64,000 nucleotides of DNA from Alloascoidea hylecoeti (GCA_001600815.1 BCKZ01000015.1:1-64000), one strand, 5' to 3'; shown: positions 1 to 64,000, counted from the stretch's first letter. A program made the numbers and translations. The notes: a model not told the origin generated them from the sequence alone.

Positions 1-911
1 TTTGGAATAGTAATTTTTTCTAAACCATCACAATGCTCGCTGTCTGGTCTACAGACAGCAACATCACCAGGAGTGAGAGGTAACCCTTTCTTAGTAATGA
101 ATACCTTTAAGCCTTGAGCAACATAACCAGCAGCATCGGGTAAGGCTGTAAGTAAATCGAAATCCTTTGAGTTTCTAATAAATCCAGTGATGAAACCTCT
201 ACTGAATTGTTCAAATGATTTAGGGACCTCAAAAGCATTATGGATAACATCTGTTAACACTTGGTCACCAAATTGAGGAGATCCAAAAGTGATAACACTA
301 GCATTAATACCAAGAAGCTTCAACTCCAATCCAACCAATCCTGCAACAGAACCTGCGAAAGAATGTGCCATAACAACAACAGCCGGTTCAGATTTATCAA
401 GGATTTTTTCTCCAATTACTTCTAATTGATCCCATACATTTCTAGAAGAAGTTACAGCAAGTGAGTGGGCAAGGGGAGTACCATAATCTCTTTTAACCAA
501 GGCACTTTTGCCGGTTTCTGATAAACCACTATAAGGTACCAAGGCACTGGCATTTGGATTCAAATAAACAATTGGTTCAATATCACTAATCAAAGATAAA
601 ATTGTCTCATTTGTTGCTGGATTTTTATAAACGACACCGGAAATATTCATTGGAGAGATATTACTAAAAGTATGTTGGATCACCAATGTATCGACAATTG
701 ACTTCTGATTTAGGAGACTATCCGGAACAGTATAACTAGCTGGATCATTGGCAGCATGCGCATAACATCTACTTTGGATCTCTGCATAACCTTGCAAAGC
801 AGAAAATGCATCAGTTCCCTGTTGAGAGAGTAAGAATGATTCTTCAACTGCAAAAGCAGTAGAAGAAACCAATAAAGAAGATAGAATAAGCTTAAGTGAT
901 ACACCTTTCAT
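1..911 (-). CDS. Secreted class-3 (fungal triacylglycerol) lipase-like protein, 3'-partial (runs off the window)
   Basis: Manual translation from ATG at 911: signal peptide MKGVSLKLILSSLLVSSTAFA, then VVVMAHSFAGSVAGLVG (nucleophile elbow), VITFGSPQFGD (cf. TFGxPRVG) and DLLTALP (catalytic Asp motif). The frame is open to position 1. It is absent from the ORF track because there is no stop in the window. Confidence 0.75.
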   Translation of the reverse strand, partial: MKGVSLKLILSSLLVSSTAFAVEESFLLSQQGTDAFSALQGYAEIQSRCYAHAANDPASYTVPDSLLNQKSIVDTLVIQHTFSNISPMNISGVVYKNPATNETILSLISDIEPIVYLNPNASALVPYSGLSETGKSALVKRDYGTPLAHSLAVTSSRNVWDQLEVIGEKILDKSEPAVVVMAHSFAGSVAGLVGLELKLLGINASVITFGSPQFGDQVLTDVIHNAFEVPKSFEQFSRGFITGFIRNSKDFDLLTALPDAAGYVAQGLKVFITKKGLPLTPGDVAVCRPDSEHCDGLEKITIP

Positions 912-1604
912 TTTAGCGATTGAATTAGAGACTGAGAACTGATTTGAAAAAGTTATATCCAGGAAAAATGTGCTATTTTATAGATCAAGAGACCTAGTGG
1001 AACTTCTATATATCTTCGAAATTTTAATTCCGTGCTGTAGGTACGGAGTATCGCTTTGTCGACAATTTTCGAATCTTAAGAGTGGATATTGATAAGACTG
1101 AAAAGTTAAGAACTGATTGCACCATATTAAAAGGAATAAGATTTCGGAACACATGTACGGGGAAAAAAAAAAAATTAATCGAGTTAGCTAGAGTACTCGT
1201 AGTTTATTTTCTGAATCATTGCAATCTTACATGTTTTTTTTTTTTTTTTTTTGTTGTATATCACTTTATTAGGTGTAGTTAAGCTTTTTATACGAAGGTG
1301 GATTTGGCTTACGACGAAAATCAAAAAGGAAGATATAAATGTATATTTTAAAAAATTTCAAAAATTCGATATTAGATTAAAACAATATAAATCTATATAG
1401 GTATATTTATAGTCAAGTGGAGAATAATTACACTTGTATGTGCTTTTACCTGACGTGAGACATGAGGTGTTAACTGACAGAGTCTCACTTTATGTGATAA
1501 CAGTGCACGTGGTAAATTCTTGGATATTTTCACCACTTTCAATATTCCAAGTTCCTACAGCTACAAACGAATTCGCGAATACTCTCCAGTATGTAGGATA
1601 CCGT

Positions 1605-2440
1605 TATATAGAATACCGTTATGAATGAAAATACCAGCAATGAAACCTTCTACTTTTATATAATGTTGTAAAGTATGCTGTAGTAGATGTTCTGAATTAT
1701 CAATACTTGATTTCCATACTCCAATATAACCACAAACAGAAAATACGATATAATCATCGTATAAAACGACACCATGTATAAGAAGCATTCTATCTTCTTC
1801 TATTGGTGGTACCAGATATTAGTTTAAGATACGGTAATTTCCAAATTAAACAAGAACCATCAAATGAATCAGAAGCCAAATATTTATAATTAATATCCAT
1901 GCATATAACATTATCCAAATGAAATTTGATATTAATATCTTTATTTAATTCCAATATTTTCATTACTGATAGTTTTGTTTTTAAATTCTTAATATTTGGT
2001 ACACCTAATTGTTTTAAAATCTCAACATCTGGTTTACCTAATACTTTTAAACATTGAAAAGTTTTATTGTCTCAAATTTTTTTTTATTGTATAGTCTGCT
2101 GAACCAGTTATAACCCAATCTTTAAAAAATATGTTATTTCAGAATAACATTCGAATTTGTGCTGCGTAAAATTATCATTTTTCCAATTCAAATCTAAAAG
2201 ATAACGTTCTTTATATAATTCATACCACGAATAGGTTTCTGAATCATCATTAAAGTATTTCCAAGATTTTTGATGTTGAAACTTTGGTTTCCAGATATCA
2301 TCATATTTAACTATTTGTTTCCATGATTTAGTTACTCTTCTACAAATGAGTAAAGTTGTTTATTGACAAATCCGAGAAGGTTATTTCAGATATTTCATCA
2401 GGGAGAGAAGAAACTAAACCGATTGTCTTCTCAAGATTTT
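1605..2440 (-). pseudogene. Decayed F-box/WD40 paralogue of 14409..15707
   Basis: Collinear similarity to the intact copy (LPDEISEI, SWKQIV, WYELYKERYLL, LYDDYIVFSVCGYIGVWKSS), but the ATG is lost, there are frameshifts (e.g. near 2070-2090 and 2360) and the 3' third is missing. Confidence 0.85.
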
Positions 2441-3128
2441 TGTAAATTGTTTAAATATGGTTGCTATTTTATGAGTTGTAGAACAAAAACAAACAATTAC
2501 CCGCACTGCTAATTATGTATATTTAAAAGCTGATTGAAATGATATATAGCATTAACTATTTTTATTTCATACCCCTTCACTATCTATAATTAAGCACTCT
2601 AACCAAGGTATATGCTGATTCAAGAGTTGTATTTATATAAATCCCTAATACATTAGAATCGCTTTAGTTCTTATTTCCAATTTAATCAATTCATTACCAC
2701 ATACAATAGTTTTACATCTGTGCATATCCAATATAGAGTAACTATGCATATGCACATAGCCATATTTGGACGTTACCCGTCCACGGATATTGTTCGGTAG
2801 ACGCAAAATTACATAATACAAAAACTACCCTGTGTGTGTGAATAGCGATATCATCTGAAGATTTACCTTTCATCATCCTAATTTTATCTTTCATGATGGT
2901 TAATTAATTGAAACTTAAGTTTAGATATCTTGGAAATTCCAATTTTAACTTCTATTCCAATTTAAGGTGTCGTTCGACTTTCGACTTTTTGATATAACTG
3001 GTTTTAGAGGCCTAGGGCAAAAAAATTTACTTTAATATTTTACAAGTATAACAAATTTTTTTATTATTATTATTTTATATTCCTAAAGTCATTACATTAA
3101 TTATTAGTTATTATATACCATATATATA

Positions 3129-3135
3129 TCATTTC

Positions 3136-3187
<52 letters not shown>

Positions 3188-6100
3188 ATTCTTCAAAATC
3201 ATCATCAAATTCACTATTAAATTCCAAACCATCATCAAATCCTCCTTTTGTTTTAATAACTGGTGCTAATTGTAAAAAATCTTCAAATAAAGAATCAAAA
3301 TCATCTTGACTTGTCATTGTTGTCATTGTTGTTGTTGGTTTAGTTGATAATTCAGAATTTGAATTTGAATTTAAAATCAAAGGTTTATTAAAATCAGAAA
3401 ATGCTGATTCAAATTCTTCATTTGTTGTTTTATTTTTTATTATATTTTGTGGTGTATTGCTTTTTAATTGTGTTGAAAATGATGGTTTTAAAGATGATCC
3501 TTCTTTTGCTATATCATAAATTGAACTATCATCACTACTACTATCATCATCATCTATTTCTAATTCTCGTATAGGTGGGAATTCTTCATTAATATTTTTT
3601 GTAAGTTGATTTTGATTTTGATTATTGTCTGATGTTGTTGGGGTACGTAAATTTGAATTTATCCAACTATTTGACATTGATAAATCTGAAATATCAGGAA
3701 ATCTTGAATTTAAATCAATATCTGAATCATTATTAACAACTTTTTCTTTTTCTAATAATGTCTTTTTTGGAGTTTCATTTTTAACAATTTCAGATATTGT
3801 TTCTGTTGAAACACTCATATTTGGTTGATCTTGAATTGTATAAATACTAATTTGTTCATTAATATTTTCTAATTGTTGTTGTACATTTTGAGAATTTGAA
3901 TAACTATCATGAGTTGCTAAACTTTCAGAACGTAATTGAGTACCAGGATGAGCAGATAAATAATGTTCTTCACTTTCTTCAACTGTTGAAGAATGATCAG
4001 AATGTGATAAATCATTTAATGATCTTTGTTTTTCATCAATTATTGGATTATCTAATGGTGATGTTGGTCTTGAAATATCAATATCTCCTCGTATTGAATT
4101 CGGTGGATTATTTTGAACAGATGATGTTGATGATCGAGGTCTTTCAATTGGTAAATTAAAATCATTTAAAACATTTGGAAGATCTTGAATATCTGATGAT
4201 GGTGGGGATGTATTTGGAGTTTCTGTTCTAACATGGGTTGAATTTGTTGGATCTGTAACTGATGGTGAATCTTGATTTGTTGAATTATCATTATTATAAA
4301 AATTTGAATTTGAATTTTGAGTTGTTCCTGAAAATAATGTAAAAAAAGGATTTGTTTGTACTGATTGTAATTGAGGGCTAATAATTGAATTATTTGATGA
4401 TTCATTAATATTTATATTTCCTGGAGTTATTGTTAATCTTCTACCAGAATTTTGTGATTCAAGTAATTTATTTTGTTCATCTAAATCTCTTTCTAAATTG
4501 GATAATTTTTCATTGTTTTTATTAAAATCATTCTTTAATTTTAAATTATCATCTTCAAACATATTTAATTGTCTTTTATTAATATCAACCAATGCTTTTT
4601 GTTGTTCAACTTCTTTTTTTAAATGATTTAATTTTAATCTTAATGATGAATTTTCTTGATTACAAACTTTTATTTTTTCTTTTAAATTATCATTTTTATT
4701 TTGATTAATTTCTAATGTATTAGTTATATTTTGATATTCTTGTCTTGTTGAATTTAATTGTGATTCAATTAATGATGATTCTTCAATAATTAAAGTTGTT
4801 TCTTGTTTTGATTTAATTAATAATTCTTCAACTTTTTTAACTTTAAGTACTTCTGATTCATAAACTTTTCGTAATACTCCAAGTTTTTCTTCAACAGATT
4901 TCTTTAATGCTAAAATTTTTGTTAATTCTGCTTCAGCTTTTGATCTTTTTTCATGTAAGGCAGTTGTTTGGGTTGTTAATGATCCAATTTGATTAGAAAG
5001 ATTGGCCATATCTGTAGTTGCAATAGATAATCTACCAGATATATCCGCGTCTGTTTCTGCAAGTAGGTCATTATTAGTTTGTCTTGGAGATCTGAGAGGA
5101 GTTGGGGCACTTCTTGGGGAGATCTGATGAGCAAGGGATGAGGATGGTCTACGTCCGGATGAGCCAGTTGATGTTGGTTGTAAAGGTGGGGTAGCTGTAG
5201 AAAGTCTTCTTGTATCATAAGTTGAACGTCTATTCCCAGAGTTTTGTTGTTGTAACATTCGACCTCCTGAATGTTGAGCTTGTAACTTTTGGTCAGAGTT
5301 TTGTTTTTGTAGCAAAATACCTCCTGAATGTTGGGCTTGTAATCTTTGACCAGTACCTTGCTTTTGAAGAATACCTCCTGAATTCTGAGTTTGTAACCTT
5401 TGACCAGTACTTTGCCTTTGAAGTAATATACCTCCTGAATTCTGAGCTTGTAATCTTTGGCCAGTACCTTGCTTTTGAAGCATATTACCCCCTGAATGTT
5501 GAGGTTGAAGAATTCTTCCACCTGTCCCTTGAGACTTCAATATTCCACCCGATATTTGTGGTTGAAGTGATTTTTGACCGGATGTTGGTTGTTCAGAAAA
5601 TAAATCATTAAGAGATGCTAAATCTTGCATTGAGGTTGAATTCTGTAAATTTGAACCATTAATAGAGCTAATAGGTGATAATAAACCACCAGAAATTTCA
5701 TCTTTTTGTATATCTTGATCTAATAAAGATTTTGGTAAAACTTTAGGTAATTCATTTCCAGCAAGTTTATATTTAATTAAAAACATTGCAATTGAAAATT
5801 CTTTTTTTGTGAAAAACCCACTTGAATTTAAATCTGAAAGATCCCATATATTTGCTAAAATATCTTGTGATAATTTAGAAGTTGATAAAAATGGTGCAAC
5901 TTGATCAGGACCTAATGTTCCGATATTTGATTTATCAAGAGAGTTAAAAAGTGAATCATATTTTAATTTTTCTTGTGGGGAGATTACTAATGGAGGTTTT
6001 TGATTATTATCACTTATTTGTTGTTTAATTGGAGTTAAAGTTGAAGATGGTGAAATTGGAATTTGTGAATTTGAGATTTGGTCTACTGGAGTTGCAGTTG

Positions 6101-7059
6101 AAGTTGAAGTTGAAGTTGAAGTTGAAGTTGAAGTTGAAGTTGAGGAATTTAAAGTTATACCAATTGATTTATAAAAAGAAGATGGTAAAGAATCAGGAAT
6201 TTTTTTTAATGATTTATTTAAAATACATTGTATTAAATGCATTGCAATAATAAATTCAGATTGATTTAATTCACCATTATTATTTATATCTGATAAATTC
6301 CAAATTTGACCAAGTATTAAAGTTGATAATTTTGCCTTCATAAATATACTTCTTGCATGATTTCCTTTTAAAACACCAGTTTTTGTTGTTTTTTGAAACA
6401 TACGAGAGAATTTAATTCTATCGGCATCAGTTATTGGTGGGATCATGGAATTAGAGGTAGATGTGGTTGAGGCAACACTTGATGTTCTAGGTTTTGGTGG
6501 TGGGGGAATTCCTGCAAACCTAGGTAATGGACCAGCTAAAAACATGGGTTAGAAAATGAATCAATAACACAAAATATATAATGATAATGATAAACTTACG
6601 AGAATCAGCAAGATGAGAAGATAATTTAATTCCATTTTGAACATAACCAATTAATCTCATTGAAATACAAAAACCAGTTTGAGTTAAATGACCTAAGTTA
6701 TTTGGATCAGAAATTTGCCAAATTTCACCTAAAATTAAAGGAGATAAACCCGATTTTTCTAAAATTATTCTTGCCGTTTCACCATTTATTAAACCTGTTT
6801 TTTTAGTATCTAAAGATTTAAATAATGATCCATAATATCTTTTTTCATCTGAGGTTAGTCCTTTTCGTTGTGCGGTTGATCCTCCGGTAACTATCAAATA
6901 TAAGTTAGAAATGAAATAAATGAAATAAATTAAATAAATAAAATAAATAAAATAAATTAAATAAATGAAATAAATGAAATAAATAAAATAAATGAAATGT
7001 TATGTTGAAATATTCATACTTTGAGGAGAAAAAGATTCTCTTGACCTACTGAAACTCAT
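3129..7059 (-). CDS. EDE1: EH-domain endocytic scaffold Ede1/Eps15-like; exons 7059-7020, 6890-6600, 6535-3129
   Basis: Three EH domains (LGEIWQISD, LGQIWNLSD, LANIWDLSD), a coiled coil, NPFF and SSVQNNPP motifs. Introns GTATGA...CTAAC...TAG (7019-6891) and GTAAGT...CTAAC...TAG (6599-6536) join the exons in frame. Confidence 0.9.
3137..3187. repeat. (AAT)n microsatellite encoding the C-terminal poly-Asn of Ede1
   Basis: Direct (TTA)n run on the + strand. Confidence 0.95.
5230..5560 (-). repeat. Coding minisatellite (~57-60 bp unit) giving LQxQx(S/T)G repeats in Ede1
   Basis: Recurring cctcctgaat and ccagtacct units; protein LQAQNSGGILLQRQSTGQRLQTQNSGGILQKQGTGQRLQAQHSGG. Confidence 0.9.
6905..7000. 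repeat. Low-complexity (AAAT/GAAAT)n tract filling EDE1 intron 1
   Basis: Direct reading: aaatgaaataaatgaaataaattaaataaataaaat... Confidence 0.85.
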
Positions 7060-7473
7060 TAATTAATATTTATTTCTGAGTATCCGAATAAAAAGATAAT
7101 AAACAAAAAGATAAAAGGAGGAGAGCGTGTGTCTGGATGTTATTTGTTTATTTCACGGAGCACGTGATGTGATCTATTAAGTCCATTATCAGTTTAGTTG
7201 AGCCGGATTTGATAGGTATTCTTACTCTTATTATAGTACACAGTTGTAGGTTCATGGGTAAATAAGGTGTAAGTTATAAGGAACTTTCAATTGTGGGGTA
7301 TATCCCGAGGAATGCAGAAGGCTGATATTGCTGTTGTTTTGGGGTGATTTATTTATAGGTTAGGGCGTACAACACACCACATCATTATTTACAATTAATA
7401 AATTTCATCAATATTTACTTCTTCATATTTATTTCATTCATTCATATCAATTTTCTAACACTAAACAGGAAAG

Positions 7474-8727
7474 ATGAGCTCTTATTACACAAATCGACAT
7501 TATGATGATGATGAGGAGGATAGACGGGATCGAAGGGGTAGAAAAGTCCAATATAGTGGAACATATGATGGAGATGTGGATGATGCGGATCCATGGGGTA
7601 CGAATTACTCAACAGGAGGATCAGGCGGAGGATCGGGTGGAGGACACAAGAAGAAGCATTGGTTTGGTACTAGGAATAAGGCTGAGGGGCCTAGATATGA
7701 ACAAGAACAATACCAACGGGAGTTATTGGAAAGACATAAGAGGGAGCTTTTGGGAGATGGATATTACGGAGAAGATAGAAGAGGTGGCAGAAGAGGCAGA
7801 GATGAGACGGACAGGAGAGATGAAAGAAGAGACAGAGACAGAGCAAGAGCCAGAAGGGATTTGAGAAGAGATGGGGGGAGAGAAGTGCCCAAACTGACCC
7901 ACCGAGTGCCCATGGACGATGAAATTAAGAGATTCCACAAGGTTGTTGCGAGGGAGTTTATTCCGATGGGGTACACGGATCGATATGCAGTATACGAGGC
8001 TTTGGTGATGGCGGATGGAGACCAGGACTACGCCATCGAGATACTGGAGAATGACGGGAGGCATAAATACGGGACTTTTGAATCTAAACGGTCTGCAGGC
8101 GAGCCAGCTACACACGAAGGGGCAAGCAGGCCAAGCAGGCCTAGCAGGCCAAGCGGACCTGAGACGGCATTTGAGGTCGTCGAGTCCAGCTCGGAGTGGT
8201 GGTCCAACGGAGCCAATGGAGCCAATGGCAACAGTACCAGGGGGCCGGCTGAAACTGCACCAGCTGAAACCAACCGTCTGCTTGGTGCTGCGACGTCATC
8301 GCTGTTCGGCCAGCCACCAGCAGTCCAACAAGCGCAGCAGATGCCGTATCCTCCCCAACCCCAGCTCCAGTTTCAACCGCAACGGCCGCTACAGCCACCA
8401 GCATACTACTCAGTGCCAGTGCAGCCAGTGCAGCCAGTGCAGCCAGTGCAGCCACAGGTGCCACCGTCACGGCTGGCTTCGCTGGTCCAGCAGGTCCAGC
8501 AGCAGGTCCAGCAGCAGCAGGTCCAGCAGCCCTTGCAGTACCAGCAGCCCTTGCAATACCAGCAGCCCTTGCAATACCCCCAGGCCCAGCCCCAGGCCCA
8601 GCCCCAGGCCCAGCCCCAGGCCCAGCCCCAGGCCCAACCGCAGTACCAGATGTACCCTCAGTACCAGCAAGGTGCTCCCGTGGGTGGAATGGCTGGTCAC
8701 ATGACCTACGCGTATGCCCCCCGGTAA
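7474..8727 (+). CDS. Orphan protein with Arg/Asp-rich N-terminus, UBA-like domain and Gln/Pro-rich C-terminus
   Basis: 417-aa ORF. EFIPMGYTDRYAVYEALVMADGDQDYAIEILE matches the UBA pattern (MGF/Y loop, AL..xGD..A..L). C-terminal repeats VQP, QQPLQY and QPQA. Confidence 0.75.
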   Translation: MSSYYTNRHYDDDEEDRRDRRGRKVQYSGTYDGDVDDADPWGTNYSTGGSGGGSGGGHKKKHWFGTRNKAEGPRYEQEQYQRELLERHKRELLGDGYYGEDRRGGRRGRDETDRRDERRDRDRARARRDLRRDGGREVPKLTHRVPMDDEIKRFHKVVAREFIPMGYTDRYAVYEALVMADGDQDYAIEILENDGRHKYGTFESKRSAGEPATHEGASRPSRPSRPSGPETAFEVVESSSEWWSNGANGANGNSTRGPAETAPAETNRLLGAATSSLFGQPPAVQQAQQMPYPPQPQLQFQPQRPLQPPAYYSVPVQPVQPVQPVQPQVPPSRLASLVQQVQQQVQQQQVQQPLQYQQPLQYQQPLQYPQAQPQAQPQAQPQAQPQAQPQYQMYPQYQQGAPVGGMAGHMTYAYAPR

Positions 8728-8963
8728 TAATTTAGATAATATCTTAGATGATAATATTTTGTAAATTTCCCCAGAAAGGCAGTTTTAAGTAATTAATAAT
8801 AAAATAGCAAATAAAATAGCAAACACCCGTACATCTCCTATATATTTTATTTGTATGAGTCTAATTGTTTTATAATATTTAAATGTAAGACTTTCCTTCT
8901 TTTCTTTTCTTCTTTTCTTCTCGTTTTTTATCTTTGTCCTGCTTGTTCTCTTTATTTGCTCAA

Positions 8964-11130
8964 ATGTCCAGGAATAAAGGCACGCTTATCGCAAACACCT
9001 ACGCCATCGATGCGGAAATAGGCCATGGAAGTTTCGCAACTGTTTACAAAGGTTCCAATATTGTAAGTATTCTATTATCTATTTAAATACATTCTATTTC
9101 TATTACTCATGAAGCTACTAACATCTACATTCATATTAGATGACTCACTCCCTTGTGGCAATAAAATCTGTTAATAAGTCAAAATTAAATGATAAATTAT
9201 TACTTAATTTGGATTCTGAAATATCCATATTAAAAAAATTGAAACATATCAATATTGTTGCTTTATTAGATTCTATTCAAACTAAATCAAATTTCTACCT
9301 AATTATGGAATACTGTTCATTTGGTGATTTATCAAACCTAATAAGAAATCGAAAAATATCTATTAATCCAAATTCGAAACCAAATCCAAACTCAAACTCA
9401 AACAACACAAACAATATTGAAAACTTTAATTTAATGATTAAATTATTTAAAAATTATCCATCAAATTTAAAAATTCAATCAAATGGTTCAATTATTGGAG
9501 GATTAAATGAAAATTTAGTTTTAATTTTTTTAAATCAATTATCTTCTGCTTTAAAATTTTTAAGATCATCAAATTTAATTCATAGAGATATAAAACCTCA
9601 AAATTTATTATTATGTTATAATAATGCTGAAAATGATGAAATTCCATGTTTAAAATTGGCAGATTTTGGTTTTGCAAGATGGTTACCAAATGCAATGATG
9701 GCTGACACATTATGTGGTTCTCCGTAAGTACTTGTCATATTCTTATTTTATAAATTTAAATGTTATATGCTTTTGGATAAGTCTAGATGCGATAAGAACA
9801 AGTTTTTTTTTTGGTTATGATAAGACTTGTCTGAGTCATGTAATGTTGTTATGTACTGGGATAATGTCTCATTATAATACTCACATGATTAATATTTTNN
9901 TNNCTTACTTTTTTTTTTTTTTTTTAGTTTATATATGGCTCCTGAAATCTTAGGTTATAAAAAATATAATTCAAAAGTTGATTTATGGTCAATTGGTATA
10001 GTATTATATGAAATGTTAATTGGTTATACACCATTTAGAGCAAATAATCATATTGAATTATTAAAAAATATTGAAAATTCAAAAGATTTTATAAAATTTC
10101 CAACAATTGTTAATATTAATTATAAATTTAAAAAATTAATTAATAATTTATTAAAAAAAAATCCTGATGAAAGAATTAATTTTAATGAATTTTTTAATGA
10201 TCCATTAATCATTCAAAATGATGATTTTAATAATAATTATAAAGAATCTGAAGATTTATCAATATATGACTCAAATTTAGTAAATGAACAATCAATCAAT
10301 AATGATAATGATAATCAAAATGAAAATTTACTCGAAGATACTGAACATAATTTATTTATATCTAAACATAATACAAAATATGAGTCAACTCAATTGCAAC
10401 GTTATCCCAACAACAACAACAATAACATCAAATTTGAAGATGGAAATTTAAATAATTTAAATATGATTAAAAGACGTTCATTAGATAGTATACCAGAAAC
10501 AGAAACTGATATTACTAATAATGATGTTCATAATAATAAGAATAATAATAATGGTAATGGTAATGGTATTGGTATTGGTATTGGTAAAAAATCAATCGTT
10601 ATTGATAGAGAATATATCATGATTGAAAAGAAAAGTTCGAATCTACTTCAAATGTCACCACATTTAACAGATTCTTTAAATTATTTTAACTCAAATCAGC
10701 AAAATATAAATAAAAATATGAAACAATTACCAATAAAAAATACAAGAAAATCATTATCTTTTTCTTCATTACCTATTGGAATTAATAGATCTCCATCATC
10801 TCCATCTCCAATAATACATCGAAGAACAACAAGTTTTGAAAAAATTAATATTCAAAATTCAATTGGCGTTTCATCTTCAACTAATGTACTTACAAAAGCA
10901 TTGGATAAAGCATCTGTTAGATTATGTAAAGGATCTAACAATTCAAATTCCAATACTAACTTAGTTCCAATGGTGAATGCAAGATCAAGGTCTAATAGTA
11001 GAGGATCAATAACTTCATTAAATTCAATTAGTGGTGGAGATTTTGAAGATATTATTAAAGCTTTAGAAGATTTAGCAACTAAAAGTAATTCAATAATATC
11101 ATTTGCAGAAATTAAATTTAAACAATTAAT

Positions 11131-11163
<33 letters not shown>

Positions 11164-12106
11164 TCAAACTTCATCTCAATCTCAATCATCTTCATCATTA
11201 TCATCAAATTTAACTCCAGATATGATTAAAATAATATCTCAAGAATCATTGTCATTATATTTAAAATCATTATCATTATTAGCAAAATCAATGAGTATTG
11301 CAAGTAATTGGTGGAGATTAAGTCAATCTCAAATAATTGGTAGTTCAAATAGATTAAATGATGTTATTCAATGGATTAAATTAAAATTTAATGAATGTTT
11401 AGAAAAAGCTGAATATTCAAGAATGAGGTTTGATAGTGTTAAAAAAGAACAATTAAAATCTATGAATGAAAATGGAAATGAAAATAGAAATGATAATAAT
11501 AATGATGATAATGATAATTCTATAGTAATAGCTGAAAAATTAATATTTGATAGAGCACTTGAAATGTCCCGTACAGCAGCAGTTAATGAATTATCAATAA
11601 CAACATCATCAAAAAATAAACCCATCAATCCAAATCCAAACTCAAACAATACAAAAAATAATTATATTACAAATATTGATATTTTAAAAAATTGTGAATT
11701 ATCATATCAAACATCAATATGGATGTTAAAAGCAATTCAAGAAACAATAATTGATGATTCTTCTTATTGTTTAGATGATGATGATAATTTAATAATTAAT
11801 AATTTTATAAAATCAATTAATGAAAGATTAATTGTATTAAAAAAAAAAATTAATATTGAAATTAATAATAATAATGTTTTTAATAATATTTATAATAAAA
11901 ATAAAAGATTATTACAAAAGAATAACTATAAAAATCAAAAACAAAATAAAAGTAGTGGGAAAAATAATAATGCTGTCAATAGTATTAATACTGCTACTAC
12001 TAATAATGGTAATAATAATGGGTCGGGATCTGGCTCAGGTTCTGCATCAGGGTCAAATTCTGGTTCAGGATTAGGAGCAAGTTTATCTAATACATTTTTG
12101 AGTTAG
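8964..12106 (+). CDS. ATG1: Autophagy Ser/Thr kinase Atg1; exons 8964-9062, 9140-9723, 9928-12106
   Basis: EIGHGSFATVYKG, VAIKSV, HRDIKPQNLLL, LKLADFGFAR, ADTLCGSP|LYMAPE and the Atg1 C-terminal motif AEKLIFDRALEMSRTAAVNEL. GTAAGT...TAG introns restore the frame. Confidence 0.95.
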
Positions 12107-14408
12107 ATGTTTTGTTTAACATTATGATATGATTCAATACACATTTAATTATTATCATATCATATCATGTCTTATTTTTTTATTTTATTTTATTTTATTT
12201 TTTTTGATTGGTTGAATGTTTTTATTATGTCAAAAGCATATAACTTATATGGAGATTTTATTTTATTTATTTATTTATTTATTTATGACATTAATTGGGT
12301 TTCGGTTTTTCTTTTATTTTATGTTTTTTATTTTATTTTATTTTATTTTATGTTATTTATCATTGCAATTGCAACATATTTGCAGATTTTTGATCATAAT
12401 ACTAATGGTATGTTTGTTTTATTTCATCATTTTGACACAAACTATCAGAATATAACAATTATTTGATATTTATGAATTCATACAATCATTAATCATTATA
12501 ATATTACTACACTTTTTTTCTTTCATTTCATTTCATTCTATTCTCTTCTCATGTTCTTTTTTTCTATTTTCTTCTTATATTTTATTTTATGTTTATTGTT
12601 TATATGAACATGGTTTATACGTTTCTTGTTATATGTTATTCGATTCATTCGATTTATATTTATATTTATATTTATATGGCGGTATACTTATATGTTGTGA
12701 GCTTTCGGGGTGTTTTACACATAATATGCATTGATATTTAATCTTCCTTTTACAAATTGTATATACTGATATTGTTATAATATATGAAATGGAAGAAAAA
12801 TATCTGAATTTTTAAGTATGTAATTAATATTTATATAAAAAAAAAAATATTATTACAAGCTTGATGTTGTAATATGGCCGGGTAAATAAAACATTCGCTA
12901 AAAATTCATATTCTATACCAATAGCAATCTTGGTTTGCCTGAATTGTAAATCAGGTTTAGGTCTCATTTTTATAGTTTGTTAAGGCGGCGCCGGATAGGT
13001 ATTATTTATAGCATTAACGTTTAAAAACTAAGGGAACATAACAAAAATACCATCATGACCTTTCGCCATGTTCGAACAATAAAATGGTCCCGGTCCCGAA
13101 TGGCCGATTATTTAGTTTAAAAAATTGTCCTCATTTTTTTATCAAGTGGCATAATATTTAGTGCATTACATAGACGATAATTATTTATCAGAATGGCTGA
13201 ATATTAGTGTATAATATGGCCGAAACACGTTCCATCACGTATCCCGATATTACTTTTGGTTATTCTTGTTCAGATACGGTCTCTTAAGAGCTGCTGATTT
13301 TCCAATACCATACCGTTTAGAAGGAGTCTTAAAGTTGTCTTTGATATGCCGACGTTAAAATTCAAAGATGGCTCAGCATGCGGTCAGCTTTTACAGGCCA
13401 AAAAAGGATTTGATTTACTCCCCTTTCATTAAATTTATTAGGTTTTTTTGGGCGTAGGTGTTATACCAGAAAGAATGTTAGAAAATTTCTTTATTCTGTT
13501 CCGTACCATTGAACGAGGAATATTAAGCTTTCTGGCTATTTCACCAATTGAAAAGTCATTTTTAAGCAAATTACCAATTAAATTTCAATTCTCTTAGCTG
13601 GTTGTAAATGCTTTTTATAATTAGAATTATCAGAAATCTCGGTTGATGGAGTTTTAAAAGTCATTCTATACGATATTTAAAAAGTTGGAATTTTTAGAGA
13701 TCTAGAGAATAAAAAGTGCGCGCACCAATTATTAGTCACCTCCATCCAGTGGCCGAAATTAACTGTATCTTAATTAATTATAGCGCGTGTAACCAAGGAA
13801 GGGGAAAGGTATCGAATAAAATACTTAAGAACATCATTTCAATCAGTCTTTAAATTTATATAAACAGCAGAGAAAACCTAACAAATTCATAAGCTACTTA
13901 AAAATGTGTTTGGTATAAATTGTGTGGATATATTGGCTTGCCAACCTTTGCCTACATTTTAAATTATTAATTCGGCCATGTGATGTAATAATATTCGGCC
14001 AGTGCTGCAATAAATATTAGACCATATGAACCGCAAACTATTCATTCGGGACACAATTTGAACATTGGGGCTAATTAAGCGATTTGAGATTCTCCGTTCA
14101 TAAATTAGCCCGACTCTTCAAAAAGCTATACGATGGAAATATGTATTTCCTCAACTATATAAGCTTAGCATATTCGTAGGTAAACTGTAGTCAGATTCTT
14201 CTTAATCATATGCAACCAAGCCTGATCATCATGAGACGCTTCATTGAAACCGATACGACAGTAAGAAAAAGTTTAAATTTGGAACCCATTTAAATTTCAT
14301 TTTATATTCTTCCCATAACTTATATTCTTCATTAGAAAAAACCATAATATTATTGAAAATCACAAGTATACGTCTAAAACAACCATTAAATTTAAACAAA
14401 ATTGTAAT

Positions 14409-15707
14409 ATGTCGCTACATGAAAATCTTGAGACCACAATCGATTTTATTTCCGATCTCCCTGATGAAATATCTGAAATAATCTTTACAGATTTGCCACC
14501 AACAGCTTTACTTAATTGTAAAAGAGTATCTAAATCATGGAAACAAATAGTTGAAAATGATGATATCTGGAGATCAAAGTTTCAACATCACAAATCATGG
14601 AAATATTATAATGAAGAATCAGAAATTGATTCATGGTATGATTTATATAAAGAACGATACCTTTTAGAAATAAATTGGAAAAATGATAAGTTTAAACAGT
14701 ATAAATTAAAAGGTCATTCCGCTAAAACATTTTGTGTTAAATTTTTTAAAAATTGGATTATAACTGGTTCAGCAGATTGTACGATAAGAATTTGGGATAA
14801 TGAAACTTTTCAATGTGTAAAAGTGTTAGGTGAGCCTGATATTGAGATATTAACACAATTAGGTGTACCAAATATTCAGACTTTAAGAGAAAATTTATCA
14901 GCAATGGAAATATTAGAGTTAACAAAAGATATTAATATCAATTTTCATTTAGGTACCGTTAGATGTATGGATATTAATCATAAATATTTAGTATCTGGTT
15001 CATTTGATGGTTCTTGTATAATTTGGAAATTACCAGATTTTAAACCAATTGATCGTTTAAGAACACCAGCACGAGGAAATTATTTATTTATAAATTTTGT
15101 GGCCTTATACGATGATTATATTGTATTTTCTGTTTGTGGTTATATTGGAGTATGGAAATCAAGTTTTGATAATTTAGAACATCAGCAACTACAATTTGAT
15201 TTACAACACTGTATAAAAGTTGAAGATTTTATTGAAGGTATTTGCATTCATAATGGTATTATATATACTGCAGGGAGCTTTACTGTAAGAACCTGGAATA
15301 TTGAAACTGGTGAAATAATCCAAGAATTTCGATATAATCAAGTAGGATGCATGACAGTTAATGATCAATACTTATTTGTTAGTGATTACAACAAAATAAT
15401 AGCTTTGGATTTACAAACAAATAAAACAGATATTCTATCAGATGAAGGATCAGGTGAAGGACCAGTTGAATTATTGACAATTAATAATAAAATCATTTCT
15501 GTTAATAATTATTGTAATATTAAGATTTGGAATTTAGATGATCAACAATTATTTAAAGAATTTAAATATCCGGAACATAGACATTTACGTCCTGCTTCTA
15601 CAATTTGTGCTGATACGAAAAGACTAGCTGCTTTAACTATGGATGGTGATGTTGTTATTTATGATTTTACTGGAAAATTAAGGAAAAAATATTTAAAACA
15701 TTTATAA
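14409..15707 (+). CDS. Intronless F-box/WD40 protein (SCF substrate adaptor with a beta-TrCP/Fwd1-like layout)
   Basis: F-box DFISDLPDEISEIIF...RVSKSWKQIVENDDIWR, then WD40 repeats GHS...IITGSADCTIRIWD and LVSGSFDGSCIIW. Confidence 0.9.
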   Translation: MSLHENLETTIDFISDLPDEISEIIFTDLPPTALLNCKRVSKSWKQIVENDDIWRSKFQHHKSWKYYNEESEIDSWYDLYKERYLLEINWKNDKFKQYKLKGHSAKTFCVKFFKNWIITGSADCTIRIWDNETFQCVKVLGEPDIEILTQLGVPNIQTLRENLSAMEILELTKDININFHLGTVRCMDINHKYLVSGSFDGSCIIWKLPDFKPIDRLRTPARGNYLFINFVALYDDYIVFSVCGYIGVWKSSFDNLEHQQLQFDLQHCIKVEDFIEGICIHNGIIYTAGSFTVRTWNIETGEIIQEFRYNQVGCMTVNDQYLFVSDYNKIIALDLQTNKTDILSDEGSGEGPVELLTINNKIISVNNYCNIKIWNLDDQQLFKEFKYPEHRHLRPASTICADTKRLAALTMDGDVVIYDFTGKLRKKYLKHL

Positions 15708-16564
15708 TTTTTTCTACTAGTTTTTAAAGGCATTGGACCTCAACTAAGCCAACGTCTTTTTATTAAAGTTTTTTTCATTATCCTAGATCCAATCAGGTAA
15801 TAAACTCAGTTATGTAGAAATGAAACCTGATATCGTATATATTACTTTACTTCCTCATTTTACCCTCTTTTTTATTGTAACCGTCTCAGCTGATGGCAAA
15901 GGAATATAGTCATTCCTCTTAAGATAGCATCATAGAATTGTTAAAAACTGTAGTCTTTATCCTTCTTGTCGCAAGAAGACCTATACATAATCGTACGACG
16001 TAACCCCCTAAGAAACTTCTTTCAAACCTAAAATACACATATGGTACGCGCACCTAAAATCAACATCACAACCATACAAATAATTATGAAATAGGTCAAT
16101 AAGTGGTCGATAATCCAAAACACCTACTTTATCTAGATGAGTACATGCATATATTTGGTGCGATATTTCCTCATAGCGTATAATGTACAATTGCATGCAT
16201 ATTTTCTGAAGACCAAAATTTTGCGCTGAGAAAAAATGTTGTTCATTTTATAATTATAGACATAGATCTATACCATAAACAAAATTTAAACGAAAACAAA
16301 CTAAACTCCCAAGACTCATTATAATCTATTGCAACAAGGTTTCATCAATGGATCTCATGAAAATTGTATTTACATATGGTAATTGAAGGTAAGATGATGA
16401 ATGAAGAATTTTAAATGTAATATGAATCAGTACTGATCTGGCGTTGCAATGGTATAAACCTTACAGCTATGAATTTGAAAGACAATGTGCAAAATCGCCT
16501 ATAAATTATTTTAAGTACGTTACGATTAACTAATATTAAAATGAAATAACAAATGATCAATATA

Positions 16565-17911
16565 TTATGAAAGAACCCAACCAGAACCAGCTATTAACAG
16601 CCCAGCAAAAATTACAGTAATAACACCAGCACCAGCTTTATCTTTAGTTTCAACAACTACAGTATCAGTAGTTGAACCATTAACTGTAAAGGTTCCAGCA
16701 GCACCATTACCAGTTGAAGTACCACCAGCTGAAGCAGTATAAGGAGCAGGTCTAGTTGGAGCTAAGAAATTTTGAATTACTTCTAAAGCAGACATTTGTT
16801 CACCTAAACCATAATAACCATCCCAACCAGTTGCAGACCAATTTAAACCACAAGTATGACCATCAGTACCACCAGAACATGATTGAGCAGCAGCATTTGC
16901 GGATGCTTCTAAATAAGTATGAATTTTATCATAAGTTGTTGGAGCCATTACTGAAGTTAAACCTAAAAATCTTGAAAATATAGCTTTAAAAGATCTTTGA
17001 TCATTATTACAATTTCCAGCATTTTGACAAGCAGCTTCATACATGACATTATTTTTGAAAAATACTTGGGAACCAGTTAATAGATTTTCAGTTCTATTTA
17101 ACCAAACTGAATTTTCAGTATAATTATAAAGATAAGCACAACCAGCCAGCATTAATCCTTGATTATAAGTCCATTGTAATTTTTGAACGGTGGTACAATT
17201 TGTTGTTAAAGAAGCTCCATCATAAACAAACCACCAAGTTGAAGTGGAGATGAAATTGACATCAACCATCCAGTCCCAAACTTTTTCAGCCCATTCGGTA
17301 TAACTATCATTTGAGGTGTACCTTGCCAGTCTAGCAGCCATATGGAACAAAGCCCCGTTGGAGACAGAATTCTTATAGTCATAACCCGAATTCCAAGTGA
17401 AGATTTGCCAACGGAGGCCGCCGCCGCAATTATCATCGTCCCATCTCAGGGCCATTGTGTTGAACACGGCCTGAGCCAATGACAGCCATTGGGGGTCATA
17501 AGAAGGAGGGTTTGTGAAGTTTCGTTCGGTAGCGGCCATTACGGTGATCCCCCAGAAGGCCTGATCATCGTTTCCCTCCGTGGTACTCTGGTTGGAGGGA
17601 ATATAGTCGTCGTCGGTACCCGTCTGGTACAACAGGGCCTGTTTCAGGATATCATTGTAGGTGTCGTTTTGTAAGTAGAATCCATAGTCCAAGATAGAGT
17701 TCCAGGCAGCCCCGGCCTCCCACCAATAGTAGGGGTTGGAGAACATACCTATCGTCTCGCCGTAATCTAGGCCATTGTAGTAATCCATCAAACCCTGACT
17801 GATTAGAGAAGTTGCGGCCTGAATGGAGGTGAGGTCGTTCAAATCCAGCGAAACAGCCCGAACATTACAAACAGAGATGGCTAGCCCCAGACAAAAAGGG
17901 AGAAGTTTCAT
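16565..17911 (-). CDS. DCW1: GPI-anchored GH76 endo-1,6-mannanase, Dcw1/Dfg5 family
   Basis: Signal peptide, YYWWEAG, EGNDDQAFWG, GGLRWQIFTWNSGYDYKN, WTYNQG, DQRSFK, LGEQMSALE and a C-terminal DKAGAGVIT hydrophobic GPI signal. DCW1 versus DFG5 cannot be firmly separated. Confidence 0.9.
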   Translation of the reverse strand: MKLLPFCLGLAISVCNVRAVSLDLNDLTSIQAATSLISQGLMDYYNGLDYGETIGMFSNPYYWWEAGAAWNSILDYGFYLQNDTYNDILKQALLYQTGTDDDYIPSNQSTTEGNDDQAFWGITVMAATERNFTNPPSYDPQWLSLAQAVFNTMALRWDDDNCGGGLRWQIFTWNSGYDYKNSVSNGALFHMAARLARYTSNDSYTEWAEKVWDWMVDVNFISTSTWWFVYDGASLTTNCTTVQKLQWTYNQGLMLAGCAYLYNYTENSVWLNRTENLLTGSQVFFKNNVMYEAACQNAGNCNNDQRSFKAIFSRFLGLTSVMAPTTYDKIHTYLEASANAAAQSCSGGTDGHTCGLNWSATGWDGYYGLGEQMSALEVIQNFLAPTRPAPYTASAGGTSTGNGAAGTFTVNGSTTDTVVVETKDKAGAGVITVIFAGLLIAGSGWVLS

Positions 17912-18065
17912 TTTGCAGTACTAAAGTTCTAATTATAAATTTGGGAACTCAATTTTCAAATCTTAACTTAACTGAGTTGACCGTTTCCATGGCAATCACA
18001 CCCCAACCTCTTTTGTTCATCTCCATCACTTTTTGTTTTTGGCTGCTGTTGATTTTGCTGTATAA

Positions 18066-20210
18066 ATGCCTGACGACTCTTTTTCTAGGTTTGCCCGTGG
18101 CAAATCTTCGTCCTCTTCTTCTCCGATAGAATCTTATAAAAATGCAGAGTTTCGGGGCCAAAGCACTCCAACGAGTGTTAGTTCACCTAATAAGAAGGTA
18201 GATGTGGATTCCGGTGATGATTCTCTGTTTAAAGACATGGATTTACGTTTTTCAGAAACAAGTTTAAAAGATATCAATCCGAAATCAAATATTAGAATGA
18301 ACAACAATTATGAATACACGAATACAAATACAAATTCTCATACTAATACTAACACTAATACAAATACTAATACAAATACTGGCGTGATGCTTCCACAAGG
18401 CTATACTTCATTATTCACAAACACCAATTCATATTTAAATTTTTCTTCAAATCAGCATTTTAAACTTTCTTCTGTTCCATTATCTTCAACTGATGCTCTT
18501 TTAACGAATGCATTAAAAGAATTAAAACTAAAATATACTTCTTCAATAAAAGAAAGAAGTAATTTATCTTTACAACTATCTCAATTATCAAATCAACTAA
18601 ATAAAACAAATTCACAATTAAAAAATGAAATTCATGAGAAGGAAAAATTTTCAAAAATACTATATAAATATAAAGAATCATTAATTTATAAAAATAATGA
18701 ATTAACAAAATATCAAAATCATATTAAAAATTTAGAAATTTTATTATCTAAAACTAACAATAATTATAATAAATTACAAATAGATAAATCACTACCAATA
18801 AATGAAAATAAAATTGAAAATGACAATGGAAATTCAACATTAAATTCATTTAAAATAAAATTATTAGAATCTGAAAAAGATCAATTATTTAAAAAAAATA
18901 ATGAATTAAATTCAAAAATTAAACAATTAGAATTAAAATTATCATCCTTATCATCATCATCATTTCCACAACAAAATGATGATAGTAATTTAATTACTAT
19001 TGATTTTTTGCAAAAAGAAAATGAATTATTAAAAAAACAGTTAATAAATTCAGAAAATGAAAAGATTCAATTATTAACAAACTTATCAAATTCATCAAAT
19101 TCATCAAAATCAAAATCAAAATCAAATCAATCTAACAATAATCATAAAGATATTAAAAATATAAATCCAAAAGAAACAATAATTATAAATGGAATAAATA
19201 ATCTAAAGAAAGAACTTTTAAACTTACAAAAGAATTATTCAATTAAACCGATTGATATAAACTTTCATACTCATAAAAATAGTCAAAATAAAATGAATGA
19301 TACTGTTTTAAATCTTGAAGAAAATTTGAAAAATTTACAAAAAAAAATTGATTTACAAAAAGAAATTAAAAGATTACAAGAAATGTTAAGTTATTTACAA
19401 AAAAATGATCGTACTAATGCAAATAATGAAGACGATATTGGTAATGATAATAATACAGATTCTTGGTATGATATAGAATTATATAATGATAAATCAAAAC
19501 CCAAACACAAGCAGAAACGAAATAAAAAACAAAAAGAAAGACAAAAAAGTATGAAGTCAAATGATGTTTCAATAAGTATATGGGATAAATCGCCAAGTAC
19601 CAAGAAATCTAATAAAAATCATAAATCAAAATTAAATCCAAAACATTCTAATTCAAATAAATTAACTGACATAATTGATAAACAATTACCACCTCATTCC
19701 TGTAATATATGCAATGATAACGAATCAAAATCAAATAATTTCACAAACTTTGAAATTAAAAATAACAAAAAATCATCAAAAAATCAAAAACAAAAATCAA
19801 TTAATTTTATAATAAATGGTATGAAATCAGAACATGATATTTTAAAATCAAATTGTGAAGAATTATTATTAAATTATAATTTAACAATTGATAATAATGG
19901 AGATGGTAAAAATATAATCAATAAAATTAAATTAATCTTAAATGAATTAGATAATAAATCAGATCAAATTTATGCTTTATATGATTTAGCAATTGGTAAT
20001 GATTTAGAAATTGATTCAGATTCAGTTTCAGATTGTAATTTAAGTTTAAATGTAAGGATAAAGAATCAGCAAGATAAAGAGAATAGAGGGGAACTTGAAA
20101 ATGGAGATGATAATGATAATGATAATGGAAATGAAATTGATGATTATCAGGGTATCGAAGATGGATACACTACTAGAGACTTACTTGGGAAATGCTCTTG
20201 GATTAATTAA
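18066..20210 (+). CDS. Coiled-coil protein, Ppc89/Cep57-like spindle pole body component
   Basis: Long heptad region, PPHSCNIC motif and C-terminal ...MKSEHDILK...LNELDNKSDQIYALYD, resembling the Cep57 microtubule-binding domain of fungal Ppc89 (recognised from memory, not searched). Confidence 0.65.
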   Translation: MPDDSFSRFARGKSSSSSSPIESYKNAEFRGQSTPTSVSSPNKKVDVDSGDDSLFKDMDLRFSETSLKDINPKSNIRMNNNYEYTNTNTNSHTNTNTNTNTNTNTGVMLPQGYTSLFTNTNSYLNFSSNQHFKLSSVPLSSTDALLTNALKELKLKYTSSIKERSNLSLQLSQLSNQLNKTNSQLKNEIHEKEKFSKILYKYKESLIYKNNELTKYQNHIKNLEILLSKTNNNYNKLQIDKSLPINENKIENDNGNSTLNSFKIKLLESEKDQLFKKNNELNSKIKQLELKLSSLSSSSFPQQNDDSNLITIDFLQKENELLKKQLINSENEKIQLLTNLSNSSNSSKSKSKSNQSNNNHKDIKNINPKETIIINGINNLKKELLNLQKNYSIKPIDINFHTHKNSQNKMNDTVLNLEENLKNLQKKIDLQKEIKRLQEMLSYLQKNDRTNANNEDDIGNDNNTDSWYDIELYNDKSKPKHKQKRNKKQKERQKSMKSNDVSISIWDKSPSTKKSNKNHKSKLNPKHSNSNKLTDIIDKQLPPHSCNICNDNESKSNNFTNFEIKNNKKSSKNQKQKSINFIINGMKSEHDILKSNCEELLLNYNLTIDNNGDGKNIINKIKLILNELDNKSDQIYALYDLAIGNDLEIDSDSVSDCNLSLNVRIKNQQDKENRGELENGDDNDNDNGNEIDDYQGIEDGYTTRDLLGKCSWIN

Positions 20211-20332
20211 TATTTATGTAATTATTAAGTTTGATTATAATATATCACGTGTTATCTGTTATCCTCAACTTCCGAATAATAAACATCTTACGTATTTTTT
20301 ATTTCCGATAACAACTTCAAATATTAATATTA

Positions 20333-22672
20333 ATGCCTGAACTTTTATATGTTGATAATAAAGGAAATTTTACAGACTCTCATGGTCGTATTATTACTTT
20401 AAAAGGAATAAATTTAGATGGACGTTCAAAATTACCAAGTGAACCAAATATACCAACTTTTATCCCAATATCCGATAAAGATCTAAATAATTCATATTGG
20501 GATGGTGATAATGTTTCGTTTATTAACAGACCATATTCATTAAATGAATGTCACGAACATTTTAATAGAATTAAAAAATGGGGTTATAATACAATACGTT
20601 ATATTTTTACTTGGGAATCTATTGAACATTCCGGTCCTGATAAATATGATGATGATTTTATAAATTTCACAATTGAAATTTTAAAAATTGCTCAAATTTA
20701 TGATTTATATGTTTTTATGGATCCTCATCAAGATGTATGGTCAAGATATTCTGGTGGTAGTGGTGCACCATTATGGACATTATATTCAGTTGGTTTAAAT
20801 CCAAAAAATTTTAAATTTACAAATTCTGCTATAGTTGAAAATTTCTATGATGCTGATGATGATGATTTAAAAAATTATCCAAAAATGATTTGGCCAACTA
20901 ATTATAATCGTTTATGTTGTCAAATTATGTTTACTTTATTTTTTGGTGGTAAAGATTTTGCACCAAATTGTATAATTAATGATTTAAATATACAAGATTA
21001 TTTACAATTACATTTTTTAAATTCTTGTGATTATTTATATAAAAAAATTAATGATTATGATAATGGTTCATTAATGAATACAACAATTATTGGTTTTGAA
21101 ACAATTAATGAACCAAATTTTGGTTTAATTAGTTTACAAGATATTAATATTATACCAGATCATCAAAAATTAAGATTAGGAACTTGTCCAACTGCAATAC
21201 AATCAATGAGATTAGGTAATGGTATATCACAAACTGTTGATTTTTATAAATTTACTTCATTTGGTCCTAAAAAATCAGGTACTGTTACAGTTGATCCAAA
21301 AGGTGTTAAAGCGTGGTTAAGTCCTGAAGAAGTTAAAAAATTTGATTTAAAATATGGTTGGGAAAGAGGTTCAAATTGGGAAATGGGGAATTGTATTTGG
21401 GCAAATCATGGTGTTTGGGATATTAAAACTGGTGAGATTTTAAAATCAGATTATTTTGGTATTAACCATAAAACAGGTGAAATTATAAATAAAGACGATT
21501 TTACAAATATTTATTTTATTGAATATTGGGGTAAACATTTTAAAAGAATTCGAAATTTATCAAAAACTGCTTTTGCTTTATGTCAACCTCCTGTATTGGA
21601 ATTACCACCAACATTAATTGGAACTGATTTAATCGATGAAAGATGTGTTTATTGTCCGCATTATTATGATGGTTTATCATTAATGATGAAAACATGGAAT
21701 ACTTGGTATAATGTAGATACTTTGGGCTTAATGAGAGGAAGATATAGTTCTCCATTAAGTGCAATTGTTCTTGGTGAAACAAATATTAGAAAATGTCTTA
21801 GGAATCAATTCCAACAAATTAAAGATGAAGGAATTGAATATTTAGGTAATATACCATGTTTAATGAGTGAAACTGGTATGCCATTTGATATGGATGATAA
21901 GAAAGCTTATAAAGATGGGAATTATGATTCTCAAATAAGGGCATTGGATGCAATAAGTTTTGCATTGGATGGAACTTGTATGAATCATACATATTGGTGT
22001 TATAGCTCTGATAATTGTCATAAATGGGGGGATAATTGGAACAATGAAGATTTTAGTTTTTGGTCAAAAGATGATTTTCAAAAAAATTCAAAATTTAATA
22101 ATTATAAAAATAATAAAATATTTGAAACTAAAAAGTTTCTTACTGCTAATTCAAGTATAAGAAACGAAAATAGTGATGGTTCTTCATCTATTTCATATGC
22201 CAATACAATATTAGAAAATAGTTCTGATAATTTAATCTCGTTACCGCTTACACTATCAGTGGAATCAGATGAAAATGGAATAAATGGAACAAGAGCAGCA
22301 AGTAGTACGATAAGACCATATCCTGTTAAAATTAATGGGATTCCAAAATCATGGGAATTTGATAGATATAAAAGAACATTTTCGTTAAAAATCACACCAT
22401 CATCATCTCCACCAATCGAGAATAATTCCGATTCTACAAATGAATATTTATATCCAACGGAGATTTACTTACCGTCTTATCAATTTCCAGTTTCTGGTGG
22501 TTTGGATCTTGACATTGATGTTAGTAGTGGACATTGGGATTTTGATGTTCGTACAGAAGTGTTATCATGGTGGAATTACGAAGAAGGATTAGTTGAAGAG
22601 CAATATATAACAATTAGGATTAAAGAAACCGTAGCGGTTGAAGTCGATGATAATTGTTGCAAAGTTATGTAG
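20333..22672 (+). CDS. EGH1: GH5 sterylglucosidase / endoglycoceramidase-related protein (Egh1/EGCrP2)
   Basis: GYNTIRYIFTWESIEH, MDPHQDVWSRYSGGSGAPLW, acid/base INEP, PHYYDGLSL, nucleophile SETGMP, GDNWNNEDFSFWS. Confidence 0.9.
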   Translation: MPELLYVDNKGNFTDSHGRIITLKGINLDGRSKLPSEPNIPTFIPISDKDLNNSYWDGDNVSFINRPYSLNECHEHFNRIKKWGYNTIRYIFTWESIEHSGPDKYDDDFINFTIEILKIAQIYDLYVFMDPHQDVWSRYSGGSGAPLWTLYSVGLNPKNFKFTNSAIVENFYDADDDDLKNYPKMIWPTNYNRLCCQIMFTLFFGGKDFAPNCIINDLNIQDYLQLHFLNSCDYLYKKINDYDNGSLMNTTIIGFETINEPNFGLISLQDINIIPDHQKLRLGTCPTAIQSMRLGNGISQTVDFYKFTSFGPKKSGTVTVDPKGVKAWLSPEEVKKFDLKYGWERGSNWEMGNCIWANHGVWDIKTGEILKSDYFGINHKTGEIINKDDFTNIYFIEYWGKHFKRIRNLSKTAFALCQPPVLELPPTLIGTDLIDERCVYCPHYYDGLSLMMKTWNTWYNVDTLGLMRGRYSSPLSAIVLGETNIRKCLRNQFQQIKDEGIEYLGNIPCLMSETGMPFDMDDKKAYKDGNYDSQIRALDAISFALDGTCMNHTYWCYSSDNCHKWGDNWNNEDFSFWSKDDFQKNSKFNNYKNNKIFETKKFLTANSSIRNENSDGSSSISYANTILENSSDNLISLPLTLSVESDENGINGTRAASSTIRPYPVKINGIPKSWEFDRYKRTFSLKITPSSSPPIENNSDSTNEYLYPTEIYLPSYQFPVSGGLDLDIDVSSGHWDFDVRTEVLSWWNYEEGLVEEQYITIRIKETVAVEVDDNCCKVM

Positions 22673-22878
22673 TTACATATTTATTTATTTTATAAAAGTG
22701 TGGAATATATTAGATTGGCTTAAAATTTAAAGGACACGCCTCCTGAACGGAACTTGATGGATGGAAAGTCCTGGAATGCTCTGCAGTATAAATAAAAACA
22801 TACTTCTTCCTAAAAATCTCTCTTTTCATCATTATAACACCAACTTTTGAATTTTAAACATTACAAACTTACACAAAG

Positions 22879-23250
22879 ATGATGAAACTTCGAGAAAAAA
22901 TCGATTCTTTGAAAGCCGATGCTGAAAACGCACAGGAAAAAGCGGACGAAGCTACTGCTAAAACAAAGGAGCTCCAAGATGAATTGGATGCTAAAACTAC
23001 AGAATTACGCCTCCTTACCGCTAAAACTGAATCCTTAGAAGATCAATTAGATGCTTCAGATTCTTCATTAAAAGATACAACCGCACAATTACGTGATGCT
23101 GATGTTAAAGTTGGAACTCTTGAAAAGAAGGTGTCCTCCCTAGAAGCTGAAAAGGAGGAGTTGGATACAAAATATGATGAATTGGAAAAGAAATATATTG
23201 AATTAAAGAAACAAATGGATGAGATTTCTGCTCAAATAGAAGATATCTAA
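22879..23250 (+). CDS. Tropomyosin, 123 aa, intronless
   Basis: N-terminus MMKLREKIDSLKADAE (cf. fungal MDKIREK..LK.EAE), continuous heptads, LRDADVK...EKKVSSLE and C-terminal LEKKY...MDEISAQIEDI. TATAAATA lies upstream at ~22787. Confidence 0.9.
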   Translation: MMKLREKIDSLKADAENAQEKADEATAKTKELQDELDAKTTELRLLTAKTESLEDQLDASDSSLKDTTAQLRDADVKVGTLEKKVSSLEAEKEELDTKYDELEKKYIELKKQMDEISAQIEDI

Positions 23251-23998
23251 ATTTCACTCATTCCTACCACATTGTTTTAAAGATTTTATTTGTTGATGAT
23301 GCCCCTTGCATTTGAATTTTTGGAGTTGTGAAAAGTATTCGTATAGTTAAAAAAATCATTAATATTGAAAATTGAAAGCATATTATTGAAAGTTTGTTAA
23401 ATATCATCGTAAACCTTCGTATGCCTATGTAGTGTTTCTTTATAATAGTAAATACTAAAGTCAGGAGCTATAATATCACTTTGTGCTAACAACAATTGGT
23501 GCTCGGTTAACTGCAGATTCGTGTTCTTCTACCATACTTCGCTGCATCAACCCTACCTGATAATGTATGCCATTGTATGGCTATAGTTCTTTTTTTAGTT
23601 TCCTTTCGAATATTTGTACCATACACATTGTTATTTGGCCCTAATTACTTGTAGTCAAGGTAGCGAATTAAAAACCAATAAATAATACAATGTTATGCCA
23701 CTAAGTTGCCATACAGTGTAGTATACGCGAACTTTATTTCAAAATAGTATATAAAACTTTATGAACTGTTGAAAATGACGATTAAATTATATTTTTGCAC
23801 GCTATTTAGTTTTTAGACCACAATCTATTTCTTAATATAGATTGGCGCTAGTATTACAGAATTAGGAATATTAATATGAAATATATTAATCATGAATTAG
23901 TTAGTGGTATACCAATTACAGTGCAGCCATAGGTTATGCCATATTCATTAAAAAACAAAAAACATCTTAAGAATAAATGTAATATGTAATTTGTTTCT

Positions 23999-26684
23999 TT
24001 AAATGAAATCCAGTATCATTTCGTTTCCATCAATACCAAAGTCAAATACTTGTGAGGCAAATAAAGGATCTTGAATAGTGTCAACATCAATCAAGCCCGA
24101 GAAATCAAGCCCTTCAAACCCTTCAAGATTACGACACTGAGAGTAGTCAACATCATTAAGGTTCGCGTCATGGGTCTCTTTGGAACTCCTAATATTATTG
24201 TGACTCCACTTAATAGCATCAAAATCAATCGGTCCGTCTAGAACAGAAAGCAAGGGATCAATATCAAAATTAGTTTCAAAATCAAAATTAACATCACTAT
24301 TTGTTGAATCTAACATTTGCATTTGATTAATATTATCATCGTAACTGATTCTATTAGTTGAAGTTAACATTGACAATGGTTTGATATTACTTACTCCTAA
24401 ATCCCTTTTAATTGATACCATATTTTCAAGAAATGGTTTACATATAAATTCCAAATCTTCCTGCTTTATTTGATTTTTAAAAACTTTAATCATAATAAAA
24501 GCTAATGCAGATACTTTCCAGGCTTGAAAATATCTATTTGAAAATTTTCTTGCTGTTTTTTCAAATCCAATAATTAATGATATAAATGTATTTTCAGAAG
24601 CTTTTAAAAAATCTTCAGAATTAATTAATTGATTAATATTATCATTATTATTATCAATTGTGAATGAAGATGATGATGAATTTGAATTTGTGTTAAGAAT
24701 AAAATCAAGATATGGAACAGAATATTTATATTCTTTTGATATACTTCTTAATAAAATTGAAATAATAAATAAACTAACTCTTTGCATACAACGAAGAGTA
24801 GATGCTGCAACAATTGTTACAATTTCATAACCAAAATATTCATGACAATTGTTAAGATATTTTAAACAAAAATGGAAAAGAACTAAAGCAGTTAAACCAG
24901 CATATTTATAATATCGATTGTTTAGATTTTGATCATTTGGACCGCAATTAAGATATAAAATATAATAACAGATATGTATTTGTGTAAGGTATTTTATTCT
25001 AATCACAACAAGCCTCATTCTTTGTCCAGAATTTATGATATAATTAATATCATCTTTATTCGAAATTGGATCATTGACTAATAAATCGGTAAAAGATGGA
25101 ATATTTACAAGGCAATATTCCAACATTTTTTCAGCAATTTGTTCCATTTTTGATCTTTTTGTATCTTTTTTTAAATCTAAAGATAAATGAATAATTTCTT
25201 TTTGAAATGAACATAATTTATAAATCATTTTAGAAAATTCAACCTCTGGTTTTAATTCAGGATTAATATTAATGAATATTTGAGGTAATTTAGTATCACA
25301 AAAATCTTCATTCATAAGAAATGGTCTACCAGTTGTACCTGAGTGAAACATATCAATAACAATCACCATTAACCATAATTTCCTCCATTGAAAATTAAAC
25401 AATTCATCATTATAATCATTATGAATATCATCACCGCTTGAAAATAAGTTTTCAGGATCTCTATATAATCCTATTGAAATTGAAATTTCACAAATTCTAC
25501 CTAATATAATTGAATGATCTTCACCTTCCATTCCTTCTCCAAGTTCAGGGGCCATAAAACAATATGATCTAAAATATAATAAATAATATAATAAATTAAT
25601 TGAATTTTTTGAAAAAAATGAAAATGAAACACATTTTTGTGATAATCTAATATAATCAAAATCAATATCAATTTTATTTTTAATAATTGGTGAAAATTTA
25701 TCATCATTATGATTTTTATTAATATTAAATTTTTCATCCATATCTTTATTCATATATGGTAAATTAATATAACCAATTCTTAAAAGAATTAAAAAAATTC
25801 CAAGTATTATAAAACCATTTGAATTTAATCTTTTAAATTTATATCTTTTTTTAATTTCAAAATTATCAAGATTTTTAAATATTGTAGTTGTATCTAAAAT
25901 ACTTGAAAATAATTCTAAGAATAATGATTCATCCATTGGTAACCAGATAAATAAATGAATTTTAAATGCATTTTTTAATATCAAATCACATAAATATTTA
26001 TCAGGTAAAATATCTTCAATTTTAGATTGTAATAATTTTTTTGTTTCAATTTCATCTTTTGTAATGATATTTCTTTCACTTCCCAAAATTAAATCTTCCA
26101 TACCAGTGCTAATACCAACAGCAGCTAAATGTTCCTTTTTGATTTTGAACCTTTTTACTACTTTTTCATTCACTAAGGTTTTAAAAATTGGATCGTTTAA
26201 TGATAATGAATAACGACTTGTTGGACCAAATTGAGCCATATGATTTTTACTCACTTCTAATGTTTGGAAATTGGTTGTCAAGTCAAGAATTGGATCTTCA
26301 ACTTCATTTTGACCTTTCAAGTTATGTTCATCATTTTTAAACCCCTCTTGATGATTTAAAATTCCAATATGATCAGCTGAATTCAATTTTACTTCTAAAG
26401 TATTAATTTTACCCCTTAATTTAGAATTCTCTAGTCTATAGTTTTCTTCGATAGAAAAGTTAGTTTCATTTTTATATTTGCAAAATTTAGAGTATCCTAA
26501 TCTTTGACAACCTCCACAAAATGGTTTATTTTTATCACACTACATCAAGAAATTAATAAGTGAATTGTTAGTAATAATTATTTATTTGCTGAATTAAAGA
26601 TATAAATAACCTTACTTTAACTCGACGTTTTCTACACGCATCACAAGCTGTCGCTTTTTTATAACCTCCTTTGCCATAAACCAT
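23999..26684 (-). CDS. Zn2Cys6 transcription factor with fungal-specific TF domain (Mrr1/Yrr1-like); exons 26684-26616, 26539-23999
   Basis: The spliced cluster reads ACDACRKRRVK|CDKNKPFCGGCQRLGYSKFCKY. Intron GTAAGG...TACTAAC...TAG. Middle homology region SIGLYRDP...WRKLW. Confidence 0.9.
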
Positions 26685-26881
26685 ATTAAAAATTGATAAT
26701 TAAATTTCATACATGATAAAAATAAAGTAGAAAAGAAAAGAAAGAAACCTTTTTGCTGTAGAATTTTATTCATATGATCTCTTACGCCCAGATAAGCTAA
26801 TACCGATATTCCCGGTATATTTATGACCCACATCCGAAACATACAAAAAATAAATTTACAAAATTCACATAAATAATATTA

Positions 26882-28817
26882 CTAATTCATATATAAAGGC
26901 ACATTATCAGGTAAAAACATTCTATGACCAGTTCTTTTAGCAATTTTCATTAACATTTCTCTATATTTTAATATATAATGTTTTGAATTATTCATTGTTA
27001 AATAATAACTTGAAGTAACCATACCAGAAACTAAAGCAACCGAAAATTGACTATTTATTGAAATTTCTTCAGTTATTAATTTTGCAATATTTAAAGAAAT
27101 TTCAAATTTTTTTAAATTATCTGAATTCGGTATCATTGATAGTTGTAATTGATTAATATAAACTTGTGCAACTAATTTACATTGATGTTGCTCAAATGGT
27201 AATGATGATAATATATTTGTTTGAATTGGTGATATAAATGATGGTAGCCAATTTAAAGTTGGATCTAATTGTTGAATTTGATCTAATATTGAATATCTCC
27301 TTAATTCTAAATCAATTTCTCTATCAAAATAATAATTGTTATTGTTAGATGAACCAATATTGTTAATATTAGTATTATTTATCTTGAATACTGTACTATT
27401 ATAACTACTATTGTTGCAGTTTTCTGTTGTACGTATACCATTTGAAATTCTTATTTGTTCTTGATATTCTAAGACACCACATAATACTTTAACAAAAGGA
27501 TCATCAAGTAAATTAATATAATTTGGAAATTTAAAATAAAGTGGCTTTTTATTCATCATTAAACTTCCAATTAAATCATTAAACGCAAATAATTTAAATG
27601 AAAATAAACCAATTGGATTTTTCAATAATAATCTTATATCTTTTAAATTCGCTAATACAACATAAACAGCATCAAGATGAGAAGATAATCTATCTAATCT
27701 GATTCCTTGCAATTTATCATGCATCATTAATAAAACAATTAACGTTATTAAAGCGCAAACATCGTTTATGCTAAATATATTCTCATTATTAATTTGGGAT
27801 TCAGATAATGAGTTTTTTAATAGTACCTTTTGATGTATTTGCTCTCTAACTTCATTAGCAGCCATATTATATTGATTGACATACTCGATATGCATTGAAT
27901 TATCATTTGATTCTATATCTGAGAAAGTACCTGCTAAAGCCAATAAACCAGATCTAATCGAGGGGATGCTTTGTGAAGCAGGGATAAGAATCTCAAGGAA
28001 TGGATTATGAGCATCAGAAAATGTTGGGAAAACCCGAGCAAAACGATTAATATAACAATCCCAAAGTTTTGATTGTGGTCTTGTAAACGTTGAACTTGGA
28101 GTGATTGGTATACCACGGAGTTGATCCAAGAAATGTGGACATGTAGAAGAAGTTGATGCAACTGAAGAAGTGGAAGTCACAATTCCATCATAGTTATCAG
28201 TTACGAATTGATTCCCGGGATTTTCGTTGTCATCATCGTTATCATTATACTTTTCTTTAGATTTCTTCTTTTTCTCTCGATATTTTGGAATACAAATACT
28301 TTTATGACCATGATTTAATACTTCACTATAAGGAGAAGACACAATAACGAAGTTTTTATAACCTGTTTTTTGATTATTACTATCTTTTTTCAATTCTGCT
28401 GGAATTGGGTCAAATACTTTAGGGATTATATTTTTCTTTGTTTTTGTTGAACCAAAACCTCTTCTTCTCATTGATTCTCGTAATGGATGATCTTCAAATA
28501 AAATCTGGGCTTTCCCTATTTACTCATCATATTAATATTGTTTTTCAACTCTAAATTTTTAACTTTTAACATTTAGAGTTTTATTACATGAAAGAAACAA
28601 ATAAAAACATACCATCGAAGGGTTTTTTACGTCTTGTATATTTTCGTGGCTTTGAAATGGTACTACTCCTTTTGTCCTTTGAACTTCGTTGGATAATAGA
28701 ATGATCATGGTCGGAATTATTATCGTTCCGACGTAGACCTAGGCCAGGGGCAGCAATAGATTCATAATTATCTTTTATTTCATCAGAAACACCATCGTCA
28801 TCGCAAAAGTTGCACAT
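26882..28817 (-). CDS. Fungal-specific transcription-factor-domain protein (Fungal_trans_2-like) lacking a Zn2Cys6 cluster; exons 28817-28613, 28515-26882
   Basis: Phase-1 intron GTATGT...AATAG (28612-28516) joins RRKKPFDG to KAQILFEDHPLRESMRRRG. Downstream NPFLEILIP.....SGLLALAG, LLMMHD, SHLDA and FAFNDLIGSL are typical of this domain. Confidence 0.7.
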
Positions 28818-31800
28818 TTTAGAAAGAAGCACTAAAAGGAGAAAAGGAAGAAGGGAAAAAGAGAAAATAATTTTGTTATGTTACATGTCCCGTGGTTGTG
28901 CCAGCCGTGCATCCCACACACAATTACTGAGATCCCACCGCGTAGGATGAAGAACGATTTGGAACACTGAGGGATAAGAAATATCAAGTGCTCATGGGAT
29001 AAAGATATTATTAACACCTTAGTAAGATACAGTGGAGCCATTTCAGGATGAACTCGTCAGTTGGTTCATTCTTATGTATCACACCGGACCAAAGTTTCAG
29101 TCTTAATATCCGACCATATCCATCCACCTTTTGGACCAGTATTTGATTCATCTGGTCGAACATTTGGTTGAAACGTGGAGCAAATTAAATGGGATGACTA
29201 TAAATTCACAATGCCATGTATGGCTCGGACCCCAAACTTTTATTAGCCCCCTCACTTCCCCTCGCTCATTTACTTACATCACTGAATAATTTTGAGATAT
29301 TATTTTTATTTAACTTTTAAACAATTAGTTAGATTAATTATTTGCCGCACTGTAATCTGGTTAGTGGTACATTTCCAAACTTGTCACTAATATTTCCTAA
29401 AAGTGGCACTACAAATGGCTAAAAAACGGTAAACGTTTATATAAACATGAAGTAAAGTAATTATATAACCCAAAATTGTTAACGGTCATTCCACTTATTT
29501 TCAGTCACCTTTTGAACTAAAAAAATAGGACAGTAGTGAAGTTGTGGTCGAAATTTAGTAAATGTAATGGCCTAAATTAAGTGGAAATTTAAAGCTTTTC
29601 TTGTATTATTATATAGTAAAATTCCCACCTCAATACGATCTTATGTATATTGTAAAACGGCCCTTAAAACCCCTCTCTTTAGATTGGAAGCGGCGCATCG
29701 TTTTTGATCATGCCTTCAAGTCAGATGGGGAATGTGAGTCATTATAGTTATAGGAACAATATTCCAATGAGATAGATCCGCATTAGTCAAACTCACATTC
29801 CTTGTAGACCCGTGGCTCGAAATATCCCTTAGGCTTGAAATTAATATGCTTTTATACCCATTCTCCTCAAATTCATATATATGGCCACTACAAATTGCTT
29901 TTTCTGCTGTCTGTGAAGATTTTTCATACGTAATCCATAATATCTGATTGAAAATTTTCCTCTACCATATCAAATCATAATCTCGGATCTATTTAAAGCC
30001 CAGACCAACAGTTACTGACTGTTTCCAGCAACTTGAACATTTCTTTTATCTATGTGCATGTAGGTGTACGATAAGAGAATTAATAGAAGTTTAATAAAGG
30101 AGGGGATTAACATTCTTTAATTACGTATACTTCTAGATTTTTTAATAATTAATTTGATTAATAAACTTTTTAATATAATTGCATTTTTGTTTGATACATT
30201 ACTGTTCTCGAATCCAGGGTTTGGTGAAGATCTAGAGATTATTCAAGATATTCGTAATGAAGATTATCATGATCTAATAATTCAAAAACATAATAAACAT
30301 GATAATTTTTAGAGAAGATATTTTGATGAGTAATCTGAATAAATTTCAAGGAGGTTCGATGCATCATTGCATCTCTTCACGTCAAAATTACGTTTAACAT
30401 TGGATTTCTCTCCGAGACTTTTAATTTTAATATATTTTGTTACAAATTGCGCGTTATTTGCAAATTGCAATTGTGTTATGGTAAATTGGTGATTATCAAA
30501 GACTTGAAATTCAAGCAAGTGAGACTGATTGAATTCGACTATCCTCACAACTTAATTCGCAAAGTGATTTTTTATACTGTCAAATGATGTACGTATTAAT
30601 ATTGGTTTTAGACAAGACCCTAAGCCATTAAACAATGTTCAGCAATCTATGTCAGTTACACGTGTGTAAGGCTGGTTAAAAGTCATGATAAACGCATCGA
30701 CTTATTGTATAAGTGCATTAATTGTTTTAGCTTCACATGATGAATTGAATCTTATATCAGTCGAGGAATAATCTACATGTATTACAAACAAGAGACTTAA
30801 TAGAACATTGAATATTAATCATTACAACAATTGTTCAAGAAATTGAATGAATCGATATACAATGAAGTATAATTAAATGCTTCACAAAAATTATTAGTTT
30901 CGAAAATCCCATTAAAAGTTCGAAAGATAAATCAACTAATAATTAATGATAAATCTAAATCTGAAATAATTCTACATGATTTTGAAAAATCTTGAAATAA
31001 TATTGACTATTATAATATTAAATATACTTTTCACTTAACTAGTTATTTATGCGTTTATAGCAACCTATGCACTTATGTTTCCGATTAATAAGTTATCGAT
31101 ATCTCACCTTATAATATATAGCTAGTTTAGATAAAAGAGAGTTCATTCCTCTTCATTTGCTTTTGATTCTTTAGTCTTTTATAATAGAATTTTCATATTT
31201 TTATTTTTCATATCAATGTTTTACAAAACAACAAATTTTCAAAGGATCATAATTTTTCCGCATGGTGCATTTTGGTCCCATCGCAACAAGTAAATAATTT
31301 GTATCTTCAAGTGATCCAAAACCTGAAGCTAGAATATAAAAATATATATGTTCCAACTTTGCAATTGACACCTACTTGGTATGATTGATTCTCAAATCCA
31401 GAAGGGTCTGATAATGATGTTGATAGGGTAACTACGGTAATCTTTCATCAATTGAAATTGAACAGATCTAGAGGAGGGATTTATTTATGAAAATTAAAGA
31501 GATTTTGATAGTACGTAATATTTGTTGTAATTCTAGCTATAGATTTAAATAATCCTGATAATTCAAGAATAATCGGAACACTCTTAACTTTCATGCTCGG
31601 TTGAGTCTTCATTGTTGTAATGGTACTATATTATGGTAGTTATGATGGACCATGAATATATTTGATTATAATTAATTTTGTTCAAAAAGCTGAACTATCA
31701 AATTTGAGTCTTAATGCTATCTATAATCCAACTAATACCACAACAACTACCAATGTTAATCATCCTAATAAATAGTAATAATTCAAAAGATAATGATCCA

Positions 31801-32937
31801 AATGGTAACGTTAAAAATATGAATTGAAAAAGTAAATGATGAGATAAATATTAATAATATTGCATACCCCGGTATATGATGAATCATTGATGATGATAAT
31901 GAATCATTACCCAATTATGCACCGCTATTTATTGTGTGTTTAATTATAAGATGTTGTTATTTTAAATATGGATATGGATAACCCTCTAAAATTTTGGTAC
32001 AGTATGCGCAAGTTTCTTTAACTTTCTTGGTAATGAATTTTAAAAATTGCATTATCATCGATCAAGTATTGCAGAAATTAAATATAGATATCAAATGTAT
32101 AATTATATAATAATCGAATGATAATTGAGTGTTTAAAATTTTAAATTGATACATTTCAAATAATTAATTAAACAAATAAAAAGACATAAATTAAATATTA
32201 TATATTAATAATGATGATGAATTTTCAAATTAGTTGATAATCTATTATCGAAGTGAAATATTTTAAGAATAAGAAGACATGTTTTGAATATTTTTTTGAA
32301 AATTCAAGAATTCAAGAAGAAAATTCGATTAAAAAATTGATTGTAAAATATATACCTAATTAAGGAGGATCAATTGAAAATATTGAAAAATCAATCATAT
32401 ATTTATTAAATAGAACATGCACATCAAACATGAATTTTCAATGATATTCATTAATCGATTATGGACTTCTGGCTATTTTAAGGTATCGATCTAGAATCGA
32501 GGAAGTTTGAAGACTGATCAATCAATGATAACATTAAATATAAAATATATAAATCAATCGATGATAACACAAATATAATATCTAAAGTGCAGTTCAGCTG
32601 AAACAGAATAGCTCATGGAAGCTGGTTGATAAATTCACACAATAGTTGGCATAATTCACGCAATAACTCGGTAATAACTACGAAATAAGTCGCAACGCAG
32701 TACCAATATGAAATGAAGAAATTATAATAAGACAGACGATCGCTGATATAGGGCACGTGCCCTGTGCTTCAAACGGCTAGGCGTAGATGCTGTGCGTGCA
32801 GGCGCAGGAGGATACGCTTCCCTTTCCATCTGGGTAATGATAGATACGTCATGGGCTCACATGGTGTGTTTTTATGCTTAAATAGACTTCCTTCCGCTTT
32901 CTTCTCAAGCTCTCTGTAGCAAAAGATTAATATTACT

Positions 32938-35900
32938 ATGAAAAAGGAGGTGGTTCTCATCAGTGCTTACCCTACTCCTATCTTCCAGCAGAGATACGTC
33001 CACGAGGGCAGGCGGACCGAGGCTAGGGCGGACGGGTCCTCGGGGTCCCACCCGGGCACAACGGAACCGGGTTCCCTCGTGCACCCACACCGCCTGAGGG
33101 ACGCACCCTCGTCACATGACACGTTCCTCGTCAAAGAAACGTCCCACATCAACATCACACGCGACGTGGCTGGTATACATTTAAACTCCTACATCCTGCT
33201 GAAAACAATTGGAAAAGGCGCCCACGGAAAGGTCCTTCTGGCTCGCTCGGAATCACGTGGCCTGGTTGCGATAAAAGTGGTGAAGAAGTCAATTCATAAA
33301 AACCATTTATATCTGAGTACCAATAATAATGATAAATTGCTTACTGAAATTGCAATTATGAAAAAATGCCATCATAAAAATGTTATTTCCCTGTATGAGG
33401 TTTTAAACGATCCAACAACTAAAAAACTATATATGATTTTAGAGTATATGTCTTTTGGTCCAATTCAATGGAAATATCCTCAAAATTTAACTCTATGTTC
33501 TAAAAATCAAGGTTCAAAAATTTACAAATATTTTAGGGATTTAATATCTGGTTTAGAATATTTACATTATCAAGGTATAATTCATAGAGATATTAAACCT
33601 GAAAATTTATTAATTTCTTCTGATGATGTTGTTAAAATAAGTGATTTTGGTGTTTCTTATAGCAATGATCATAATGGTGATGAAAAAAATGAATATGAAT
33701 TAGCTAAAACTGCTGGTACACCTGCTTTTTTTGCTCCTGAATTATGTTATAGTGATCCTGAATTAAGATCTCGTTTTAAAGTTGGTAAAGAAATTGATAT
33801 TTGGAGTTGTGGTGTAACATTATATTGTTTAATATTTGGTGAAATTCCTTTTAATGCAGAAACTGAATATGATTTATTTAATGTTATAATAAATCAAGAA
33901 TTAAAATTCCCATCAGATGAAAAAATTTCAAATCCTTTTATTAAAAATAGTAGTGAAGATTTAGAAATGAAAGATTTATTAATTAAAATGTTAGAAAAAG
34001 ATTTAACAAAAAGAATAGCAATTTCAAATATTAAAAATCATTTATTTACATTACATGATTTAAATAAAAATCAAGTTTTAAAATTTTTATCAAATAATGA
34101 TAATAATGGTAATGGAATTAATAATTTAAATAAAATAAGTGTTTCAAGAGATGAAATAAATGATGCTGTTATTGGTATAAGAGCAAAATTAAAACAAAGT
34201 TTTAAAAAAGTTGTTAATAAAGTTAGTCATAAAAGATCGAAATCTTTATCTAATAATCAAACTCATCATAATAATAGTAATAATACAATTTTTAGAAAAG
34301 AAAGGGAAAATTTAACAAGTTCAAGTACTGTTGGATTTCCAACTTCAAAATCATATAAATCATTGAAAAGTGTTAATTCTACTTCGACTTCTACTTCAAC
34401 TACAAACTCAAATACAAACTCAAATTCAAATTCAAATTCAAATTCAAATTCAAATTCAAATTCAAATTCAAACTCAAACTCAAACTCAAATATTTCTGAT
34501 AAGTTATTTCAATTCGTCTCAAGCAAAACTGATAATAATGATAGAGAAAAAGAAAAAGAAAAAGATAGAGGTAATTTCATTAGAGATCTTCGTCATATAA
34601 GATCCAGATCAGCAACATCAAGAAATATTCATCCACCATCTCCATTACATTCAGAACAACCAATTATAAAAACATCATCTTCATCATCAACAATCCTAAG
34701 TACAAAAACAAGTCCAATAATTGAAAGAGAAAGAGAAAGAACAAAAGAAAGAGAGAATTATCATAATAAAATTTTACCAATTTCAAGATCAACTTCACTA
34801 TTAAGATCAAGATCATTATCAAAACCAAAACAAAATTCAAATTCAAATTCTAAAATTCAATTAAATAAATCTCATAATCACTCTAGGTCTCATTCACATT
34901 TTATAACAAGATCAAAATCAAGAACTAGATCAAATTCAAGAAATAATGATTTTAATTTTAGTAATAATAGTAACTCAAAATTTGAACATTCAAGATCTGA
35001 TCATTCATTAAAGTCAAAATTTAAATCAAAATTTAATATTACTTCAACACAATCAATAACAAATAATTTTGATAATTGCACAACACCCACCCAAACAACT
35101 ATGAATGATAAAAATATAAATAATTCTTTATCAGATAATGAATTTGATATAACACCAAAACCAAAACCAAGAAATTTATCAAAATCATCATCAATTTCAA
35201 ATTCAAAAGAATTTATTAAAAATGAAAAACGTTTGTCATTACCATTACCATTACCATTACCATCATCAACAACAAATAATAGTAATCATAAATCATTTGA
35301 TTTAAAACCAATTATATCAATTGATTCACTAATTACACCACATAATAATAATAATTTAATATCATCATCATCATTATCGGGAAATGAAAATAATAATCAT
35401 AATATTATTAATAATATGAATAATAATAGTAATTTATCATTATCTATTCATTTAAGTGATATGGAATCATTAGGAACTTATAATTCAATTGAAACAAATT
35501 CAAATTCAAATCAACAATCATCAATAAATAATAATAATAATATTCATGATTATGGATTAAATAGAATTAGAACAAAATATTCTTATGATTCAAATTTTTC
35601 AGGATCAATTTCTATATCTGGTTCAGGATCTGGTGAATCTAATTTTATACTTGGTGATTCAATTCATTTTTCAAAAACCAAGAAACCTAAATCAAAACAA
35701 TCAGATTCAATTTCAATTAAAAGTATAAATACAAATAATACTAATATTTCAAATAATAATAGTGGTTATCATGAATCAAAATTACCAAGGATTGCATCAG
35801 CTATTTCAAATCTTGATATGGATGATAATTATTCAATTATGGTTGTTCCAAGTAGTTTAGGACTTAATTTAAGTTCTCCTTTACAATTACAACAATATCC

Positions 35901-37752
35901 TGATTCAAATTCACCTTCAAAATCAATAAATAAATTTAATGAGAATGTTGAAAAATCATCTGGTGATGTGATAAAAAATAATAATAATGATAATAATAAT
36001 AATAATTCATTTTCGGATTCCGATTCCGATTCCGATTCAGACTCAGATAGTTTTAACCTTGTTTTTAATCATAGATTACCAAATCATTCTAAGAAAATTT
36101 CTAAAAAACAATCAATTAATACAAAAATAATTGGTTCAAGTTTAAGAACAAATGGTATTAAATCAGAACCTGTTTCAACAATAACACCAAAAAGACGTTT
36201 TAAGAATTTTGAATTTGAAGATAGTGATGATGATGGCACAGAAACAGAAACTGATGATGATTATGATACTGATGTTGGACTTGAAGATAGTTTTAATGTA
36301 ATTACTGGTGGTAGAGGACGATTAATTATTGAAGATAATGATAAAGTTAAAGTTGAAATGGAAATTGATAGTGAGAATGATAGTGAAAATGATAGCGAAA
36401 ATGATGAAGATGATGAAATTGGTGGGTTAGAATTAAGTGCAATTTCAAGATTTTCAAGAGGTCGTGAAAGAAGTCAAATTAAAGCTGATTCATCATCTGG
36501 TAATGTTAATGATATTATTGAAAATGTTATAAAGAATGATATTGATAATAATAATTCAAGTAATGATTTAACTGATACCACAACAACTACAACTACTATT
36601 AATGATCCTAAAGAAGATAATAATTCAAATAATAATGTTAAGAACAAAGTTGAAGGAGGAAATAATAATGATAATGATGATGGTGATAAGGTTATACCCA
36701 ATTCATCACTTAGTATAACATCACGTACAACATCAAAACAATCAACTTCATCAAATACAATAGCAACATCAGGTACAACAATAACTTCAACATGTACTTC
36801 AACTGTTTCAATAAATGACCATGATGAGAAATTTAATAATGATAAATCATCAACTTTGGAAAATACACCACAAACAATAAGAGCTGATAATTCTCAGTCA
36901 ATAATGAAAAATTCAAATGATCATGTTAGTGTTAATGCTTTACATCTTGAAGATTTAGAATTAGAAGATATACCAAATGATTTAGTATCTGTTTTGGGGA
37001 CATCTACAATAGCAGACAGTAATGCTACTATTAAATTGATTAATACATCAAAGACAGATAGTACGATTAGATTAGTTAATCCAATTGAGGTTTTAAATTC
37101 TGATTTTGATTCAAATTTCGAAAATTTAAAAGATCTAGAAATTATTAATGATAATACTCCTTTAGTTGATAATAATATTATCAATACATTACCAGAAAAT
37201 AAAAATATTCAATCAAAATCAGAAAATAATAAAATGATCATCAATAACGTTTATCAATTTCCAAAAGTTAATGATATCTATAATAATTGTGATGAACCCC
37301 CAACTGCATTTGAATTATCAAAAACTACAAATAATTATACAATAATTAATGATAATCAAGAATATAAAAAATTTAATAATGATTATGATGAAGAACAGGA
37401 TTCTAATAATTTAATTCCATTTAAATCACCATTACCAGTAATTCATGAGAGGGAAAAATTATTATTACCAATTGATGCAAACAAAAATTATTATTTTATT
37501 AATCATTATAATAAAAGTAATTTTAAAAATTTAGAAAAGATTTTATATCCTGATGCAAAAACTTATATTAGTGATTTTAATAATAATATTATTAATAAAA
37601 AAGGAGAAGAAAAGAATAAATGTTCAAATTTTAGTGAATTTCAACAATTCCAGAAACAAGAAGAGATTAAACAAATTAAAAATAAAATATTACATCGCAG
37701 AAGTAATAGTATTACTTTGGGGATTTTAAGTAGGGATAAGAAAAAGAGATAA
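32938..37752 (+). CDS. SAK1: Snf1-activating kinase, Sak1/Tos3 (CaMKK-like) family, with a long low-complexity tail
   Basis: VKETSH, IGKGAHGKV, EIAIMKKCHHKNV, LEYLHYQGIIHRDIKPENLL, KISDFGVS, ELAKTAGTPAFFAPELC; tail with SN and SD repeats. Confidence 0.85.
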   Translation: MKKEVVLISAYPTPIFQQRYVHEGRRTEARADGSSGSHPGTTEPGSLVHPHRLRDAPSSHDTFLVKETSHINITRDVAGIHLNSYILLKTIGKGAHGKVLLARSESRGLVAIKVVKKSIHKNHLYLSTNNNDKLLTEIAIMKKCHHKNVISLYEVLNDPTTKKLYMILEYMSFGPIQWKYPQNLTLCSKNQGSKIYKYFRDLISGLEYLHYQGIIHRDIKPENLLISSDDVVKISDFGVSYSNDHNGDEKNEYELAKTAGTPAFFAPELCYSDPELRSRFKVGKEIDIWSCGVTLYCLIFGEIPFNAETEYDLFNVIINQELKFPSDEKISNPFIKNSSEDLEMKDLLIKMLEKDLTKRIAISNIKNHLFTLHDLNKNQVLKFLSNNDNNGNGINNLNKISVSRDEINDAVIGIRAKLKQSFKKVVNKVSHKRSKSLSNNQTHHNNSNNTIFRKERENLTSSSTVGFPTSKSYKSLKSVNSTSTSTSTTNSNTNSNSNSNSNSNSNSNSNSNSNSNSNISDKLFQFVSSKTDNNDREKEKEKDRGNFIRDLRHIRSRSATSRNIHPPSPLHSEQPIIKTSSSSSTILSTKTSPIIERERERTKERENYHNKILPISRSTSLLRSRSLSKPKQNSNSNSKIQLNKSHNHSRSHSHFITRSKSRTRSNSRNNDFNFSNNSNSKFEHSRSDHSLKSKFKSKFNITSTQSITNNFDNCTTPTQTTMNDKNINNSLSDNEFDITPKPKPRNLSKSSSISNSKEFIKNEKRLSLPLPLPLPSSTTNNSNHKSFDLKPIISIDSLITPHNNNNLISSSSLSGNENNNHNIINNMNNNSNLSLSIHLSDMESLGTYNSIETNSNSNQQSSINNNNNIHDYGLNRIRTKYSYDSNFSGSISISGSGSGESNFILGDSIHFSKTKKPKSKQSDSISIKSINTNNTNISNNNSGYHESKLPRIASAISNLDMDDNYSIMVVPSSLGLNLSSPLQLQQYPDSNSPSKSINKFNENVEKSSGDVIKNNNNDNNNNNSFSDSDSDSDSDSDSFNLVFNHRLPNHSKKISKKQSINTKIIGSSLRTNGIKSEPVSTITPKRRFKNFEFEDSDDDGTETETDDDYDTDVGLEDSFNVITGGRGRLIIEDNDKVKVEMEIDSENDSENDSENDEDDEIGGLELSAISRFSRGRERSQIKADSSSGNVNDIIENVIKNDIDNNNSSNDLTDTTTTTTTINDPKEDNNSNNNVKNKVEGGNNNDNDDGDKVIPNSSLSITSRTTSKQSTSSNTIATSGTTITSTCTSTVSINDHDEKFNNDKSSTLENTPQTIRADNSQSIMKNSNDHVSVNALHLEDLELEDIPNDLVSVLGTSTIADSNATIKLINTSKTDSTIRLVNPIEVLNSDFDSNFENLKDLEIINDNTPLVDNNIINTLPENKNIQSKSENNKMIINNVYQFPKVNDIYNNCDEPPTAFELSKTTNNYTIINDNQEYKKFNNDYDEEQDSNNLIPFKSPLPVIHEREKLLLPIDANKNYYFINHYNKSNFKNLEKILYPDAKTYISDFNNNIINKKGEEKNKCSNFSEFQQFQKQEEIKQIKNKILHRRSNSITLGILSRDKKKR
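34400..34490 (+). repeat. (TCAAAY)n hexamer repeat encoding (SN)n in the kinase
   Basis: Direct reading. Confidence 0.9.
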
Positions 37753-39399
37753 GAAAGGTAAAAAAGTACTATTTATCCTTTAATTGAAAGGAAGGAGGAG
37801 ATGATTTAACAAGATTAAGTGTGAATGGTCGCTTGCTTTTGATTTATTTGGTAGAAAAAGAAAAAAAAAAGTTTTAAAAGGTTTTATTGTCTTGGTATTG
37901 ATTATTTTTATTTTTGTTTAATTTATATTTGATTTCAGTGCCAAAAAAAAATATTTTTTTATTTTTGATTATATTATAGATTATTTATTTCATTCTATTT
38001 TTTTTTTGTTTTTTTTTTTTTGTTCTATTTTTGATTTTATTATTCTTCACATACACTTTTACTTTTAAATTTTCTTTTTATTTAGTTAATTTCTTAATTA
38101 ATTGCATTTGACTTAAGTTTGATCTCGCGATGTTTTTTTGTTTTTTTTTCATCATCAAGAAGTGGGTTGCCTTTTAAAATTGTTATTTATAAATAGGACG
38201 GGTTCCTTTTTTCATCATCATCAATGTTCATTTTTGATTTTTGATTTTCATTTTCATTTTTATTTTCATTTTCATTTTAGTTCTATTTTCATATATCGTA
38301 GTAGTTGTTTGTGATTATTTAAAAGGAATACTTATATAGGCAACTTATTCATCATCTCTTATTATATTAATATTACTGGCTAGAACTTATATCTTTAATT
38401 GTAATATTAATGATAACTTTGTAAATTTATATTAAACCCTTATACTTAAACTTGCCGGTAATATGTATCTGGCGTCGCCTTAACAAGCGATGAAAAGGTG
38501 ATCATGACCTGATTTTCAATTCAAGCGAAATCAAATATAAATTTAAAATCTTCGGCTCATGTAGAGATTACACTTAAGTTCGGCCATATCCTTAACCAAA
38601 TTTCGGTCGGGATGTTTCATATTAACGGGTCTTATCGGTGATATTCAGTCGATAATTAATAAAAATGGCTAAAATTAAGTGAAGCGACTACATCCCTCTG
38701 AGCAGTCGTCAGGAGGTCATGGACTTTTTGGCGTAATTATAACAGGTTCATCATGGTCGGTCTTTACTATCTATATTTTAGTTTTTGAAAAAAGTTGCTT
38801 TTAGGGAGTCTAGTACATTTGAAATAGCTACACGACAATTGTGTAAGGTGTCGAAACTTTATAAAATTTCGAAATAAAATTAAAAAAAATATAATCCTAT
38901 ATATTTGTATGAATAATCAAGTGAATAATCCAGTGATAACTTCTCTATCCGTACTAAAGGGAATTTTTGGCCCTTGAAATTGATGTTATTTTTTGATCAC
39001 TTGTCCTTCTGTAATCCACGGTGCGATTGAAACAATTGTCGTAGCAATAGTTAAGCTCCTTGCTTAAGGCTTTATCATATTTTCAGGTAACTCACTGATC
39101 AAATTGTGATCTGGTAAGTAAATAAAGTTCATGTCCGATTCAAAGATAGAAACATGCTAAGCGCCGAGGAATTAAACAGTTCAAACATGTGGTATTTTTT
39201 TAAATTGCGAAAGGTAGAAATATTATGTTAAAACGGGGATTTATCGACTATCTTTTTGTAAAATTGAATGTAAGAAAGATCGAGGTGAAAAGATTAGTTT
39301 ATAGGTAATCAAGCTTAGTGTTTAGTTCAAATCCCAATTTAACTGCTCCCCTTATATCTTTCAAGTCATCATTAGGTAGAGAGTTTTTGTTAATACGCA

Positions 39400-40652
39400 T
39401 AGTATCACCATCAATATTTAAACGAGCTAGTATTTTCGAATTAGCAACGGTTGAACAAGTAGGCCATGGTACATCAAATTCCGAATCTCTTCGTTCCAAA
39501 ATTTTAAATTCTTTAAATAATGTTAGATCATTTAAATTCCAAATCTTAATAGTACGATCCTTCTTAACAGAAATCATTTTGTTATCAGCTATAAATAATT
39601 CTGCTAATCCATCACTTTGTTTTTCATCTGATAGAATATTTGCTTTATTTGTTTGTAAATCCAGAAATGTTATTTTGATGTTGTCAGTAACAAATAAGTA
39701 TTGATCATCCTACTCGATTAAATCTAAAATTTTGGATTATTTGACCAGTTTCAGTATTCCAGGCTCTTACAGTGAAACTCCCTGCACTATATAAAATACC
39801 ATTATGAATACAAATATGTGTTCCAGGTATAGTACCATTAAAGTAATCTTCAAATCTTAAACTATGTTGTAAATTAAGATGTAGTTTATATTCTAAATGA
39901 TCAAGGCTTGATTTCAAAATCACAATTTTACCATACACAATATAATTATTGTATAAAATGACACGATTAATTAATGTAGAACTTTGTGTTGAAATTCTCA
40001 GATGATCTATTGGTTTAAAATCTGGTTATTTCCAAATTATACAAACGCTATCATTTGAGCCAGTAACCAGACATTTATCATTAATATCCATACAACTAAA
40101 ACTAACAACATTCAAATGAAATTTGATATTAATTTCTTTTGTTAACTCCAATATTTCTATTTCTGATGGATTTTCTCTTAAAGTCTGAATATTTGGCACA
40201 CCTAATTGTGTTAATATCTCAATATCAGGTTCACCGAGTATTTTTAAACAATGAAAAGTTTCATTATCCCAAATTCTTATCGTAAAATCTGCTGAACCAG
40301 TTACAATTCAATTTTTAAAATATCTAACACAACATGTATTACCGGAATGGCCTGTTAGTTCATACTGTGTAAGATCATCACTTTTCCAATTAAAATCTAA
40401 AAGATATCGTTCTTTATATAATTCATACTAAGAATCAAATTCTGAATCTTCATTATAGTATTTCCATTTTTGAAGTCGAAATTTTGATCTCCATATTACG
40501 TTATTTTTGACTATTTGTCTCCATGATTTAGATACTCTTCTACAAATAATCAAAGCCGTTTTTGGCAAATGTAAGAAGATAATTTCAGATATTTCTTCAG
40601 GAAGATCGGAAACAAAATCGACTGTGGCCTCAATATTTTTGGGTAACAACAT
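39400..40652 (-). pseudogene. Decayed F-box/WD40 paralogue of 14409..15707
   Basis: Near full-length collinearity with in-frame stops TAG (W, ~40429), TGA (W, ~40309) and TAA (L, ~40027), a frameshifting deletion near 39705, and loss of homology after ...LNIDGDT at ~39400. Confidence 0.9.
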
Positions 40653-43017
40653 ATTGTAATTGTTTAAATGTTTGTTGCTTCAATAACAAATGGGAAGAAG
40701 AAAAAAGGGTCATGTCATGGACTTCACTCTTTATTTCTGAGTAATCTGGTGGTATATGTAAAATAATATATCACTTGTATCATAAAAAAATAGAGTTTAC
40801 GTAAGTTCCTTAACCATAATGCAAGGCTAATAAGGTTATGATCTACAGCCATATTATATTAAATAATGATTTAAATCTATTATGTCAATTTTCAAATATG
40901 AAGTTGGCATCTACTTATCTTCAGTGTAGTTGTAAAACAGTATCAAGAGCTTTCAAACTAGTCTGGTAACGTGCGTTTTTTAGACACCTAAATTAGTTAT
41001 AACCAGCCACTAAATATTCCCCAAACTGTTCCTAAAATATTTCATAGTGTTCCATATATATTATAGATTCTATTAGTGTATATAAATTGAGATTGTAAGT
41101 TTAATACTTAGTGTGGCACCCTTAACGCCACAGACGACCCAACCAAAAATGGAGGTCAATCAGGTTATCAATGATATCCTAATCCACTAGTTCTCAGTTT
41201 TTGAAGGAGGCTTAAGTATTAGGTACTTCTTCACCTTTACAACATATTGAAGGCTCATAATCGTAATTTCTGCCATGTGATAAACTTTTATGAAGAGTTC
41301 TGGTACGTATACGCTCAAAAAGGTAGTCACTCCAACACCTCTCACTTCTTCTCACAAAACTAATTCATCGTAATTCTAGGTTTAAGGATAGATATGTTAT
41401 CCAGCTTGAATATGGAACTCTCATAAATTCAATTAAAAGCTTCTTACAAAAGTTCTGTGCAGAAATATGTGGTAGCTCCTTTGAAATTGAAATCACCAAC
41501 CACTCTATACAGTGAATTACGGCTTCCTTTTCCAAATTTCAGTATATACTATGAGACTAACAGATCAAACGTGATGGTTGTAAAATATTCCAATCAAAGG
41601 TTCCAAAATATTAAAATGCCGTATATGAATACATGCATGTAGTGTGTATCATACATATTTCCTGATGTAGTAATCTGTCAGGGTGAATGCATATTATGCA
41701 CAAATGTCAGAAAAGACTTACAGCATAGTATAAATATTGCAATTGCTTTTGTGTAGTAATTATAAGAAATTAGAGATATTGATGAGTATCAGGCGAAATT
41801 ATAGTATCTATTAAAAAACAAGGATTATCAAAAATTTAGGATCAGGCAATTTATCGATTAATGCCTATATGGCCAAGCTGACGAAACTAGTGTGGAGTCC
41901 GAGGCCTTAAACACCTCACTATGGTTATACGTATATAAACTGACCATGAAAGTCAGTTTGTCAATAATTCAGCTAGAGTTATATGAGTACGAAAATGTCT
42001 CTCGATAATTTCGTAGTTACGGCTCGTAGTTACGTAGTATATCACGGTTTTATTATCACCATATGATTATTATTATTATTTAGAGTATTTGTCAGAATAT
42101 TCGAATTCGAAGGGCCTGGTAGTGCAGTCACTGCAGTGGTGTATCTCACAGACTCTCACTGTATTGCTGACTCACAATATATGGTCTGTTAACCTTGAAC
42201 TCCGGTTATATTTAAAAGGAGTTATGAGACAAAAGTACGTAGCTATACCTGAATTAATGGTTATTTTAACTTATTTATAACGTTAATTAGAAGTGGCCTT
42301 GTAAAGTTGTAACTTAAACTTGTAAGATTGTTATAAATGTACAACCAATAAAACTAAAGAAATGTTACAACTACGTTATGTTATGCTAGCTAGCAAATAT
42401 ATACAATTATATTATAGCATATATAAACGCAAATTTTATGTATAAGGAATATAATTTATAATATAATTCATTGCACTGACCACATTTTATAGAATGCTTA
42501 ATACTGCTTACTTCCCCATGGTCAGTTTTAACAATTATTGGATTATTTTATAAAAGAGGAGATGTCTTAAATTCTAACATGATCAACAGCGACAACCCCA
42601 ACTGTCAAGGTTAAGACAGAAACACCAAGTGATTATATAATTACCTACTATATTTTTTCAGAATATAATGCATATGAGGTCTCGGATAAACTATCAAATA
42701 CAAATGTACAATTCTGTACCCCGCGTCATGAAAGACAAAATATTAAAATAATATACTGGTACGGAAACTCAGACGGATGATTATTAAACATAATATCAAA
42801 TTTAAATATATCATGATCAAATAATACACTTCTAAACTCAAGCCTTAACTTATAATATTAATTAAGCGGGTTTTATAAATTATTCAGAATAATTGAAATC
42901 TCAATTGCTTTATAACTTTTAATCAAGCTTAAGCGCCATTTAAGATCTATTATTTTATAATTGATTATAGTACTCCTGGAATTGACGTTTAAGCCAGTTT
43001 TCAAATATAATATAATA

Positions 43018-43021
<4 letters not shown>

Positions 43022-43049
<28 letters not shown>
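43022..43049. repeat. (TA)n microsatellite
   Basis: Direct reading. Confidence 0.95.
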
Positions 43050-43052
<3 letters not shown>

Positions 43053-43577
43053 AACACAGCTGCAGATATATCTATATGATATTAGATATACATATATATT
43101 CTAATAATATTTGCAATTTTAGTGCTAGCTAGTACGTACTACGCAATATCGATATCAATTCATATATCAATATCAATAATGATTACCATACCTGATCATT
43201 ATATGCATATATAACTTATAGACAGGTACCAGTGCTACATATCCAGAGTCATCTATTCATTAATTTATATATAGTATACAATTATAAATGTATATATGCT
43301 AATTATAATTTTACGATAGTATATTGGGACTTGAAAGTATTATTCTATCCTTATATTGAAAGAAGCACAAATATTTTTTATTTGTTTAGGCAATTGTTCC
43401 GATTCGAAGATATTAACTGTGATCGCAATATAACAATATTTTATACATCCTCATATATTCCAATTGCCTAGAAATAGCTGAAAATGATGGAACATAAAAG
43501 ACCTTTATATCCTCTTGAATTTAACTTATTTTATCAAAAGCTTTAAAGCTTCAAAGATTTAATCTGTGATATAACAA

Positions 43578-44896
43578 ATGATTTCAATTCAAAAGATCTT
43601 AGCTCTCGGTACAGCTTTATTTATTGGAACAGCAAGTTCAGCACCAATGTATGTTTAAACTATTTATAGGTATTTAACTCTAATATTTTAACTTTAAACT
43701 AATCTTCCATATTTAGTCAATTACTCAGTCGAGATGACAATTCAACAGAAATAACAAAGGGTGTGAATCTCGGTGGTTGGCTTGTCTTAGAACCATTTAT
43801 AACTCCTTCTTTATTTGAAGATTTTGATGATGTTATTCCGGTTGATGAATATCACTATTGCAAATATTTAGGACAAGAGGAAGCTAAAACTAGATTGACT
43901 AAACATTGGAATTCTTGGATTACAGAAGGTGATTTTTATAAAATTAAAGGATACGGTTTCAATACAGTTAGATTACCAATTGGGTATTGGGCTTTTGAAC
44001 TTGTTGATGATGATCCATTTGTTCAAGGAGCCGCTGAGTATTTAGATAAATCACTTGAATGGGCTAGGTCTGCAGGATTGAAGGTTTGGATTGATCTTCA
44101 TGGACATCGTGGTTCACAAAATGCTTTCGATAATTCTGGTTTAAGAGATGAACATTCATGGTACGATGAAAATGTTACATTATCTCTAAAAGTTGTTAAA
44201 GAAGTTACCGAGAAATATGGGCAATCAAATTATAGTGATGTCGTTTCTGGAATTCAACTTATTAATGAACCTAAAGCTTCATTATATGACATTACGGATA
44301 TTAAGAAATATTTTGAAGATGGTTACGAAATTGTCAGAAATGGTAGTAGTTCTACTCCTGTTATTCTTCAAGATTCCTTCCTTGATGTGGATTACTGGAA
44401 TGACTATATGTCATCTTCTGATTATACAGATGTTGTTATGGATACTCATCAATACCAGTTTGTTACTACAAATAAATCATTAACTATTGATGATTTTGTG
44501 CAGAATGCTTGTGATATTGGTGAATTGATTAAGAATGCCACTCTTAAGACTATAACTGGTGAATGGACTTCAGCAATGACAGACTGTACAAAATGGGTTG
44601 GCGGCGGAGTCGGTCTTGGTCACTATTATGATGGTACCAAAGGAAATGATTCTGCTGTTTATATTGGTAGTTGTGATGAAATCAATAATATTAACGAATG
44701 GAGTGAAGAAAGGAAAGTTAATACTAGAAAGTTTGTTGAGGCTCAAATGGACGCTTATGAGCAAGGTGAAGGTTGGATATTCTGGACATATAGAACAGAA
44801 AGAGCAGTTGAATGGTCAGTTGAAACATTAATTTCCAAGAATTTGTTCCCTCAACCATTAACTGAAAGGAAATATTCAAACCAATGTGGTTACTAA
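43578..44896 (+). CDS. Secreted GH5 exo-beta-1,3-glucanase, Exg1-like (copy A); exons 43578-43648, 43717-44896
   Basis: Signal exon MISIQKILALGTALFIGTASSAPI, intron GTATGT...CTAAT...TAG, GVNLGGWLVLEPFITPSLF, INEP, GEWTSAMTDC, GWIFWT and C-terminal NQCGY. Confidence 0.93.
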
Positions 44897-46879
44897 TAAT
44901 TGCGTCTTTTCACTCATAATTTTATTTTCTGGTCCTTTCACAGCCTTATTTATTCTCTTCTCGTTAGTTGGGTTATATATTGAGCTTATTGCGCTTCTCA
45001 TTTTTGAAGATTAAATACATGTATATCGTCAAATCAATATTAGGATAGCAAAAAGTACATAATTTTAATGATAATGACATGACTACTTTTTAATTTACGG
45101 ATAAAATTTATGTATAATTAGTAGTTTCTATATCGTGTTCTTGAAAAAGTGCTTGTTCTGTTGAAATAAAATTGCTAATTATATTCACATTGGTTGCTCG
45201 TCAATTAATTTTAAATACATCGAAACTCCAAAAGAAATCATTTCTTTGAATTTATGAAAATCAACGAAATAAGAGGTCGGAGTGTTAAGAAAAAGGAGCT
45301 TACAGAGGAGTGTTCAGATAGTATGCTAATTAATATATTATTGCTAATTATAATTTTCCGTATATACTTCTAGAAACCCCGTTTTTTCTTCCTAATATAA
45401 AAAGTAATTTGATGAGAATTTGATTTCAAGATTTAAACCATGTAATATGTATAACAGATTCATGATTATGATATCAACTTTTACAAAAAACGCATATAGT
45501 CAATACATATATAACTTATCTAACGGATAAATTACACAATATTATTCACTAGCTATTGCAAGGTTTTTATTATTATTTCTAACCCACGCTTAATAATTAG
45601 CGCTGATTTTTTTCCCTCGGGGTTATCACACTCTATAACTTAGACGTATATTTTTTGTTATATTATTGCATATAAATATGTATAATATTATAAAAGATTA
45701 TATGTTTAAGAAGCCTATAGGTAAATTTAAAGTTATGTCTAGATCTAGCTAGATCTTAAGCTTAGTTTATCATTTTTAATGGTCAATTGCATATAATATT
45801 ATTTCAAGTACTAACTATAACTATACTACTGTCATAGTATAGAGCTTACTTCATATTAATGGTCTTTGAATTTTCAATTCATGATCTTAAATTTTAAATA
45901 GAAAGAAATTGTTGAATATTGGCACTCTTGGGCAGTCAATAAGGAGTGTGACTTTTTGGCGTAACTGGTTCCAACATGCACTTTAACGCATATAACTTAT
46001 ATCACCAGTAGGATCAGTTGATTCAAATGAGTCTGGGAAACGTTGTAGTGATACATACATATAAATAGTTAATTTTGTTTCACTTTTAAATTTATAAAAA
46101 TGTTTTTCAAGCAGTGATTATAATATAATTATTTGATCAAATTTAGAAAGCAGAAAGTTCCATTCTAATTTGATTATAATAATATAATAATTACATAATT
46201 CATCGGTTTCCTTATAATTAGTTATATAATATACAACTTAAGTTTAATTAAGTCAGTTCCAATAGTTCTTTAGTATTTCATGTGACTTCAACTAGCTATA
46301 TATACATGTATATATAGTATACCACCCGGAACAAAAAATGTTCAGACCTGAATCTTTAGCTATCCATATATATTTTTAGTAGATGGCTATGGTTAAATCG
46401 GAAAAGGATTTTAAATATTTTTTAATTCGGATTTTTTAAAATTAAAAATATAGTCACGAGTTAAGTGTTAGTTTAATCATCTTCAATAAATATTTGTGTT
46501 AGAATTAACTGCATTCGCAATGCTCGATATCGATTGTAATTGTTATAATAAACATACACCTTATAATACATAAATCAATATAATCTATATATGATCATGA
46601 TTAATTATATATATATAGTAATTAATGATATGATTGTGCTTACTTAAAATTGCAATTAGAATATCAATACAGATGATTTAATCCTTAAAGATGAACTTTT
46701 AATATTATTTATATTATTTACATTTAGTATTTAAAAATCAGTATTCCTCTCAAAGTTTTAGCTTTTCATATATATCATTAACAGATTATAGCCTTTGTCT
46801 GACTTTTATAATTGACTATCGCATATACAATATTCAATTTACATTTAAGTTCAAAAAAATATTTAAAAAAATTCACAAT

Positions 46880-48214
46880 ATGCATATGTCAATTAACTTT
46901 AAGAAAATAATAGCTATTGGAATTGCATTGCTAATTGGAATAGCAGATTCGGCACCAATGTAAGTTTGGAATTACTTCACTTACAGTTACGTACAGAATA
47001 TAAGTTAATGTTTTCATCTTTGATCTTTTAGTCAAGTGTTCAAACGCAATGATATTTCGGCCAATGTGACAAGGGGGGTAAATCTTGGTGGTTGGTTTGT
47101 CTTGGAGCCATGGATCACTCCTTCTTTGTTTGAAGCTTTCAATGATACTGTTCCAGTTGATGAATATCATTTATGTGAATATTTAGGGGAAGAAGAAGCA
47201 AAAATTGTGATGAATAAACATTGGGATACATTTTATAGACAAAGTGATTTTTATAGAATTGCAGAATATGGATTTAATACAGTTAGAATACCAATTGGAT
47301 ATTGGGCATTCGAACTTCGTGATACTGATCCATTTATCCAAGGTGCTGCTGATTATTTGGACAAGGCACTTGAATGGTCTAGGGATGCAGGGTTAAAGGT
47401 TTGGATCGATGTTCATGGTCAACCTGGTTCTCAAAATGGCTATGATAATTCGGGTCTTAGGGATGTTCGTGAATGGTATGGAGATAATATGACGTTATCA
47501 GTAAAGGTTTTAACAGAGATTGCAGAAAAATATGGACAATCTGATTATGAAGATGTTGTTGCTGGCATCGAACTCGTTAATGAACCANATGCNANATATT
47601 ATGGTGCTGACTACCTTAAATCATTTTATGAAGATAGCTATGATGCTATCAGAAATGTTTCTAACGCTACAATTATACTTCATGATGGTTATTTATACTC
47701 TTATGGAGATAATTACACCTTTTACTGGAATGATTATATGTCTTCTCCTGAATATACTAATGTTATTATGGACACCCATAGATATCAAACAAATAAATCA
47801 TTAACTATTGATGGCTTTGTTGAAAATGCTTGCCAAGCAGGTAGAGATATTAAGAATTTGACTCTCACAACTATTACTGGTGAGTGGTCTGCTGCAATGA
47901 CCGATTGCACAAGATGGATTGGTGGTGTTGGTATTGGCAGTCTTCATGATGGTACGAAGGGAGGTAATGCTGCTGCTTACATAGGCAGTTGTGCGCGAAT
48001 TAATGATATATTTGAATGGAGTGAGGAAAAGAAAATCAATACTAGAAAGTTTGTTGAAGCACAAATGGATGCTTATGAACAAGGTGCTGGATGGATATTT
48101 TGGACATTCAAAACCGAACGTTCAGCTGAATGGACTATTGATACATTGATAGAATATGATTTATTTCCACAACCACTAACAGATCGTAAATACCCAAATC
48201 AATGTGGTTATTAA
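46880..48214 (+). CDS. Secreted GH5 exo-beta-1,3-glucanase, Exg1-like (copy B); exons 46880-46959, 47032-48214
   Basis: Signal exon ...KKIIAIGIALLIGIADSAPI with the intron at the same phase-2 position as copy A; VNEP and [10 protein letters not shown] catalytic motifs; three N bases just after NEP. Confidence 0.9.
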
Positions 48215-48251
48215 TTGCGTTTATAGTTTAAATATGAGAGCCACTTTTTTT
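47064..48251 (+). repeat. Left arm of a ~1.19 kb near-identical inverted repeat (partner 53802..54998)
   Basis: Covers the mature catalytic domain of copy B plus ~37 bp of 3' flank (ttgcgtttatagtttaaatatgagagccacttttt); the reverse complement recurs at 53802..54998. Confidence 0.92.
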
Positions 48252-48882
48252 CTTCTCTTTTAATTTTCTGATGATGTTTAACGATTTACATTCTTATAAT
48301 TAATATTCATATATTCCCTTTAAGGATCAAAATTCTTTAACTTTACTAAATCTTCTGGTTGTAGTTAATTTTATAGAGACTTACATGTATATACAATCAA
48401 AATTAATTACAACAATATATGCTATAGATTGATCCCCCTTTCAATTGCAAACTTATAAGTAAATAAAATCTAAGATTTTGGAAATGATGCACCAGATATA
48501 TAAGTTACAGTATGGCTAAGAACTACCGCGAATGCTATGCAGTGTGCACCTAATTTAGTGACTATACATACTGTTTTACCGGTATACTTTTAGTTAATGT
48601 TACAATAACTATTTTTACAATAAATGTCATGTTTTACGAGCTTTAAGTATACCACATACATGTATATAGTAATGTTAATACATGTGTAATTTATATATCG
48701 AAATTAACATAAATTTTAATTAGTACTAATTATAAAACAGTTTGAATTTGACCCACCATCCTAATAATAATAATAATATAAAAAAGAGGTAATATATAAA
48801 TATACCATTGCGAAAGAGAGGAGCTAAAAATAAATTACAGTAGAAGGTAAAGCAATAAAAATAAGAATAAATAATAAATAAA

Positions 48883-51648
48883 TTATCCTAAAAGTTTTTC
48901 GATTTCCTTCTTTCTTAATTCTAAAATATCTTCCATCTTAACAACACTATCAAACTCTTTTAGATATTTTAATATTTTATCAACATCAAGTTCATTCATT
49001 CGTTCGTTATTATGATTGTTTATTCGATTTTTACTTTTTAATGAATGTCTTTGATTTTGTGTATACTTCAAAAATATCATATAAATTTCTCCCTCATCAT
49101 TAACCTTTCTATCCAAAATTAAATTTTCAAAACATTTAAATATGGATAAACTTAATTTAAATAAAAAACTTTCATTATTCTCAATACACCAGAAGATATC
49201 CCATAATCTGAATAATGAATCAATTGGTAAGAAATCAATAAAACATGTTAGAAACCAATTAAATGTAATTGCCTCAATATTAATATTTAGTCTTATAAAC
49301 TTATTATAAACATTTGGTAAATATCTTTTTAAATAATGATGTTGTAAAATTAACTGATCAGCTCTTAAATTTAATAATGGTGGATTAAAATAATCATTCG
49401 GTAAAAAGGATTCAATTAAATTCTTCAATGCCCAAAATGCATCTTCCTCGGTTATAAAAGTTAATAATAAAACAGCAGAAATCATATTCATACCTTGACA
49501 ATAACCAATTTTTGGATTAGATTTTGAAAAGGCAATCAAAACTCTTCTTAATTTTTTGATACCTGGTCCATTATTAGCAAAAAATACATTATAAGGCATT
49601 GTACGGTATAAATCTAAATCAATTTGACTCTCTGCTGCTGAATTGTCATTATCATTCGAAGCATCTGATAAAAGCAATGAATCATAATATCCGGGGATTT
49701 TTAAACTTAATGAACCAGAACATTCAAACCAAAGTTGTCTTCTATATTCCATTGGAATACCATTATAAACTAATTTGTTGAAATCTTTTTTAAAAAGTTT
49801 ATAATTGTCAATTTTGTTTGCTTGTCTTCCTAATAGTTCAGAATCGATATAATTATAGAACTTATTAGTATTTTCATTATTTTCGACATCATCTTTATTA
49901 ACCAGGTTAGAATTATCATCAATCTTATTAATGGCAGGATTATTATTAAGGTGATTTTTTCTTAATTTCAATAAAAATTCATCCCATTTTAATTTTTGTT
50001 CTTTTTGATAAGTATCATGTAATTCAGCCAAATGAGATAAAAGTTTCATAGCAGTATAGCCGTTTACACTCAAAGTTGGGCTTTTAGTTGAATTTCTAAA
50101 TGATTGATTTTCAATTTCAGTTTCATTAGCATAATAAGTATTATCATTGTCATTGTGGATTTCATTTTCATTTTCATTTTCATTTTCATTTTCAAGATCA
50201 ATATCAATTGGGTCAACATCATTAGTGAATATATTATCTAAGCTATGACTTGATTCTGAACCAACATGAAATGAATTTGAAAAAGTCCCGTTTGAAATAA
50301 TGGAGGAAGAAATTTGATTTCCATATGTTGTTGTAGGATCTAATTTCACTATTGGATCTGATTTTTGATTTTCTCGATTGGAATTAATAATGGTAGTGGA
50401 ATTAGAATTGTTACTACGAAGTAAATGCATATGAGTTGCATCGGAATGAACTAAAGAGGATCGTGATAGAGATCGATTATTATGATTTCTATCATAGTCA
50501 TTTAATAGATGTAGATCCTCATCGTTTGAAAATATCGAGGAGACAAATGATGGAGGCTTATTAGATGATGGAGGGGGTACCTGGCTTAGTGTCGGCGCTT
50601 GATTATTTGATTTAATATTCTTGGCCGTATTTGGTGAGGCTTTGGGTATTTTCCGATCATATATAAACCCATATTTATCACGAAGAACATGTTGATTTAT
50701 TTTATCTTTGTCGGAATATGTATAATTGTAAATATTATTAGGGACAAGAGTCGGTGGCTGGGACTCCAAGGGATAAATTTGATCTAATTCAACGGGTAAT
50801 ATATCAGATACTATAGTTTGTGTTGTTGTGGCAGATTTGGTTTTGATTATTGATTTTTGAGGCAAATCTGTTATATTTGAGGGATTTGCTAATGCAGATG
50901 CTGCTGATAAAGAAAGTGACTTATATTTTTGGTTTTGTTCGGTATTTGAAGCTGTTTGTTTGGTAAGATTAAAGGTTGGCGGAGTTGGTGAAGAAACGGC
51001 ATAATGTCTTCCTAAATGTATATCGTCTTTCTGGTTATCTCCAGATATTATAGAAGAGTTGCTGCTGCTACTGGCGCTATTCCAAAAAGAACCAAACCAG
51101 GAATTTGACGATTTTGTTGTATTTCCTTGGGGTCGATTTAAGTGGTTCTGTTTGAGAGCTTTTGGTGTCTGTTCAAGTTCAGCCAACGGATGTTGATTTT
51201 CATCTTCAATGGCATCTTTTAAAAGATCGTCTAACATCAACTTCTTTTTTCCTGAAGTCTTCTTTCCTTCGTTAAGTAACCTCTTATCAATATCAACTAG
51301 TGAAACCTCGCATTCTACTAACATTTTCTTTAATATCCGTTCTTTCTCCTCGTGTGACTTTCTCAAAACGTACAGTTCTGCCTCAGTGTTGGCAAGATCT
51401 CTTGCTAATCTTCTAACTACATTAATTGCTCCTTGACGTTCCATAAGATTTGTTAAAGAAGAGTCGGATAAAAGATGTAAATTCCCCGGAACATTTCTTG
51501 GATCTATTTCATCAAATAATCCGATTTGTTGTTGTTGATCTTCTTCCTCTTTTTTACGCACCTTGTAAACAGCTGCAACTTCATTAAGAGGGTCCTTCAC
51601 ACTTAAACTGCTTATTGTGGTTTTCCCGTTTAACAGGGAATCTGTCAT
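48883..51648 (-). CDS. TBC-domain Rab GTPase-activating protein
   Basis: GIPMEYRRQLW, QIDLDLYRT (Arg finger), GYCQGMN (Gln finger), EEDAFW, FNWFLTCF, LFRLWDIF. Confidence 0.92.
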   Translation of the reverse strand: MTDSLLNGKTTISSLSVKDPLNEVAAVYKVRKKEEEDQQQQIGLFDEIDPRNVPGNLHLLSDSSLTNLMERQGAINVVRRLARDLANTEAELYVLRKSHEEKERILKKMLVECEVSLVDIDKRLLNEGKKTSGKKKLMLDDLLKDAIEDENQHPLAELEQTPKALKQNHLNRPQGNTTKSSNSWFGSFWNSASSSSNSSIISGDNQKDDIHLGRHYAVSSPTPPTFNLTKQTASNTEQNQKYKSLSLSAASALANPSNITDLPQKSIIKTKSATTTQTIVSDILPVELDQIYPLESQPPTLVPNNIYNYTYSDKDKINQHVLRDKYGFIYDRKIPKASPNTAKNIKSNNQAPTLSQVPPPSSNKPPSFVSSIFSNDEDLHLLNDYDRNHNNRSLSRSSLVHSDATHMHLLRSNNSNSTTIINSNRENQKSDPIVKLDPTTTYGNQISSSIISNGTFSNSFHVGSESSHSLDNIFTNDVDPIDIDLENENENENENEIHNDNDNTYYANETEIENQSFRNSTKSPTLSVNGYTAMKLLSHLAELHDTYQKEQKLKWDEFLLKLRKNHLNNNPAINKIDDNSNLVNKDDVENNENTNKFYNYIDSELLGRQANKIDNYKLFKKDFNKLVYNGIPMEYRRQLWFECSGSLSLKIPGYYDSLLLSDASNDNDNSAAESQIDLDLYRTMPYNVFFANNGPGIKKLRRVLIAFSKSNPKIGYCQGMNMISAVLLLTFITEEDAFWALKNLIESFLPNDYFNPPLLNLRADQLILQHHYLKRYLPNVYNKFIRLNINIEAITFNWFLTCFIDFLPIDSLFRLWDIFWCIENNESFLFKLSLSIFKCFENLILDRKVNDEGEIYMIFLKYTQNQRHSLKSKNRINNHNNERMNELDVDKILKYLKEFDSVVKMEDILELRKKEIEKLLG

Positions 51649-51793
51649 CTTTTATACCGTCCCAAGAAATGGAGAAACCGCTTGCTAATGCGCTTTGTGG
51701 TAAACCGATGTCACATGATCCGTCAGTTTCGACAATCATTTAATACTTCTCCACGAAAGTACAAAAGTACAAAAGTATCATAAGAAATGGAAA

Positions 51794-52504
51794 ATGCCAT
51801 TTAAAAGTAATCCTTGGCCTTTTTTGATAAAAAATGAGTTCAGTACTTCGAGGAGAAGGACCAAAAATCTCTATTATATCTATGACTGTAGGTATTATTC
51901 ATATAGATTCCTAGATCTTGAGCTAACATTACTAATATAATATCTTGCAGTATATAAAATCCAACAAGAGTATTCGATACCAAACACATCATTTAGTGGG
52001 AATACAAATTTAATAGGAACAGCAGAAGACAGAGCTAAAGCTGTATTTGGTACAGCGACTACTGGTGCAGAACGTGCAAATAGAGCCAAAATTGAAGCCC
52101 AAAACGAAACAAAACCACACATAATTGCTGGAATAACGATACCACCAAAACCATCTGAACCGGAGGATTGTTGTATGAGCGGATGTGTTAATTGCGTTTG
52201 GAATGTGTTCAGAGATGATTTAGAAGAATGGCAAGCAGCAAGAAAAGAGGTTGCCAAAAAATTATTAAAAATGGGCCAAGATTGGCCAAAAGAATCAGGT
52301 CTCGAACCTCCAAAATTCTTCGAACAGCAGCTATTGGAGATGAAAAATAATAAAGGTACCCAAAAATCGCATAGCGAAATTGAAAACTTGGCAGAGGAAC
52401 ATCAAGAAGATGAATGGGAAGGAATCGATCCAAGTACAAGGGCATTTATGGAAACAGAAAGAAAATTAAAGGCAAAAAAGTCACAAATGGCTCAACATGC
52501 TTAA
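51794..52504 (+). CDS. Oxidoreductase-like domain protein (UPF0651/OXLD1-like), probably mitochondrial; exons 51794-51887, 51951-52504
   Basis: IAGITIPPKPSEPEDCCMSGCVNCVW motif. Intron GTAGGT...CTAAC/CTAAT...CAG gives an in-frame N-terminus containing FSTSRRR. The exon 1 start is less certain. Confidence 0.8.
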
Positions 52505-52681
52505 ACTAATATATTTAAAACATATTCCATAAAACATTTTTTATCTTATCTTATATCATTTCTTTCATTTGATGTTCTCTTTTCATTATCATATTAATAT
52601 TAATATTAAGCATATACACAATTTAAACTCCTGTATAATACCAAATTATAAATTATAAATTATATTGTGAATTGTATAAAT

Positions 52682-53100
52682 TTAATCAACATCAACTCCC
52701 TTAGATCTTAAATCTTCTTTGGCAATATCAATTTCCTATATATTTGAATATCATTAGTTTTACATTTAAAAGAATATTTGGATATAATCCTATAACTTAC
52801 CTTTAATAATTCATGATATTTATCTTCTTTATCTTTAAATGTCAAAATTCCAACACCTAGATTTGCCAATGAATAAGATCCGAATGATACTAGAGCCCAG
52901 AATGGTAACTGATTTAATTAGCATGTTAATTATTATTAATTCATCATCAAGAAAATAATTCAAATAAGATTGGTATGCCTTACAATTGGTATAATCTCAG
53001 ATTTAATAAGATCATTCGTTGGAATAACACCGACCAACAATCCAAAATATATAGAAGATAATGTGAAAAGTGTTAAAGCTGCTTGGGTTGCTTTCGTCAT
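52682..53100 (-). CDS. DPM3: Dolichol-phosphate mannosyltransferase subunit 3; exons 53100-52984, 52908-52801, 52735-52682
   Basis: Spliced 92-aa protein MTKATQ...EIIPI|LPFWALVSFGSYSLANLGVGILTFKDKEDKYHELLK|EIDIAKEDLRSKGVDVD, with two GT-AG introns. Confidence 0.92.
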
Positions 53101-53801
53101 TGTTATAAGATGGACTGTGTCAAAAGAAAAGAAACACGTTGTTAAATTGATGATTGGTGTATGGGTGTTAAGACAAGCTTGACAGTATCTCTGAATTGGA
53201 AATGGAAGTTGACATGCCAATATTATAGTTATAGTTATAATTAATTATTATTTGATTCTGAAGAATAAATCTGTGATAAAATGTGATCTTTTGCAATTCT
53301 GATACATAATCTGTTTGTAGGACCAAGTGATATATACGGTATATAATAAACATTATGGTTCATAATTTTCATACTTTTTATAATTATAAAGTACTAGCTT
53401 CTTTTGAATTATCGAGGACAAGTTTCTTCTTATATATGTAGGTAGGTTTTGATCGATTTAATTGCAGTAAAAGTATTCTTTCTCATATATTTACTCTTGT
53501 ATTTACATAGATAAAAATCCAACCTTTAAATTTCACAAGTGTACTGTGAACATTAGGTTCTGTTTATAATACTATTTCATTAAGTGCAACTGCAAATGAA
53601 AACATAAAAATTTTCTACAAACTTATACTAATTGAAATATTATTCCTCAGTATTATTTTTCATATTCAGACTTATTCAAGGATCAAGATTCAAGTGTTTA
53701 TCGGCGCTAAATATATAGAAGTCATAATCTTGTTTATTAGAAAGTATATATTTTTTCGAAAGGTCATAAATCGTTATTCAGAATTAGAAAAGAGAGAAAC
53801 A

Positions 53802-54998
53802 AAAAAAAGTGGCTCTCATATTTAAACTATAAACGCAATTAATAACCACATTGATTTGGGTATTTACGATCTGTTAGTGGTTGTGGAAATAAATCATATT
53901 CTATCAATGTATCAATAGTCCATTCAGCTGAACGTTCGGTTTTGAATGTCCAAAATATCCATCCAGCACCTTGTTCATAAGCATCCATTTGTGCTTCAAC
54001 AAACTTTCTAGTATTGATTTTCTTTTCCTCACTCCATTCAAATATATCATTAATTCGCGCACAACTGCCTATGTAAGCAGCACTATTACCTCCCTTTGTA
54101 CCATCATAAACACTGCCAATACCAACACCACCATCAATCCATCTTGTGCAATCGGTCATTGCAGCAGACCACTCACCAGTAATAGTTGTGAGAGTCAAAT
54201 TCTTAATATCTCTACCTGCTTGACAAGCATTTTCAACAAAGCCATCAATAGTTAATGATTTATTTGTTTGGGTAAATTGATATCTATGGGTGTCCATAAT
54301 AACATTAGTATATTCAGGAGAAGACATATAATCATTCCAGTAAAAGGTGTAATTATCTTTCATGTATAAATAACCATCATGAAGTATAATTGTAGCGTTA
54401 GAAACATTTCTGATAGCATCATAGCTATCTTCATAAAATGATTTAAGGTAGTCAGCACCATAATATNTNGCATNTGGTTCATTAACGAGTTCGATGCCAG
54501 CAACAACATCTTCATAATCAGATTGTCCATATTTTTCTGCAATCTCTGTTAAAACCTTTACTGATAACGTCATATTATCTCCATACCATTCACGAACATC
54601 CCTAAGACCCGAATTATCATAGCCATTTTGAGAACCAGGTTGACCATGAACATCGATCCAAACCTTTAACCCTGCATCCCTAGACCATTCAAGTGCCTTG
54701 TCCAAATAATCAGCAGCACCTTGGATAAATGGATCAGTATCACGAAGTTCGAATGCCCAATATCCAATTGGTATTCTAACTGTATTAAATCCATATTCTG
54801 CAATTCTATAAAAATCACTTTGTCTATAAAATGTATCCCAATGTTTATTCATCACAATTTTTGCTTCTTCTTCCCCTAAATATTCACATAAATGATATTC
54901 ATCAACTGGAACAGTATCATTGAAAGCTTCAAACAAAGAAGGAGTGATCCATGGCTCCAAGACAAACCAACCACCAAGATTTACCCCCCTTGTCACAT
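53802..54998 (-). repeat. Right arm of the inverted repeat with 47064..48251
   Basis: The reverse complement is identical over long stretches I checked, including the same three N positions. Confidence 0.92.
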
Positions 54999-55205
54999 CG
55001 GTTGAGCTAGAATTAGTATCTCTTTTCTTGATATCGATGTTGCTAATAAAATAATTGTACGTTAGTCTCATATTCATTCGCTTCCATTACAACTATAGCA
55101 ATTAAAGCAGTTATTCATAAATTTTATGACATACATTGGGGCGGCATTAGAGCCAGCCACAACAATAAGTAAAGAAGTTCCAAAGGCTAAGAGTTTTTTA
55201 AACAT
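53839..55205 (-). CDS. Secreted GH5 exo-beta-1,3-glucanase, Exg1-like (copy C); exons 55205-55135, 55042-53839
   Basis: Signal exon [24 protein letters not shown], intron GTATGT...GACTAAC...TAG, Kex2-like KKR site; the catalytic domain is almost identical to copy B. Confidence 0.92.
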
Positions 55206-57739
55206 TATATTTTTGAATTTGTCAATTGCAATCTCTTTAGATTTGCAGGCCTATATATAGCTGGTGGTACATGTAATTATGTAATTACTAATTAGTAATA
55301 TCCGACCTATAAATTGATTTCAAGCCCTGATTTTATGTTTTTGTGCTGTAGGTAGTATAATTATAAATGACTGTAGATGTACACAAATCAGCTGTATGAT
55401 TTTGATAGTTAACCATGATTAACATTTCTTAGGATTAGTTCTAACTTCTAAGGAAACATTTTGTATACGTCGTACGTGATCTAAAATCATCGAAACATTA
55501 ATTGATACTATACGCGTCATATACAATTGCAATAATCATAAGATTTTCATCACCAGTTTCTCTAGTCTATAGATCTCTTGTTATGGTAGATTTAGCTAAG
55601 CGCTGGGAAATTACTGAAGTGTACATTGTACGGTATATGCCTAAATTTACGTATCCGCTTGTAATCAGTCAAATCTGGAGAAAAAGTTCAGATAGTACGT
55701 TTATGTATAACATTTTATATCTTTGTGAACGGACTTCTCGTATTGTAAAATCCCGTTCAATTTTCCGATTGCTACTATTTATTAAAATAATCATACTCGG
55801 AACAACTTCCAATTGTTCCGGTGATCTGGGTATAATAATCCTGGTATATGCATAAAACATATATATAGTCAAATTTTGAATATTCCGGAGTGCATATATG
55901 CATATATTATACTGTTTTATACAGTATTATACACAGAGGTTAATCCGGGAGCGATAAATTCTTAGCTGATTTCGAATTCTAAATTCTTGCACTAAATTAA
56001 TCTCTAAATGCTAAAAACTATACAGGGCCTACAGGTAAATAGAACTAGACCCTAATCATGAGTTAGTTTCGGTTGTAAATGAAAGCACTCAATTTTAAAG
56101 AATATCGCGAAGAAGAGGAAACTTTTATCCTTTTTGGCAATAACGTTAATCGTGGCTGGTGCACTGACATTTAGTTTTATATTTGATCACTTATTGATTA
56201 TTCATTAATTATATTAATATTCCAATTTTGAATAAGATCTACTATGTGGGTGATCGTGATATCCCTTTTATTTATATTTTATATAATATATGGCTAGTGG
56301 TATAATATTATATTAAGTTAGTGTTCAAGTCAGTTAAAACTAATTATAATATGAATACTGCAAATGTTTTGTTCCATAACCTTACATGTCAGGCAAGAGG
56401 AAATTATATATTAACGGACGAAGTCTCACTATATAAGTTATACGTAATAGTGAGGTGACTCGTTCTTTTAGATAAATCCAGGACCCCGAACACTACTTAT
56501 TAGTACTCACTAAAAACCTCAATCGCCAGATGTTCTCAGTGCTTCTCACCATGATCATATTTGAAACAGAATTAACGCATATGAATCCTTTTATATATAA
56601 TTATTTAACCTTATAATATGTCCCTTCTCTGTATACAGCGCGCACGTTTGTATATCTTGTAATTGTGTGCATATATATTCAAAATTTCACACATGTATAT
56701 ACATGTCATCAATTGTAAAATAGTGATAATAAATATCTCTTTAATTAATCTTGCAATTAACTGATTTGGTGGTGATCATCAATGAATTGCATCTGAGCTT
56801 TAAATTTCCCAACACCCCTTTTTGATTCAGCACAACCAACAACCAACATCATCAAGGATGTTCGTGGATATATAAATTACAAACTCTACTATGTTCTTAT
56901 TTTTATTTTATCGGATTGCGTTGAGGTGGTATACGCGTCGTATGTTGAACTCAAATATAGACCTTTACCTTACTCCGTCCCAGAGATCGCTCCTTCGAGA
57001 TTTCAGCTTTAGCTGAATTCAGGATAAGTCCTTTTTGGTTATATAAATACTTTTCTTTCCTTTCTTTTTTGTTCCTCAAGCTTTCAATTTATAATTAGTA
57101 GTTATCTTAGATATCACTTAAGATCACCAATAGGATCTTAATTGTTTAAATTTACAATGGTATTTTAACAGAGTATTAACAATCGTTAAATATTTCATCT
57201 ATAACTCATATAATAATACTTTTGCTTTTCATTTACAATTACACAAAATATAATATAGGCATATACAAATCTCGCGACATCAAAGCATCAATAATATGCA
57301 CTAACAACATGGATAAATTACCCCATTACCCCCTAGGTCTCATGCACCTGATCGAAGGTTCAATCTTGACTTCTTAATCATATATGATGAACTTTTCTTA
57401 ACACCCCTGTTCGAAACTAACTCAACCTACTGCCAACAAAGATAAATAAAAATTCTGAAGATGTTAGCTAATAAATAATTGAAAAATAGAATCAATTTAA
57501 TTTTTTTCATTCATCCATTGGATTTCCATATAAAGTAATTCTGCAAATATGCATATCTGGATAGAGTAAATATGCATATGCGCAGTGTATTTAGAAGCAA
57601 TCGATATCCGGATCCGTCCTTGGTGAAATTATCAATACCTCCCATATGTAAGCAGGTTCATTTTAGATGATCATGATCACCGCACTAGTAATAAAATCCT
57701 CAAATTTACATATAATTTCCAATTAATACTCCCAAATAA

Positions 57740-58672
57740 TTTTTTTTTAACTTTTCATATATTTTCCAGTAAGATTATATAAGTAGAAACTATGCCAATT
57801 CTGAGGAAATCCATTATATATAGTAATAAAACCTCTTTTTCTATTCTCTTCATTTTTGTGTCTTGACTTCTTCTTTCTTCCCTAATTATTAACCTAGACC
57901 ACCTTAAAAGTAAATATTTTTGTTTTTTTCTTTATTAGAATCCCCCAATCAATCTCATTTAATATATTTTTTTTTTAACTTTTCATATATTTTCCAATTA
58001 AATTATATAACTAGAAACGATGTAAATTCTGAGGAAATCTCTATTATATATAGTGAAATAAAAACCTCTCTTTCTATTCTTCTTATTTTTGTGTATTCTT
58101 GACACTCTTCTCTCTTCCCTTCTTATGTACCTAGACCACCTTAAAAGTAATTTTTTTTTTTTTTTAGATATATTTTACTTTTTCAAGTTTTTAGATATTA
58201 GAATCCCCCAATCAATCTCATTTAATATTTGTGGTGGTGTTCCTGCAAATCTAATATTTTTCCTTAGCTCTAGTGCCTTTTTGATAAAAGCCCATTTTTT
58301 TCTATATGGTTATCTTTTGGATTTAAGATCAATAATTTGATCCCAATTCTATCGCTTCCTAACATCATCTTCTTTAGTATTCTTATGGTTGAGCAATCTT
58401 CAAATAGATGTAATATGTCGTCTTTACCTTGTTGACATAAACTACAAATATCAGATTTTTGCCACCATTGTTTTGCTTTTTTGTTAGGATGTAGTAGTGT
58501 GTGTCCCTGCAAATCTAATATTTTTTCCTTAGCTCTAGTGCCTTTTTGATAAAAAGCCCATTTTTTTCTATATTGTTTTCTTTTGTATTTATGATCAATA
58601 ATTTGATCCCTATTCTTTCTCTTCCTAACATCATCTTCTTTAGCACTCTTATTATTGAGCAATCTTCAAATA
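57740..58672 (-). mobile_element. Stack of three truncated non-LTR (L1-like) retrotransposon 3' fragments
   Basis: ORF2 C-terminal zinc knuckle CSLCQQGKDDILHLFEDC (CX2CX8HX4C), followed by KWAFIKKALELRKNIRF. Duplicated blocks 58503-58672 ~ 58240-58408 and 57740-57966 ~ 57967-58228. Two copies end in GAAAATATATGAAAAGTT plus a poly(A) run. Confidence 0.8.
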
Positions 58673-58765
58673 ACCCAAGCTGGGAAAATGTATTGGGAAG
58701 TGTGGTAAAGAGTGTTGACCTTAAAAATGTCACGACACAAAAATGTTTTACAAAAACAGAGAGTT

Positions 58766-58848
58766 GGAGGGTTGGCCGAGTGGTCTAAGGCGGCAGACTT
58801 AAGATCTGCTGGACGTTGTCCGCGCGAGTTCGAACCTCGCATCCTTCA
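58766..58848 (+). tRNA. tRNA-Leu (anticodon UAA), intronless, long variable arm
   Basis: GGAGGGT TGGCCGAGTGG (A box), anticodon arm GCAGA-CTTAAGA-TCTGC, GTTCGAACC (B box), ATCCTTCA, then a downstream T-tract terminator. Confidence 0.97.
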
Positions 58849-61800
58849 TTATATTTTTCCTTTTTTGGGATATCTAATTCTCTGGGTCTTGCGTCTCGGC
58901 TCTGTGGTGCAATGGATAAAATACGCTATTCACACATGTAAATTTTTTGTTATTTGTTAGGGGTTTTTAGTGGGTATCGCTTAAAGTTGAGTCCCACACC
59001 AATGAAAAAAAAACGATTCTCTTGAGTGAGAACATTCAGTGGTAATTTCCCAATGGAACTAGCGCCATCAAGAAAGTCAAAAAAAAGAAATAGAAATTTC
59101 AACTCTTCAAAAGTAGGCGATTAATCATCTACCAAATCAGAATTTGTTAAACTCACAGGCATTTGATATGAGGGTGAAGATAAATAATAAGTAGTTTTGT
59201 ATTGACTGAATTGTTTGATTGATTTTTCCTATGAAGGGAAAAATCGTTCTTTATATCCGTATATGTTAGCTTTTTTCTTTATCTATCTATATGTAAAAAT
59301 AAAGAATATCAAATAAAGACAAAGATATAAAAATAAACATAGAATTATCTCAAACAATGGTTTGATTCTTTCATCGATGTGATGGCCTTGACGTATTATT
59401 TATCTGTCACTATTGAAGTTAGTGTTTCTAACATTCTCACACATGATATAAACATTTAAATACAAAACAAATATTAAAGATCACCTGTCAATGGAAACAG
59501 TTAAGAGTGCTGATTTCCCCATTCTCTCGAAATTGAATTACTAATGGAAATTTTCGCTATAGTTCAAAATTCAGCAAAATGAGATATTGACAAAATTCAA
59601 AAAGAACTTTTTTTGCTCGAAATAATTAATTGATTTAGATACTATTTAAACACTCGAAGAACGGTATGGTATGTGCATGCTAATGAACATCAAAAAGGGT
59701 TAAATTCTAATTTATTTGCTCCCTGATTTATTACTTAAAGAAAGCCAACCAGGAATACTAATAAATTAAAGAGCAATCTTTTTGCGAAGATCAAATAGAG
59801 AATATCATTTTCCATACTACTGGTATTATCTAATACGTGGATTCAGCAGAAACATCATAAGTTACTAAACTTACCAATAAATCCACCAGAGTCACATCAA
59901 TAACGAAAGATGGAGCGCTTATACTTTTGATAATCTCATCAAAAAATGAAAATAACTAAATTTGGAAAAAATTGGACATTCCGTTAGATACTAGTCTGGC
60001 ATTCCAACCTTCAACCTCTTTCTTTTTTCTCCCAAATCGTTATAACTCTAAAATACATATCAACAAATATACAGGTGTAATTGAAATTAAAAAATCTGTA
60101 GAAAGATTCCTGCTGAGCAATTCAACCCCGAGACACTTCACTGAAGCCGATAAAATTTGAATGTGGAGTATAAGAAACAATTTTGAGCTATCAACTTCGG
60201 AAATACCCTATAAGATCTCTCTTCACAGCATAGAACCAAATTTCTGCTCCAAAATTATATCTTGAATGTCGAGAAGGAGGTGAATGAACTATTAAACTAT
60301 GGAGGTGGCAATATAGCATTGCATCAACCGAATTTAAAATATGTTGTTCGTTATATATTTCAAAATAAATGAAAGAGGAGAGAAGAAAAAATTCAAAGTA
60401 TCTTATACCTCAAACCTGGTATTGAAACAGAAAATAAATCTAGTATAACTTATACGTAGTTGTAATTGGAAGATTATTAATTAAGCAAATGATATAGAAT
60501 ATATATAAATTATAGGTGTTTTTTCTGTTAACATTACCACTACATAATACATATTCACCGTTGAAAGACTTAGATCCCTACAATATTCAAACTAGAAATG
60601 TTAATTATAATAGATTTCTTTTCGAACGGGAAATTAAGGTGCCAATTCATCTACTCTAGATTTATTGGATGATTTTTTAGTGGTGGTGTGAGATTTGGAG
60701 GTTACTTGGTCAAGGTGATAGGAATGGCTACTACATGTATATTAAAACTGCAGAAAAGATGAATATTAAAAGCAAGGACATAGCACGCATAATATCGTTC
60801 TTGCGGGTGTTACAATATTGGGAAGGGTAAGGTATGAAAAAGCTTATTCCATAAAAAATGATTTGGAAGAGATCTTCTACATAACTTATTTACAACATAG
60901 CCGATTATATTATAATCATAAATTACGGTCTAAAAAATATGTTAAATTTTATTAATTAATTATGTAAGTAATTTTCTAAAGTACTTCACAAACTTCACAT
61001 CTTAAATTTGGGTTATTGCGATATAAATATTTGTCATATATCCATACTTATATATAATTATACTATGTATAGCTAGCGCTAAAGATATCTCTCCAAAATC
61101 AAATTTCCAAATATAATTGTTAGAATTAAATGTATAATGTTTATATTATATATACCGGTATGACATATATCTTCATTTCTAATAAAAATTTATATTGCAA
61201 TAATATATATTGTGCATTCAATATTTCCGAAATTCCTTAAATTTTACAATTAATATTATAATTTACAAGATTGAACACTATATGTTATAATTCGAGACTT
61301 AGTAAAATCCAAATTATCCAATTGAGTCAACGTCGGGGCAGTTCGGAATTTCTGCTGTTTGTAATAAATTATAATTATAGCCAAATTTCCCTATAGGAAT
61401 AGGAATTATTAGGAATCAAATAATATTCAAATTCAAATTTTTTTAATACAGTATTGCAATTGGTGTACTCAGTGCTACTCTGTACTAATATTGTAACTTT
61501 AACCGCATAAGGAAAGTGGGGAAACTATATTTCTATTAGAAATAGATGTAGTTAATGTTTAAATTTTCAATTTCACATATAAGCTTATATTTATGTTCAG
61601 CCATAGCTTTAAATCTTTTGTAATTATTAGTCTCCCTTTAAATTTACTCTATAGCTATACCATACGTTTTCACAATATTAATGCATACATATATACCAGT
61701 GTATTATGGCTAGCTATAAGGTAATAGTTAGCGAGGTTGTATTATATTAATTATATATACTTATAGATCTCGATCACGATAGTTTTGATAGCTTCATGAA

Positions 61801-62085
61801 TCATGATCTACTGGGTGATTATAATTTAGAAAAACAGATCTAGATATGTCATATCTAATTATTTGTGAATAAGTATTAAGCAATATTAGTATATTAAATT
61901 TTCAACTGCAGTAGAATCGAGAGGACCAATATTAATCAATAACAGAAACAAAATTATTAATGACATCCAATATTAATCATAAAAATAAAATATTCATATA
62001 ATCGATATATAATTATAAGGGTGTGCTAGTATATATAAGTCCTAAATTATCGATTTTCTTTTCAGTAATTATAACTACATTAATC

Positions 62086-62925
62086 ATGAATTCAGACTTA
62101 GAACCAGGATCTCTGGCTAGCTCTAGATCTAGTAATGGTTCAAAACAACAGCAACTCCAACAAGTAGAGAATACTGGTGATCTTGGTTTGACTCATATTA
62201 AAACAGAAGGCCCCGACAATGAGTTTATTTATCTTGGAAATCATAAATACCGAAGAGAAGAGTTGGCTCATGCTTTTGGTGGGACTTTGGTTCCTGGAAT
62301 ACAAGAGAAATCTGCCTATCAATTTGGTAACTCGGTTCCTTTGGGCCTTTGTGCTTATTCAATTTCTGCGATTGTCCTTTGTTTGGTTAATGTCAATGCT
62401 AGATCTGTATCAACACCAAATATAATGGTTGGTCTAGGGTTTTTCTATTCAGGTGTTGTAATGTTTTCATGTGCCATGTGGCAATTTGCTTGCAATAATA
62501 CTTTTGGTGCAACTGTTCTTGGATCATTTTGTGGTTTTTGGTTATCTTATTCAGCTATTTTAACCCCTGCTTTCGGAATACAAGATGCTTATGAAACAAC
62601 AGAAGAGTTCAATAATGCTCTTGGCTTTTACTTATTATGCTGGACTTTTTTTGTATTTATGATAACTTTAACAACTTTGAAATCTACTTGGGTTTTCTTT
62701 ATATTTTTCATCTTTGTTGACTTATTATTCTTACTATTAACCATATCTGCTTTTATTGGAAGCTTAAAAGTGCAAAAAGCTGCTGGGGTTTTCGGTATTT
62801 TATCTGGATTTTTAGGCTTCTATATTGCATATGCTGGAATTGCAGATCCACAGAATTCATATTTTGTTCCTCATCCGATTGGTATGCCAGATGGTGATCG
62901 GATTTTGTTTTCTAGGAAACATTAA
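62086..62925 (+). CDS. Gpr1/Fun34/YaaH (Ato/Ady2) family acetate/ammonium transporter
   Basis: AFGGTL motif, FGNSVPLGLCAY (family signature NPAPLGL), NTFGATVLGSFCGFWLSY, several hydrophobic transmembrane segments and NSY near the C-terminus. First ATG at 62086. Confidence 0.92.
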   Translation: MNSDLEPGSLASSRSSNGSKQQQLQQVENTGDLGLTHIKTEGPDNEFIYLGNHKYRREELAHAFGGTLVPGIQEKSAYQFGNSVPLGLCAYSISAIVLCLVNVNARSVSTPNIMVGLGFFYSGVVMFSCAMWQFACNNTFGATVLGSFCGFWLSYSAILTPAFGIQDAYETTEEFNNALGFYLLCWTFFVFMITLTTLKSTWVFFIFFIFVDLLFLLLTISAFIGSLKVQKAAGVFGILSGFLGFYIAYAGIADPQNSYFVPHPIGMPDGDRILFSRKH

Positions 62926-64000
62926 ATTAAATTAAAAAAGGGTATATCAGTAAAAACCGTTTATAAGTTATAAAGGTGTATACATATGCATATGGAGCAG
63001 GGGATACATGACTACCTATTATACTCCAATATTCTGATACGAGTTCTTAATATATGGTATATTTATCATGATATAATTATGAATCATTACAGTTGCCTCT
63101 TAAATTTCCTTCTACCTAAGCTTTTGTTTGCTTCCAATTGATTCACCTGGATATCCAAGTGGTCCTAATTAATAGAATTGTATTATATGCAGTATATCTA
63201 TCTAGCTTTAATTTACTGAAGACTGAAGAATACCGAATAATCGTGCCCCGCACTAAGGGATGTGACGAAACTATTATAACAGTAATGTAACACAATTAAA
63301 TATTAAACAACATCTAAACGGATTTAGAAAGAGAATGCAAATCCCATTCTGTTTAAGTGTGTGTGGACTTCACAACATACAAGATATTCTTAGATACTCA
63401 TCACAATCAATGAAATTTGGAGCTTGTAAGGCCTTATAGAGATTTCTTTAGGACGTAGTCGTAGGTTTATAGACTAAATCAGCTTACAAAAGCAAAGTCA
63501 CAGTTATAACTTGAAGTTTAAGCTGAAGCTGAAGCGTTTTTGAATTAAGTTGACTGACTAGAACTTAAGCTTGGTATTCTACAGTTCTCATGATATAGCA
63601 CTAGCCAGGATAGCTAATAGCTATAATTAATAACTATAGATCTATTATTAGGTCATGTCTTATTCAGAAATTTAAGAGAGAGAAAAGGGATCTTTAACTT
63701 GGATTCAGATCTATGTATACATGTTAAAATAGTTTATAACTTTATATATCTAGATTTTTTTCTATTTTATAATTCTTCTAAATGAGCTGAGAGGCCAAGA
63801 ATTTTTACAATTTTCTAAATTATAAAATTGTGTAAGCACTTCTATCTAAGATTTCACTTATATTTAACCAGAAATATGGCTTTAAACGTCTAGATCTCAC
63901 AAAATGCAACAATTTTTTTAAGCATGGAAGAAAACGCAGGTACATTATACGAAATATAAGCTTAAAATTAACGTCTTAAAACTTATGATTGGATACCTAC

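Follow-up and report, generated by a model that had tools for sequence, protein, structure and literature searches.

The block at 57740-58672, which lies upstream of a tRNA-Leu(UAA) gene, is very probably a nested pair of insertions made by target-primed reverse transcription (TPRT), and we hold this view both of its anatomy and of the order in which the events took place. When this reading is taken together with the proposal that tRNA genes guide the integration, the chances are evenly balanced. We see a similar, roughly fifty-fifty prospect that integration ~60-300 nt upstream of Pol III genes, against their direction of transcription, has evolved independently in a budding-yeast LINE family that is present, apparently, as hundreds of mostly tiny 3' fragments. 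The window referred to below is the whole 64-kb stretch of DNA that was analysed, and all positions are counted from its first letter.

An earlier sequence-only reading of this DNA had placed three minus-strand pieces of one repeat here, and these were recovered by blastn, repeat and alignment matches between A and B and between C and B (see Table). Fragment A (58501-58672) is 91.9% identical to B (58237-58406) over 172 nt, and fragment C (57740-57965) is 78% identical to B (57968-58228) over 261 nt, with a gap of ~26 alignment columns in the 3' UTR of C relative to that of B. The pieces are 5'-truncated and frameshifted. B and C share a 3' terminus, behind which stand 10 A in B and 9 A in C, as the same reading had noticed, and on the plus strand these appear as T-runs at 57967-57976 (B) and 57740-57748 (C). 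Fragment C consists of the final ORF2 codons, the 3' UTR and the poly(A), and fragment A has neither a 3' UTR nor a poly(A). The coding part of A reads ..LFEDCSIIRVLKKMMLGRERIGIKLLIINTKENNIEKNGLFIKKALELRKKY up to a stop, which is premature and results from one extra nucleotide in an A-run; B carries a 1-nt deletion near 58296. The 5' end of B, previously put at 58500, lies at 58494 at most, and the five nucleotides TGTAG at 58490-58494 can be assigned to B or to A.

Table. Features of the insertion block and of the neighbouring tRNA gene; positions in the window, strand as annotated (a dot marks features given no strand).
Feature	Position	Strand	Basis or remark
Possible relic D, 25 nt, without poly(A)	57702..57726	-	22/25 match (88%) to element 3' terminus
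Target-site duplication, left copy, CAAATAA	57733..57739	.	exact 7-nt match with 58667-58673
Fragment C, 3' half of older copy	57740..57966	-	78% to B 57968-58228
Copy B, younger nested insertion, 528 nt	57967..58494	-	alignment; 89.6% to P0005
B poly(A)	57967-57976	-	sequence
B 3' UTR, 198 nt	57977-58174	-	family reading frame
B stop	58175-58177	-	family reading frame
B ORF2 C-terminal coding, with CCHC motif	58178-58494	-	translation
Fragment A, 5' half of older copy	58495..58672	-	91.9% to B; ORF2 C-terminal region
Target-site duplication, right copy, CAAATAA (+ strand)	58667..58673	.	overlaps A's truncated 5' end
Spacer, insertion site to tRNA +1, 92 nt	58674..58765	.	no significant likeness to element
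tRNA-Leu(UAA), class II	58766..58848	+	Rfam RF00005, 54.5 bits, E 5.9e-9

Six of the 7 nt in the right copy of the target-site duplication are identical to the element's own sequence at that place (microhomology). In a null made of position pairs from neighbouring DNA, with +-4 nt slack, at least 7 nt were shared by 0.18% of 20,000 random pairs (P 0.0018). A target-site duplication was also looked for at the junctions of B, and none was found there. On the sense strand, the 5' flanks read ..CTTGGG then TTATTTG for A/C and ..CTACTACA for B; neither is an A-tract.

The minus-strand peptide P0001 (58273-58491) contains the C-X2-C-X8-H-X4-C motif, in agreement with the earlier description. The 'W..RN..F' motif reported next to it needs correction: its W lies upstream of the frameshift in B and, because of the 1-nt deletion, falls out of the family frame, which reads ..NGLFIKKALELRKNIRF.. 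instead. As reconstructed from P0014, P0007 and A, the family ORF ends with ..FIKKALELRKNIRFAGTPPQILNEID.GIL.SKNLKK and a stop. Pfam zf-RVT matched three of 11 family fragments (P0001, P0007 and P0009; E 3.5e-4 to 9.3e-4), always at profile positions 47-82 and with 20.3-21.6 bits, below the 27.5-bit cut-off, and the other eight gave no match to this profile. A zf-RVT cluster is also among the Atlas feature neighbours of P0005 (score 0.96), which we take as a lead only. The PDB sequence-profile search returned matches at chance level only (E 0.12 or worse). A CCHC motif alone is present in several non-LTR clades. The A-runs, the variable 5' ends and the dispersed, high-copy distribution bear out the description of a non-LTR element with poly(A) and 5' truncation, and its assignment to the poly(A)-type non-LTR elements (LINEs), as judged from these sequence features, is well founded. 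Membership in the L1 clade is a candidate assignment only, the material at hand being the C-terminal CCHC region.

In protein databases, the family was found only as short, broken ORF fragments. One of 10 candidates was a match when longer proteins (at least 129 residues) were searched for, and all three were matches in the search for near proteins. A profile built from 6 fragments was compared with 1.84 billion representatives, among which 10 matched at E <= 1e-3, nine of them family fragments of 38-159 aa and the tenth an unrelated repetitive protein of 1337 aa; no long ORF2 appeared at this threshold, and with a C-terminal query that is short and fast-evolving this speaks only weakly against similarity to the known L1-clade elements of yeasts. 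The longest copy material recovered is the C-terminal ~110 codons, and it yielded no RT, APE or ORF1. A search for chimeric ORFs with 5' flanks, in which the open 3'-UTR frame served as the query, brought up two candidates, none at E <= 0.1. The exact 3'-terminus or ORF-end pattern had no match in the genome, metagenome and viral contig collections, and the protein-profile locus search gave 552 pattern stretches in metagenome contigs and 142 in viral contigs, none of which was confirmed by tblastn.

The size of the family was examined with contigs of four public runs, placed on a 1.6-kb stretch at a likeness of at least 80%. Each of the four runs gave 206-276 such contigs. Depth in the single-copy flanks was ~22-34 in X1, 58-60 in X3 and 8-9 in X4, and the summed depth in the bin 57994-58047 reached 10,046, 31,182 and 3,574 in the same three runs; over the ORF part (58210-58479) it was ~400-1,250 in X1. 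Summed depth is not equal to copy number; relative to the single-copy flanks it amounts to a few hundred-fold over the last ~100 nt and roughly 10-55-fold over the ORF part. The 3' termini look to be of the order of hundreds and the ORF ends ~ten-fold fewer, an excess that corresponds to the gradient given by 5' truncation. Among the loose ends listed, three rows at 57967-57969, where the match stops, comprised 18-23 contigs per run with flank agreement of 0.46-0.55, and flanks that agree so poorly indicate that the copies sit at many different places. In each of the four runs, two to three contigs ran beyond 58494 in a single consensus (agreement 0.97-1.0), which encodes ..GYVTHM.., as in P0007 and P0012; this confirms that B is 5'-truncated. 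The truncation point varies within the family, with B ending at 58494, A/C at 58666-58672 and other copies at 58003 or 58121, and P0005, P0008 and P0012 extend further 5'. The family is thus dispersed and multi-copy.

The window has a G+C content of 29.4% and carries genes typical of fungi (Fungal_trans, GH76 mannanase, ATG1-type kinase, GPR1/FUN34); for the GH76 protein, the Atlas clusters closest to it belong to Ascomycota. ARAGORN positioned the tRNA-Leu(UAA) gene at 58765-58849 (anticodon taa), and by ARAGORN and Rfam it is the sole tRNA gene in the 64 kb. It lies inside a 7-kb gene-free interval that contains no ORFs of at least 100 aa except chance frames; several further ORF-free intervals of 4-6 kb occur elsewhere in the window. 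From ARAGORN and Rfam, 92-93 nt separate A from the tRNA, in keeping with the ~93 bp noted before. Repeated insertion upstream of the tRNA, with transcription running the opposite way, had also been claimed and was likewise observed, with A/C and B on the minus strand and the tRNA on the plus strand. A/C, B and relic D fall in the 1.1 kb that precede the gene, each antisense to it and pointing its 5' end at it. Elsewhere in the window, blastn detected no further copy of the element at E <= 1e-3; when blastn was made more permissive, the only matches were short, A/T-rich and of low complexity, and a tblastn search with 13 fragments added nothing.

A second, independent locus is provided by P0004, a fragment of 159 aa that comes from another contig and is truncated at another point than the window copies. 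Its ORF crosses the peptide PPGVEPG, and the complement of the back-translation has a 5-bp stem, a T-loop (TTCNA-type, YTCNACN) and a matching 5-bp stem. As deduced from the peptide, PPGVEPG would correspond to an antisense tRNA T-arm with its B box, and the stretch may be described as tRNA-like. A test that counted possible pairs lacked power (27 in P0004 against a mean of 27.4 in shuffles, 262 of 300 of which reached the observed score) and was replaced by a log-odds cloverleaf test. In the latter, P0004 scored 20.96 compared to 10.27 +- 3.11 for shuffled peptides (maximum 20.74), and none of 100 shuffles equalled it. The best cloverleaf is of class II, 84 nt long, with 19 of its 21 pairs compatible and two incompatible. 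The LINE part of P0004 starts ~59-70 nt past the putative tRNA 5' end, in the same orientation as in the window. P0004 was detectable in the longer-protein search only through its stop-free flank, a condition that favours GC-rich flanks such as tRNA genes.

At both loci with a visible 5' flank (2/2), a tRNA or a sequence resembling one lies at a distance of 60-92 nt, in a comparison subject to ascertainment bias, the window having been flagged because of its tRNA gene. The distances from insertion to tRNA are 92 nt for A/C, ~270 nt for B at the time of its insertion and ~59-70 nt for P0004, a spread that is broader than the narrow distance window of TRE5. The opposite orientation with the 5' end facing the tRNA was found in A/C, B, relic D and P0004, in all only 3-4 events. 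Taken as evidence for tRNA targeting, the locus is suggestive and offers hints without proof. We put at even or marginally better the chance that the family is directed to the upstream flank of Pol III genes, its 5' end pointing at the gene, in the manner of TRE5 but with looser distances.

The same nested anatomy could also have arisen with no tRNA-directed integration at all, through near-random insertion into AT-rich DNA and survival of the copies only where long stretches are free of genes. tRNA genes are often found in such stretches, and the old LINE sequence would have offered B a neutral A/T-rich target. We consider this explanation possible, though on the unlikely side. The 7-kb interval, free of ORFs of at least 100 aa bar chance frames, is a place where insertions may be tolerated, the distances to the tRNA are unequal (92, ~270 and ~60-70 nt), ascertainment bias acts at both loci, and the available accounts of other yeast elements have Zorro3 targeting poly(A) tracts and Ylli nicking AT-rich DNA, with no tRNA preference. 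However, the other ORF-free intervals of 4-6 kb in the window are empty and the copies occur only at its sole tRNA gene, and a single orientation relative to the tRNA is kept in all events, the independent P0004 locus included. A compact genome with an apparent hundreds of 3' ends would, moreover, need a safe-haven strategy.

Steering by tRNA genes would place the family beside a small group of elements. In the available sections of a 2018 review (PMC5911963), tRNA-targeting non-LTR elements are listed only in dictyostelids, and the available part of a second source (PMC5006619) agrees. These sections give 40-54 bp upstream of tRNA genes and the opposite orientation for TRE5, name TRE3, NLTR-A and NLTR-B (39-64 bp) as further dictyostelid elements of this kind, and describe the target specificity of fungal LINEs as not elucidated (PMC5911963). 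Full-text literature searches, in so far as the texts were available, yielded no yeast or other fungal LINE at tRNA genes, with an unindexed report being possible. As far as TRE5-A and NLTR-B are described in the same two sources (PMC5911963, PMC5006619), the present element resembles them in being a non-LTR element upstream of a tRNA gene, in opposite orientation and with its 5' end toward the gene, in its oligo(A) or poly(A) end and putative ORF2 C-terminal zinc-finger region, and in striking one tRNA gene repeatedly. It differs from TRE5-A in that the host is an ascomycete yeast and the distances are 92, ~60-70 and ~270 nt, and the two are likened by arrangement, not by sequence.

Among yeast LINEs, Zorro3 of Candida albicans is described in the available text as integrating in poly(A) tracts with poly(A) on both flanks (PMC7175516), and Zorro1/2 as subtelomeric (PMC7175516, PMC3956500). 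For Ylli of Yarrowia lipolytica CLIB89, the accessible part of the report gives 104 fragments of 30 bp-1 kb and 17 full-length copies, with no target-site duplications identified (PMC5014426). An ORF2 C-terminal zinc-finger region is ascribed to yeast L1-clade LINEs in the portion available of PMC3956500. The element studied here is like Zorro3 and Ylli, to the extent that these sources describe them, in being a yeast non-LTR element with a poly(A) end, many 5'-truncated copies and a putative ORF2 C-terminal zinc-finger region. Unlike Zorro3 as portrayed there, neither insertion in the window is at a poly(A) or poly(T) tract, and there is no poly(A) on both flanks. No tRNA association of Zorro or Ylli is reported in the available portions of PMC7175516, PMC5014426 and PMC3956500. 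Ty1 and Ty3 of Saccharomyces cerevisiae, whose host also has a compact genome, likewise accumulate upstream of tRNA genes and insert into one another there. The Ty1 window of up to ~750 bp-1 kb resembles the loose distances found here (PMC5911963, PMC5006619, sections available). Both differ from the present element in being LTR elements that use an integrase rather than TPRT, and they are without a poly(A) end or 5' truncation.

Compact genomes leave little room for transposons, and the known survivors aim at safe havens. LINE-type tRNA targeting has so far been known in social amoebae only, and in yeasts only from integrase-using LTR elements (PMC5911963, PMC5006619, as far as the available sections go). 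If the targeting proposed here is real, the family would be, within the literature searched and the texts available from it, the first non-LTR retrotransposon from outside the dictyostelid amoebae to target tRNA genes. A further independent origin of Pol III targeting would then be on record, and TPRT-type elements with this habit would be within reach of an organism close to yeast genetics. Two questions could be addressed in a tractable fungus: how a TPRT machine, whose endonuclease has to nick before copying begins, recognises a transcription complex of Pol III, and what makes its spacing unlike that of TRE5. Should targeting not hold, the locus is still of note for surveys of yeast transposable elements, with an apparent hundreds of 3' fragments at ~29% GC and a cleanly resolved nested insertion that shows a target-site duplication and junction microhomology.

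With regard to the order of events, A and C are the two halves of a single older copy of ~0.4 kb, which was later split by B, a member of a sister subfamily inserted in the same orientation. This follows from two observations: the 3' break of A and the 5' break of C fall at the same element position to within 5 nt, and the 7-nt duplication flanks A..C as a unit, as predicted by one split insertion and not by three separate ones. When the end of C (57966) is joined to the start of A, the result is a continuous sequence that is found in B at 58215-58250. B contains 88 nt (58407-58494) without counterpart in A/C. The subfamily split is also seen in the database fragments, with P0005 being 89.6% identical to B and 63.8% to A, and P0007 88.5% to A and 74.3% to B; the fragments closest to A are P0007 (88.5%) and P0006 (87.0%).

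The sequence-only reading had taken the block as three independent, stacked insertions. We count two events, with the 25-nt relic as a possible addition; since a 3' end is missing from A, three complete insertions are not present. Three separate 5'-truncated insertions arranged head to tail, each newer one closer to the tRNA gene, would agree with the presence of three homologous blocks of unequal divergence (92% and 78%), yet we regard this as highly improbable, as A is without a 3' UTR and poly(A), C starts in element coordinates exactly where A ends, and the 7-nt duplication is found at A's 5' end and next to C's poly(A), not around each piece. Less probable still is one insertion whose blocks were multiplied on the spot by tandem duplication or by unequal recombination, a case the earlier reading had itself raised and which we reject: the direct repeats are spaced by 228-266 nt and look superficially array-like, but B reaches 88 nt beyond A on the 5' side and is of the other subfamily, so that it is not derivable from A/C, A/C and B are each nearer to fragments from other contigs than to one another, and C differs from B in the 3' UTR by indels and ~22% substitutions compared to only 8% in the ORF part.

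For the two nested insertions, we propose the following series of steps. In the first event, a nick in the plus strand would have fallen directly behind CAAATAA, at 92 nt from tRNA-Leu(UAA) on its upstream side, between -93 and -92 from tRNA +1, with a stagger of 7 nt. The last A of the left CAAATAA (57733-57739) would then have supplied the 3'-OH that primed reverse transcription on the poly(A) of the RNA, a role assigned to it because the plus strand ..CAAATAA-3' directly adjoins the T-run. The cDNA would have extended toward the tRNA gene and halted at ~0.4 kb, and joining by microhomology (6/7 target nt being identical to the element) would have produced the 7-nt duplication and the copy A+C. 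In the second event, the 528-nt B of the sister subfamily would have inserted bluntly into A+C in the same orientation, at a site that was then ~270 nt upstream of the tRNA gene. Priming of B would have occurred from ..TAATATA-3' within A/C, and its joining, possibly through microhomology over 5 nt, left no duplication. Both A+C and B are dead copies, being 5'-truncated and frameshifted.

Several further sequences near the tRNA gene were considered. A 22-nt inverted match of the tRNA spacer (58724-58745) to C, which would have been a reverse-orientation fragment of the element, was rejected, its score being equalled in 4 of 200 shuffles. A stretch near 58899-58935, noticed by eye, resembles a tRNA 5' half; it had no Rfam match at E <= 5, and ARAGORN called no tRNA near it at default and -ps90 settings. 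With -ps80 and introns allowed, ARAGORN proposed a reverse-strand tRNA-Gly with a 110-nt intron at 58815-59008 and a tRNA-Val at 59123-59216, both of which we consider implausible. Some contigs showed weak joints (57549/57551>58772, 57726>58765 and 58232>58581>58601>58765), placed at 80% likeness with short sides of 21-30 nt and unknown letters between; two weak joints connect LINE-like pieces with a class II tRNA start through sides of 21-22 nt. We regard these as hints only, none being a clean empty site. The local alignment of relic D to the 3' terminus of the element scored 19, compared to a mean of 11.7 and a maximum of 16 for shuffled sequences, and none of 200 shuffles equalled it. Contigs of a related subfamily also match at relic D, with a loose end at 57709 and a joint 57726>58008, and relic D may be an older insertion of the element.

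Contigs assembled from run X2, a public wood-decay metagenome, carried near-identical flanks of the LINE locus, with 0 differences over positions 57400-57768 and 58829-59000. Because of these near-identical flanks, the host yeast seems, judging from sequence identity, to be present in the wood-decay habitat that this run sampled. Runs X5 and X6, of which one also comes from decaying wood and the other from an insect metagenome, had small shares of words in common with the locus.

The 3' UTR of copy B, the LINE copy that splits the older one, contains an internal run of ~15 A's at 58149-58163 (T's on the plus strand). The counterpart of this run in fragment C, the 3' half of the older copy, is shorter and interrupted. 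Upon alignment of the read contigs to the locus, apparent contig cuts appeared at 58139-58178, spanning the region of the copy B A-run. An imperfect palindrome, found in the repeat search as inverted pair I7 (57541-57585, core ATATGCATAT), lies 150-200 nt past the LINE block. In all four runs a single read contig lacked 8 nt at 57553; either the site varies in length or the contig stems from a paralogous copy.

Immediately 3' of the tRNA-Leu gene, the stretch at 58899-58935 resembles by eye the 5' half of a tRNA, with acceptor-like and D-arm-like parts. Searches of this stretch for a tRNA gave no Rfam call at E <= 5 and no ARAGORN call with either default or -ps90 settings.

Outside the window, the family profile of the LINE ORF2 C-terminus matched seven stretches of P0011, a 1337-aa protein from the representative library, through one repeated motif. 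This repeat is of the type C-x-x-G-x-P-D-L-x-H-x-F-E-T-D-I-R and is similar to the LINE CCHC core. The likeness could be due to chance, or the repeat could be derived from a zf-RVT-like knuckle.

The window also holds three paralogous GH5 glucanase-like ORFs within its 64 kb.

GH5 glucanase-like ORFs and the isolated assembly N's within them
Feature	Coordinates	Pfam	Isolated assembly N's
GH5 glucanase-like ORF	20333-22672	Cellulase	
GH5 glucanase-like ORF	47210-48214	Cellulase	47588-47595
GH5 glucanase-like ORF	53839-55077	Cellulase	54467-54474
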